A stretch of 64,000 bases of DNA from Psilocybe cubensis (Eukaryota), in the NCBI GenBank assembly GCA_017499595.2, contig CM039001.1, positions 1,054,001 to 1,118,000 on the forward strand, read 5' to 3'. The translations under genes were made by a program, and so were the position numbers. How positions within the stretch are numbered: the stretch's first letter is position 1; each line of letters starts with the position of its first letter. Shown here piece by piece: positions 1-64,000 of this stretch. The notes under the pieces are model-generated. The model saw only the letters and a program-made list of their open reading frames with translations. It was not told the origin of the DNA and made no database searches.

Positions 1-696
1 ATGTGGTGTCTATAGCTGAAGAGACATCTTCAACCTCTTGTTCTATAGGTTCATTGGCCACTGAAAGGATTTGTTGGTCATTCCATAGGCGATCGTAGCT
101 TTCAGACCACCACTTCGTGTTCGCCCACCTCGTGTAGCTAGCGTCGCCAAGACTTTGTAGGCGATCATATGTTCTGCCGTTGAGGGACGTGAAGATTAGA
201 GAAAATGGAAAAGAGGCTTGTCGGTTTGCACTATGGGTATAGGCTAACTGTGAGCATAATGATTTAATCTCCTAAACGAGGATACAGTTATTCAGCAACC
301 AGACCACAAACTCAAGATAAAAAAAAGATCGTACATGATTCTGCTCACCTTCTCGTTCATCATATCGTCGAATCCGAGGTCGACGACTACGGTACCGCCG
401 AACTGAAGCTTTGGTTTCTTGGTGCGTCGTTTCTTCTCCTCTTCATCGTCTTCGTCAAGTTCTCCGGCCAATCTTTTCTCTGCAAGAATTCTTTTTTTCT
501 CTCGCTTGGCTTCTTTCTCGCGTGCCCTGCGCTCAAGCTTTAGTGCGGCGAAGCGCTCATTTTTGGCGGCTTTTTTCAGCGCATTTTTGGACATAGTAGG
601 CTTTGCCTCTAGAGATGCTTCTTCTTGTCCAACTAGTGCTGGAACTTCCACTAAGGTGGGCGGCGCCTCCACTACAGTGGCTGAAGATTCCGACAT
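1..696 (-). CDS. TRM10: tRNA (guanine-N1)-methyltransferase Trm10, 5' part; gene runs off the left edge of the window
   Basis: Basic N-terminus (MSKNALKK...KREKKR), then VVVDLGFDDMMNEK, an intron, and EIKSLCSQLAYTHSANRQ..., matching the Trm10 SPOUT domain start. Confidence 0.88.
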
Positions 697-868
697 GCTG
701 CAGACTAGATGTTACTCGTGCGACCTTGGTTATGTGCAGACCCCAAAAAGAAGACCAGTGATAGATGGAGGTGAGCGTTTAGACGAGGAGACATTTGGCT
801 CGACCAACCGGTAGATGCCGGTGGGCCTGAGATCGATTATATCAGGCGTAGCCGGACCCGCATGGTAG

Positions 869-2069
869 ATGTTGTTCTGGACAATCATCTTTGGCATCGT
901 CGCCGTTGTGCTCTCTCGTTTAGCTTTTCTGCAATATCCTTCGCTGTCCAGTAGCCTTTTTGGTTCCGCTAGCTCCAAGGATATCCCCCCAGATAACCAA
1001 ACTACTATGGCTGCTGCTCTCCCCGCTCTCAAGTTCCTCACTGTTCCACCCGCTGCCGCACACACCGCTACCGTCATTTTCGTCCATGTAAGCCTCGATT
1101 ATGGGCGTAAATGGTGTATGTACACTCCTCTGAACTCCCTGTAATTTACTAGGGCCTTGGAGACACTGGCCATGGTTGGCGCCCCGTTGCCGACATGTTC
1201 AAAGTCGACCCCGCTCTCGCCCATGTTAAATGGGTGCTGCCTCACTCGTATGTCTTTAACTTCGCCTTTAAGAACTGCTCTGGAAATCGCGTTGATCTTG
1301 CTGTGAATTTGTCCCCTTTGCCCTCTACCATCGCTCTGCATATCTGTTGTTTCTGGAATTTTCTGACTGATCAGCCCCGAGCGTCCTGTCAGGGCGAATA
1401 TGGGAATGGTGATGCCGTCATGGTACATACCTCTCGCAGACCACGACGTCCATGCGAAGTGCTGACAATTATATCATGTGGCCTAGGTTTGACATATATT
1501 CCTTCGGGTTCGATACAGAAGAAGATGAACAAGGAATGCGCCAATCGGCGAATATGATCCATGAACTGATCAGAAAGGAGATCAGCAATGGCATTGCGCC
1601 AGAGCGTATCGTTCTCGGAGGATTCAGCCAAGGGGGAACTATGTCCCTCCTTTCTGGCCTTACAGGCGAACACAAGCTAGCTGGGCTAGTAGTTCTTAGC
1701 GGCTGGCTCCCTCTGCGACACAAATTCAAAGAAGTCGGTCCTTTCTCCCCACATGTTGTTTCTACCCCACCTCACTGACAAATACTTTTATTATAAACAT
1801 TTTGACATATCTTCTGGCAGCTGGCTTCTCCCCACGCTGCTTCTTCCTCTATCTTCTGGGGGACGGGCAGCGCCGACCCCCTTGTCAAGCTAGAAATTTC
1901 GAATGCCTCTGCAGATTTCCTCACTAAGGAACTCGGGATTCCCAAGGCAAAGCCTAACGAGCCCCAAGGACTCTCATACAACGTCTACCCAGGCATGATT
2001 CACGGAACGAACCCGGAAGAATTAAACTCCGTAAAGACGTTCATTAAACAGGTCATCCCAAGTTCCTAA
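869..2069 (+). CDS. APT1: Acyl-protein thioesterase 1 (phospholipase/carboxylesterase family), multi-exon; start at ATG 869 or ATG ~1007
   Basis: HTATVIFVH|GLGDTGHGW, KWVLPH, MPSW|FDIYSF, RIVLGGFSQGG nucleophile elbow, LSGWLPL, YPGMIH; stop TAA 2067-2069. Confidence 0.9.
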
Positions 2070-5000
2070 ATACAGATTTCGAAACGGAGGTTCTAGCTTT
2101 TCTTAACGGAAAGGCCACACAAATGTACTACGCTGCTTTCTAAACGCTTTGAAATCACATACACTACTATTACTTCCCTCCTGGTTTGTGGGTTCTAGCC
2201 CTCCGATAATTGTAAACACTTTCCTTGGCTTTTGCGTTATCTATTTCCAAGGTATGTAGCCAGTCATCAACATCATTTCGTGACACATTCCCAAGTAAGT
2301 TCAGGAACTTCTGCATAACATAACATGTCGTGAGGGCATCGCCTTCCAGAACTTGAACTCTTTCCTCTTCTGCTTACCGTGAAACAAAAGGTAAACCCTT
2401 CTGGCCAAATTCTCCAAGAGATTTTGCATGTGGCGGTTTCTGCATTCTATTGATTCACGACTCGAGACGAAGGAATCGGATTCGTCAACAAACCCTGGGG
2501 GTGTGTAAGACTGACGAGTCGTTACTGTATCGAAAGCTTACCCCATGTCAACCCATCTTTCATCGATCTTTGGCCGCGATCTAGGAACTTGGTAGACCCT
2601 TTCTAACTATATTCACTGGTATTCAAGGAAGGTAGATTTTATTATACCATACCTTCGCGGGTGCTTCACTCCTATATTAACAACATGCTAAATAAAGGAG
2701 ATACATATTTAAAAAGAGTTGCCTCACGTCCCATGTACGTGTATTAGTTTAAACCATGGGTGACGGTCGTCTTTAAGGTTTGAACTCAACCTTCTCTCTT
2801 TCGTCTTTGTATATGAAATGCCAATCTCAGGTTCGTGCCAGTTATGTTCCCAGCGCCAATTCATGCAGGACCATCAAGTTGTGGGATGTTGAGTAGTTTT
2901 GTGTCAAGGAAGGTCATAGAGTTTAATTGGAAACATGATTTGAAGTTATGCGCACCAAAGGTATCGTTCAGTCGAATGTTGAGTGCTGCCACAAAGTAGT
3001 AAGTGGAAGTCAAGTAGTAACATGCCCACTATAAAAAGATCTTAGGACTGAATGATAGTAAACAAAGTTTGACAGTAATTGCTTGAAATAAGCATCCAAA
3101 TATTTTATCTTATTTTTTAAAAGTGCTCATATTGCAAAATATTGCTCGATTATTTTATAGAAAGCTCTTACCGCAACATCTAGGCTACTGAGTAAACCTC
3201 TGAAGGTGCAACTCGGAAGGCGCCTCTGTTGCTATTTATAGCTGCATAACATTGAGAGCGGGTCAATGTAAGGTCAATGGAATTCGAGACTTCTATCTAT
3301 GCTCATTTAACCGGTATTAATCCCCTGCCGGTTCGTTCATTAATGAGCTGACTGAGCCTCTACTTACCTTGAGTTCCCGAGTTTATCCTCGATACGATGG
3401 CTTGGGCCTGTTCCAATCGTTTGGGCACCTTACGTTGAATTTCGTTTATCAGACTCAGGCCCCTCCAATTTATAGTTCTTATTCTCTTATGTTTTTAGAA
3501 GAAAATGAACAACTACTTGGAGGTTTATAGGAGAATCTTGCTAAATAATATGTCATCCTATTGTAATTAAGGTAGAACCGAAGGTGAAACACACATTGGG
3601 CTTGATTGAAAAGCAACTGCAAATCAACGCCTAGCACTAGGATGAATTATTCGGTGTTAACTCTCTCCGCTATTTGTTCTATCAACGATGGTCTGATGGA
3701 AGGCAAGAATATGCGGAAGAGACTTGAGATTGGCTAGCAATGACTATCAACAGCAGCCAAACTCAAGTGACAACAGCACAACGACTTGTTAACGCTCAAT
3801 GTGCAGATATGACTCACTTTGATTGGAGACAAAAAGGTCTGCCAGATCGTTCTGGATAGTATCGATAGTTGCTCCCGAGGAGACGATATCACGCAAAGAA
3901 CGTGAAGTCTGGCATATCGGAATAACACCTATGGAAAAGAGGGAGGTACGTGCGTTTGGTCAACCTTATTAATTCGCCAGGTTCGAAGTGAAATGAACAC
4001 TTACGGTGCAGATGGCTGGCCCAGGAAAGGGTACCGGACGGCAGGGGACGAAGAGCGGCGGTCAAGAAGAAGTCCTCTAAGGATCTTCCGTAGTCTGCAG
4101 GAGATGATACTGTAGGATGAAGAAATGGGAGTGCCTGCAATGCGATCCAGGGTTTTGTGCTGTGGATCCGATGATGTTAGTTGCTTGCATTCGCTTTTAG
4201 GATAATCTCAGAAGGGAAGAACCAAATATTCGAAAAGCTCGCGAGGCGTGATCTGTTCATCGCTTTGATTTCTCTCCGAAACTAGGACAATGCATGGCCT
4301 TTTATGTAGTTATCACGCTCAATTAGCGGGGCTTCATAACTGCACTTGTCCTTCATTTGAGACCACACAAGGGAACTGATGCGCTCGGATTCGTGGAAAA
4401 CTCGGAAGCTAAATTTGCGAGAGTGCTAAATCCATTGCTTGTGGAATCCAAAGTTGAGCGATGCGAACTAGCTGCCAGCGTGAAAGCAAGGACATGGTAG
4501 TTTGACAGTTGGGTTGGGAGTAGATAGATCGACATGGAAAATGGTGATTCCATTAAATCCAGTGTCCGAAAGTGAGTTTGCTCTGCATGTGCGTCATGGA
4601 CTGCTGTGCCGGTATGACATTGACAGTGTGCCATTGCAATTGCGGTGAAGGAGCAAAGATGTTCGGCGTGACTCGAAAAGGACACAGCGACAGAATACAG
4701 TCTTGTATATGTTATAGTGAGAGTAATTTGGACTATATCTGAGAAGAAATCATGAATGAAGAAAGGTAGAAATGAAAGATCAAAGTACGCGCATGCACTT
4801 TGCTTTGTTTGTCCGTCGGTAGACGCCGAGAATGTATGGATTCTTCGGACGAATTCTTTTCTTTTCCTTGATCAAAGACAATTTAAAGAGTTATGGTGTA
4901 ACTGACTTTTACACACTTATGGCATGACATGCATACTAGCATTAATTCGTGGCTTGGCCAAGGCTTAGTCTTTTGTTGAATGCCAGCACCAGCAGCAAGG

Positions 5001-6109
5001 TGGAACACTCGAACCATTGACGACTGACTGCACAAACTCTGCACACGCATACACACTTATCAAAAGGTACCAGCACAAGGCAGCAGCTTCGCTTGCTGAG
5101 TCGAGTCAGTCTTCAGAGCCCGCTCGGTTTGAAATTCAACTCGACTCGCTACTTGAACTTCGGTGGATAAGCCCGTAGCACGGGGCCGAGGGTTCGTTGG
5201 AGTGGAACGTGGACCACCCTCAACCTTTCATTCTACGTGCTGTGGACAGCTGTACGCAAAGACTCTCTTGCATATCGTTCCGGATACTCGTACTTTTGCC
5301 ACGCTGAACCGAATAGCCGTCATTGGGTCTTGGATTCAAGGAGCTTTACGGATAGACAGACAGCTGGACGCGTCAGTAGGAGAGTATCGGAGCTCGAGAT
5401 AAGACGAGGAAGACAACGCGTGAGTTGTGCCTCTGAATCCTTTTTTCTTTTCTTTTTTTTTCTTTCCTTTCCTTTATCTTGACTGGCACCGAGTCCCGAG
5501 GATGTCAGACAGATGGCTAGGGTGGGAGACACTGGCACATTGGCCATGTCTGTAAAATCGTGGGTGCGGCATGTCGCATCGTGCCTGCCGGGAGCCCAAG
5601 CCAGTGTGCAATCTGCTGTGTGGAGTAGGCGTGCTTTTTGATTTATATTATTCGTGCTTTTTGCTCTGTACCCTCTATTCATTCTCTGCACTATCAGAGT
5701 TCTTTGAGTGTAGCCCCTATTCATCCCTTTGCCTGCACTTGCAATTGGTTATATTGTCACGCTACATTGCACATTCTTGCTCTCATACTACATATATTAA
5801 CCCGTGTGGTTGCCAGAAACGACACTGCACAAGATATAAGTTTGGATCTCTCAGAGGTGAGTAGAGAAATAGTGCTGGTTGATTGGTTGATTGATCGTTT
5901 GCTCGCTGCATTGACGTCATTATACAAGGTCGAATCTAAGTATAAGTAACTGTAGAAAAACAAACAAACGAGCGAGGAGAACGAGTTTCGAGACAGCCTG
6001 TGCATACTGGTGATCAGGGTCCGACGACGCACGAGGTGACGCTGATCGATTGGGCGCGTCCGACGATTGACCGCACGCTTTGAAGAATTCACAAAACTAC
6101 CTAGGAAAC

Positions 6110-6568
6110 ATGGATGGAAGCACAAGCAGTAGTGTTAGTAGTGATAGAACAATTACCGCTGGGCGCATACAGGGGGCTAGTGGGAGTCGGGGAACGGATG
6201 GAGGAGAGTCATGGGGCGGGTTTGGACATGGACGCGACGCGGGGGATACTATTAACGATGTAGAGGCTGCTGCCAGCACTACAAAGACGCCCCCACCGGC
6301 ATATGCGACGCTGAGCGCGAGCACTGGGACCAGCACTGGGTTCGCATATGAGCCGCCGACGCACGCCGAGTTTGGACCTACGCCACTGACGAGGGAGCAC
6401 GCGCTGCTGGGGGTGCCATACCACGCGTACGAGTACATCGGGAGCCCTGGGGCGCCTGACCGACGAGCACGATGGCGGTTCGTGGGGGGACTGGCGTGGG
6501 CGGTGGTTGTGCTGTGGGGGATGGGGGTGCTCTCGTGGCTGGCGCTGGTGGGAGAGGGTGGCCAATAG
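6110..6568 (+). CDS. Hypothetical single-exon membrane protein (~152 aa) with a PPAY motif and C-terminal hydrophobic helix
   Basis: Open frame MDGSTS...PPPAY...DRRARWRFVGGLAWAVVVLWGMGVLSWLALV; candidate 5'-UTR intron gtgagt (~5857) to ctgtag (~5954). Confidence 0.5.
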   Translation: MDGSTSSSVSSDRTITAGRIQGASGSRGTDGGESWGGFGHGRDAGDTINDVEAAASTTKTPPPAYATLSASTGTSTGFAYEPPTHAEFGPTPLTREHALLGVPYHAYEYIGSPGAPDRRARWRFVGGLAWAVVVLWGMGVLSWLALVGEGGQ

Positions 6569-6731
6569 GAGGGCGGCCGAAGAGGACGGTGCACGTGGTG
6601 TTGATTGGTTGTTTACAAAAGGCCCGTGCGTGGGATAAAGTATGGATGGGCAGTTTGATTTGTTGTTGTGACTTAGTGTCGGGGCATCTAACCCTTAGCC
6701 ATATGTGCCTCCGCTCCTTCTGAACGCCCAA

Positions 6732-9700
6732 ATGCCCGCCCTTCCCCATCCCGATGAGGACTTTATCAACAAATCTCTTCTCGCCATCGTCGATGCCCAG
6801 GCAGACGCTGAGCCCGTCGACGACCATCGTCAGTCCGACGCCGACGCCCCTCAGATGTCCTTCTTTCCCCAGAGCAGCAAGCACTTCAGGAACTCCTTCA
6901 CCTCTTTCCCCAACACTACCCGTCATCGCCACTCTTTCTATCCAGACGTCCAGTACGATACCCGTGCCACCTACGACTACAAGAACTATCTTCCAGAGCC
7001 CTACAATCCCAAGCAGTTCCAGGGGCCTTTCCCAAACCAGGTCCAGCTTTCCTCTCAGACCCCATACGGTCCCCATGTCCCAGCCGCGCCCCAGTCGACT
7101 TCCGGCGCTGCCATCACTCCCAATGCTCCTCTCCCTATTCAATCTGCCACCAACCCATCCGCTAATGGTGAGGAGATATCTACTATCTTTGTAGTTGGCT
7201 TTCCAGAGGACATGCAGGTGCGTCTCTCTTCCTTTGCCTTCAAACTGACGCTCATCAGCCGTACAGGAACGCGAGTTTCAGAACATGTTCACTTTTAGTG
7301 CAGGTTTCGAGGCTGCCACTCTCAAGATCCCCAACAAGGAGTATACTGCCTATGGATCCCTCGTCCCAGGCCCCCAAGGTCCCACTCTCGCCAACGGAAT
7401 GGGCCTCCGTGCACCCACAGCTTTCCCATATCCTGGCCCCAACGATCCGTACAACATGGTCACCGTCAACCCGGCTGGCGTCGTTGTTGACGGTGGCAGA
7501 GACGGTGGCATGTCCTCGTGGGGTGGTCCCCAATCCGTTGACGATCTGGCCAATAGCCACTATCTTGGCGCTGGACCGGGTGGTGCTGCTGCCCTCGGGT
7601 TGGGTCCCCTCGGCCTGGGCGCTACTGCCATGACCGGTGGCACGAGCCTTACCTTACCCCCACGCAAGCAGATAATCGGCTTCGCCAAATTCCGCACGCG
7701 CGACGAGGCACTTGCAGCTCGCGATGTTCTCCAGGGACGCAGAGTAGATATCGAGAAGGGCGCAGTGCTCAAGGCGGAGATGGCAAAGAAGAACTTGCAT
7801 ACCAAGCGGGGAGTGGGCCCCGTTCCCGGGGCCGGTATTGGTGTGCAGCCAGTCGTACAGCAGCAACAGTCACAGCAACAGCAGCAACACATAAATGGTC
7901 TCAGTGTTACCGGAATGGACACTTTTAACAATGACTCTGCTGGCTTTGGTGCTTCCTCCAACAGGGACAGTCTCTCTGGCCTCGCCCGTCTTGGATGGCG
8001 TGACCAGGGTCAACTTGATCCTGCCAACCCACTGCAATCCAATGGCGCCCATGTTAATGGACGCGATGACGAAGATCGCAAGCGCGATAGCCTGCTTTCC
8101 ATGGGTCTTGGTGGCTTGTCGCTCGCAAGTAATGCAAATGCGACTGGCCAGCGTGGGCCTCGAGAGCGCGCCGAAGACGAAGAGTGGCGGAGGAAGGAGA
8201 AGGAACAGAAGGAGATGAACCTTATGCGTTTGCGCGCGAGCAACGCGGCGGCGTTTGATGCGTTCCATGGCGTCCCAGCGTCGGCTGCTACTAATGCCAC
8301 AAATGCAAACGGCGCGCCTGGCATGTCAAGGCAGAGTTCGACGGCAAGTACATCCTCTGGCTCTGTTGTGGGCGGAGGACCAGCGAGTAGTAACAGTGGG
8401 CTTTGGACGGCAGCGCCTTCTGCATCGACTGTACCGACGGAGAGTGTAGCAGCGTCTAGTCCGATGTTGGCTGATGCTGAAGCAGAAAATCGGGAGGGCG
8501 ACGAAGCAAAGCAACAACAGGCAGAAGACGAGGTAGTCGGCCCATGGGACCGATTCAATAAGCCCACTAGCGCCAGTTACGCTGCTGTTGCTCGGCCTTC
8601 TTATTCTACGAATGGACAACACCATCCCACCGAGTCTGAGAGGTCAACTTCGCCTACACCTTACCAGGAAAACACTCAGCAATACCAGACCCCCGCCCAA
8701 TACCAACCACAATTTTTGCATTTGCATGAACAACAGCAAGCAGCAGCGGCGGCAGCTGCTGCGGCGACCCAACAGCATTTGTTTGACCAGCCGCATCAGC
8801 ATCTATACCAGAGTATGTACTCCCAACAGCAGCACTTCCGAAGCTCGCAGAGCGAGTCGAGTGAAACAGGCAGCGTAGTGGGCGCGGATTCGAGTCCGAG
8901 CACAAGTAATAACCCCAATATGAACCCGATAGGGTATGTCGGGGCGCGACTGGGATATTCGACAGGCTTTGGCAATGCTTCCACTTCGAGTGCTAGAGAG
9001 CCGGTCTCGGTAGCGCCGTCAGTATCGTCGTCATCTGGAGGGGCATCCATTGCGAAGAGCCCGAGTACGGGTTTTAACTTTGGGTCTATGCTTCATTCGA
9101 CGAGGGGTAGTTTGAATGGTGGAAGCGCTAGTGCTGTATCACCGCCTCCTATCGTTCCTTTGTCATCTTCTGCTGGCGTTGACGCTTCTGTGACTGCCCC
9201 CACGTCCATGTCTATTCCTACTTCTGCCCAAAATACCAACACCAGCGCTAATGCCAGTGTAGCTGCCAATGGCGTGATTGGTGCCCCTGCGATGAGCAGC
9301 GGAAGTAGCAGTAATGGGGGCAGTGCAAGTGGTAGTGTAAATGGCAGTGGAGGTAATACGTCGCCACAACTCCCGTCACCTGCTGGCTCTGGTATGTCAA
9401 CAGGATCTTCATCCGCGCAGGCTCCAGGGTCGACGACACATGTAAGAGGGACAGTGGACCAGAATCCTCCTGTGAGTGCTTTTTCATCGCTATAAGAAAG
9501 ATTTTCCCCCCTTTTCCTTCCTGTACCATATATGTCGCCAGTTTTTATTGTAGTTCAAGTTTGTTAATTTTTTAAAATGTTGTTTTGCTTTAAATTGGAA
9601 GTCTAAAAATTCTAAATGCTGACGTGACTTTTCCTTGTTTCTTTCTTTTGTGTGTGGCTTTTTTCGCGTTATGCAGATCAACACGTTGTACGTTGGAAAT

Positions 9701-10734
9701 TTGCCGACGTCGCCGCTTCCTCTCGGGTACTCGAATGACTATTTGGAGGAGACTCTTCGCGCGCTCTTCTCCGCATGCGCTGGGTTCCGGAAACTTTGCT
9801 TTAGGCAGAAAGCGAACGGGCCGATGTGTTTTATTGAGGTATGTCATATATGTCCACATGTCTCCTATTTTTTGTCTTCTTTTGTTGTGTGTTTATTGTG
9901 TATGGTGTATTGATGACTTTACTTATTTAGTTTGTGGATGTACAACAAGCCACAGATGCGCTGAAAACGATGTCGGGCAACACTCTTGGCGGCATTGTCA
10001 AGAACGGGATTCGGCTCTCATTTAGCAAGAACCCACTGGGTGTGCGCACTCCTACTAGTGCAGGTGGTAATAATGGTGGTCCAACGTTGCAGCAGCAACA
10101 GCAATTGGTGCAGACGCTGAGCAATCATAACCATGGCAGTAATAATCATAACGGCCATCCCCTTCACCACCATCAATTCAACCACAACCAGCAGCATCAA
10201 CCCCAGCAGCAGCAGATGGGCCCACCACCGCCTTCTGGCTCGAGTGAGACATTCCAGGCAAGGCTGGGTGAAGAGTCACAACAGCAGCAGCCACCACAGC
10301 AACATCGTCTCCCGCCCGGTATCCTTCGCAGAGATTCGACACTTTCACCAACAACGATGTCGTCTTTAGCCCAGGCCCAGGCCCAGTCACCTTCATACAT
10401 GAATGGCAACGGTTCTGCCAATAGCTTCTTCTCTTCTCCCCCTCCCCGATTCTACACGACCTCACCGCCTGGTCTGAGCTTTGGCGGCGGTGGGTCGGGG
10501 TCATCGTCGACGCCGCTGACAGGCGCCTCGAGCGCCTTTATACCCCGCGCAGCTCAGAGTGCGACGGCGGCAGCTGGAGCTGGAGCTGGAGGGTTTTCGC
10601 CATTTGGAATTACGTCGTTCGCTGCCGCTGCCGCTGTGGGCAGTAGTGTGTTTGTGCCGCAGCAGCAGCAACAACAAATGCCGCATCTGCCGCAGCTCTC
10701 GATACCCGGTGATCAACACCAGCCGGATAGTTGA
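6732..10734 (+). CDS. Two-RRM RNA-binding protein, Scw1/Whi3/RBPMS-like, with polyQ and low-complexity regions; exons 6732-7217, 7267-9471, 9677-9838, 9931-10734
   Basis: RRM1 ([22 protein letters not shown]...IIGFAKF...LKAEMAKKN) and RRM2 ([13 protein letters not shown]...GPMCFIE|F.DV...[14 protein letters not shown]); GT-AG joins keep the frame. Confidence 0.85.
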
Positions 10735-12893
10735 GGTCCCGCGTCTTCTCAACGATCCGTGTCAACATGTACACATCCATCTTCAGTCTAGAAAATTGTG
10801 TGCGAAAACCTCTAGTGGATTTATATCATTTTCCTTTTTTCGTTCTACTCCTTTTCGTACATTGTCTGCATCATCGTCATCTTTTCTCGTCCATTTTTTC
10901 CTACTTTCGTCGCATCACAAGCCAATCATAAAGCAAAGCAAAGCAACCCTGCAACATTGAAGCATCGCTCAAACCCTCATGTTAATCCACACATACACGC
11001 ACACATCCCTCGCATCCTCGCAATCATCAATCAATCAATCATCTTTTTGCAATATATCTTATTGTATTTCGTCGAGGACGTAGACGTTGCAGTGGGAATC
11101 TTCCTCCCATTCAACCTTGCCCGTTTCGAACCGATCTACTGTCTACTGCTCGTGCACGTCCCTCCAGTCTCATTACTATTTATCCGTCGATGTATCCAAT
11201 GCACATATCCAACCACCACGCAAGCTGCACTCGAAGCTCAAGGCACATGTACAAGCTCAAGCACCCGCACGTCCATACTGCCTTCTGCCTGCTCATCTCT
11301 GAAGAAACCTTTGCATATTCCCCCTTGTTATTTTTTTTTGGCTCCTTTCTTTTTCCCTTTTTCGTTCCGTTCTCATCGTTTTCTTTTGCGCCCATTTCTT
11401 TCGTTCTATCTCATACTGTGTCTCTTCTGTCTCCTGGACATGTTGTCTGTTTGTTGTTTTACCTAGTATCAATCCTCTCTCGCCTCTATGTGCCCTGTCT
11501 ATCTATTTCGTAAATCACATTCCAAGCCAAACACTTCAAACGACATCCGACAAATGGCGTGTCTTCATACCACTAACAGCCCTTTCACACCCACGTCCAA
11601 CCACGCCCATCCTCACCACTCCTAACAAACCCCTGCGCCTTTCTGTCAACAAATCGACATACGTTTACTCAATATAACCCCGTTTTCCTCCTTTCTTCTA
11701 CATGTTTTCTACTGTTCTCTCTGTGTATGGTCTGTTTTTTTACTCGCACATCTGCATTTCAATCAACAACCCCCCGTAATTCGACAACCAAATGCTACAT
11801 TTTTTTTAAATCAACCCTCACATTGTTACCAATCAATCCATCGTACACACTTTCTCATCTTACTTTTCCTTTTCTCGCCATTACGTCTTTTTATGATTCC
11901 CCGCCATTCCATTTCCATTACTTAAGTAGTAGTACACATACATTCAAATTCAAACTCAAGGTCTAATCCAGACACCTCAATATTACATCCCCCTTTTCTT
12001 TTCTTTTCATCTTCTCCAGTATTCCCTAGCCTAGCCTACTTACAATTAGCCAACTTGTTTTTTAACAGTTTGTTGTATAACGTTTTTTACTTCTACCATC
12101 CGTATCAATATACTCTGATTTCTCGTCCCATTGCACTCGTAATTCATACTGAGTACTCATTGGTGAATCTCTTGGAGTTTTTCTTGAAAATTACTCGGCC
12201 AGCCCAATAAGATGACCTCGATTTCTAAACGAGTCACGTCGCCCATCACCACGAGAACCAATAATCCAAATTTGTTCTCGGGTTCGGTAGAATAGAATAT
12301 AATTAATAGATAGAATTGAAGCATGCACCGCTACATAATCAATACATTCCAAAACTACATTCACCATCCACTATAACTCATGAGACGAAGGGGCGGCAAC
12401 CCTGCCTATATAGCAAAGTTGTTTGAGCGGAACGGATACAATGCATGTTTTGTGTTTTTTTTTTTTTGTTCTCTCGAATTACAATAAACATCGAAACACA
12501 AACACAAGCATAACATGCGTCGGGTGATAGTTAAGAAAAAAAAGAACACAAATAGATCCTTATACCATCCTCAAGCCCAACAACCCACCGCCGCGGGTAA
12601 AAACGAAATAAAAGGTCATAATTAGCTGAAAGGGAAGATGAAGAAAAACAACATGAGTGGGCATGAGTATTTGTCGACATGAGTAGGAGTAATGAAGTGT
12701 GAAGAAAAGGGAGAATCTAGCACCGTCTGGAAGAAATGTACATCGAATGCGAAGGATGAGTATCGTCAAAATTAGGTCCGTACGTAAAAAAGGGGACGAA
12801 GTCAGAAACGAAGAGGAGAATGGGTAAAAGGTAAGAAAAGAAAGTTACGGGGGTAAGATGAGGAATGTGTCACGACACGAGGCATGTCAAAAG

Positions 12894-15800
12894 CTACCCC
12901 GTGTCCTCGTCTTTTTTTCCCAGTTCTGAAGAAGGCGGAGTATCAGCGGGAGGAGAAGGCAACTCGGCGTCTTCTTTAGAAAGAGAAACTGCAAGCGCCG
13001 TTGTCGTAGAGGCCACTGCTAAACCGACCGAACCAAACTTGACCTTGATTTTCTTGGAAGGCGGGTCATCTCCAGCTTTGGATTTGCCCAGCGCTATCTG
13101 TGGCGTCTGCTTCTTGTTTGATTCTGCCTTCGGTGCCTTAGTGAGTCGGGTAAGAAGCTCATCGTCATCATCGTCGTCTTCCCGTCGTCTTTTTTCACTT
13201 GGTCGCAAGGGGGCGAGGGTAGGAGATGGTGATTGCGAACGCGCTCTCTGTGTCCGTGCAAGAGCTTCGAGGAGGTTGTCTTCTTCGTCTTCTTTATTAT
13301 AGCGCATTGGAGGTGGACCGGAAGACTCTATTACAGGAGAAACAGGTTGATCAGTGGGTCTTCGACTCGTCGTTGTAAAGTTTTCAGATGACGGTGACGT
13401 TGAACCTAAATCCGAAGCAGTTGGGCCTGATGTTGCTGGTAGGATTTCAGTCGCATCGGAAGAGCCTGATTCCTCATCTTCGTTGTCATCATCTTCATAG
13501 TCAAGTAAGGCGCTGAGCTGTGGTGCCTTAAGAGGGGGAGGTCGATAGCCTTTAGGTGCACTGGTAAGTCCTGGCCGCCGTTTTCGCTTCATGCCGGTAT
13601 TATTGGTCGACAGGGGTGAGACCACTGAAGATGCGTTCCCACCAGCAGACGACGCCCATTGCCGTTGCTGGTAGCTCGTAGGAACGAACCCACTCGTCGT
13701 CGAGATATATTCGTCATCTTCGTCGTCGTCCGCATTGAAATAGTCTTCCTCGGCAGTGTCAGGAACATGACCCGGGCCCGACCATCCTCGATCAAGACCG
13801 GATCTGAAATAAAGAGAAAATGACATCAATGGAAGCCGGATATTGAAAACGTGGAATGACATACTTGTCAGGGGGAGACGATACTTCAGGAGGCGGTGCA
13901 ATGTTCATTTCATGTCTCCGGATGAAAAGCTCAAAACGCTGGGCTCCGAGGGGAGTTTTCGAAAGTTTTTCAATCTCTGATTCGTGATGGACCATGCAAA
14001 ATTTGATCAAATCCTTCATATTTTCCTAGACCGTACAAAGGTCAGTTTAACAAGCCAGGTAGGCGAACTGAGAAGAGCGCACCCTGCGCATGTGTTCGAA
14101 ATACTCTTGACATGAGCAGCTCAGCAAATTGTCTCGCCGCGATTCTTTAAGGGTCAAATCAAGAATAGGCTTCAAGATATCATGCTTCATGATCTGAGTA
14201 TGAGAATTCGGGTTGCCTTGCTTTAGAAGCAAGCGGAAGATACGGAAGGCGGCTAGAAAAGAACATTCACAGTCAGCGGTCTGAAAATCCAGGAAATGTG
14301 CTGGGGGCTCACAGTGGCGCAAATGCTTATCTTTGGCCTTGAAAAGCGTGGCGATACGAGCGAGAATGTCGGTAGACATGATATAAAAATGGCTGCGGAA
14401 ATTGTGCTGTTGCAGAAAGTTATGCACCAGATCGCATAGGTAAACGAAACGATTCGTGGCATCTCTCGTAAGTGACAAGCTAGGTTCAGTGAAATTCTTC
14501 CATTCTGAGAGATCCAAAAGAGGTTTTAGGAGTGTCGATATGCAATGCTTGTAAAAATATTCGATGAAGCGTTCGGTGCCTGGCTCATCTTTACGGACCA
14601 TCGTAGGTAATTTAGGCCCGACCTGCAGTCACAATGATTAAACTTTTATTTACGATAATGGAAAAAGATCCTCACCTCGGAGCCTGATCCGGCTGTGCTG
14701 TCGATGGTGGGAGTGTCTAGCCACACCTTGAGAGCATCGCCGACTTGACTCTGTACCGCGAGATCCTTGCTCTTTGCCATAATTCGACAAAGTACATGCA
14801 AGAATGTCTCCGCCTTATCGGCACCTTTTTTTCCCGACTCCCGCTCCTTTTCGATTGCAACAGTCTGCTTCAGCACATGCGCCCTCACACCGTTGATATC
14901 ATGATCCAGCAGTGCCGATAACACCTCGCCTCCAGCACTGATCATCTGCTTGTTGGCGTCCACATTCTCCGGCAACTCCATTGCCCACTGCACAGCAAAT
15001 AAAACTCCGCGATCGACCAAGGTGCGAAAAAGCCCTATTCTCGCTGGCATTTGCACGTTCTTGCCCATTATTGCGAGCTGTTGGAGCAGCAGAACTACCT
15101 CTCTACGAAGTGCTATATCGTCTTCCGACAGATCGTCAGGTGGTGCAAATGCATATGAATTCGACCGTCTACCTCGACCATTAGTGTGGGCGCTAGTCCC
15201 ATTGACAGCTTTTGGACTTGACGCAGCGGGCTTCTGGTCTACATCCATTTGAGATGCATCTGTCTTGACGTTGTCACCATTTGTATTGAGGCTAATAACC
15301 AATGGTTGTGACTGCGAGGTAGGAGTTGAAGTTAGTGTTTGAGAAGAACTTGATGTTGAGGTGTCTGCGTGCGGATGTTGCTCATGGGTAAGCTGATTTG
15401 AAGATGCGGGAGCTTGAAGTTGTTGTTGTTGTTGCTGAGTTTGCAGGGTTGCCCGTCTTGCAGTCGAGCTGCCTCCTATCAGCATATCCTCATTTACAAA
15501 AAGCCGGACAACATCATGTAGAAATTGAGGTTCTTGCTGAATGTGCTGGATGATATCTATCTGATTGAAAATGATACATGAATTGAGGACATTAAATGTG
15601 GAGTCATCGAGGGCGCGGGCAAGGACGACATCTTTTAAAAATTGGAGGCGGTAGGTGTGGTGAATCTTCTTTTGTATACTGACATCGCGCATCGGGATAG
15701 GTTGGTGAAATTGAGCAGTGTTGTGAAGAAAGTCACGGTAGTTGGCCTTGTGTTGGGGGAAGTCTGGATCGTCTTCATGGTTTGCAATGACGTCAGAATT

Positions 15801-17462
15801 CGCGTTGCCGAGATACACATAAGCTTACATTCCAACATGCCGACGACACCAAAAAATATATCATCTTCCAAGATGTGTTCGTACATCGTGTGGTCGTTCA
15901 ACATCACTGATACAAATCGTTGGTATTAAAAATGGTATGCAGAAACGTGTTTTCTTACGTATTGATTGCATGAGACTACACAGGGCATGCAAATTCTCCA
16001 GGTTTTCCAAATCTTCGGCAGTATGCATGACTTTGATGAGAGCTTTGATGTAATTCTGAGCAACATGAATTGGAAATTAGAAAGCACATCAAATTTCACT
16101 TTGTAATAATGCGTTGCTTACCTCTCGCTGAATATAGTCGCATATCCTCTCTTTCACGGTCTGCGTCCTTGCCAATGCTTTGATTGCTCTCTCAATTTCG
16201 CTGATGATCCCTAGCTGCGGCGGCGGAAGGTGTCCAGATCGAATGATGCTGGACGTTGTAACTGAAGTCTCTCCTAGTAGAGGCGAAGATACGACAGTCG
16301 GGTCGTCTGATAACCAATTTTAGATTTCATATCCGAAGGACGATGAGAAGGCGACTGACCAGACATATTCATATGGCGTTGTACTTCCTGAATGAACGCC
16401 CAGGTCTCTGCACAACCTTCTGGATCTTGAAAACTGAGGGCGTAATCAACACCATCAGGTTCGGTCCATACGATAAGTGTATCTACGAATATGTTTATTA
16501 GAAATTTAGAAATACAAGTCAATGATTTATTGTGAATGGTCGTGTGCGCTGTTCCCAGAAAGCGCGTGTCGGCCGCTCCCAAAAAACGTCACCGATAGCT
16601 CACCTTGCTGACGCTGATACACATCATTCGACCGAATAGCTGTCGATAGAATGACTTGGTTGGGGTTTCGTTCAGACCGAGCCACAAGAAGAGCGTCGCT
16701 CGTTTCTTCTGAGATCTGGCCATAGCAGAAAGCAGTTCCTTGGTCTATCCATCGTGATCCGGTCAACTGGTAGACCTGAGAAGAGATGTCAGCGAGTGTA
16801 AGGTGTGACAAATATGGGTCGCTGGTGCCATGAGTTGGAAGTTTGCGTCTGGTGGCACAATGAAATTACTCGAGACAAGCTTCTTCCAATATGGACATAG
16901 GAGCGATAAGGGGGATTGGGGGAAATTGGAGAACAGAAAATAGGACAGTGCGCACCTTTACGCGTTTCAATTCATGATCAGATTCCGGCAGCCAATCCCC
17001 ACCTTCGTCAGTCATGATCAAGCCTCCGTCGCCTAGACCAGGATCATGGGTTGGTGTATGTTCAACCAAGTCAATCTGACCATTGACATGCCTCAACAGA
17101 ACCTCCCCGTCTTCTTTAATTATGGATGTATCAGCCTCTACGTTCTCCGTCTCCGAGTGTCCGCCTTTGTCTTGAGCGACGCCAATTACTTCCGTCGTCT
17201 GAACGAATTCGCCTTCCGTTTGCGGACTCTCGGTCGCAGGATGAAGCGATGCTGAATGAGAAAGATCGTCCGGGGCGATATTTGCCACGGCTGTAGCAGC
17301 TGGATCCTGATCTACGGATGAGTGCGAGTCCTGAAGAGACGAGTGTGAATCGAGAATGGTGGTGGAACCAGCACCAATGGGATGCGCCGCGCCCGCGAGA
17401 GAGTTGGTGGATGTGTGAAGGAGAGACTGTGGATCCGTGGACGCGCTGGCGAGGCCGTTCAT
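12894..17462 (-). CDS. PSY2: Protein phosphatase 4 regulatory subunit 3 (Psy2/SMEK, EVH1-like plus DUF625 domains), multi-exon
   Basis: LKRVKVYQLTGSRWIDQGTAFC, YQRQQ|DTLIVWTEPDGVDYALSFQDPEGC, IHHTYRLQFLKDVVLARALDD, RRDNLLSCSCQEYFE. Confidence 0.92.
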
Positions 17463-17670
17463 GGGCAGCGACTCGAAATAACGGCCGGGGGAGAAGTCGA
17501 GACGAGAAAAATGAACGGAGAGTGACAGAGAACACTCGGGTCGTGGGTAACTTTCCGCCAAATAAACCACCGGTCCGCTTGTCTCGAAATATCCCCAGGA
17601 ACCATTAATTATGTAATCACCAAAAAATCCCTTTTTTCAGCACAGCCGCTGTTCAACCCAGACATCGACC

Positions 17671-18442
17671 ATGGACAACAGGTCCACGTCCTACATCACC
17701 CTCGCCGCCGTCTCCCTTGCCGCCGGTCTTGCAGCCTATGCTGTATACTTCGACTACAAGCGGAGGAACGATGTCGAGTTCCGCAAAAAGCTCAGTATGT
17801 TGCTGTCACTGCCACTGCCCCCGCCTGCCACAATTGACGCCTTGCTGCAGAAAAGGAGAAAAAACGCGTCGAGAAAGCCGTAGCCCAGAGCAAACAGAGC
17901 GAGCTCGCAGAGTCCTCGGGTGAAATTGACGAGCAGGCCCTCCGCGAAGTCATCAAAACAATTCGGAGTGAACCAGGTCCCCAGACCTCGGACGAAAAAG
18001 AGGGCTACTTCATGTCCCAAGTCAGCATCGGCGAACAACTCTCTCTTCAAGGTATCCTATGCGCGTTTTTTCTTTAGGAGAATGAGGACTCATGTTTTAT
18101 TAGGCCCCAGGATGTACTTGCCAGCTGCAGCTGCCTTCTTTCGGGCGCTCCGAGTGTACCCTTCCCCCGTCGAGCTTATTGGTATCTATGAAAAGACGAT
18201 TGTTGATCCTGTTTTCAAGGTGTGCTGCACACTTTTCCCGCTTGCGTATTATTCACCGACAACATTATTCACAGCTGGTCATGCAATTAACTCAGTTAGA
18301 CGTAAGTGATTTTAATTCACCAATACATAACAACATGTTAGATCTCGACGACAACGCTACTCCACCTAGGGGCCCTCCGTCTGAGACCTCCTCTCAGGAA
18401 TGGGACAAATTGACGGATCCCGACTCTCATCCATCAGCCTAA
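17671..18442 (+). CDS. TOM20: Mitochondrial import receptor TOM20 (MAS20), short isoform ~202 aa; exons 17671-17794, 17851-18051, 18104-18219, 18275-18442
   Basis: N-terminal TM followed by YAVYFDYKRRNDVEFRKKL; TPR-like YFMSQVSIGEQL...AAAAFFRALRVYPSPVELIGIYEKT; stop TAA 18440-18442. Confidence 0.85.
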
Positions 18443-18673
18443 GTTGTTGGGAAGGAATGAGCACTGCCCCAGCAGTTTTCAAAATTGGGATTACGTCATT
18501 CATGATTGCTGGCACGTCTCGCGATAGAAGGAGAGAAGAGTCGAGATGAAAGTAGTGCGTTCGTAGAAGATATTAACAATCATACCCCCTCCTATCCCTT
18601 TTCACATCCGTTTTGCAACACATTTTCTAATACATCTGTTGCATATTCTCGTCCTATTCTTGATGGTTCCCAG

Positions 18674-20128
18674 GTTAAACATCGAATCGAAGGTGCGCCT
18701 TACATCGATGTCTGAGTGTGCTTCAACGACTGAGTGGTCCCGTGCTTTAAACTCCAGCCTACTACGATAATTTCCCACCTAAACGAACCAATGTATCTGT
18801 TGTCAGCCGCGAAATAACGCCGGGACAGGGTAATAGGCAGGTCCTTGTCGTGGATAAGGACTTTGTTGCTGGAGAAGTTATCTACAAGGTTTTAATTAGC
18901 AAAATTCTCGAAGCGACAATGCATCCTGAAAGCCTTTATTTCCAGGAATTCCCCGTAGTCACCGCTCTAGATTCAGACCTTCAAGAAAAGGGGACTCACT
19001 GCGCCCATTGTCTTCGCCCCATCCAACCAGGAATGTCACTACAAGACCCTTCGGACACCAGCAGTCCATTCCGCCTGACATACTGCTCCAAAGCCTGCAT
19101 GATTGCATCCAAAAACCAGTACCACTCGCTTCTGTTCTCCTTAGAGAATCCCTTGCCCGCTGAAATCCCCACAATAGCTCAGACCCAGGAAGAGGTAAAC
19201 AAACGCGCCGCGGCTCAATCTGATTTCGCCGACTTCATCAAGGGCGAACACCGTCTTGCCCCGCTTCTGGTTGCGCGCTTCATCGCGCGTCAGGTCGCTG
19301 GAGAAACCCAAAAATTAGTCTCGGTTACAGCATCCGGCATGTCTGCGACCTCATCTACTGACGACTTCACCGACGCCGACCACCCCATTGAGAAGTATGT
19401 CCTTGCTGACCATCTCGAGCGCCTCAGGTACCTTGAAATTCCAACGAATTCAACGGAAACCAAGCTCCTGTCTGATGTACTCTCAACTGCCCTTCCTGGC
19501 CTGGAAGCATTCATCACCGAGGAAAAGTATGCAACTTCGTGCGGTAAAATGGCTTACAATGCCTTTGGTGTATGCTTTGGCGGAGGACGCGATGACCGAG
19601 TACGTCATCATTCCTCTCTCATTATGGTCAATATATCTTTTGCTCATCATTGGTTAACTCTAGCCCGAGCCCGCTGCTCGCCCGGAAGACGTCGAGAAAA
19701 CGCGGACACCCTATGGAACTCACCGCCAAATCGGCAGTGCATTGTATACCGTTTCTTCATACCTCACACACTCCTGCAAACCCTCCGCGCGCCCCTCCTT
19801 TAGCTCTGGCACCGCGGAAATCTCGATCATTGCTAACCGTGACCTCAAGAAGGGTGACGTGCTCACCGTCGCGTTCGTTGATGTTACACAGCACCCCGAC
19901 GAATCTGTTATCGAGTGTAGACGTCGTAGACGCTTCGAGCTTGCCCGTGGCTGGAGGTTTTCCTGTGCATGCGAGAGGTGCATCGAAGAGGCTCAAGCAC
20001 TTACGGCTGAGGAGAAAGGGAGTGCGTCTGAGGAGCAGATGAAAGACGAGTCGAAGGTTGAGGCTTCCATAAGAAACTTTGCGAAGTCTGAACAAGTGAC
20101 TCAGTCCGAAGAGACCATTGACGCTTAA
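18674..20128 (+). CDS. MYND-like/SET domain (SMYD/Set5-like) exons 18674-18692, 18758-18888, 18946-19599, 19664-20128; apparently the C-terminal part of a TOM20-SET long isoform
   Basis: LVVDKDFVAGEVIYKEFP, CAHC...YCSKAC, YLTHSCKPSA, ANRDLKKGDVLTVAF, post-SET FSCACERC; no convincing own start, and an in-frame splice from the TOM20 donor at 18302. Confidence 0.8.
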
Positions 20129-20700
20129 TCTGTTTTTTATTGGTCGATGTTGTGTTATTGATGTTGCCGCGACCCTCACTACATGATATGGTTGTTCAGA
20201 GGTGGATTATTCACAAGAGATCGATGTTCATCTGCTGAATAGTACCACCACTCCTCATAATGCAAAATAATAATAACGTAGTATTTGTTAATTTGTGGTG
20301 CTATTGAAAGCAATCAAATCATGCAAATTAAAAATTTACAAGTACAGTAAAAAGAAGGTGGTAGAAAGCTAGGTATCCCAAAGTAGTAAAAGAAAGCATA
20401 TGCCACGAGAGCAATACAAATGAAGAGTCAACAAGTATAATACAGCGTGCAAAAGAACGAATGGGCACAATGAAAAATGAATAAAGAGATAAAGAAATAA
20501 CCAAAGTTCAAAACAATGTTAGAAAACAAGACAGCTATTATAAACAATAAGGTGTACAATGTACCACTATGTGTTGATGAAGAAAGGATGTTCAGCCAAT
20601 CTGCATCATTTGTTATATGATAAATAAGACGAAAGAATGTATGCTTAATTTATTTCAACAAAGTGGGATCCTCTCAACCTGGGATTGGGTTGAATGTGGG

Positions 20701-23605
20701 TCATGCCAAACTTCTCCACATCCCTTCTTCAGGTATCGCGTTTCGAGCTTGAATTATTTTTAGAGCATGTTTGCGAGCCTTCTGTCCAACTTCCGAAGAA
20801 ACGGGACCCGCCTCATCGCCATCGTCATCATCTTCGTCTTCATCATCCTCGGGAATCGTGAAGTCCAGGGCGGGACCTGGATCCTGGCCACGATTTCGAT
20901 CCCGCTCTGCATATGCTAAATCACGAATAGCAGCAGCTGAAAGTTGCTTGCTATTAACACTGAAAGATGGAACACTCGCGAGAGCTTTGTTTGGCATGGC
21001 AGAAGGGACAATATAAGATGCAAGGGAAAGGGGCTCCTTTTGCTTAGGTCGCATGACCTCGATGCGCAAAGAGCCGGGTAAACCACGCTCAGCGTATGTT
21101 CGATATTCATCTGTACAGAAATTATTAACTAGACACGATAGTATATGAATACAAAGAACAAACAAACCTTCTTTGTCGTCTTCAACGTCGAGCATGAGCA
21201 CCTTTGCCTTTGTTTCGAATTTCACCCCCTTGGATTTTGTTCCGGTGGGAGATATGGAACCAGCCTTCGATGGCTCAGTTGAGTCATCAGCTCCCTTGTT
21301 CGATGTATCGGTAGACTTGTCTGGCACTGAAATTTTCTTTGAATTCTGTCGCCGTGTAAATATTTGCCATGCCTTACTATTTGGCGCCCATGCCCCACGA
21401 TGACTCGGGGTCTCAGCTGCAACCAATTTCAGAAGAGCCGCGTCGGTTTCACTCAGAGGAACGGCGGGCGATGTCGTGACGCGCGAGGTACCTTCATTCC
21501 GTGCGAGACTTGTGGAGGGCCGAGAGAAAGGTAACATACCCTGTGACGACGAATCCACACCTGGCTGACTTCTGACTGGACGGATATTCGACGGAGCGGG
21601 TAGAGAAGCCGGACGCAATGATGCAAATGCCTCAAAGGCAGGGTTGGGACGTTTGCTGCGAATATTGATTGGGCGAGGGATAGATTGTTCAAGGAGTGGA
21701 AGAGTATTATGTCGATCATTAGTCGATTTCTCCATCGACTCTTCTCCGTCAATGTCTTCCAATGGGAAGAGCATTTCTAAAACCAAACAAAAATAAAATG
21801 TCAACAGATGTTCCTTTAGTTTTGAATGAGACAAAGAAATAACCTCTAGATTCAGATTCTCCTGCAGTAGTCTCCCCTTCCGTACTCTCTCCATCACTCT
21901 GGGCAGTCATCACAGCGGGTGCGACATCAAAAGTGACCTTCCTCTTGCCCTTGTCGCGGCCGCGTGTTGGAAGTCCATCACCATCATGTTTAACAGGTTT
22001 CTCAGCAAGAGTCTCCTTGGTTTGATGCGTTGTGGAAATTGATTCACTTCCTGCATCCTCAACTTGATCAGCATGATCTGCTGAAGCAGCTAGTCCCCGT
22101 TGCCTCCTAGACAGTTCTTCCTCTTTGAGGCGCTTATGTCGAGCCATTTCCTCTTCGAGATTAAGGAAATACCGATAGCTTTGTTGTGTATTAAGATTTT
22201 CATCCAGATTTCTCTTAAACTCCTGAGTACTGATGCCTGCCGTACGAGGACGAGTTAGTGTTGACGATCCAGATCTTGGCGTTGATAAGGTGCTCGAGCT
22301 AGCTTCATTGGCAACGCCATCGGATTCCGCCTCAATCTGATCCCGCCGAGTATTCCTCGGGTGGTGGAAACCAGAATTGGCCAAGGATGCTGAGAGAGCA
22401 GACACCCGCGGAAGAGATTGGGAAATAGTGGAGAGGTTCGAAGATACGCGTTGGGGGACAAAACTTGTGATCTTGACAGATGAAGATACTTCTGAGCCTG
22501 TACGGGAGCTGCCTGGAGCAAACAAATCGAGGTCTTTGCCCTGTCCAGCGCTGGATGGCGAGCGGACGGAATTGCCACCATTACTCCGTTCTTCTTGTAT
22601 TGCATTAAGATGCTCCCTATAGTCTCTCCATAGGCCATCTACCTGACTTTTCAGTTCCTTTTCTTTCATCTCGATGCCGGCAGTCTCGGCCTTTACGAAA
22701 TCTCGTATACGCTGTTCTGCACTCGCACGTAATGCCTGCGATTCTTTCGTAGCTAGCCCTGCCAGTAGGACGAAGATAGGATGTGAAGATGTGTATGGGG
22801 GTGGCAAGAACAACGGTGGCAAATTGGAGAGGTACGAAGGGGGTTCATCGGATGATGGTTTTGTAAGATAGATGGTCTCTTCCTCGTCCACTACTGGCGA
22901 AGGGTTACGAGATGGGAGCAAAAGAGATAGATAGGGAGCATAAGATGTCGACTTTTCCGCTTGAGATATGTTCTCCCCAATCTATTTTAAATATTAGAAC
23001 GAGTCAGATAAAATCGACGCCTTTCGTGAAATTGCGAGGGCAAAAAATGCAAAGTCGACACCATCGTCCAAAATTTAGGTCAAAGAGCATATAAAGTCCT
23101 CTGACGTGCTATTGAACCAAGAATCACAGTCAGAACAATACTCACTAGGGTATCCTTATGCACCTCAATCCATCCAGTAGCGCTCTTCATGATCTCATGC
23201 TCTACCCAATCTTCCGTGGGCAGCAAAGTCGAATCGTTCCCTTCAACATCAGGTGAAATGATCTGGTAAACGCGATAAACATGCAGATTGCACAAAAGGC
23301 ACGCCAAAGTAGTAAAACGAGAGCATTTGGTAGTGCCTGATACAGGCATTGGTTTGGACGGAATGCGAACGGTAACCTGAGGATGAGTCTAGAAAAGATA
23401 AACAATCTTTAGGACAGCCACTTGTCAATATCTTGACCAAAGAACATACCACAGAAATTCCATCGTCCTGAACGAAGACTGGGGTGTATTGTGGATCGCT
23501 TGGACATTCAGGAGCAGCGGAAGAGGGCTGGGAGGTATTTATGCGAACATTTAAACATTTACAAGCGTAAAAAGTGGCCAGTCCCTCGGAAATGGCGCTG
23601 GCCAT
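20701..23605 (-). CDS. Hypothetical protein with N-terminal Cys motifs (CKC, CLLC), coiled-coil and disordered regions; multi-exon
   Basis: Chain of minus-strand ORFs joined by short GT-AG introns, from MASAISEGLATFYACKCLNVRI to ...IPEEGMWRSLA*. Confidence 0.7.
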
Positions 23606-23952
23606 AGGACGGCTGAATGAAATGGGTTGGTGGTGAGGAATGTCGTTGTGGGCGTCGGACGTGGTTTTGTGTCAAGGCCTATATTCGGAGTGAGCGGACC
23701 CGGATCGGGCACCCGGAACTTGAAGCGGACAACGAATCTGACATTGAAAATGCCAAGTACCAAGAAAATGTGTCCCATTGTTCTTAGATTGCTCCCATCG
23801 CACCCGTAATTCATCGATCTCACCCGGTCATGCTCCGTCCACGCGCCGACAGCACACTGTACATACAACCTCTATCTATGGTTCCCATTTCTCATATAAT
23901 ATTGTCAAAGTACACACAGGGTCTTCTCATTTCCCCGAAGAAATAAATAGTG

Positions 23953-26830
23953 CTACTTATTCTTTTTGCTCTCCATCTCCTCGCCGTCAACAGCGGCAAC
24001 ATCTGCAGCTAGAACCTGTCCGTATTCGTTTACTCGATTCGGGTCAATACGATATATCCAACGCTGTGTGTGATCTGTCAGCGGCTGTTGCCATCTAGTG
24101 GATAAACACACCAGTATCTCACCTGATACAGGAAGATGAGAAACACAACATCGTCACTATTTCCACGCAGCACAGTACCGGGACCTGTTAGTCGCACAAT
24201 CATCTATACACCGGAGAGAATGCCGTACCGGAAACAGGCCAAACGATGCAGGAATGGCATCTTGATGCAAAACCTGAGGAAAGGATCACATGAATGGTAG
24301 GTTCCCCACCAAATGATATGAATCTTACGCAAAGAAGTCGTCAACAACTGTTGATAACGTTTTGTAAACCATTGCCTTCATAGGCATGTGCGCCACACTC
24401 TGAAATAAAAATAGCAAATAATGAATATTATGGGGAATCTGACATGAGAAGAGTCACCAACCTTGAGTTTATAGTTAATGATTAATTGGGGGATCAACTG
24501 GGCCTGGGTTCAGAAACATAAATAAGAGCCGTTTTGCCATCTCGAAGAGTAACTTACGAAGCCAAACATATACACAAATGAGGTCAGAGTCGATATTACG
24601 AAACTGTACCATCCCCTGTGAGACTCGTACACAAGTGAATAGACAGTGTATCCCGCAAGCAGGGGTATCGCCACGTAGGACACATAGCGGAACGCCAATC
24701 GGTCATACCTGTCAAATGAAATGTCGGTTAATAATCCCACGGATAAGCCACAAGCCATCCACAAGACTTACTCCTGTGTTTTCTTTTCGTCCTCGCTCAG
24801 AACGTGCTTGTCTGTAAAACAGTGGTAGTTAATATGCCGACCGGGCAGCCGCTCTATTAGAGTCACATATACCTGTGATTTCCAATTTATAGGGCAGAAG
24901 GGACCCTGCTGTGCTGGGAATAACTTTGATATCCACGGCTTTCGTGATCTATACTCTCGATGAGAATCCCTCGGTGAAGTAGAGCATCGCCGGAACACAA
25001 ACCTTCCATGCCTCTATTATGACACCCATTCCGGAGCCCATGAGAATCATCCAGCTCGTATTCTCATTGTTGTCAATGAGATATAATAGTATGACGAGTT
25101 GCACGAATACATTGGTGACAATCTGTACGAGGCTTAATAAAGCGCATATTATAAAGTATGACGGAGGGACTTACGGTTCTGGTTTAAAAAGGAACACATC
25201 GGGATGTTTGCTTCGAAGAAGAGAAGCCAAAAATACTCACCGTACAGAGACACCGACCATTTCTTTCTTTGCGCGCCAATGAGTAACGTCCGACTTGAAA
25301 GCCAGCATTTCAAACCTGCGAAATGCATTGTAGTCAAAGATGGAGCCAAAAAACTTTAACAATGGGCAGGCTTACACGACATGCAAAAGGCTGACGAGAC
25401 CGGTTAATGCCAAGAACCATGGGTTTGTCTCCAAAAGCATCCTCTTGACCTCATCGAGTTCGGCACCAGAAGCCTGGCCTTGTTGTTTGGCCGCTTCATT
25501 AAACCCATGCGTCATAGAGGCAAATATCTGGAACTTCATGTATGACATAGGTTGGTATGTAATTCGGACTGGAAGCGATGGTGTGGTTTCATTTATTTGA
25601 ACGTAGTGGGATCGAAGATGCCAAAATTCATTTGGGAATATAATGGGCCTGTAGAAAGCCTTTGTTCCGGTGGAGTCCCTCTTGTCAGGAATCAGGTGGA
25701 TATCTGTATGGGGAATGTCAAGGAAGAAGGCTAAAGCAGATACATGACACAACTGACGTTCCGCAACAGGAGGAGGAAGTTTTCCGAATGGAACTTCAGC
25801 TGCATCTGATATTAGTGCTAAAGTAATATTCTAGAAGTACAATTAGGAAGACATAAAAGTAGATCGTGCTCGACTTACTTGGTGCCAGTGGGGAGCAATC
25901 ACATCAGGCTAAAGTGACAGGTCACTGGTAAAGGACACTACAAAAAGGACAGAAAACACACCTCTTCTACTTCTACCTCAATGTTATCATCAGAACTCAA
26001 CAAGTTCTTTTCTTTGCGGACTTTCTGCCGAGGTAGATAGGGCGTCAATACTAAATGAAGATGGTCAAACAGTTGTAAATATAATAAAGTCAGTGACGTA
26101 CGCTTTCGAACATGGTGCACGCGTTCAGGGTCAAACTTTGGACTCCGTGGGTCTATACTCGCGCCATCTCTGGTCAGAACAATGTCCGCCCACAATGAGC
26201 CATTCCTCAAAACCGACTACACAACCTCTCAAAGTCTGCCAATCCAGACCAATAACAACACGACATACCTCGGGAAATTTGACATCGAAATCAATTACTC
26301 GATGATCATTATAGTCTCCATAGGTGATATTATTCCATACAAAATGAGGTAGGTTGTGGTCTTTGTCTGTTCGGTGTTCTGAGGTCCATTTCGAGAATAC
26401 GTCGGGCGTAGATGAAGTCGAAAAATATACGTGCATATCGAGGCTTAAACCAAGAGGCCAATATGGAGTTATAGTAGTAGGTGGAAGCGACGATGGATCA
26501 ACAGGAGTAGTCGGTGGGATATGTTGCCCATTCGAATCCACAACAGTAGGTGCAGTCGGAGGTGTATTCGCAGGATTACTCGAAAGGAATTTGGTAGCTG
26601 AGAAAAAGGCCTCACATCAGCTCTCAGACCAATGTAGGCTGGATGGGTGTCAATATACCCAATTGTGTGATACCCCAAATCAAAAGTACTTGCTGATGGC
26701 GACATGGCATTCGTTAGTTATCATCCTGATACTCCTGGTTGGATGGACTTGCCTGGCCAATCCTGATAATTGTCTGGAAGCCAGTCTCTTCACGCTCATC
26801 CTGAGCCGTCCGGGGGGCAGGTTCAGGCAT
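23953..26830 (-). CDS. Cleft lip and palate transmembrane protein 1 (CLPTM1) family protein, multi-exon
   Basis: NGSLWADIVL, PIIFPNEFWHLR, ELDEVKRMLLETNPWFLALT, FEMLAFKSDVTHW, YSLVYESHRGWYSF, PQLIINYKLKSVAHMP, YRIDPNRVNEYGQ. Confidence 0.92.
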
Positions 26831-27220
26831 AGTATAAAGAGATAGATGTGTAGATGAACACACAGTCAGGGTTACTGGACACGAGTGGTCAGTGGACACG
26901 AAGGCGCGAAATAATGATTTTCGGTGGCAATACATGTGCAAACTAACCGGCCCGTACTTAAATAATTCTGGTTAATCATTCATGAACACTATACCAAGCT
27001 TCACTGAGTCTGAACTTTCAACCAACGACGAAAGGTATAAAGTTCATTCCCAAAGTTTGTTACAAAAAAGCAGAGAAATTATGAAGGTATAAATAAGCTA
27101 AAGTAGAGTTACTCTGGGGGTCAAATTGGTGGTGTTTCAATAATGAGATATCAGGGTAGACTACTGAGTTGCAATTCGTAAAGCCTCAAAATTAATAGGC
27201 ATGCGCTGCGTGTGCGTAGG

Positions 27221-27938
27221 TTATATGCCATAATTTCCGCTGAACTTGAATGTTCCATCGGTTGGTTTCCAGTGGATATTGACGTCGGACGTTAATCTGA
27301 GCATGTCATACCTAAACACAATTTATGTAAGTAAGTATGTTATGCACAATAAAAATATTGAGCTGTATAACAGTACCGAACAGAAACGTTTAAATTCCCA
27401 ATGAGGACTTCGAATTTATCTTTGTCCATCTTCGATGTCTTGAAGGTTGGTGGTCCATCAAGCCCCAAAAGCTTACCCATAACCTCAGGATCGTTGCATA
27501 CCCCGTCGTACACCCATTTCGCAGAGCCTTTTTTGCAAGAAGGTTTCCACTACAAAATACGAAGGAGAAAGGTCAACATTGAACAAAGCTGTCAGTGTCC
27601 AATTCAAAAGCTTGGTTCACCGTCATTTGTTTACGAATTCCGCTCTTCGCAGCATTTGCTAATTTTTCTGCAGCTGCCACCAACTCGGCCGGTGATTTCG
27701 CCTTCGGTTTGTATCCGTCTATCTCATTCTCTAGGCTGCGCGCGTATTGTGCGAGTTCTAAAATCAATTCACGCGCAGCCTCAGGGGTACTCGGAAACTT
27801 GTAATTTGACGCGTCCGAGAGGATGTTTGTGACCGTCTCTGAATGGGCAGCTTCTGCCAATCTCGCTTTCTTTGCAGCTGCCAAAGTGATTGTATCAGAC
27901 TTGCGCTTTCTGGTCGCTGTATTTGTGGTGGTGGTCAT
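27221..27938 (-). CDS. Small basic hypothetical protein (~200 aa, 3 exons)
   Basis: MTTTTNTATRKRKSD...GIRKQMT|WKPSCKKGSAKWVYDGVCNDP...SVR|YDMLRLTSDVNIHWKPTDGTFKFSGNYGI*; canonical introns restore a continuous frame. Confidence 0.75.
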
Positions 27939-29536
27939 TTGGTGAGCAGATTTTGATAGCCGAAGAAAGAACAAAGGAGCCTAGTAGTAGTACTACATAC
28001 TTACCTAGGACTTGGTGCGGTAATAACATATTCAATTTTTCAGCCATATCTTACACAAGTTTACGGCCCAGTGTAAACCACACCGCTGCGACCGAGCAGA
28101 AAGTCGGTTGGCAGCCTAACTCTGACCTGAGATACAGTAATTTTTTCAAGGGCCGCTGAGCAGGCGTTGAGGTATAAATAGTAGATTTGCTCCTAATTTG
28201 AACTTCATCAAATCGCGCTGTCGCGTCCTTAATTAGCGTCGCCCGACATTACCAGTTGTGGAGATGACAATTATTTGGGGACCTTTCATTGCACAACGGA
28301 CTGAGCAGAGATTAGTAGTCTTACTGCAGATCGACTACGACCGGTTTTGTGTGCAATATATTCGAAATATCATATAAATTTTGTTTCAGCAATTATTTTT
28401 ATCTCAAGTCTCGTTTGTCCCAGCCCATTAAAATTTAAAATAGTTTATAGACTCGCGCTTAGTTTGCACGGAGGAGAGGCAAATATAAGAAGGTTTTTAA
28501 TTCCATGTGTTCAAGACATTTCCCAAATGGGACACTTACTTAACACTTTAGAAGCAGCCCTTCGCATATATATAAATTGGTGGTACTTTCATCCACAGCT
28601 AAACAGACATGGAACTCGCAACAGTCCATGATATAGTGGCCACCATACCGATAAGCAACCTGTAACGCCAGTGTACCCTACTGATATACTTATTTGTATT
28701 GTAAGTATATGAGCATGGAACTAATTATCTGAGTTGTGGTGTAGCATGGTATTCCGCATATCTCAAATTGTCGAGTTGAAAAATGAATTTGACAGCTTTC
28801 GGGATAAATTCTGTTTCATGAGTGTCATCTATCCTACACGACAGAATCTGAAACGATGGTGATCTCAAATCACTAGAACAAAATCATCATCCTCAGTCAA
28901 GAATCCCAATTGACCGAGTGTCACAATGCATCCGTGCGCCAGAGGCAGGATGTACCCGGCAATAGCCCAAAAACGTTTTAATGGTATATGGTTGGTATAT
29001 ATGGTTTACATTGACGGAGCCCGGATGACACACCGATGGTGCTGGGCAGGATGCACACCATCTGGCGGCCATGGTCCATGGATCAGGAGCCAATGAGTCC
29101 ATCAAAAGTTGTATGCCCGGCCCAACGGCTCGTTAATTCTCACCTTTCTGGATCAGGGATCTGGGGCACAGCACTCCCAGGACAAGTTGTGAAGGGTCCT
29201 GTGTTATTTATGTCTTTTGGCTTGCCGGATAGATCGGTGGCAAATAGAGGATTAGATTGATGCGCTACGTGGCAGTTGACAAAGACAAGTGGATCGCTCA
29301 ATGTCGCTCAATGTGGAAGAGCAGAATGCACGCAGCTGGCCAGGTATGGCAGAAGGCCACAAGATATTTTGAATAGAGAAATTGGGGATTGTAAGCGAGG
29401 AATGTAAGCGCTCAGGCGGGCGCTTCAAGTAATTCATTGGTGGCCTTGTCTTTGCTGTGTTGAGAACGCAACGGCCAGCGGTGACGTCGTCAAGATAACC
29501 CCCGCAGATTCGTGATGGAAGGTTCCATGGAAGGAT

Positions 29537-29594
29537 CACGTGGAATGTGAACCCTTTGCCCTATGGTGTGGAGGTCACGTGCTTATGGATATAA
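29537..29594 (+). promoter_or_regulatory. Candidate 14-3-3 promoter: two CACGTG E-boxes and a TATAA-like element
   Basis: CACGTG at 29537-29542 and 29576-29581, TATAA near 29590, directly upstream of a CT-rich leader. Motif match only. Confidence 0.3.
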
Positions 29595-29802
29595 CCCTCT
29601 GCCCAAGCTGCTTTATTTCCGCTTGCCTTTTTGTTGCGTTTTTCTGCCCACATCACCCTCCACTTATCATCCAACACCCGTGAGTACTCTCTCCCCGCCA
29701 CCTACGTCGAGCTCATCGTCCCTCTTCTCCAGCACCACATCCATCAAATGTACGTGTCAGACGCGTAGATACGCGTGTTACCCCGTATTCATTCCTTTCT
29801 AG

Positions 29803-30739
29803 ATGCCTGAATCCCGTGAAGATTCTGTTTACCTCGCTAAGCTCGCTGAGCAGGCCGAGCGATATGAGGGTTCGTTTTCTCGCCTTTCCGCTGTCTCGCT
29901 TATTCTCATCGTGTTTCCAGAGATGGTCGAGAACATGAAGCGCGTCGCGTCTTCTGACCAGGAGCTGACTGTTGAAGAGCGAAATCTCCTCTCCGTCGCC
30001 TACAAAAACGTTATTGGCGCTCGCCGTGCCTCCTGGAGGATTGTCTCCTCTATTGAGCAGAAGGAGGAGTCCAAAGGCAATGAGGCTCAGGTTTCCATGA
30101 TCAAGGGCTACAGAGAGAAGATTGAGAGTGAATTGGCTAAGATCTGCGAGGATATCCTCGATGTTCTTGATAAGCACCTCATCCCTTCAGCTGCCTCGGG
30201 AGAGTCCAAAGTCTTCTATCACAAGATGTAAGTGTTCATCGCCGCCATCGCGATCAGCCCCTAACATTCTTTTTTTCCTCTTAGGATGGGTGACTACCAC
30301 CGTTATCTTGCCGAGTTCGCAACAGGCGATAAGCGTAAGGATAGCGCTGACAAGTCCCTGGAGGCTTACAAGGCCGCTTCTGACGTTGCTGTCACTGAAC
30401 TCCCTCCCACTCACCCCATCCGCCTCGGTCTTGCGCTGAACTTCTCTGTATTTTACTACGAAATTCTCAACAGCCCCGATCGTGCTTGCCATCTTGCCAA
30501 ACAGGCCTTCGACGACGCTATTGCTGAGCTCGATACCCTATCAGAAGAAAGCTACAAGGATTCAACTTTGATTATGCAGCTTCTCCGTGACAACTTGACA
30601 CTATGGACTTCCGATATGCAAGATTCAGGTAATTTGTTTAAAAATATTGTGGCCCCTTTCATGCAATTGACGATTCTTCTTTCACCCAGCTGACAAGGCT
30701 GATGACAAGGATGGTGCTGAAGGCGGTGCTGACGAGTAA
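29803..30739 (+). CDS. BMH1: 14-3-3 protein (Bmh/Rad24 family), 4 coding exons
   Basis: [70 protein letters not shown]; stop TAA 30737-30739. Confidence 0.97.
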
Positions 30740-31361
30740 TTTTCTTCTTCTGGGTTTCCTGTTGAACTCTCGATACATGCCCCCCTCCATGCCACCATGT
30801 GCGCCTATATGCGCCTATATCCGACTCCACGCCATGATCTTCTTCATCCTTACGACCTTTCTTGCGCATGCGACTTGTCGAGATGTCATTCGCTTTTTCA
30901 CTTCTTTTATCGTACCCCATCATTGCATGAATATCAAACAACCATTGTCAACAATATATAATGAGATCATTTCATTTCTAATTTGAAACATGGTGTGTTC
31001 TCACTGAAGTCGAAAAGGATTAAGTAGGTAGGAGTTGAGAATCCTAACAGCAGGAACAGGCAAACAAGATTTCTAACATTAAGCTTCGCAGGATAGTCTT
31101 AAGTACATAGATACGAGGACAGCAGATAACAAGGCATACTAAAGAGTAGAAAGTGAACAGCAATAATCAAACATAAAGGAACGTTATAAACTAATAGCAA
31201 AGAGGGATAAAAGGAACAATCGTTTCTGTGAAGATTGAATTGAATTACCCAAAAAAAAGAGGAACCATAAGCGCATAAACCATAGGTACATAAAAGTTAC
31301 AGTGCTCAACAAAGGAAAAGCTTTCCCGAAACGAGAGGGGCTGATATCAGCTGTTTCGCGG

Positions 31362-37522
<6,161 letters not shown>

Positions 37523-38821
37523 ATTTATGCCAAAGACACGGGATTTTGAAGAGAGTTTGACCTCGCCTTCCAGGCTTTCTGGGAGTAACAGTGTAGGAGA
37601 GTAAGTGGTCGGAGTTCAAATTGAAGAGGTTATGTTAGTCGGCGGTGGTTCTCCGTGGGAAATTTCCACAGATGGAAATGCCTGTGGCACCTTTGTCTTC
37701 AACGCATTTAAGCAGGGCTCGTTGGCCACAGCTACATCGACAAAAGCAATAAACACCCTGTTCACACTATGGCAGCATGTTCATACTCTGACCGCTTTTA
37801 TATAGTAATGAATCCACTAGTGAGACCTTACTGCACAACACGCCTGACCATCATTGGTTTCGAATTTAGCTCTAAGAATCCAATTTGGGGTTGGTGATCA
37901 TTTCGGTTGAAACGGTGGCTAGGAGACTCACTTCCTCGACGACTTCCCTGCATTTAGGTTGACTTTGATACTATGTTGTGCTCACAGTATATTCTTATTT
38001 TTGTGGCCACAATCCAGTTATTCCAACTGTGGTCTCCAAGACTGAGACCGAGAGCCGAATGGCTCAAAGTGGACAAACTTTATTTAATTCCGAAACAACC
38101 AAGTTCATCTGAAAATTGTATTGTTCTATCACTGGAAGGTAGAGGTGTTTCATCCCGTAATATGGCCTCGAGGTTTACTTCATTCTTCAAGGTTGCAGGT
38201 GCGCACACAGAAGTTGTGTAGTCAGACTGCCTGCAGGGGTTAACTTATATATTTATTGTATCCGCGAGTACATCTTTACCCAATCACAGATCATCTTGAT
38301 CCGAGCATCATTCAAGAAATCATTCCCGCCTGGCTTCTTCAAATCCTATAACTATCGACTTTAAAACAACAGTACTACCACTAACTGAGCTTTGGTCAGT
38401 CGCTCAGCATTCCAGTTAAACATTTGGGTGTAAACCCTCTATTAACTATAGTATTGGATGTCTGGAGGTCAACCAATTACTAAATATAAACTCGCTTACC
38501 CACACGAACGATCTTCAATTGTCGGCTATTTTAAATTGCTTTTGTTCGTGGTTCCTGTAAAAAGAGATTGCAAACCTTTGTATATATGGTAAGAGGAACA
38601 GGGTATGAGAACATGTACTAGTCAAGCGCTCACTCTAGGTCAATCAACTGAGAAATAGCTAGGAAGCCAATATTTTTGGGCATTGTACGGCATTACGAAG
38701 AAAGCTATAGCTATAAATATATTTCATTCTGGATCGAATTACCCCTGGGCGTCTGGTAAGCTGCCAGGTGTCGGAATTCGAATCTACATTGAGCGCTTGT
38801 ATCGACTGAATACTGGGGTAT

Positions 38822-41596
38822 TTAACAAATAAACAATAGGTTGGTATCCTGTTCAAAATTTTATTACTTAGCCAAAATCAAGAAATCCAGGTATCAATAG
38901 ATATACCATGGGGTGAGAACTTGAAAGCTGTTCAAAAGCAACGTCAGTAATTTGACAAAAAAATGGAGTCAAAGTTGTCCATACCTGAGGTTTTTGACTA
39001 TATTTCGCTTTCAAAATTTCACGGATACTGTTAAGTAGTTGTTGGTAGCTCTGTTGCTGATTGGCACCTGGATAGATAGTCAAGCGGTATCCAAACAGAC
39101 CAAAAAGTAAGTCCTACTAAGAGCGCATACGAAAGCCTGTAAATTCAGCATTGAGAAACACATATGAAGGTATTATATTTTACATGGCTCACGTAGCTCA
39201 TTGCGCCAGTGGCGGACCCTGCTTCATTGGCATCCGCACTTGTTTGAGAATCTTTACACCCACTCCAAGAGATCTGATTTACGCGTTGGAATTGGGTCTT
39301 AATAAATAAAAGGACCGACAGTGACTGGCACTTACCACATCCGCTGGGCTGGTCCTTGTTGCTTTGGTAATCTTGTCTGCTTTTTGTGTGTTTCCTGTGG
39401 CAGTCTTAACAAGTCCCATAGCAGATTTGAAAACACCGCCCATATCTCCTTTCGCATAAGATGACACAGCTGAGAGAAGACCTTGACCGGCCTCTGCCGC
39501 AAGATTGGGTTCTTTGACCTTGCCTTCAGTTGAATACTATATAGAGTTAAAAAAAGATGTCTATGAAAATCGTGCAACTCGTTATACTGACGATGTATGG
39601 TAGATCTGAGAAGTTGACAAATGAGCTTAGTTGTTATGTGGAAGTTCATACAAAAACGCACCCAACGCAGAACCCGAATGGCATGACTGTTTAAAATGTA
39701 AACTTTACTGAATTTCTGAGCACATCATGACTCACATCAAATATGGCGGTCAAACGGCAACCTGCAGGCAAAGGTTTCACCATTATTTCGTGCATAAGCT
39801 TGGGGAAAGATCAGTGATACTACTGGCGCTGAGAGGGCGACAAAAATGTACATCATCAACGATATGACCCTTGGCCTCATAGTCCACCTGTCGAAAAACA
39901 TCAAAAAAGTGTTGCATGTATACAGCGGATGTACATTTACGCACAGGATAAATGACTAAAAAGGGGGTAATCAGCTGATTGGGCAGAATATATGTACAAA
40001 TATGTTCACCTTCATCATACCCGTCACCTTCGTCCCCATCAGTATCCTTCGTCTGACCACCGTGCCCAGAATCTGGCGACGAGATAAATGGTTGAAGGCT
40101 ATTAATTTGAAGATAACTCACAATGGAAGAATAATGAGTCATTTGGAGAGGCACCCTGCACAAGCCATTGCATGGCACGAAGCTGCAAATAGATTAGGGT
40201 ACAGTGACGCTGGGCTGGAAATCACGACTAACAATGTTATCTCGTGTTGGCTGGTTAGTAGGATTGTCAGAATCATCGGTCAAGGTCACGATGTCCTCTC
40301 TTCTGTATCCGTATTTGTCTGTTGATCTTTAAAAAAAGAGAAATAAAAGAGAGTCTTCCCAATACAACTCACCAATGATGAACCTTTGGATATTATGGAC
40401 ATCATTGATACATCCTCTTAGTTCTCCGGCTTGCCCGAAGTAATTTATACCAATCTAAATAATTGTTAAATCAGACTATGAGGCAACGAGGCATGTAGGA
40501 CCCATACACAAAGCGCTTTCTTCTTTCCAGTGCATTGGGAGTATTGGAAAGAAGGCTGCATGGCTCGATGATTGGCGCCTTCAAATTGCGGTCCATAGGT
40601 CTGGATTTGAGTAGGGGGGCGTGGAGGAGGTGGTCCTGCTGCAAACCAATGATAACGATGAGCACTTATCTATTACAAATAGACTCGCAGATATGCATAC
40701 GAGGAGGGCGATAGCCACCTGCACCCCTGATTGAGAATTAGTTAAGGTCTCTATATTGCCGTAAGTAAATCTCACGGAAATCCTCCTTGTTGTTGATGTT
40801 GTTGATGATATTGTTGTCCGGGGAACCCTCTGTTGCCCGTAGGAGGTGGGCCAGGAGGTGCAGAATAGCTATTCGATGGGGGTGGGCCAGGAGGTGCACC
40901 ATAGCTTATTTGTGTGTAGATAAATACTTGAATACTGAATTGCACATAGGTTCTTACCTCGACGGAGGAGGTCCTGGGGGTGGATTGTAACTGGGGCATG
41001 GTGAGACTTTGTTAGCATGATTGAAGAAGAACGTACCCAGAAGGGGGAGCCGCCGAAGGGAATCCATATCTTCATCAATGTTTCAATTAGATGGTCAAGC
41101 ATAAGCGTACGATAACGCACCCTGAAGGAGGACCAGGGGGTGCCCCGTAGCTAACAAACGCCGTCTGCATTAGACCCTGTCAAGGAACTGCGTTCAACAC
41201 AACTCACCCAGATGCAGGTGCACCATATCTGTGAAAGCATTGGCGATATGAGCGAAAACTTTACCAGTTACCATAATATGACGCAATAAACATACCCAGA
41301 CAATGGGGGACCTGGAGGTGGCGCATACGATGGAGAGTATCCAGGGCTGTATCCTGGTTGAGGGTGTGGAATGCCGGGTTGAGGATTAGGAATGCCATAA
41401 CTATCCCTGGAGAAAGAACAATTCAATGCATGCGGGAAAGGGCTGGTATTTATTCTTACGGTCCGCCAGGGAAGCTGGGGAAGCTAGTGAAAGTGGTCAA
41501 CACAATTGGCGATTATCAACGCAAACGATAACCTTACCCTGGGGCGGGGGCCTCACTAGGGAAGCTGTGGGTATGACTGTGATGATCGTTCCACAT
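38822..41596 (-). CDS. MCA1: Type I metacaspase with Pro/Gln-rich prodomain; many short exons
   Basis: QYSQCTGKKKALC, LRGCINDV, YSGHGGQ (catalytic His), FD|SCHSGSALDLPY (catalytic Cys), SGCKDSQTSAD, YSQKPQLSSSHPM. The start position is less certain. Confidence 0.9.
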
Positions 41597-41923
41597 CGAA
41601 GTGCTTGACTTCACAATATATAAATCCTGGTGGTAGAAGAGGTTGAAGTTAATTTCAAGTCCGAGTCGCTCTTTATATAATCGGAGCACAATAATGATTA
41701 TCCGACAGAGCGTTAACACTGCCACTGAGCGATGCACAGCCGCAACTAAGCCACAATGAAACCCTTGACTCTTCTCTACTCTTCTGCTATCTAAACCCAG
41801 GACATCATCTTATAAATCAATTTCGGCGCTGTTCTTGACAACGGTTTGACATATCGTTAACGAGCGGGTATATACTGCTACTAACTAGTTACATAATTTA
41901 TCTGCTTTCCGAACTGATTCTAA

Positions 41924-44900
41924 CTATCCAAACTTCCATGGTGAACCTCCCCAATAACGCGGACCAATTTTACAGATTACTAAAATCCAAACAACAATCC
42001 GGCCACAGTCAAGGATTAAGTATGGCCTTCGAGACCCAAAAAGGAAGGCTGTTCCTGCCAGCGCAACGAACAACCAGCGGAATGACACACGTCGTTCGAA
42101 ACTGACACACAAAGATTGTTCAGCGTAGCTCATATCAATGATAATAGACATTCACCTTCTTCTATCGAATATTTGACCGGGTGTCCGTGACGCAAAGTCA
42201 GCAAACATAAGGAACGGCAGTACAGCAACAAAATTATGGTCTCCATCGAAGGGGGTGGTATAGCCAGCAGATAGTAGTGTCCGTACCCACACAGCAAGCA
42301 CTGGAGCGGTCAATGGCAGTAACCATGTCATAAGTAGTAATATATGGATGTTGAGGTTAAGGTTATTATTTTTTTTCTGACGCAGGTCAAGCGTCCGGTC
42401 TCCTTGATACTCTATGGCATCCTGTCTACCAGAACGATCGACGAGGGGTACTGCGTCAGTGTGATGTTCCAAATTCGCTTGCTGTTGAATTAAAGAAGCA
42501 CAAGTGTAGAGATGCAGCACCCAACAACCTAGATAAGCAACTTGCCAAGGAATGAAAAGGAAGATGGCGGCACAGATGATCGCCAAAGAAAGTAACGTGG
42601 TTCCAGGTACACCAACATTCTCGCGTCGACTAGTGATATCAGTTGTACTATTCATTGCTAAGGGAAAATGCTTGACTGACCTCCCAAACACAAAAACACC
42701 AACTTTGCCGGTGATGGCGAGAAGTACGCATAACAGCCACCAACTAACACACACAGTTCCGCTTGCGACAAACAAGAGAAGTGGTGCTAAGAGTGTTAAG
42801 AAAAATGTCCCATTGTTGCCCAGGTAGAGCATCACTGGAAGTGGCAAAGTAGCCAGAAAAAAAGATCCCGGAAGAAGAAAGCGAAATAAGAGTCGTGTGT
42901 AAAGGGATATGCTTTCTCCAATACCAGGAATCAACCCTGTTATATCAACTTGTCAATGGAGTTATATCAAAACAAAAGAAATAGGTCATTTACCGTTTGG
43001 ATCCGACTCTTGCTGAGACCATGCCAGGAAAATGATAATTGTTGCGACGCCAGCCGACCAGGCTACCAAAGTCGTCAAATACCGAGAAGCCCATCGACCC
43101 ATCGTTGCAAACCAATCTATGTCGAGGTTGAATGAGGAAAATTCGTCCCTACAGTCAGGCTCCGCAGAGGAATAAATGGTAAAATTCAACACAGAAGGCG
43201 GATGTCGGGATATATCAATAAAAGGTGCAGCCGTATGAGTGTGAAGCAAGATCCGTTTATTGGGAACTTGTGCCAATGAGAAGTAGTGAGTTTCTTCTGT
43301 TCCTGAAGTATGCATTAGTAAAGGTGGCATTAATGCCTCTGTCCCAGACTTCAGCGTAATTTCAGTGTCTCGGATAACTAGAGACAAACCGGTACAAGAA
43401 GGCATTGTAATCCTCTTGGGTACGATGCGATAAACAACCAGGGCATTCGATAATATATTGGGAAACGTGTATGAAACACTCAATCCTTCATGATTAGGTA
43501 TCGATATCGATATCGATCTAGTAAGCAAAGCTAAGCCAGATAATGGTTAATGAATCGCACAATTCAAGTAAACATGACAGGCTCACACCAAGTATTTGCC
43601 TCAATTATATTGGGTTTGATGGAATCAAGACCTGCATTCACCCAGCCTCGACCATCTGCATTCTTGACTTCAATGCCAATCCAATGGTGATTACTCCTTC
43701 GAGGTACGAAAGCCTCAAATAGAACGACGCCTTCAGATTCATCTGCGCCCTCCGATGCAGGAAACTCTACCCCTGGGACAGGATTGGGTATAAGTTTTAA
43801 CGTCTCTGGCTGAAGAGGCACACATTGCACAGATGTGATTGATTTAGAACAAGTGGAGACGTCGACTGTTAGTGCTACAGCCTTCTGAGGTGATACTGGA
43901 GCTATTGTACCACGAGATACCAGCAGAGTAAGTTTTTGAGCAAAAAAAGAATCTTCAGAAACAGGCAACAAATATGTCTTCATGGTATTCGGGTTTTTTA
44001 AAACCAGCTGCTTTCCTATCGGAAGAGATGTCGTATCTTTCAGCAAGACTTCGAATTCGCCGTCAACTCTAGCAATTGTTGGAGGAGAATGGCCATTTCG
44101 TAGCCATGTATCAAGTACGATTGCCCTCGCTTCTAGAGATTTCGCTGCACCAAGTTCAAGAGCAGCTCGAGCGACTCTCCAACGGACCTGATGACACCAA
44201 ACCATTGCTTGATGCCCTACGCCAGTCCATGCACCTTCCAAAGCAGAAGAAAAGACTGTCCTTCTGAATATATCCTTTCTAGCCATTGGTAAAATGCACG
44301 ATTCAGACGGAATCATCAAGTCTGCTGCACCTCCACAGATAGAAACTATTGGAGTATGATCCTCCTCAAGGGTCCGCTGTAACATTTGGTAGAGATCGTC
44401 GATACGAGAGTCAAATCGAGCTGGCGGTAGGGTATGGGGCGTTGACATGGTTATTACGGCGGATATTTCATCTGACGGCAGTAGCGCGGTAGCGACAATG
44501 CCTCCCATAGAGTGTCCCATAACGATGACAGAGGTTTTTGGGGGGTATAAAGAGAGTATGTATTTGATGGCCGCCTTGGTATATGTTACCTGGGATTCAA
44601 GGGTTGATCCATGGAATGCGGAAAGGTCTTCATTGAATTCCACTTAAATAAGTGCTTGTCAGTTTGATAAGGTAGCAAACGTCAACACGCGCACACGGAC
44701 CAGCATAGAAATCCAACGGCTTCAAAGGGCGCGTAATAAAGACTGGAGAAATTATATGAGGGGCAGAGAAGTATTGCTTCGAAGCAGACGATGCAATTGA
44801 TCGAATTTGGCGTGAAGACCCGGCGTTGCCTGGAATAAACAGCACAGGCAAAGAGCCCTGCCTCACTCCTTCTGACTGACGAGCGCGGAGTCATTGATCA

Positions 44901-45161
44901 GTCAAATATGATGTTTTCTAATATGACACAAACCTGAATAGGATCCCATGCAACCTCTCGATACAACCATAGTGAATACCTATGCGCTAGGGGACTCCAA
45001 CTAGAGTTGAAGTGATTCTGAAGCACATACGAAGGTGACATCCATGACATGCGACATCCTTGTGGCGAGAGGGTTTTAGGAATACCAGAACCAGCGAGAT
45101 AGAAGAAGAGGACTGCCACCAATGATGATGTTCCAAGAAAGAATCTCACAATCTTGGACAT
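41924..45161 (-). CDS. BST1: GPI inositol-deacylase (Bst1/PGAP1)
   Basis: CRMSWMSPSY, PVLFIPGNAGSSRQIRS, FNEDLSAFHG, VMGHSMGG lipase motif, TMSTPH, HQAMVWCHQ, multi-TM C-terminus. Confidence 0.93.
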
Positions 45162-45746
45162 GTATTAGGGGAGTAATGCAAAGTAAGCGTATATAAGCCA
45201 CAAGGTTTTGTGATCACGGATTCCACGGAAGGAAACAGCATGCACGGGAACAAATATTTGCACTTTGACTTATTCAATCAAAAGATATCTGGAGATACTC
45301 TTGCAAGGGTGATGAAACTTGGTAAGATATCTGAACAAGTGGTACAATGTTTGGTTTAGGGCATGCTACGCAGTGTACAAAAGGTTGTACGTTGTACGTC
45401 GTTGTAAGGTAAAAAAGAATGCACGATATCATTCATCTAAAATAGTGGCAAATAGTCCAACCCTACTAAATCCTCGTGATAAACAAATAAGCAAAAGGAG
45501 TCCAAGGACTTGATAAAGCATGTCTAAAAGAATAGAATGATCTTAAACTACGACTTTGCTGTGAAAAACAGCAACATAAAAATGATGGAAGACAATTTTT
45601 CGGTGAAATGGTATGAGTGATAGACTCGGAAGTGAGGAAATAAGTATGAGAAGCAGAAGTCTTAAATAATAAAAATAAGGTGAAGGATTCCGAAGATACA
45701 TCGGCGAAAAATTGAAGTCGGCGTAGTTCAAGATGTTGTAGAAGTA

Positions 45747-48314
45747 TCAACGTCGAACCATGAAGCGATAAGTTGAATATCCACCAATAAGAGCAAAAGC
45801 GGCGAGACAGGCAATGATTGATATAAACCAGGCATAACCAGGAACATCCTGACCTGGAACATGCACATTCATGCCCCAAAGTCCTATTGAAAAGAGTTTT
45901 ATTGACATTCACATGGGCTAGATAACAAAAGACAAACCAGTGACCAGATTCATAGGAATTAACACGGTACCCAGGGCAGTCAGCTTGCTGAGTACGTCGT
46001 TGATTTGATTATTAGCATCCGTCATCTCGATGGAGATTTGCGCAAGATAGTTGGAGTGCGATCGGGAAAGAATCTTTTCATAATGATTTAGATTCTGGGT
46101 CATGGTAATCAAATGATCCTATTTATCAAGAATGTGAGCAGAAGTCCATGGAATAGTGACTAAATTATAACAAACCTGGATATCAGACAGATAAAGGCCC
46201 TAAATGTCATAATTACTAGTGTAAATAATCAGGATGTATGAACATAACTCACGATGTCCGAAGTAGGTGCGACTCTCCAGTTCTCGTTGCACCTCTTGGC
46301 CAGTCCTTTAACAACGTCTGCTTTATTTCCCATCAATCTTAACAGACCCATAACCTTTTTGCGACAAGTTCCAATTCTCCTTAACATGTCACTTTGCTCC
46401 GCCTCTTTTAATATCAGTACCAACTCATCAATGCTGTCTACTTCATACTCAATTCCTTGAATCAATGGTCCAAATGCATCTGTAATGTCGTCAATGAGGG
46501 CGTACGAAATCCAATCGGATGTGACGCTGATGTAGTCTTTCAGCTGTTTGATACGACGGCGCACATTTTGGGGGTGTGGAGTGGGTCGGAAATGGAAAGA
46601 TAAGATGCCCTGACGGAAAACTATGATATACATGTTCAAGGGTTCAAGGTGGGTAGGACTGTATGGATCCTGATCGAAGGAGCGGAAACAGACGAGATAA
46701 TAATTGCGGAATAGCTCAATCTTTTCTCGGGTCTCTTCCATCAAGATATCTTCAGTTGTAAGGGGGTGAATCGAAAAAACCTAAAAAAAAATGTTGTAAG
46801 GCAATGTTAATCAGACACCGGAACGTAGACCCAACCTTGCTGAGCATTTTCATCTCCTCATCCGTTGGACTCTGTACGTCCAGCCACCAAGTATTGCCAT
46901 CCTGGTCATCTGATAACGTGTTCATTCCTCCTCCTCCTCCTCCTCCAGCGCCGACCTTTTCGCCAGTCCGTTTGTGTCCATTGTACCCGTTATCACGAGG
47001 CGGGAAATAGCCAACGCCTTCCCCTGGTGTCATTTGCTTCACATTATCGGAATGGGGAGGAGAAAAGGCTGCACCGCGGTCTTTTCCAGCTGTGCCTTCC
47101 ACCGAAGAGGCATGACCCATTGACGTCTCGTTGGGTGGGGCAGGCGAGCCAGAAAACAGTTGTTCAAAGGTTTGGCCCTCTGCAGGTAATTCACTAAGGC
47201 TGCGAGCGTGTATAGTTGCGCTAATTGCATTAGAATAGAACGAAAATCTGTAAGGCCGATCATGTCCAGTGTTCAGAATGCCGCCAGCGGGTCCTGTACG
47301 AGGGACACCAGCGATATGGTCATCGGAAGGCCCTGAAGTTATCGGGCCACCCTGATGTCCCAGAACAAGTCCTAGGCGAGCGGAGAAGGAAGGCGCATCC
47401 GTGGGAGCAGATTCAAAAAGAGCCATTTTTCCACCGATTCCTTTTCGATGTGAGCGAGGATGTGGGTTACTCTGACTTAGCTTACGGTGTCGTAGCGGGC
47501 GATCGGAATGTGTCTCCTCAAAAGCAGCAGCCGGGATAGAGTCTGTTTGCAAAGGAGCGAGGCTAGAACCTGATGCAACAGCAGCTTCATTCATCGACCC
47601 AGAAAGTTTGGAAACTTCGTGGGTTTGAGCATCAGGAGAGAATGCGGGAGGAGATTTGATGTCGTTATCAGGCTTCGAGCGCCCACGAACAGGATTGATT
47701 TGAAACCGAGTATTCAAAGGCGAAGTAAATCCCAGTCTAGTTTTTTCTGCAGCAGCCCATTCTTCCATGGGCGCAAAATCAAAGGCAGACTGGGAGACAT
47801 TTGCCTGGTAGGTTGGTAGTCCAAAATTACTGGATTGTGGGTCCTCTGTGGGATGCAATGGTAGTGATGGGTCGGAGCGATGCAAGGTTTGGGATTCATG
47901 AATAGAAGAAATAGCCCGATCCCCATCGGTAGCGTTTTCAAAGACTGTATCCTCCCCAACAATGTCATCCGTCATTTCACGCCCCTCTTCACCAGGGGAC
48001 CCCAGTGGCGGAAAGGAGTGGTCAGAGAGAGGTTGCTGCTGACCAGACAGTGTACCTGGACTCGAAAATGTGGCCACTGGAGATGAATGAAGTGTCTCTC
48101 TCCGTGCTAAAGAGAGTTGCATAGCCATATCAACGTCCATGGTTCGTTGTCTCTCCCTCACCTGAGGATCATTGGGATCAAACGAACGGGTCAGTGTTGG
48201 AGAATGTCGGGCGGGTCGAATGGAAGTTCGATCGCTAATTTCACTAGGTGAAAGACTCCGCCGACGAGTAGGCGAAATCGACACGGGTGAACTCACAGTC
48301 CCAGGCGAGGACAT
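45747..48314 (-). CDS. CorA-family Mg2+ transporter (Alr1-like) with long disordered N-terminus
   Basis: WWLDVQSPTDEEM, IHPLTTEDI...EKIELF, DWISYALIDDITDAF, PMNLVTG|LWGMNVHVPG (GMN signature); stop TGA at 45747. Confidence 0.92.
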
Positions 48315-48420
48315 CGTAGATCCACTGCAACCTTGAAGTTGCGTGCAACTAAGCATACACCCATTCACCTGCTACCAATCTCGTCACGTCATGTAAATAC
48401 AAAATTAATCTGTTTCAACA

Positions 48421-48506
48421 GCCCCCGTTGTCTAATGGTTATGACGTCAGACTTCTACCGAATGAGCGGTATCTGGAGGTTGCGGGTTCGAATCCCGCCG
48501 GGGGTT
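48421..48506 (+). tRNA. tRNA-Arg(UCU) with a 13-nt intron after position 37
   Basis: Acceptor stem GCCCCCG/CGGGGGT, D-loop TAATGG, anticodon arm TCAGA-CTTCTA-[ccgaatgagcggt]-A-TCTGG, T-arm GCGGG-TTCGAAT-CCCGC, downstream T-run. Confidence 0.92.
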
Positions 48507-49223
48507 TGTCTTTTGCTCTAGCCACCGAGTGCAATCAGTAGACCGCCCGGCCAAATGTTTCAACCCTTCTATCTCTACATTGGAGCAATATAAACATTAC
48601 GACTTTCACTTGGGAGTCTGCAGCTCCCAACAATTCAAAGAAACTGTTAAGAGCCATATGCGCTCTTCTACCCATCATCACCATAACAAACAACGCCAAT
48701 TACAGCTTTTAAGGTGATAACAGAATTTCATTATTTGTCGCATCTTATCTTGTCATGTTTCTCTTTCCCTCGCCTCCAAGCCTGAGATTTCTTTTTTCTT
48801 CGTCTCTCAACCCTCGAGCACCGAAATCTCTGCAAGATTTTTTGCGTTTGGTAGAGCCACATCGGAACTCTCGTTTCCGTATGGTTTCGTTGAGACCTTT
48901 GGTTTCCCCAAGTTACCCTCTCCAAATTGTCTCCAAATCAATCTATCTTCATCGCCAATTCATCGCGTCACATCGTACGTTCAATCACGTGACCTTCGTT
49001 TCAACTTTTCCAGTCACTTTTCGACTCGCCGCCAATGCCCCACGCACCCATGAAAATTCCAGTTACTAAGAATATTCTGCACGTTTTTCAATATCTCATT
49101 AGATCTCAGATCATACTTATTTTCAATCTCTCATGTATCTTCGACCGACATCACCTAGTAACATCTATTTAGCGCCCTATTAGCGCCCATGAAATATCAC
49201 CTACATTTCTACTTCGCATATCT

Positions 49224-49310
49224 GCCCCTGTTGTCTAATGGTTATGACGTCAGACTTCTATCCCATAGCATCGTATCTGGAGGTTGCGGGTTCGAATCCC
49301 GCCAGGGGTT
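49224..49310 (+). tRNA. tRNA-Arg(UCU) with a 14-nt intron, second copy
   Basis: Same cloverleaf as the first copy; acceptor stem GCCCCTG/CAGGGGT; intron tcccatagcatcgt; downstream TTTT. Confidence 0.92.
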
Positions 49311-49682
49311 TCATTTTGGCATTGCCCAATGGTATTTTCGATTTCTTTTCTCATTGATGTCGGATGAGCAATCAACTAGACTTTCTGAAGCCTTAGTAAT
49401 TAAATAAATGGAAGTGGAGGATATATATTGGTATGCAGTTTGTGTAGGTTAACAGAGACAATGATGCTAATAGATACAAGAATTGAACTAAAGAATGAAA
49501 TTGATGTCGTTAATGTAATTAATGGTGGTAAAAGTAGAAGATAAACCCAAGCCCATAGAATGTGAAGATATGAATAATACAAAGTCAGGAGAAAAAAGGA
49601 AATGCGATGATTAAAGTAACGAGCAGGATGTATTCCCCCTGATCTAATTGATACAATGCAATGACATCCTTCTAGCCAGTGA

Positions 49683-52289
49683 CTACAGCGTCCGTGGTTC
49701 ATCTGTGTTCGTTCCAGTATGAAGATGGTCGTCATCATCATGGGTGAAATACCTGTCCATATCGGATACGTCGAACTCATCCTCTCCATAGGCACTGTTC
49801 CTCTCAGGCCGTCTTCTGCTTGATGCTTCTTCCGCTTTAGCCTTGGCCTCTGCTGCAGCAACGGCCACACCAGCACCCTTTCCACCGAGTTTGTATATCC
49901 TCTTCCTTTTCGCCTTGATATGTCCTCTGTCGCCGTTAGGCCCTCCTGCGCTGCCTGATCCTCCTACGTTTGCAGAGTGTACGCCAAATCCGTAGCTTGC
50001 GCCAACGCCGACTATACCCACAGAGTGTGTACGCGGCGGTACGCTCCGCACCGTAAAATGAGAGAGATCGCGGGTGTACGGGCTGAGTGTATGATTAGAT
50101 GTACTCAGCGTGCTCAACTGGTGTATGGAGGAGGAGCCTGAGGACGGCCGTAACACGATCTTGTGTGCAGGCCGGAACGCCGGCACCACTTGCGGCTGGT
50201 TTTGAGTGTTTGTTGTGGAGTGAAAGTTGGTATGTGTGTTAAGGGGCGGTCGTGGGTGGTACTGTTTTGATGGAGATGCAGGAGTAGATGCTGAGACTGA
50301 AATGGAAGGAGAGAGAGAAACTGAGCCGGAATGGGTGGGTGACAGTGGGGGTTCAAGAAGCGGAGAGACCGTTAGCGAGGAGGATTTGACTGAAGATGAA
50401 ACGGGGGCTCGCTGTACCCGCATATGGTCGCGATCGCGTTGGATACGATGTTCTGCATCTTGGATATATGGATAGGGATGTTCTGTGAAATGATGTTCGT
50501 ATTCATACTCATAATTCGGAGGAAGCTCAAAATAGGCACGTCCTGCGGCAGTAGTCGCAGTGCGATGGCTGATCCCGGATAAGACAGTCGCATCAGAAGC
50601 GGAAGACATTCGTCTCTGGCCTAGTCCACGCTGCATATATAGAGGCGAAGAGGATTCATTCTGCTTCACACCTGAAGCATTGATTTCAGAAGCTAACGAG
50701 GAGGCGCGCGAATACGGGTAACTCAGCCCTGTTAAACGCCGCGAGAAGGGAGCAGCCGACGCAGAAGTCGACAGCCCGCTACTTGATCTCGATGTAGGCG
50801 GAGAATCTATGCTATCAGGCGTCCGCGGTCGGCCTAGTATAAAACTCCCAGCAGTATTCCTATGTGTACGTGGATACATGCCAGGACGCTGTGTGTACGA
50901 TCCCGGAACCGGCGCGGTACGTAGTGGCACGCCTGCCGTACTTGATGCTGAGCTATTCATGTGCAGATGTATATTGGGATGAGAAGCTGATAAAGACGTA
51001 TGGCGTCTGCTGCTTGTATTGCTACTGGGTGGAGGCGGGTGTGAGGGATTGAGAGAAGATATGGAACGAGAGAGGCCAACTTGTGATTGAGAGTGGAAAA
51101 CGCGGGGTCGTGTGATAGTTCCCCCTCCAACAGCAGGAATAGTTTCGTACTCTGGTGTTGTCGTAGTGGAGGTCTCCTGTCGTTCCACAGCGGGAGAATC
51201 ATCCCCCCAATCAACAAAGTCAAACGAATCAAGTTGTTCCTCGTCATCGTATTCGCTAAATTCGCTATTGAGGCCTGTACTGCTCTTGTCGTCAATTTCT
51301 TCTGCAAGATCTGCTAGTCCTTTGTTCGGGGTAAAGAGACTACTAAAGCTTTTGAAGACGCTTTTGGTGGGGAGTCCTTCCGGACGGAGACCATAAGTAG
51401 GATCAAAGTTTTCTAGATCAGGATGTGAGGACGGGGAAGGTTCCGGAGGTGTAGGCGGTTTTTGTAAAGGCGGCGTGGTTGGTCGGCCCGTAGAAGTCGA
51501 CAGTGGGCGGCTGCGATAAGAAGCAACAGAACTAAGAGAGTTCTTATGATGTAGGTGTTGTGTAGTGGAGAGATATGGAGCTTCTACTTTAGCCTTCACC
51601 CATTGTTGACTGAGACGGTGTATGATACCGGGCAGATCCTCTCTAAACATCTGTCTGAGTTGTCCCTCAATCTCTCGCTGAATGAAGTTCTGGATGACGG
51701 CGATTGAGTCGAATGTGCTGTTGATATCAACGTGTTGGAGAGGGTCTGTTTTGAAGACGAGAGTTATGCCTTTTTGTTTGGAAACCACGAGGACGACGTA
51801 GGAACTGAGACGGAAGTGGGAAAGGCGCAAAAGCATGGGTACGACCAATGGATGCTTGGCTGCTAGCATACCTCTCGATCCAGCCATTAGATGAATGTCA
51901 GGCTGCTTGTGGTTCAACGGATTTGCCTACAGAAAAGATGAGCGACAGACGGAAGGAAAAATGAAGAAAAAAAACACACCTGAACCTTTGTCTTGAGGAC
52001 GAGGTGGGCGTCTCCGGTATATGTCATGCGAAATATGCCTCTAAACTGATCCATGGTAAGGTCGCCAATGTCGCGAATCTCGAGCTCTGGGGGCTTGAAA
52101 GGCGATGAAATACGGAACTGAGTAAAAATAATGCGACTGTACCTGAGATCCCATTTCGAGCTCGACAACCTCTATCTTGTCTGCTATGATGGGTGGTTTG
52201 TTGCCTTTGTTGAGGGCAGTGTTGAGCATCTGGATGGCATCGTAATGGAACTGGTCTGAGAATCTTGGCCAGTTGAAGGTGAACGACAT
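49683..52289 (-). CDS. MDM34: ERMES subunit Mdm34 (SMP domain plus long disordered tail)
   Basis: [79 protein letters not shown]. Confidence 0.93.
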
Positions 52290-52377
52290 TGACAGAGACT
52301 AGAAAGCCGACCTGCTGGTTGCCATACGTCAGGATCCAGTCTAGGGTTAGGGGTAACCACTCTGTCCTTCCACCACC

Positions 52378-54947
52378 ATGAACCGCGTCCTCGCTGCAGA
52401 GCCACCGCAGCGCCAGCGTACATGGCCTCCGTCGTCCCCGTCGACAGAGCTCTCCCAGCCGCCAAGTCGCAAGAGCTCTGTCAGGAAATCAAAACAGCAG
52501 TCGCCCCCGGTCCCCGTGAATACCAGAGACGAACTTCTCCTTAGCCTCATGGCAAGCGAAGCCGCAATCGACAGCAGAAGCTTCGAAATACTATCTGCGG
52601 AGCAGGTCGACGATCTAAAAAAGGTTTTGTTTGCTCTGCATCCATTATCATTCTGCAGACTCATGTAAAGGTATTCTAGGAACATCAACTCCTTTCCCAA
52701 CGCCAGGAGGCTCTTTCTCAGAAACTATCCACCGAAACCAAAATTCGTGATGCTGCTCTCTCCCTGGCACGCATCAATGCGTCCAACAGTGCAAAGCAGC
52801 AGCAAACTGCCGAGCAGCTCGATGTCGCTAACAGCCGTGTCTCCCAAACCCAGTCGGAACTCTATCGCGTTTCTACCTCTCTTGCTCAGCTACATGCAAC
52901 CCTTATGGAGCACCGCGCCGCTGTGCTTAGCTTCTCCGTCAGATCTTTGGAACACAAGCTTTCAGGGGCAACTGGTGCGGACGACTCAGGGTATGACTCC
53001 TCCAATCGCAGCACCCTCACTAGCCCAGCTACCACCTTCTCTGTACTTTCCTCGCCGTCATCGAGTAAATTTGAGGGCGCCCACTTTTTCGCAGGGCATG
53101 CAGATGCAGTCGTGCCTAGACGTAAACTGTCTCCTGAGGCAGCGGCAGCGGAGATCCAGGCGCTGCAAACCAAATTGGCTTCCGCAAAGGAGGCTCTGGA
53201 GGCGGCAGGAAAGAAGCAGGCTGATATGTCCCGCGAACTCTCTATGATCAAACTCGAAAAGCAAGAAATTGAAACAATGTTTGCATTGGAGAAAGAGGAT
53301 CAGCTTTCTGAAATCAACAGATTCAAACGTGAAAAGGACGAATGGGAGAGGCAGAGAACGCAGTTGGTCAAGGCCGAAGGAGATGCAGAGGTCCTGCGCC
53401 AGCAATTGGCTGATATCGAGGCAAAATCGAACGGAGAGAGCGCTGGGTTGCGTGCACAACTTGAGGAACGGGAACAGGAAATCGAGGAGATGCGCCGTGC
53501 ATGGGAAGAGGAGCGTCAGATGTGGGAGGATGAAAAGATGGAAGACCTCGCGAGGCTCCAGGAAGAGTTTGATTCTCGTGGAGATCAGCCCAACGAAGAG
53601 CTTGAAGCAGGCCTTGCTTCAATTCAAACAATAGTCAAGAAACATGGCGTTGCGCTGTATTCTAGGGACAACTCGTTGCTCGGCTTGTTGGATTCGGTGA
53701 GCACGCATTTGGACGGCGTGCAGACGAAGCTGGAGGAGTATTCACGAAAGGAAGCTGAATGGGACACTCTACGACGGAAACTTGAAGACGATGTTCGGAA
53801 TGGACTAGATAGGCGCGAGGCGATGGCTAGAGAGCTTGAGGATGTCAGGCGCGAGCGAGATGTTATTAGAGACCAGTCGTCACTGCGCATGTCTTCCGTG
53901 CCAGAGTCGCCATCGTCATCATTTGCGGATGTCGAACGCCTCTTACAACCTCTATGGGCAGTCCTCCCGTCGCCTGAAGCGCGTGCCACCAAGTTTGGGG
54001 CTACGCGCTCCTACCGTACCAATTCTCCAACGCCAGGCACACCAGGTGGCCCCAACTCCAATGCACTAAGCCCAGCACAAATATCAGGCGTCGTCACCTC
54101 GCTGTCGGACCTCGACGTACGCTCGCTCAAGTCGCTCTATGCCGACAACTCACGAAACAATGGTTTCAGCACACCATCATCATCACCCCACATGTCCCAT
54201 CCCCCTCAACAATTGCAACCATTTAATCTGGAGGCATTTGCTCAACGGGTGCAAGCATTGATTGCTGATGATCGTTCACTGATCGAGCGACTCATTCGAT
54301 TCGCTCAGGCCCATGACCTTCTCAAAAAGAATGCAGAGCGCGCACAGAAACTCGCGCAGGATAGTACGCATGCGCTCGAGACGTATCAGAAACAGGTTCG
54401 CGCTCTGGAGGAAAGGAATCAAAACTTGGGGGGCCGTATCGTGGCTTTGTAAGTTCACCACATTTTTTGCCTCTGTTTTGGAAGATTTGTCCTTTGTCCG
54501 CGTTCGTGGTTATGAACACCTTTTTGACTTCATTTATCATCCAGGCAAGAAGAGATACAAAATCTTCAAGATACCGTCGAGCGACTTGAAACCGAAAAAC
54601 GTGAACTCGAGAACCTCGCAGCTGAGCAAGGCGAGACATGCCGGCAGCTCTCTGAGGCGAACGATACACTTTCTACACGCACTCTCGCACTTGCAGAAGA
54701 GGCTGCTCAGGCGTCCGCCATAGCGCGTACACAGCTTACAGCACAGGCCAACCAGCACGAAAAAGAGATAGCGGCACTCAATGCGAAGCTGGAAGAGATG
54801 AAACGTGAGCTGAGTCTAGCACAGGATGAGGTAGAAGCTATGAGGACATCGGAACAGAGTCAACGCATCGCCCTTCTCGACGAGCTCAATTCAATGCAGA
54901 CGGAGAATGGTAGTTTGCGGGCTCAGTTGAGGGCCGCAAAGAAGTAA
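52378..54947 (+). CDS. Coiled-coil protein with Up-regulated during septation 1 (Uds1)-like domain, 3 exons
   Basis: LLLSLMASEAAIDSRSFEILSAEQVDDLKK|EHQLL...ETKIRDAA...LMEHRAAVLS, then long E/K/R-rich heptads; stop TAA 54945-54947. Confidence 0.8.
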
Positions 54948-55471
54948 GGGAGCGCTCAGATGGATAATTCATTGAAGAGGTTGTCGTTGTCGGTTGTGGC
55001 AGCGTAATGACACGGCTGGTTCCACATATGTTGCCCCCCTGTTTTGTTCTTTTCTCATTAGCATTGCTTTCTTGCTTATTACCCCGCTATTATTCTTACC
55101 TGTCATGTATTCCGACCTCATCGTCCCACTTCCGCACCTTTCCACTTTTGTTTATTTGCTTTGTTCTTTGCTTCTCGCCTTGGACGTTGGACGAACCAGT
55201 GATGAACCCTCCACGATCTTTCATTCTCTCATATGCCATCCCACCATCCCAATATCATACCAAATTATATATACCATAGCACGATACCAATCATATAAAT
55301 TAATACTTCTCTGCTCGATGTTGGTTATAAAGCATTTGTAATAGTATACTACTTCAATGCACTGAAAGCCTTTGGATGAGACACTCTGACAAAAGGCCTG
55401 CATATTCCACAAACACAGATGAAACGTATGAATGGGAATAGAAAGACTAATAATACAACACAACCAGAATC

Positions 55472-58400
55472 TCATAGAAATCCTTGAAACCCATTTGAAA
55501 TCGACGTGCCGGATATATCAATGTTTGCTGCTGCGAGAAGTTCAGGAGAATGTGGAAAGTGCTCAAACTCCTATGAAAGTGGCCGAAGGTAGGGAATCCG
55601 ACAAAAGAACATGGGGAGGAGTAAAAATAAAAATCGTCAGTGCAAGATCAGGTCCAAATGACCGTCGATACCTACATCGACTGTGTTTGTAAGAAGAATA
55701 AGAAAGCAAGAAAAAAATACAAAAAGTATGCACATCAACAAAGTACTATGTTCATATCGGGAGAAACTCACCATGAGTACTTGGTAGCCGACTAGTATTT
55801 ACTCTCGTTGAAGAGGTCTGTCTTAGTTGTCGGAAATCGTTGTTGGCGTACGTTTTCGTTAATCCAGTGGCTGCAGGCGACCGTAACAGCGCTGTCGGTG
55901 GCGAAATAACGACCCCCAGAATGTCCGGTGTCTTATTCCCCGACTTAGGTGTTGATGGTTGGAAGGGTGTTGGAGAAAGCAGGTCTTCGATAGTGCCCAA
56001 CGGCAGCGTAAGCGAATCGACCAATTCAAGTTTTGACGCCGAGAACACTTCGTCCCCATCGATGCTCAATCTGTTTTCGACAAAGACAACGTCTCTCTCT
56101 CTCTCTGATGGAAGAATGGAAGCAAGCGTCGTACATAGATAATGAAAACCTTCACGGGAAATCCCAATCAGGGTTGACATTTTCACATTGTCTTCTTTCG
56201 AGGCAAGCCATTCCAGGATTTGGAGCAACATTTCTGCATTGTCCGCGGTCATAACAGACGCATGGTCTGAATATGTGCATATCATCCGTCCAAGTTCGGT
56301 CCGCAGACGTTCGTGAGAGATAGATGTTGAGGGGAGACTTTTGAGAATGTCAGGTATAAAATCCAATGCATCAACGACGGACGGATCAGATTCGGCATTC
56401 CTTAGGGCAAGGAGAAGGATGTTGAATCGGACGTCTGGACCAAATTGACTAGCCTTGCTTGCCAAATGGCTTGTAAGTCGGGTGAGCTCGGAAGCAGAGA
56501 TGCTGGAATCGAAAATAAGTGAAAGACAGGTGTCCAATAGTTGTGAAAGATCTTCATTGGAGGAAAGCGACGAAATTGTCCAGGCAGATGTTGTTGCTGA
56601 CGAGAGCAATAGTTGACAGAAATGGAGTGAATTGAAAACATGGTACTGTAGTACGATTCTATAGTTGAGATCGACGGGAGGATTCAAAAGAATGTGAAGG
56701 GTATTTGCGAGTTCTTTCAGCTCTTCGCCGAGAATCCATTCACCTATTGCCGTTTCCCCATTATCAAGAACGACGAGGCGTTGTAAAAAATGACTCCTCG
56801 TCTCTGGATCAAGCAAATGACAGAATTGAAACAACTCTGTCAACAATTGTGGGAATACGGAGGTCACCCAAAGTGAGGCAAACTCTTCAAAAGTAGTTGT
56901 CAGGGGTAAAAGCCTATCTACCAAATCATACACTTGTGATATATGATGGATAGGGTCCCGAACAATATCTTTCATATATGGATCGAGGAGTGTCCTTAGA
57001 ATGACTCGCGGGCCTGTACAATCCAATTTAGAAGAAAAGAATGAGATCGCAAGACTCCGCAGAATTTCAGGGCAGATAAACCTGATATTCTGTGCAGACG
57101 AATAGGCAACTGAAAGTTGAGAAGCAATTGTAAGAGCTGCATCCGAACAAGCATAAAGGTCAGCAATGGCGAATGTTAAGGCCTGCAGATCTCTGTTGAT
57201 GAGTAGGCAGACTTCAGCAAAGTGTCTGATCAGATGTAATGTGTCGCCTGCTGTGGACAGAAGGAGCTCGGTAAGCGCTTGGTTCATGCGCGGAGGTGGC
57301 TTCAGTGCAAAATGGGGGTTAAGATCATTTGATAGGTCGCGAAGGATCGTAATCAGGGTCGGCAGAATGGCCTGCGATCGTTCCGTCCAAAAACTGTTTG
57401 CCACTTTGAGTTCGCCGTCTTCGTGGCTAATTTGGTTTGTTATTATAGCTAATGAAACACGGAGGACACGAAGGCGTCGAAGCGAGAACGGGCGGACGCT
57501 TGTATAAGTAAGCTCCTCGACAGCAGATGGCAAACCATCTCGGGCAACCATGGCCAGTTTTTTCATTTCCATTAATTCCTCCGTTTCAATACAAGAAAAC
57601 GGTCCTTTGAGATCCAGGATTGTATCAACGAGGTCTTCACGCAGCATAGCTTGAGGCTCTTTGGCCAGTCCAATCAGCAATCGTTCTGCAAACATACCCG
57701 CTTTCAGAGGTGGGTCTTCATGTGTGTTCCACTGAAGTCGTTTGGTAATTTGACGCAACAGTAGGCAATGGTTAACGATCTAATAGGGACTGTCAAAAAT
57801 ATGGATAAAAAGTAGAAACAAAAGCAATTGACCTCTCGGTACCCGTCAATTCCTTGCCAAAGGACCAACACTGCTAACGCTCGTTCACGACATGGGCTAC
57901 TACCTACGCTGTCTGCCCATGCCAGAACAGGAAGCACAGTAGATACACCAACGAGTGCTCTCACAAAGGTGAGAAATTCATCATACGAAGGAAGAACATG
58001 TTGCCGTTGGAATAATGGAAGAGGAAGGGATCGATTACGTGGAACATCGCCAAGTTTATTAACCAGTTTGTTATTCGTCATCATACACTCTAGCCAACAT
58101 CCGATGGAGTGTTCGGTTGTTGTGATATCCTTTAAGAATGCTATACTGCTTGCAAAATCACCTCGTGGATTCGTTAGGGAGTCTTGGAAGGTTTTCCAAC
58201 CATGCAGTCTAGACAACAATCTTTTCAAAGCTTTCTGTGTCGATTTTTTTGTTCTAGGATTTGTCTGAATATTCTCAAGACATGTTCTGAAAGCATTATC
58301 ATCCAAGAAGTATGCAGCGATTTCGATGTTACTAGCAGCATCCAATAGGCAGTGGATTGTGGTATCATCCAAAGATTCTTCATTGTAAATTTGAGGGAGG

Positions 58401-59458
58401 TCAAGATGCTCCTATAATAGCAATGTTATCCTTGTTACATGCTGAGACACTTGTTGATACGAACTAGAAGAATCCTTGAAAACTTCGTTTGCTGAGATGC
58501 GGATATACCCAGAAGTTTGGCTGTATAATAAGCATCATCGGAGGCCTGTCGTTATAATTTTCAACTAAGGATGGTTGGACAAGAAAATTCGACTTACATT
58601 CGTGCCCAGAATGTCGTGCACCCTTTCTGCGAACCTTGTGATTGTTTCCGAAGATATATCCTCGCGTATGGGCCTACCAACAGACTTGACAAGTCTTTCC
58701 AAATCATCGTCTTCTGGAATATCTAACTCTGAGTATAATTCTGGAAATCCAGGAAGATCCCAATCGTATTTCTCTGGTTTGAGAGAGAATATTAAACGCG
58801 TTGCAACAGAGAGAGATGGCGGGGGTTCGTCCATTAGAAGGAGCAATTGCTCTGCGACTGACATGGGATTCGGTGAATTGGCAGGGTCGAGGTTGCTTGA
58901 TATAGGCATAGATATAGGTACAGGCATGGATTTGGGTTCATATGAAATGATCTCTGGCTTTTCTGTAATGTCATCCCCATAGATTGCTAGGAATACGGAC
59001 TCGAATTGTCCGTGGAATATAACTAAGCGCGTAGCATACTAATGATAAGATGGTTGAGGCGAGTCTATCAGTTATACTTCAAAGAAAAACATACCTCAAA
59101 TCCCATGTCAACTATAAATTCTGCCTGGCCGCCAACATAGGCAATTCTGGTTGGAGCTAGAGCATTCTTGACCGTGCGCCTGTCTTGAGAGTCCTGGCTG
59201 GGTTGCACTGGAGTGGCGTTGAAATAGACATCGAGAAAGAACGTGTCTGGGACAGTAGACCTGATTTTCATGTATTAGCTTCAATTGCTTACACGGGAAT
59301 AATACAAGAGACGCATACGCGACAATGTCTGGGGATTCACTGAACGGCTGAGCGCCTGTTGGAAAGATGCGTATGGATGCGACGCGAACAGGTGAGCGAA
59401 ATAAAATTGCTCCTATGTTTTCCCTGGCATAAATTTGATCCCATCCTAGAAGACGCAT
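55472..59458 (-). CDS. Virilizer N-terminal-domain-like large helical protein, multi-exon
   Basis: N-terminal AILFRSPVRVASIRIFPTG...TRLVIFHGQFESVFLAIYG resembles VIR_N; Leu-rich helical body; C-terminal KTYANNDFRQLR...SRLPSTHVDEF. Confidence 0.65.
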
Positions 59459-59666
59459 CGGATATCGAATAGCATAGAGAAATATGCTGTTGGTGCAAGC
59501 GGAGATACCATTAATTCAGTGGCTGGTCATTGCGGGACATCGGCAGAGTCCGAACAGACCGGTCACGTTTCAACGGCGGCAAGACAAGACCTTTGAATTC
59601 GTACTCTTCCGTCCTATTATTTCTTCACAACCTGGCCTCAAATATTTCTATCTCTCATCGCTGCTG

Positions 59667-60578
59667 ATGAGTCGACAAACGACAATCAAGCTACCGGCTT
59701 TGGATCTATCTGCGGCTCGCGCTCATGTCCCATTAAAGTCTCGCGCCCGCAGCGGCAGCATCGTCAAAGTCGAAGAAGTCGGTGAACGTTCTGTCGACGA
59801 GGTGCTCGACAGAAGTGCATATGCTAATATCAACGCCGACTGGGTCAATGCCAAAGGTTTTTCTCGTTTTTAGGAGTCTATGTATGCTGTTAAAAGCCGT
59901 TGTAATAGGTGCATGGCTCATTCACGTAGTCCTCATCATCCTCGGCAAAATTATCGTCGACACGGTTCCAGGGATGACTCAACAAATAAGCTGGACATTG
60001 GTGAACTTAATGTATCAAGCGGTATATCTAATCCATTTTCAATTCCTCTCTATAGTCTTAGCCCCGTTTTCAGCTATCATACCTTATGTTCCACTGGGTA
60101 ACTGGCATACCATTCGAGAACGATCTTCATGGAGGGGCCTACGATGACCTAACGCTGTGGGAGCAAATAGACGACGGTGCCCAATACACACCAGCAAAGA
60201 AGTGGCTGTTCTGCGTTCCGGTTGCCTTGTGAGTGCATACTCTCAACGCCATTATAACTCCGGGTTACAATCCGTTCATTTAGATTCCTGGCTTCAACAC
60301 ACTACACAAATTACAACCCTTGGCTATTTGCAATCAATCTCACTGCCCTTATATTCGTGCTAATACCCAAACTCCCCCAAGTAAGAACCTTTTTTGACAT
60401 CCCTGACTGAGTCCCTTACGTCTTTCTTCAGCTGCATCGCCAACGAGTGCGCTTCATGACCGATGGAGCATCTGGCATGGCCACACCTCTTACCCCAAGC
60501 TTCCCTAATTCCGGTAGATCAACGCCAACTTTAGACAAACCCGGGCCCGACCTCATCACCGAAGCCCACTTTCGATAG
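59667..60578 (+). CDS. ORM1: ORM/ORMDL family regulator of serine palmitoyltransferase
   Basis: NINADWVNAK|GAWLIH, SWTLVN, FHWVTGIPF, DDLTLWEQIDDGAQYTPAKKWL, IPKLPQ|LHRQR. Confidence 0.94.
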
Positions 60579-60796
60579 CAAAACTCGCTCGTAATGGCCT
60601 TCCCTTTGCTAATCGCGGAGGGTTATATTGCTATGTATATCGCATCCACAATATTGTGATAATCTGTAATCGATACAGTGAAACTTGTGAGGAAACACAA
60701 TTTCCCTTATTCTTGCCACTACAACCACCCGTGTTCTACGCATGACCACATATACTTTACAGATCCTATAATTATTTTCTAAAAACAAAAAAAATT

Positions 60797-62357
60797 CTAC
60801 AGTTCTTGGTACTGCTGCAGGCGTAGCCTGTAAAAGATACATTTCTTAGCTGGGTTCCCCTTGAATATCTAGAATTAGGAACTCACAAGTTACGGAGCAA
60901 CATGAAAATAGTCACTTTTCCCACTGCTGGAATGTAGATGGAGGCCTGCCAAACCTATTCGTTATCCCCAACTCTCTTCCCGAATCTAGGCGACTAACCT
61001 TATCACGGACATCCTTCTCAAAATTCTTGTCTGCCGCAACGTTCAGACAGATGCAGCCATCTTTAAGCCATTCTGTTTTGACCTTGTATGTTGGGCTGGG
61101 AACGGCGGAAACGACTACATCTGAAATTGCCAGACATTCTTGTAGAGTCAAAGTGCTTGGATGCACAACATGTCGGGGATGGTATCTTTGCGCTGTCACT
61201 GATTCTGATGAATCGTTAGGCGATAATTTGGGTCTTTTGGTATATTCCTAAATGGGAACGATGGGAAAAAATGAATTAGCGCCAGCTACACAATCGAAAT
61301 AAGTTACCAATCTACCTGAATAGAATCGATATCTACGGATATTACCCGAGCTCCATCGTTTGCGAGGAGAGCAGCAAGGGGTCTGCCTACAACTTCGGAT
61401 CTGCGTGGTCAGAGGAAGAAAGTAAAGGTCAGTATTACAAGTCAGCTCCCGTCTGTCGTGACAGACATCAGAAATGAAGCATTACCGATTAATAACGGTG
61501 ATTGTTTTTCCGTATGCCCTGTCGCCATAGGGGAGAATTTTGTTATACACTCCGACGAATTCCAAACATTTGACAATGGCCAATGGTGTGCAAGGGATGA
61601 TGGATTTTACTGTCCCGGCTGGAGGTTCCTCAGTTTCTGTCACAGTTGGAAGCTGGGTTAGAGAAGGGAGAGGGGCCAAGAGAGACTTGGGTTCAATAAA
61701 TCGAATGCTAAGCCCATTCAATTATGTGAAAAAACAATATTTGTGTGGTCACTGACTTGTGATACAAATTGTAATGAAATTTGAAGTGCAATCCCTCGAC
61801 GTCTTTGAGAGGAGAAACAACCTGTTGGAAAGAATTAAAACTATTTGACTATAATTAAAATGGTAGCGTACCTGTTGCAAATAATGATCCTGTATTGGAT
61901 AAACCCCACGACATAGTAAGCTCTAATTCAAACATGGTAGGTGGCTTTATATTAACCAACCTGTTGCGCGCCAAAGATTGGGAAATAAACCTATATAGCA
62001 AAACAGACATTCTGTGAGAAAGGAACCCGATTTTTACAAGTCCCTTACCATGATCCCATGAATAGATGGATCTTCATTGGCCTCGATGATGGCTTCCTCC
62101 ACACCCTCTCCTTCTCCAAGATCGGGCGATGCAGCCGCACCAACTTTTTTTAATACAAAGTTGACGCCTAGCTCATCGCATTGCTTTCTAGTAAACTCAG
62201 CATAATTGCTGCTCGGAGCGGCGGTGGTCGCCAAAATCCCAACGAGCTTCGGAGGACGCGAACAAGCTGCCAAAGACGACTTGACCTCGTCGCGAAACGC
62301 AGCAGTGATGGGGTCCGCTTTGAGCAGAAGGCCTTTCCTGGCGACAGCTGTGACCAT
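60797..62357 (-). CDS. MTD1: NAD-dependent methylenetetrahydrofolate dehydrogenase
   Basis: PKLVGILAT, YAEFTRK, HGIMVYFPIF, KDVEGLH, IIPCTPLAIVKCLE, GKTITVINRSEVVGRPLAALLANDGARV, VGKVTIFMLLRNL. Confidence 0.93.
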
Positions 62358-62887
62358 CTTGTCGAGAGATAGGTAGATACGTGAATACAGCAACAGTGCA
62401 GCAGATTTGGATGAATCCGATTTTAATGAATAGGTTGTGCTAAGTTTGGAAAGCCATGGCTCTGTCCAAATTTTCCTTCTTCCATCTAATCTAATCTCTA
62501 ACTAGCACCGCCACTGCGTCATCATTCGCATAGATGTGGGGACAGGGGCTCAACGGCAGAGAAAAGTTCGACCCTGATCCCCAAGTTGCTGCGGGTAGTA
62601 GGTCGTGTAGATGGCGCCGCAACCATCGATATCAAGGCCCCATGATCTTAAGGAAAACTCATTGTTATATCGACAGAAAGGATCAACCATGTTTTAAAAG
62701 TCATTTATTGCTGAGCTGGGTTTTCAAGGAATGTACTTGAATGCAAGCGTTGTCCAGAAAATGAGATAAACTACTGTACAAATATTCCAACGCAAGTAAG
62801 ATGATGGCGAACGTAATGAAAGACAAATCGCCAAAACGAAGTACTCGACGGAGCACATTGATGACAAGACAAACCATGGGCATTCGT

Positions 62888-63909
62888 TTATGCGCCTGAG
62901 TGATGGCTGAACCCGTTGACCTTGACATTGCCGTCTTGGGGAACATCAGAGGCATCGGTTCCACTCTCGTTCATGCTATCTGATTCATCTGGATCGACCT
63001 GATTGCGGATACTCGGAAGAGGAGGAATCGGTGGAATCTCGGACTCTTCGTCCTCGTCGTCGGCCATCAGTGCAGCTGCGCGCTGAACATAATATTAATA
63101 TCATACACAATGCAACCGATAATCGGTGAATCATACCTTCATCGCTTCTGCTTCATTAGAATAATGCCTTCCACGAGCACGAACGAAGTCCGCATGTTTG
63201 GCAGCAGCTAAGACACTCTTAGTACACGTTGAGTAAAGATGCAAGAGCAAGTTCTCACTTTCTTCGTCCATTTCCTCTTCAAATTCGACCTCGCCACCTG
63301 GCGATCTCGAATCTGCCCTAATTGCAATACGGGCGTCATTCGGCAAGTTAAAGCTTGTGCTCCTGCTGGAAGTGCCACTCCCTGATCTTCCAGACATTGA
63401 GGTTCCAGGACGGCCGTTGCTTGAGATAGATGTCCTGCGAGAAGATGGGCCAGAAGTGTCTGCGCCAGTTGGTGAGACAGACATGGTTGGGGACTCGGGA
63501 TGATGATCATGTAGGGGGGACGACGCCGAATACCCCAAGTCGAGGTTCGGGATGTCTAAAAGAATAGTTAGAGATGTCACAGATTCGACAGAGACCATCA
63601 TCACCTCCTTCGATTTCATCGGTTTCAGCGTTATAGCGAACATAAGGCGTTTTGGGCTCAGTAATCTTCATCAAACTGTCCTTCCCAATTTCAGTCAAAG
63701 CAAGATTCTCCTCGTCCCATTGCAAGCTGCTGCAAATGAAGTCAAGATTGACCAGGTAAATCTGCAATACTAGATGAAATATAGATTGAAACTCACTGTC
63801 CGCCAGTGTTTGAAGATTGAGGTGTGTTTTTTAGGATTCCCTTGGGTTTGGGGAGAGACGCAGAACGAGGAAGAGGAGCAACGGGACGTTCTTCGAAAAC
63901 TTCAGACAT
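62888..63909 (-). CDS. GLC8: Protein phosphatase 1 inhibitor-2 (Glc8/IPP-2)
   Basis: KPKGILKN (SILK-type motif), [18 protein letters not shown] (PxTP site), [17 protein letters not shown]. Confidence 0.88.
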
Positions 63910-64000
63910 GAGAGCAAATAGTGGCGGTGGGGTTGAGATGCAAAACCGATAGAACACTTAAAGGTACAAGTTCAAACGCGGCGGCTTTAAGCTTAAGTGT

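Follow-up and report, generated by a model that had tools for sequence, protein, structure and literature searches.

The TOM20 locus of Psilocybe cubensis is probably a single transcription unit that is expressed from the TOM20 promoter and gives rise to two proteins, which share the same N-terminal anchor and a complete Tom20 receptor domain. The locus lies in a 64,000-nt stretch of contig CM039001.1, hereafter the window, and all positions given below are those of this stretch. According to the proposed mechanism, if the splice site GTAAGT at 18302 is skipped, the ribosome would read it as Val-Ser within a stretch of 46 codons and produce the canonical basidiomycete Tom20 of 202 aa, which ends in a conserved acidic tail. 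When the GTAAGT is used, 372 nt would be removed, a micro-exon would be joined in frame and the tail would be swapped for a split SET domain of ~420 residues, similar to SMYD proteins and to AKMT. The long form would thus be a 578-aa Tom20-SET fusion anchored in the outer membrane and facing the cytosol, and the last Tom20 helix is predicted to continue unbroken across the splice junction and on into the SET domain. Both forms are presumably translated. The long form would be located at the TOM complex and would methylate or hold lysines of precursors or of neighbouring proteins. Intron retention could be the only way in which the choice between the two forms is made, or intronic polyadenylation could contribute as well.

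Organization of the locus

The locus is composed of the following features, all on the forward strand:

17671..17794 (+), exon 1, common to both forms; ATG at 17671, N-terminal hydrophobic signal-anchor followed by basic residues, beginning of the MAS20 domain
17851..18051 (+), exon 2, common to both forms; middle of the MAS20 domain
18104..18219 (+), exon 3, common to both forms; end of MAS20 (profile positions 95-128 of 132)
18275..18301 (+), exon 4, common to both forms, 27 nt; final common codons before the branch point between the forms, the last codon (GAC) ending at 18301
18302..18307 (+), dual-use GTAAGT; 5' splice site in the long form, Val-Ser codons (GTA AGT) in the short form
18302..18442 (+), read-through tail of the short TOM20; 46 codons, then TAA at 18440-18442
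18443..18673 (+), rest of the 372-nt alternative intron, 3' untranslated in the short form; acceptor ...CCCAG at 18673
18674..18692 (+), micro-exon of 19 nt, coding for VKHRIE plus one base; bridges TOM20 and the SET body
18758..18888 (+), exon 6; N-terminal strands of the split SET domain (aligned by profile to the AKMT N-SET), join 18888>18946 present in contigs
18946..19599 (+), exon 7; four-cysteine zinc knuckle and long helical insert (I-SET)
19664..20128 (+), exon 8; C-terminal SET core, post-SET C-x-C-x2-C, acidic tail and stop codon, join 19599>19664 present in contigs
20129..20281 (+), 3' untranslated region of the long form; RNA contigs end at 20168 (X1) and 20281 (X2) and define no true 3' end

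If the GTAAGT at 18302 is read through, the product has exactly 202 aa. Removal of 18302-18673 (372 nt, GT..AG) brings the micro-exon into frame and gives a product of exactly 578 aa, free of internal stops. The other six introns measure 56, 52, 55, 65, 57 and 64 nt and every one of them is of the GT..AG type. Indeed, the coordinates, the GTAAGT, the 372-nt intron, the 19-nt exon and the two product lengths that had been proposed in a preliminary description of this stretch are all confirmed to the base. A CTAAT at 18627 is a candidate branch point of the 372-nt intron. Taken as single exons, exons 1, 2 and 3 match MAS20 in Pfam with 39.6, 30.9 and 34.2 bits, respectively.

The micro-exon frame is open upstream only as far as 18506 and contains no ATG. 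Furthermore, every ATG from 18302 to 18960 is either out of frame or runs into a stop, and no independent ATG opens the SET frame in the window, which agrees with the earlier remark that the SET part has no good start of its own. Two possible starts were considered, namely an ATG at 18546 spliced to 18674 and an ATG at 18708 with a 43-nt intron, and neither of these joins is present among the RNA contigs. A scan of 16500-21500 against Rfam gave no family match. A second TOM20 gene may exist elsewhere in the genome.

RNA evidence for two forms

The RNA evidence consists of contigs of two runs, X1 and X2, that belong to a single study and are classed as RNA only by a guess in the run index; two DNA runs (X3 and X4) served for comparison. 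Contigs of X1 and X2 skip introns 1, 2, 3, 6 and 7 at GT..AG boundaries, whereas contigs of X3 and X4 keep them; X1 and X2 were therefore taken as transcript-derived. The joins among the common exons are found in both X1 and X2, namely 17794>17851, those on either side of exon 2 and of exon 3, and 18219>18275, the last being written with the cut two places leftward.

The two RNA forms, spliced and retained, are both present in these contigs. The fusion join 18301>18674>18692>18758 is found in contigs of both runs, so that the junction whose detection had been proposed as a check (18301/18674) is present as an exact join in X1 and in X2. A contig that stops at 18303 is extended, in X1 as in X2, by 28 letters that correspond to 18676-18692 followed by 18758-18768, i.e. 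to the fusion join, and the loose ends of contigs at 18303, 18692 and 18756 spell 18301>18674 and 18692>18758. As these exact joins occur in two transcript-type runs and the same join is found in many fungal protein models, the fusion join is beyond chance. The retained form is represented in both X1 and X2 by a 430-nt contig, which covers 18274-18692 unspliced, including the whole of 18443-18673, and is then joined to 18758. None of the six remaining introns is covered in X1 or X2, and the retention is therefore specific to the 372-nt intron and is not due to general pre-mRNA or to carry-over of DNA.

Since the retained contig passes through the micro-exon and is spliced from 18692 to 18758, at least some of the read-through RNA is plain intron retention, and the alternative terminal exon or polyadenylation switch put forward in the preliminary description is not borne out by this contig. 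In the retained-intron RNA, three further introns lie downstream of a stop codon, and when this RNA runs into the SET exons it might be a decay target rather than a working message for the short form. This same point favours a regulated splice and polyadenylation switch, in which the short message would be polyadenylated shortly downstream of 18442, the tail and its 3' UTR forming a true alternative terminal exon, because a short message with a stop and three introns behind it would otherwise presumably be exposed to decay. Such a switch is a serious alternative, judged somewhat less than evenly probable. It is also in line with short Tom20 contigs of ~1 kb in environmental transcript-like data and with the depths of the X2 contigs (128 for the TOM20-only contig, 74 for the SET-exon contig and 80.5 for the retained stretch), although contig depth cannot rank the parts of a gene. 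Against it, besides the onward splicing of the retained contig, no poly(A) end or loose A-run was found in 18443-18673, where contigs would seldom show one, and no common poly(A) hexamer or T-run was found in 18302-18760, a criterion that is weak or uninformative in fungi. Contigs yield no isoform ratios, starts, ends or poly(A) sites. Estimation of isoform ratios from contig depth was discarded as unreliable, depth being one figure per contig and the X1 TOM20 contig being 4.8 kb long with other sequence included.

The short form is a canonical Tom20

Tom20 (MAS20) is a presequence receptor of the TOM complex. To our knowledge, it is among the best-studied import receptors, and nearly all of the work on it comes from ascomycetes and animals. 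The 202-aa product is letter-for-letter identical to a public entry (P0098), annotated as tom20 of Psilocybe cubensis, and has a full MAS20 match (PF02064; 128.8 bits vs a cut-off of 27, profile positions 3-132 of 132). As in canonical fungal Tom20, a signal-anchor, basic residues and a complete MAS20 domain are present: the translation shows a single hydrophobic N-terminal anchor followed by basic residues, and the model of a homologue (P0001) shows one long N-terminal helix. The P. cubensis gene differs from canonical fungal Tom20 in that its second form swaps the C-terminal tail for a SET domain of ~420 residues; no comparable SET-fused form of the yeast or Neurospora receptor is described in the literature searched. 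Another public model (P0099, 207 aa) retains intron 3 and splices out a short piece downstream of 18301; the RNA contigs show neither this retention nor this join.

The tail carries the conserved C-terminal motif of basidiomycete Tom20, PPSE-T/A-SSQEWD, which is present in 59 of 100 short-length Tom20 matches, including three Ustilaginomycotina (Ustilago, Microstroma and Exobasidium). Val-Ser stands at the equivalent position in 39 of these 59 motif-bearing matches. The tail alone has no match in Pfam. Complete short Tom20 frames with the tail are also encoded on contigs of 0.7-1.2 kb (P0104, P0105, P0106, P0111, P0129 and P0135), which is no more than a slight hint, given that assemblies are fragmented.

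These data bear on the possibility that the fusion is the only real product and that the read-through RNA is unproductive retention, noise or a substrate of down-regulating decay. That the unspliced contig goes on into the SET exons is what would be expected of retention and not of a dedicated short message; in addition, the whole MAS20 domain is kept in the long form, and the models of early-diverging fungi are fused, no such tail having been found in them by motif search. However, conservation of the tail as far as the Ustilaginomycotina would be unexpected of intron sequence and counts against this explanation, as does the coverage by RNA contigs, in both runs, of one intron out of seven, the 372-nt one; the short frames on small contigs add their slight weight on the same side. 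A fusion-only gene is thus considered unlikely, and a locus with two products is the preferred reading.

The fused architecture across fungi

The long form has many counterparts, and its SET part is strongly similar to many MAS20+SET proteins. Among 97 relatives of SET exon 7, MAS20 lies ahead of SET in the same model in 81; the direct junction is present in 38 of the 97, and 19 keep the tail motif inside the fused model. The remaining 16 relatives are SET-only models, of which eight have a Tom20 model with a neighbouring locus-tag number and two more lie on a contig as long as that of a Tom20 model. Fused frames are also encoded on contigs that are too short for introns: those of P0081, P0316 and P0060, with 554, 552 and 444 aa, lie on contigs of 1883, 1659 and 1628 nt, respectively.

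A profile built from 12 SET-only models retrieved 159 representatives at E<=1e-30, and MAS20 is present in 42 of the 64 representatives with a length of at least 320 aa. Thirty representatives were looked up, 28 of which could be named. Twenty-three of the 28 are non-Dikarya fungi (chytrids, Blastocladiomycota, Gonapodya, Mucoromycota including Mucor, Mortierellomycota, Glomeromycotina, Zoopagomycota and Basidiobolus), and all 23 have both domains; none of the 28 named relatives is an ascomycete. The linker around the micro-exon is conserved down to these early-diverging fungi (chytrids, Mucoromycota). The fused models elsewhere are mostly predictions and could share an annotation habit; evidence that does not depend on gene prediction comes from the few intron-free contigs alone. 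The MAS20+SET models in agarics that the preliminary description mentioned are real, and the architecture is spread far more widely than agarics, from chytrids to Mucor.

Conservation thus accompanies both C-terminal parts, and both RNA forms are present in the contigs, so that the earlier claim of one locus that yields both a short TOM20 and a fusion of TOM20 with SET is upheld; the conservation of the tail and of the SET exons, which had been proposed as a check, is seen at the protein level. To judge from these sequence comparisons, both alternative C-terminal ends look to be under selection.

Very improbable, in the light of the same data, is a pair of neighbouring genes, TOM20 and SET, joined by occasional read-through or chimeric splicing between exon 4 and the micro-exon with no functional product: the public annotation of the closest named organism does contain only short tom20 models (P0098, 202 aa, and P0099, 207 aa), the 16 relatives mentioned above are annotated as SET-only, and a 438-aa frame on a 1586-nt contig (P0092) has Met first at the micro-exon position, but the SET frame is opened by no ATG in the window, the SET-only models disagree in their N-termini, ten of the 16 adjoin a Tom20 model, the linker is conserved even in chytrids and Mucoromycota, intron-free contigs of other organisms carry the fused frame, and the junction falls within one confidently predicted helix.

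A survey of 2022 (J Fungi, PMC9692433) described SET genes, designated Group 25, that have MAS20 upstream of SET; according to the parts of the survey that concern this group, none were identified in Ascomycota and their functions were unstudied. The long form of P. cubensis fits this description as it is given there. Those parts present the architecture as a plain gene model, with no mention of alternative splicing, of a short Tom20 from the same locus or of a link to import. The MAS20+SET architecture was thus already known, and two-product splicing was not found described, as far as the consulted parts of the survey go. The literature searched yielded nothing on the function of MAS20+SET proteins or on two-product splicing of TOM20.

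The SET part: domain, fold and catalytic residues

The last exon of the locus matches Pfam SET with 23.9 bits (cut-off 22.4), and in P0001 the SET match spans residues 192-496 (28 bits, same cut-off of 22.4). Exon 6 and exon 7 alone have no match in Pfam. The closest sequence matches of the SET part among solved structures, according to profile alignment, are AKMT (6fnd, E 1.1e-10) and SMYD3 (E 2.8e-10).

A structure was predicted for P0001, a homologue with 78% identity. The model has a pLDDT of 87.8 and a pTM of 0.81, and in it a single helix (P0001 residues 143-167) crosses the splice junction, the block having a pLDDT of 91-96. With Foldseek, the best 38 among the matches listed for the SET part of P0001 are SMYD3, SMYD2 or SMYD1 (E 7.7e-11 to 9.5e-9); these SMYD matches have a probability of 1.00 and a TM by target of 0.43-0.51, the best being SMYD3 and SMYD2 with E about 1e-10 over 370-425 columns. 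The receptor part matches the Tom20 subunit in the TOM holo complex of Chaetomium thermophilum (9i7s_K, E 8.6e-7, 36% identity, TM 0.66 by target), and the model also matches human TOM20 in 9eij and 9eih. The homologue's model thus shows a predicted fold of the SET part that is SMYD/AKMT-like.

In common with SMYD1, SMYD2, SMYD3 and Toxoplasma AKMT (6fnd), the SET part has a split SET domain, a zinc site in the split, an H-S-C core and a post-SET C-x-C-x2-C. The zinc-knuckle cysteines are Cys225, Cys228, Cys253 and Cys257 of the 578-aa form; 94-95 of the 96 agaricomycete rows and all 20 early-fungal rows keep them. The post-SET cysteines (Cys525, Cys527 and Cys530) are present in 91 of the 96 agaricomycete rows, and a Trp aligns to Tyr257 of SMYD3. 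The domain had been called MYND-like in the preliminary description. The name holds insofar as a four-cysteine remnant is left (C-x2-C ... C-x3-C), but not as a recognizable zf-MYND, which has no Pfam match in the SET part at E<=0.1. The SET part differs from SMYD proteins in the absence of a Pfam MYND domain, with four cysteines only, and apparently in the absence of the long C-terminal helical domain after the post-SET part, where only ~50 poorly predicted residues follow (pLDDT 43-77 in the P0001 model). It further differs from both SMYD and AKMT in being membrane-tethered via Tom20.

The N-H-S-C motif reads T-H-S-C at residues 459-462, i.e. H-S-C is conserved and the Asn is replaced by Thr. 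Across the family, this position is mostly Thr, Ser or Ala; AKMT resembles the family in lacking the Asn, 6fnd also having Ala there, and in the G-W-x-F that precedes the post-SET cysteines. AKMT is an active enzyme. In alignments, the position of Tyr239 of SMYD3 is occupied by Phe495 in P. cubensis; at this position, the 96 agaricomycete rows have Tyr (58), Phe (33), Trp (three) or a gap (two), and the 20 early fungi have Tyr (13), Trp (four) or Phe (three). In the published study of SMYD3, Tyr239 is strictly conserved and essential, and the Y239F variant is inactive in vitro. By analogy with this variant, and with the Thr in place of Asn also counted, the SET domain of P. cubensis may lack methylation activity altogether. 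The earlier suggestion that the SET part could modify proteins at the import gate is not supported as it was worded, catalysis being uncertain in an organism that has Phe where SMYD3 has Tyr239.

Comparison with other systems and wider significance

Fungal enzymes can gain an alternative C-terminus by splicing or by stop codon read-through, as in the peroxisomal isoforms of glycolytic enzymes in Ustilago. As in those cases, one gene of P. cubensis would encode two proteins that differ only at the C-terminus owing to a splice site inside the coding sequence. The alternative end is here a whole enzyme-type domain and not a targeting signal, and the fungal span is far wider. A Ctm1-like role, in the lysine methylation of cytochrome c, was considered as an idea.

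More tentatively, the dual-coding splice site of TOM20 could, in most fungi outside the Ascomycota, place an SMYD/AKMT-like methyltransferase rigidly on the receptor, where it would methylate precursors, TOM subunits or docked translation machinery at import, yeast and Neurospora having lost it; this generalization is rather doubtful. If it were true, this loss would be the reason why a protein modification coupled to import had gone unnoticed.

A mushroom TOM20 gene also encodes a receptor-enzyme fusion, and fused gene models run from chytrids to agarics, which implies long-standing selection for a SET-fold domain at the entry gate of mitochondria. The question of lysine methylation, or lysine-dependent capture, of proteins entering mitochondria is thereby made testable. 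Finally, public models of the TOM20-SET locus vary, some being split, some fused with the tail and some fused without it, which has consequences for the numbers of TOM20 and SET genes that are counted in the genomes of fungi.

Gene model and splice donor

The TOM20/SET gene was reconstructed from the window sequence. The coordinates, lengths and frames of the preliminary description all proved correct, and so did its statement that the SET exons lack a good start of their own. The features are as follows:

17671-17794, 17851-18051, 18104-18219 and 18275-18301, plus strand: four common TOM20 exons, 156 residues
18302-18307, plus strand: GTAAGT, immediately 3' of the last common codon; Val-Ser if read as codons
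18302-18442, plus strand: tail of 46 open codons, then TAA at 18440-18442; product of 202 aa
18302-18673, plus strand: alternative intron of 372 nt, acceptor at 18673
18674-18692, plus strand: micro-exon of 19 nt, joined in frame when the 372 nt are removed
18758-18888, 18946-19599 and 19664-20128, plus strand: SET exons, reached from the micro-exon via a 65-nt intron; 578 aa without a stop

In the 156 common residues, a hydrophobic N-terminal anchor precedes an entire MAS20/Tom20 domain. Exons 1-3 each match Pfam MAS20 on their own, and over profile positions 3-132 of 132 the short protein, once assembled, reaches 128.8 bits. The remaining six introns of the gene measure 52-65 nt. Frame inspection of 18302-18960 revealed no usable ATG for the SET part, every ATG there being out of frame or ending in a stop; upstream of the micro-exon, its frame stays open no further than 18506 and holds no ATG.

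The 202-aa product is letter-identical to a public Psilocybe cubensis model annotated as mitochondrial import receptor subunit tom20 (P0098). A second public model (P0099, 207 aa) retains intron 3 and lacks a short segment following 18301; it was rejected, neither feature being backed by contigs.

Transcript evidence

None of the runs listed as containing locus sequence is registered as RNA. About 70% of the sampled locus words are present in X1 and X2, two runs of one study, whose contigs lack introns 1, 2, 3, 6 and 7 exactly at GT..AG, whereas X3 and X4, two runs of another study, cover the locus colinearly and are DNA-like; X1 and X2 are therefore transcript-derived. In both X1 and X2, (i) a contig reaching 18303 is extended by 28 letters corresponding to 18676-18692 and 18758-18768 (11 letters of exon 6), and the micro-exon letters precede the exon 6 contig, which together constitute the predicted fusion join 18301>18674>18692>18758, and (ii) a 430-nt contig runs gapless over 18274-18692 and continues into exon 6, representing the read-through form, in which the 372 nt stay in place and the following intron is spliced out. 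None of the other six introns has contig cover in X1 or X2 (n=5 and 6 contig records); retention is therefore specific to the 372-nt interval and not the result of a general admixture of unspliced RNA or of DNA.

Of the splice/polyadenylation switch proposed earlier, the two splice outcomes are thus found in RNA. Some short messages may end inside the intron rather than be plain retained-intron forms, but the retained contig carries on, spliced, into the SET exons, so that at least some read-through molecules are of the retained-intron type. The contigs are uninformative on transcript starts, ends and isoform ratios. The X2 contig depths (TOM20 exons 128, retained stretch 80.5, SET exons 74) are compatible with an isoform mixture without being evidence for one, and nothing is concluded from depth.

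Position 19891, the third base of a Gln codon in the frame, is G in the window and A in all four runs; the change is silent and, as the DNA runs also have A, is a strain difference and not editing.

Conservation of the two forms

The coding conservation expected for the tail was observed: a motif S-S/T-Q-E/D-W-D/E near the C-terminus occurs in 59 of 100 Tom20-length relatives (many of the remainder being fragments of <180 aa), in every agaricomycete order sampled and also in three Ustilaginomycotina, namely Ustilago bromivora, Microstroma and Exobasidium. Such deep conservation inside an intron argues that the read-through product is under selection. Furthermore, Val-Ser directly follows the last common Asp/Glu in 39 of the 59 motif-bearing Tom20s, the trace left in the protein by a GTA/GTG AGT/AGC donor doubling as codons.

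The MAS20+SET models that the preliminary description mentions for agarics are real. With the largest SET exon as query, 97 relatives were found among longer proteins, all named ones being Agaricomycetes, and 81 of them carry MAS20 ahead of SET according to a Tom20 HMM built from 32 short forms. The direct junction Asp-Val-Lys-x-Arg-Ile/Val-Glu-x-Tyr-Tyr is present in 38/97; 19/97 models keep the tail motif followed by the micro-exon, which places the tail sequence of those genomes, too, after TOM20 and ahead of SET. For 8 of the 16 SET-only models a Tom20 model has an adjacent locus-tag number, and for 2 more an identical contig size; their N-termini are unrelated to one another, as would be expected from split annotation. 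Fused frames are also found on contigs too short for introns (554 aa/1883 nt, 552 aa/1659 nt and 444 aa/1628 nt), a support for the fusion that is independent of gene prediction.

Seven models (P0025, P0027, P0031, P0038, P0043, P0052, P0065) splice to the micro-exon just after the tail motif (...Q-E-W-D-K), where a Val codon could act as GT donor; a third form holding both tail and SET is possible in those species. It is impossible in the window, where 18400-18412 has Leu (TTG) at that Val position and no GT. Four other models, P0066 (1565 aa), P0064 (700 aa), P0034 (593 aa) and P0343 (1892 aa), merge TOM20-SET with a kinase, PF04430, PF02230 or an Elongator subunit, and are probably over-merged predictions across neighbouring genes.

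A profile of 12 SET-only models, run against 1.84 billion representatives, matched 159 proteins at E<=1e-30; among the matches listed, 42 of the 64 representatives >=320 aa carry MAS20. A taxon look-up of 30 representatives named 28, which are 5 further Agaricomycetes and 23 non-Dikarya fungi, with no ascomycete among them. Both domains lie in one model in 23/23 of the non-Dikarya fungi:

Non-Dikarya fungi with MAS20 and SET in one model
Chytridiomycota: Phlyctochytrium, Polychytrium, Thoreauomyces, Rhizophlyctis, Fimicolochytrium, Entophlyctis
Blastocladiomycota: Allomyces, Blastocladiella, Sorochytrium, Paraphysoderma
Mucoromycota: Mucor, Halteromyces
Zoopagomycota: Syncephalis, Piptocephalis, Dimargaris, Tieghemiomyces, Ramicandelaber, Dipsacomyces, Spiromyces
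Others: Gonapodya; Podila; Ambispora; Basidiobolus

The linker around the micro-exon is also recognisable in the alignment of these early-diverging fungi. From these comparisons, the TOM20-SET fusion appears to be conserved and very old.

SET domain

By sequence, the nearest solved structures are Toxoplasma AKMT (E 1.1e-10, profile) and human SMYD3, SMYD1 and SMYD2. A confident structure model (pLDDT 87.8, pTM 0.81), made with a 50-sequence alignment for the 78%-identical homologue P0001, has SMYD3 and SMYD2 as best fold matches (E about 1e-10, 370-425 columns); at its N-terminal end it matches Tom20 from the TOM holo complex of Chaetomium. In this model, the last Tom20 helix extends over both splice junctions and on into the SET domain as a single helix (residues 143-167, block pLDDT 91-96), which suggests a stiff connection and not a floppy tether.

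In the family alignment, the four zinc cysteines in the SET split, the H-S-C core, the post-SET C-x-C-x2-C and an aromatic residue at the Tyr257 position of SMYD3 are kept. Unlike in SMYD proteins, Thr, Ser or Ala takes the place of Asn in the N-H-S-C motif (AKMT itself has Ala), and the window protein has Phe at the Tyr239 position of SMYD3. In the SMYD3 structure paper, Tyr239 is described as an essential residue with strict conservation, and Y239F as lacking activity in vitro. Among 96 agaricomycete rows, 58 have Tyr at this position, 33 Phe, 3 Trp and 2 a gap; among 20 early-fungal rows, 13 have Tyr, 4 Trp and 3 Phe. The SET and post-SET parts of the preliminary description were recovered; its MYND-like part is reduced to the four cysteines in the split, with no Pfam MYND match in the window exons or the homologous proteins. 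The structure matches, with the kept and altered residues, point to a SMYD/AKMT-like fold working like a lysine-binding SET module, which may carry out methyl transfer in P. cubensis.

Relation to published work and proposed mechanism

The MAS20+SET architecture has been published and is present in databases: in a phylogenomic study of SET genes in fungi (PMC9692433), genes with MAS20 ahead of SET make up Group 25, for which the study reports no genes identified in Ascomycota and unstudied functions. A literature search returned nothing on the two-product arrangement, a dual-use splice site or a functional link to import. The locus is a variation on Tom20, SMYD-like SET proteins and splicing-made alternative C-termini, and is relevant to the mitochondrial import field, whose model organisms belong to lineages without an identified Tom20-SET fusion.

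The two RNAs and their reading frames, with the conservation of both and the fold, are shown here and allow a mechanism to be proposed. One promoter would serve the whole locus, the signal-anchor and receptor domain being common to both forms, and the choice would be made at the splice donor that doubles as two codons. Left unused, the donor would yield the usual Tom20 receptor, ending in the conserved acidic tail; used, it would exchange the tail for a SET domain placed on the cytosolic side of the outer membrane, beside the presequence-binding domain. Both forms are presumably translated; the long form would be located at the TOM complex, where its SET domain could act on precursors, TOM subunits or nearby machinery.

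C-termini and neighbouring genes

A C-terminal Val/Ile/Leu-Glu, typically ...D-V-E or ...N-V-E, is found in 25/97 SET relatives (P0002, P0005, P0007-P0009, P0013-P0018 and others). These ends resemble the acidic C-terminal motifs bound by TPR-clamp proteins and the C-terminus of animal Tom20. The long form of the window, unlike them, ends in ...T-I-D-A (20105-20128).

A 256-aa open frame (16866-17636, minus strand) lies head to head with TOM20. In X2, no contig covers 17504-17665 and the TOM20 contig starts at 17666, 5 nt upstream of the ATG; in X1, a single contig runs straight across this interval. The two genes may have a common, very short divergent promoter region. Downstream lies a convergent minus-strand gene (open frame 20701-21906), whose RNA contigs begin at 20357; the SET contigs reach as far as 20168 in X1 and 20281 in X2, which places the two 3' ends about 80-190 nt apart.
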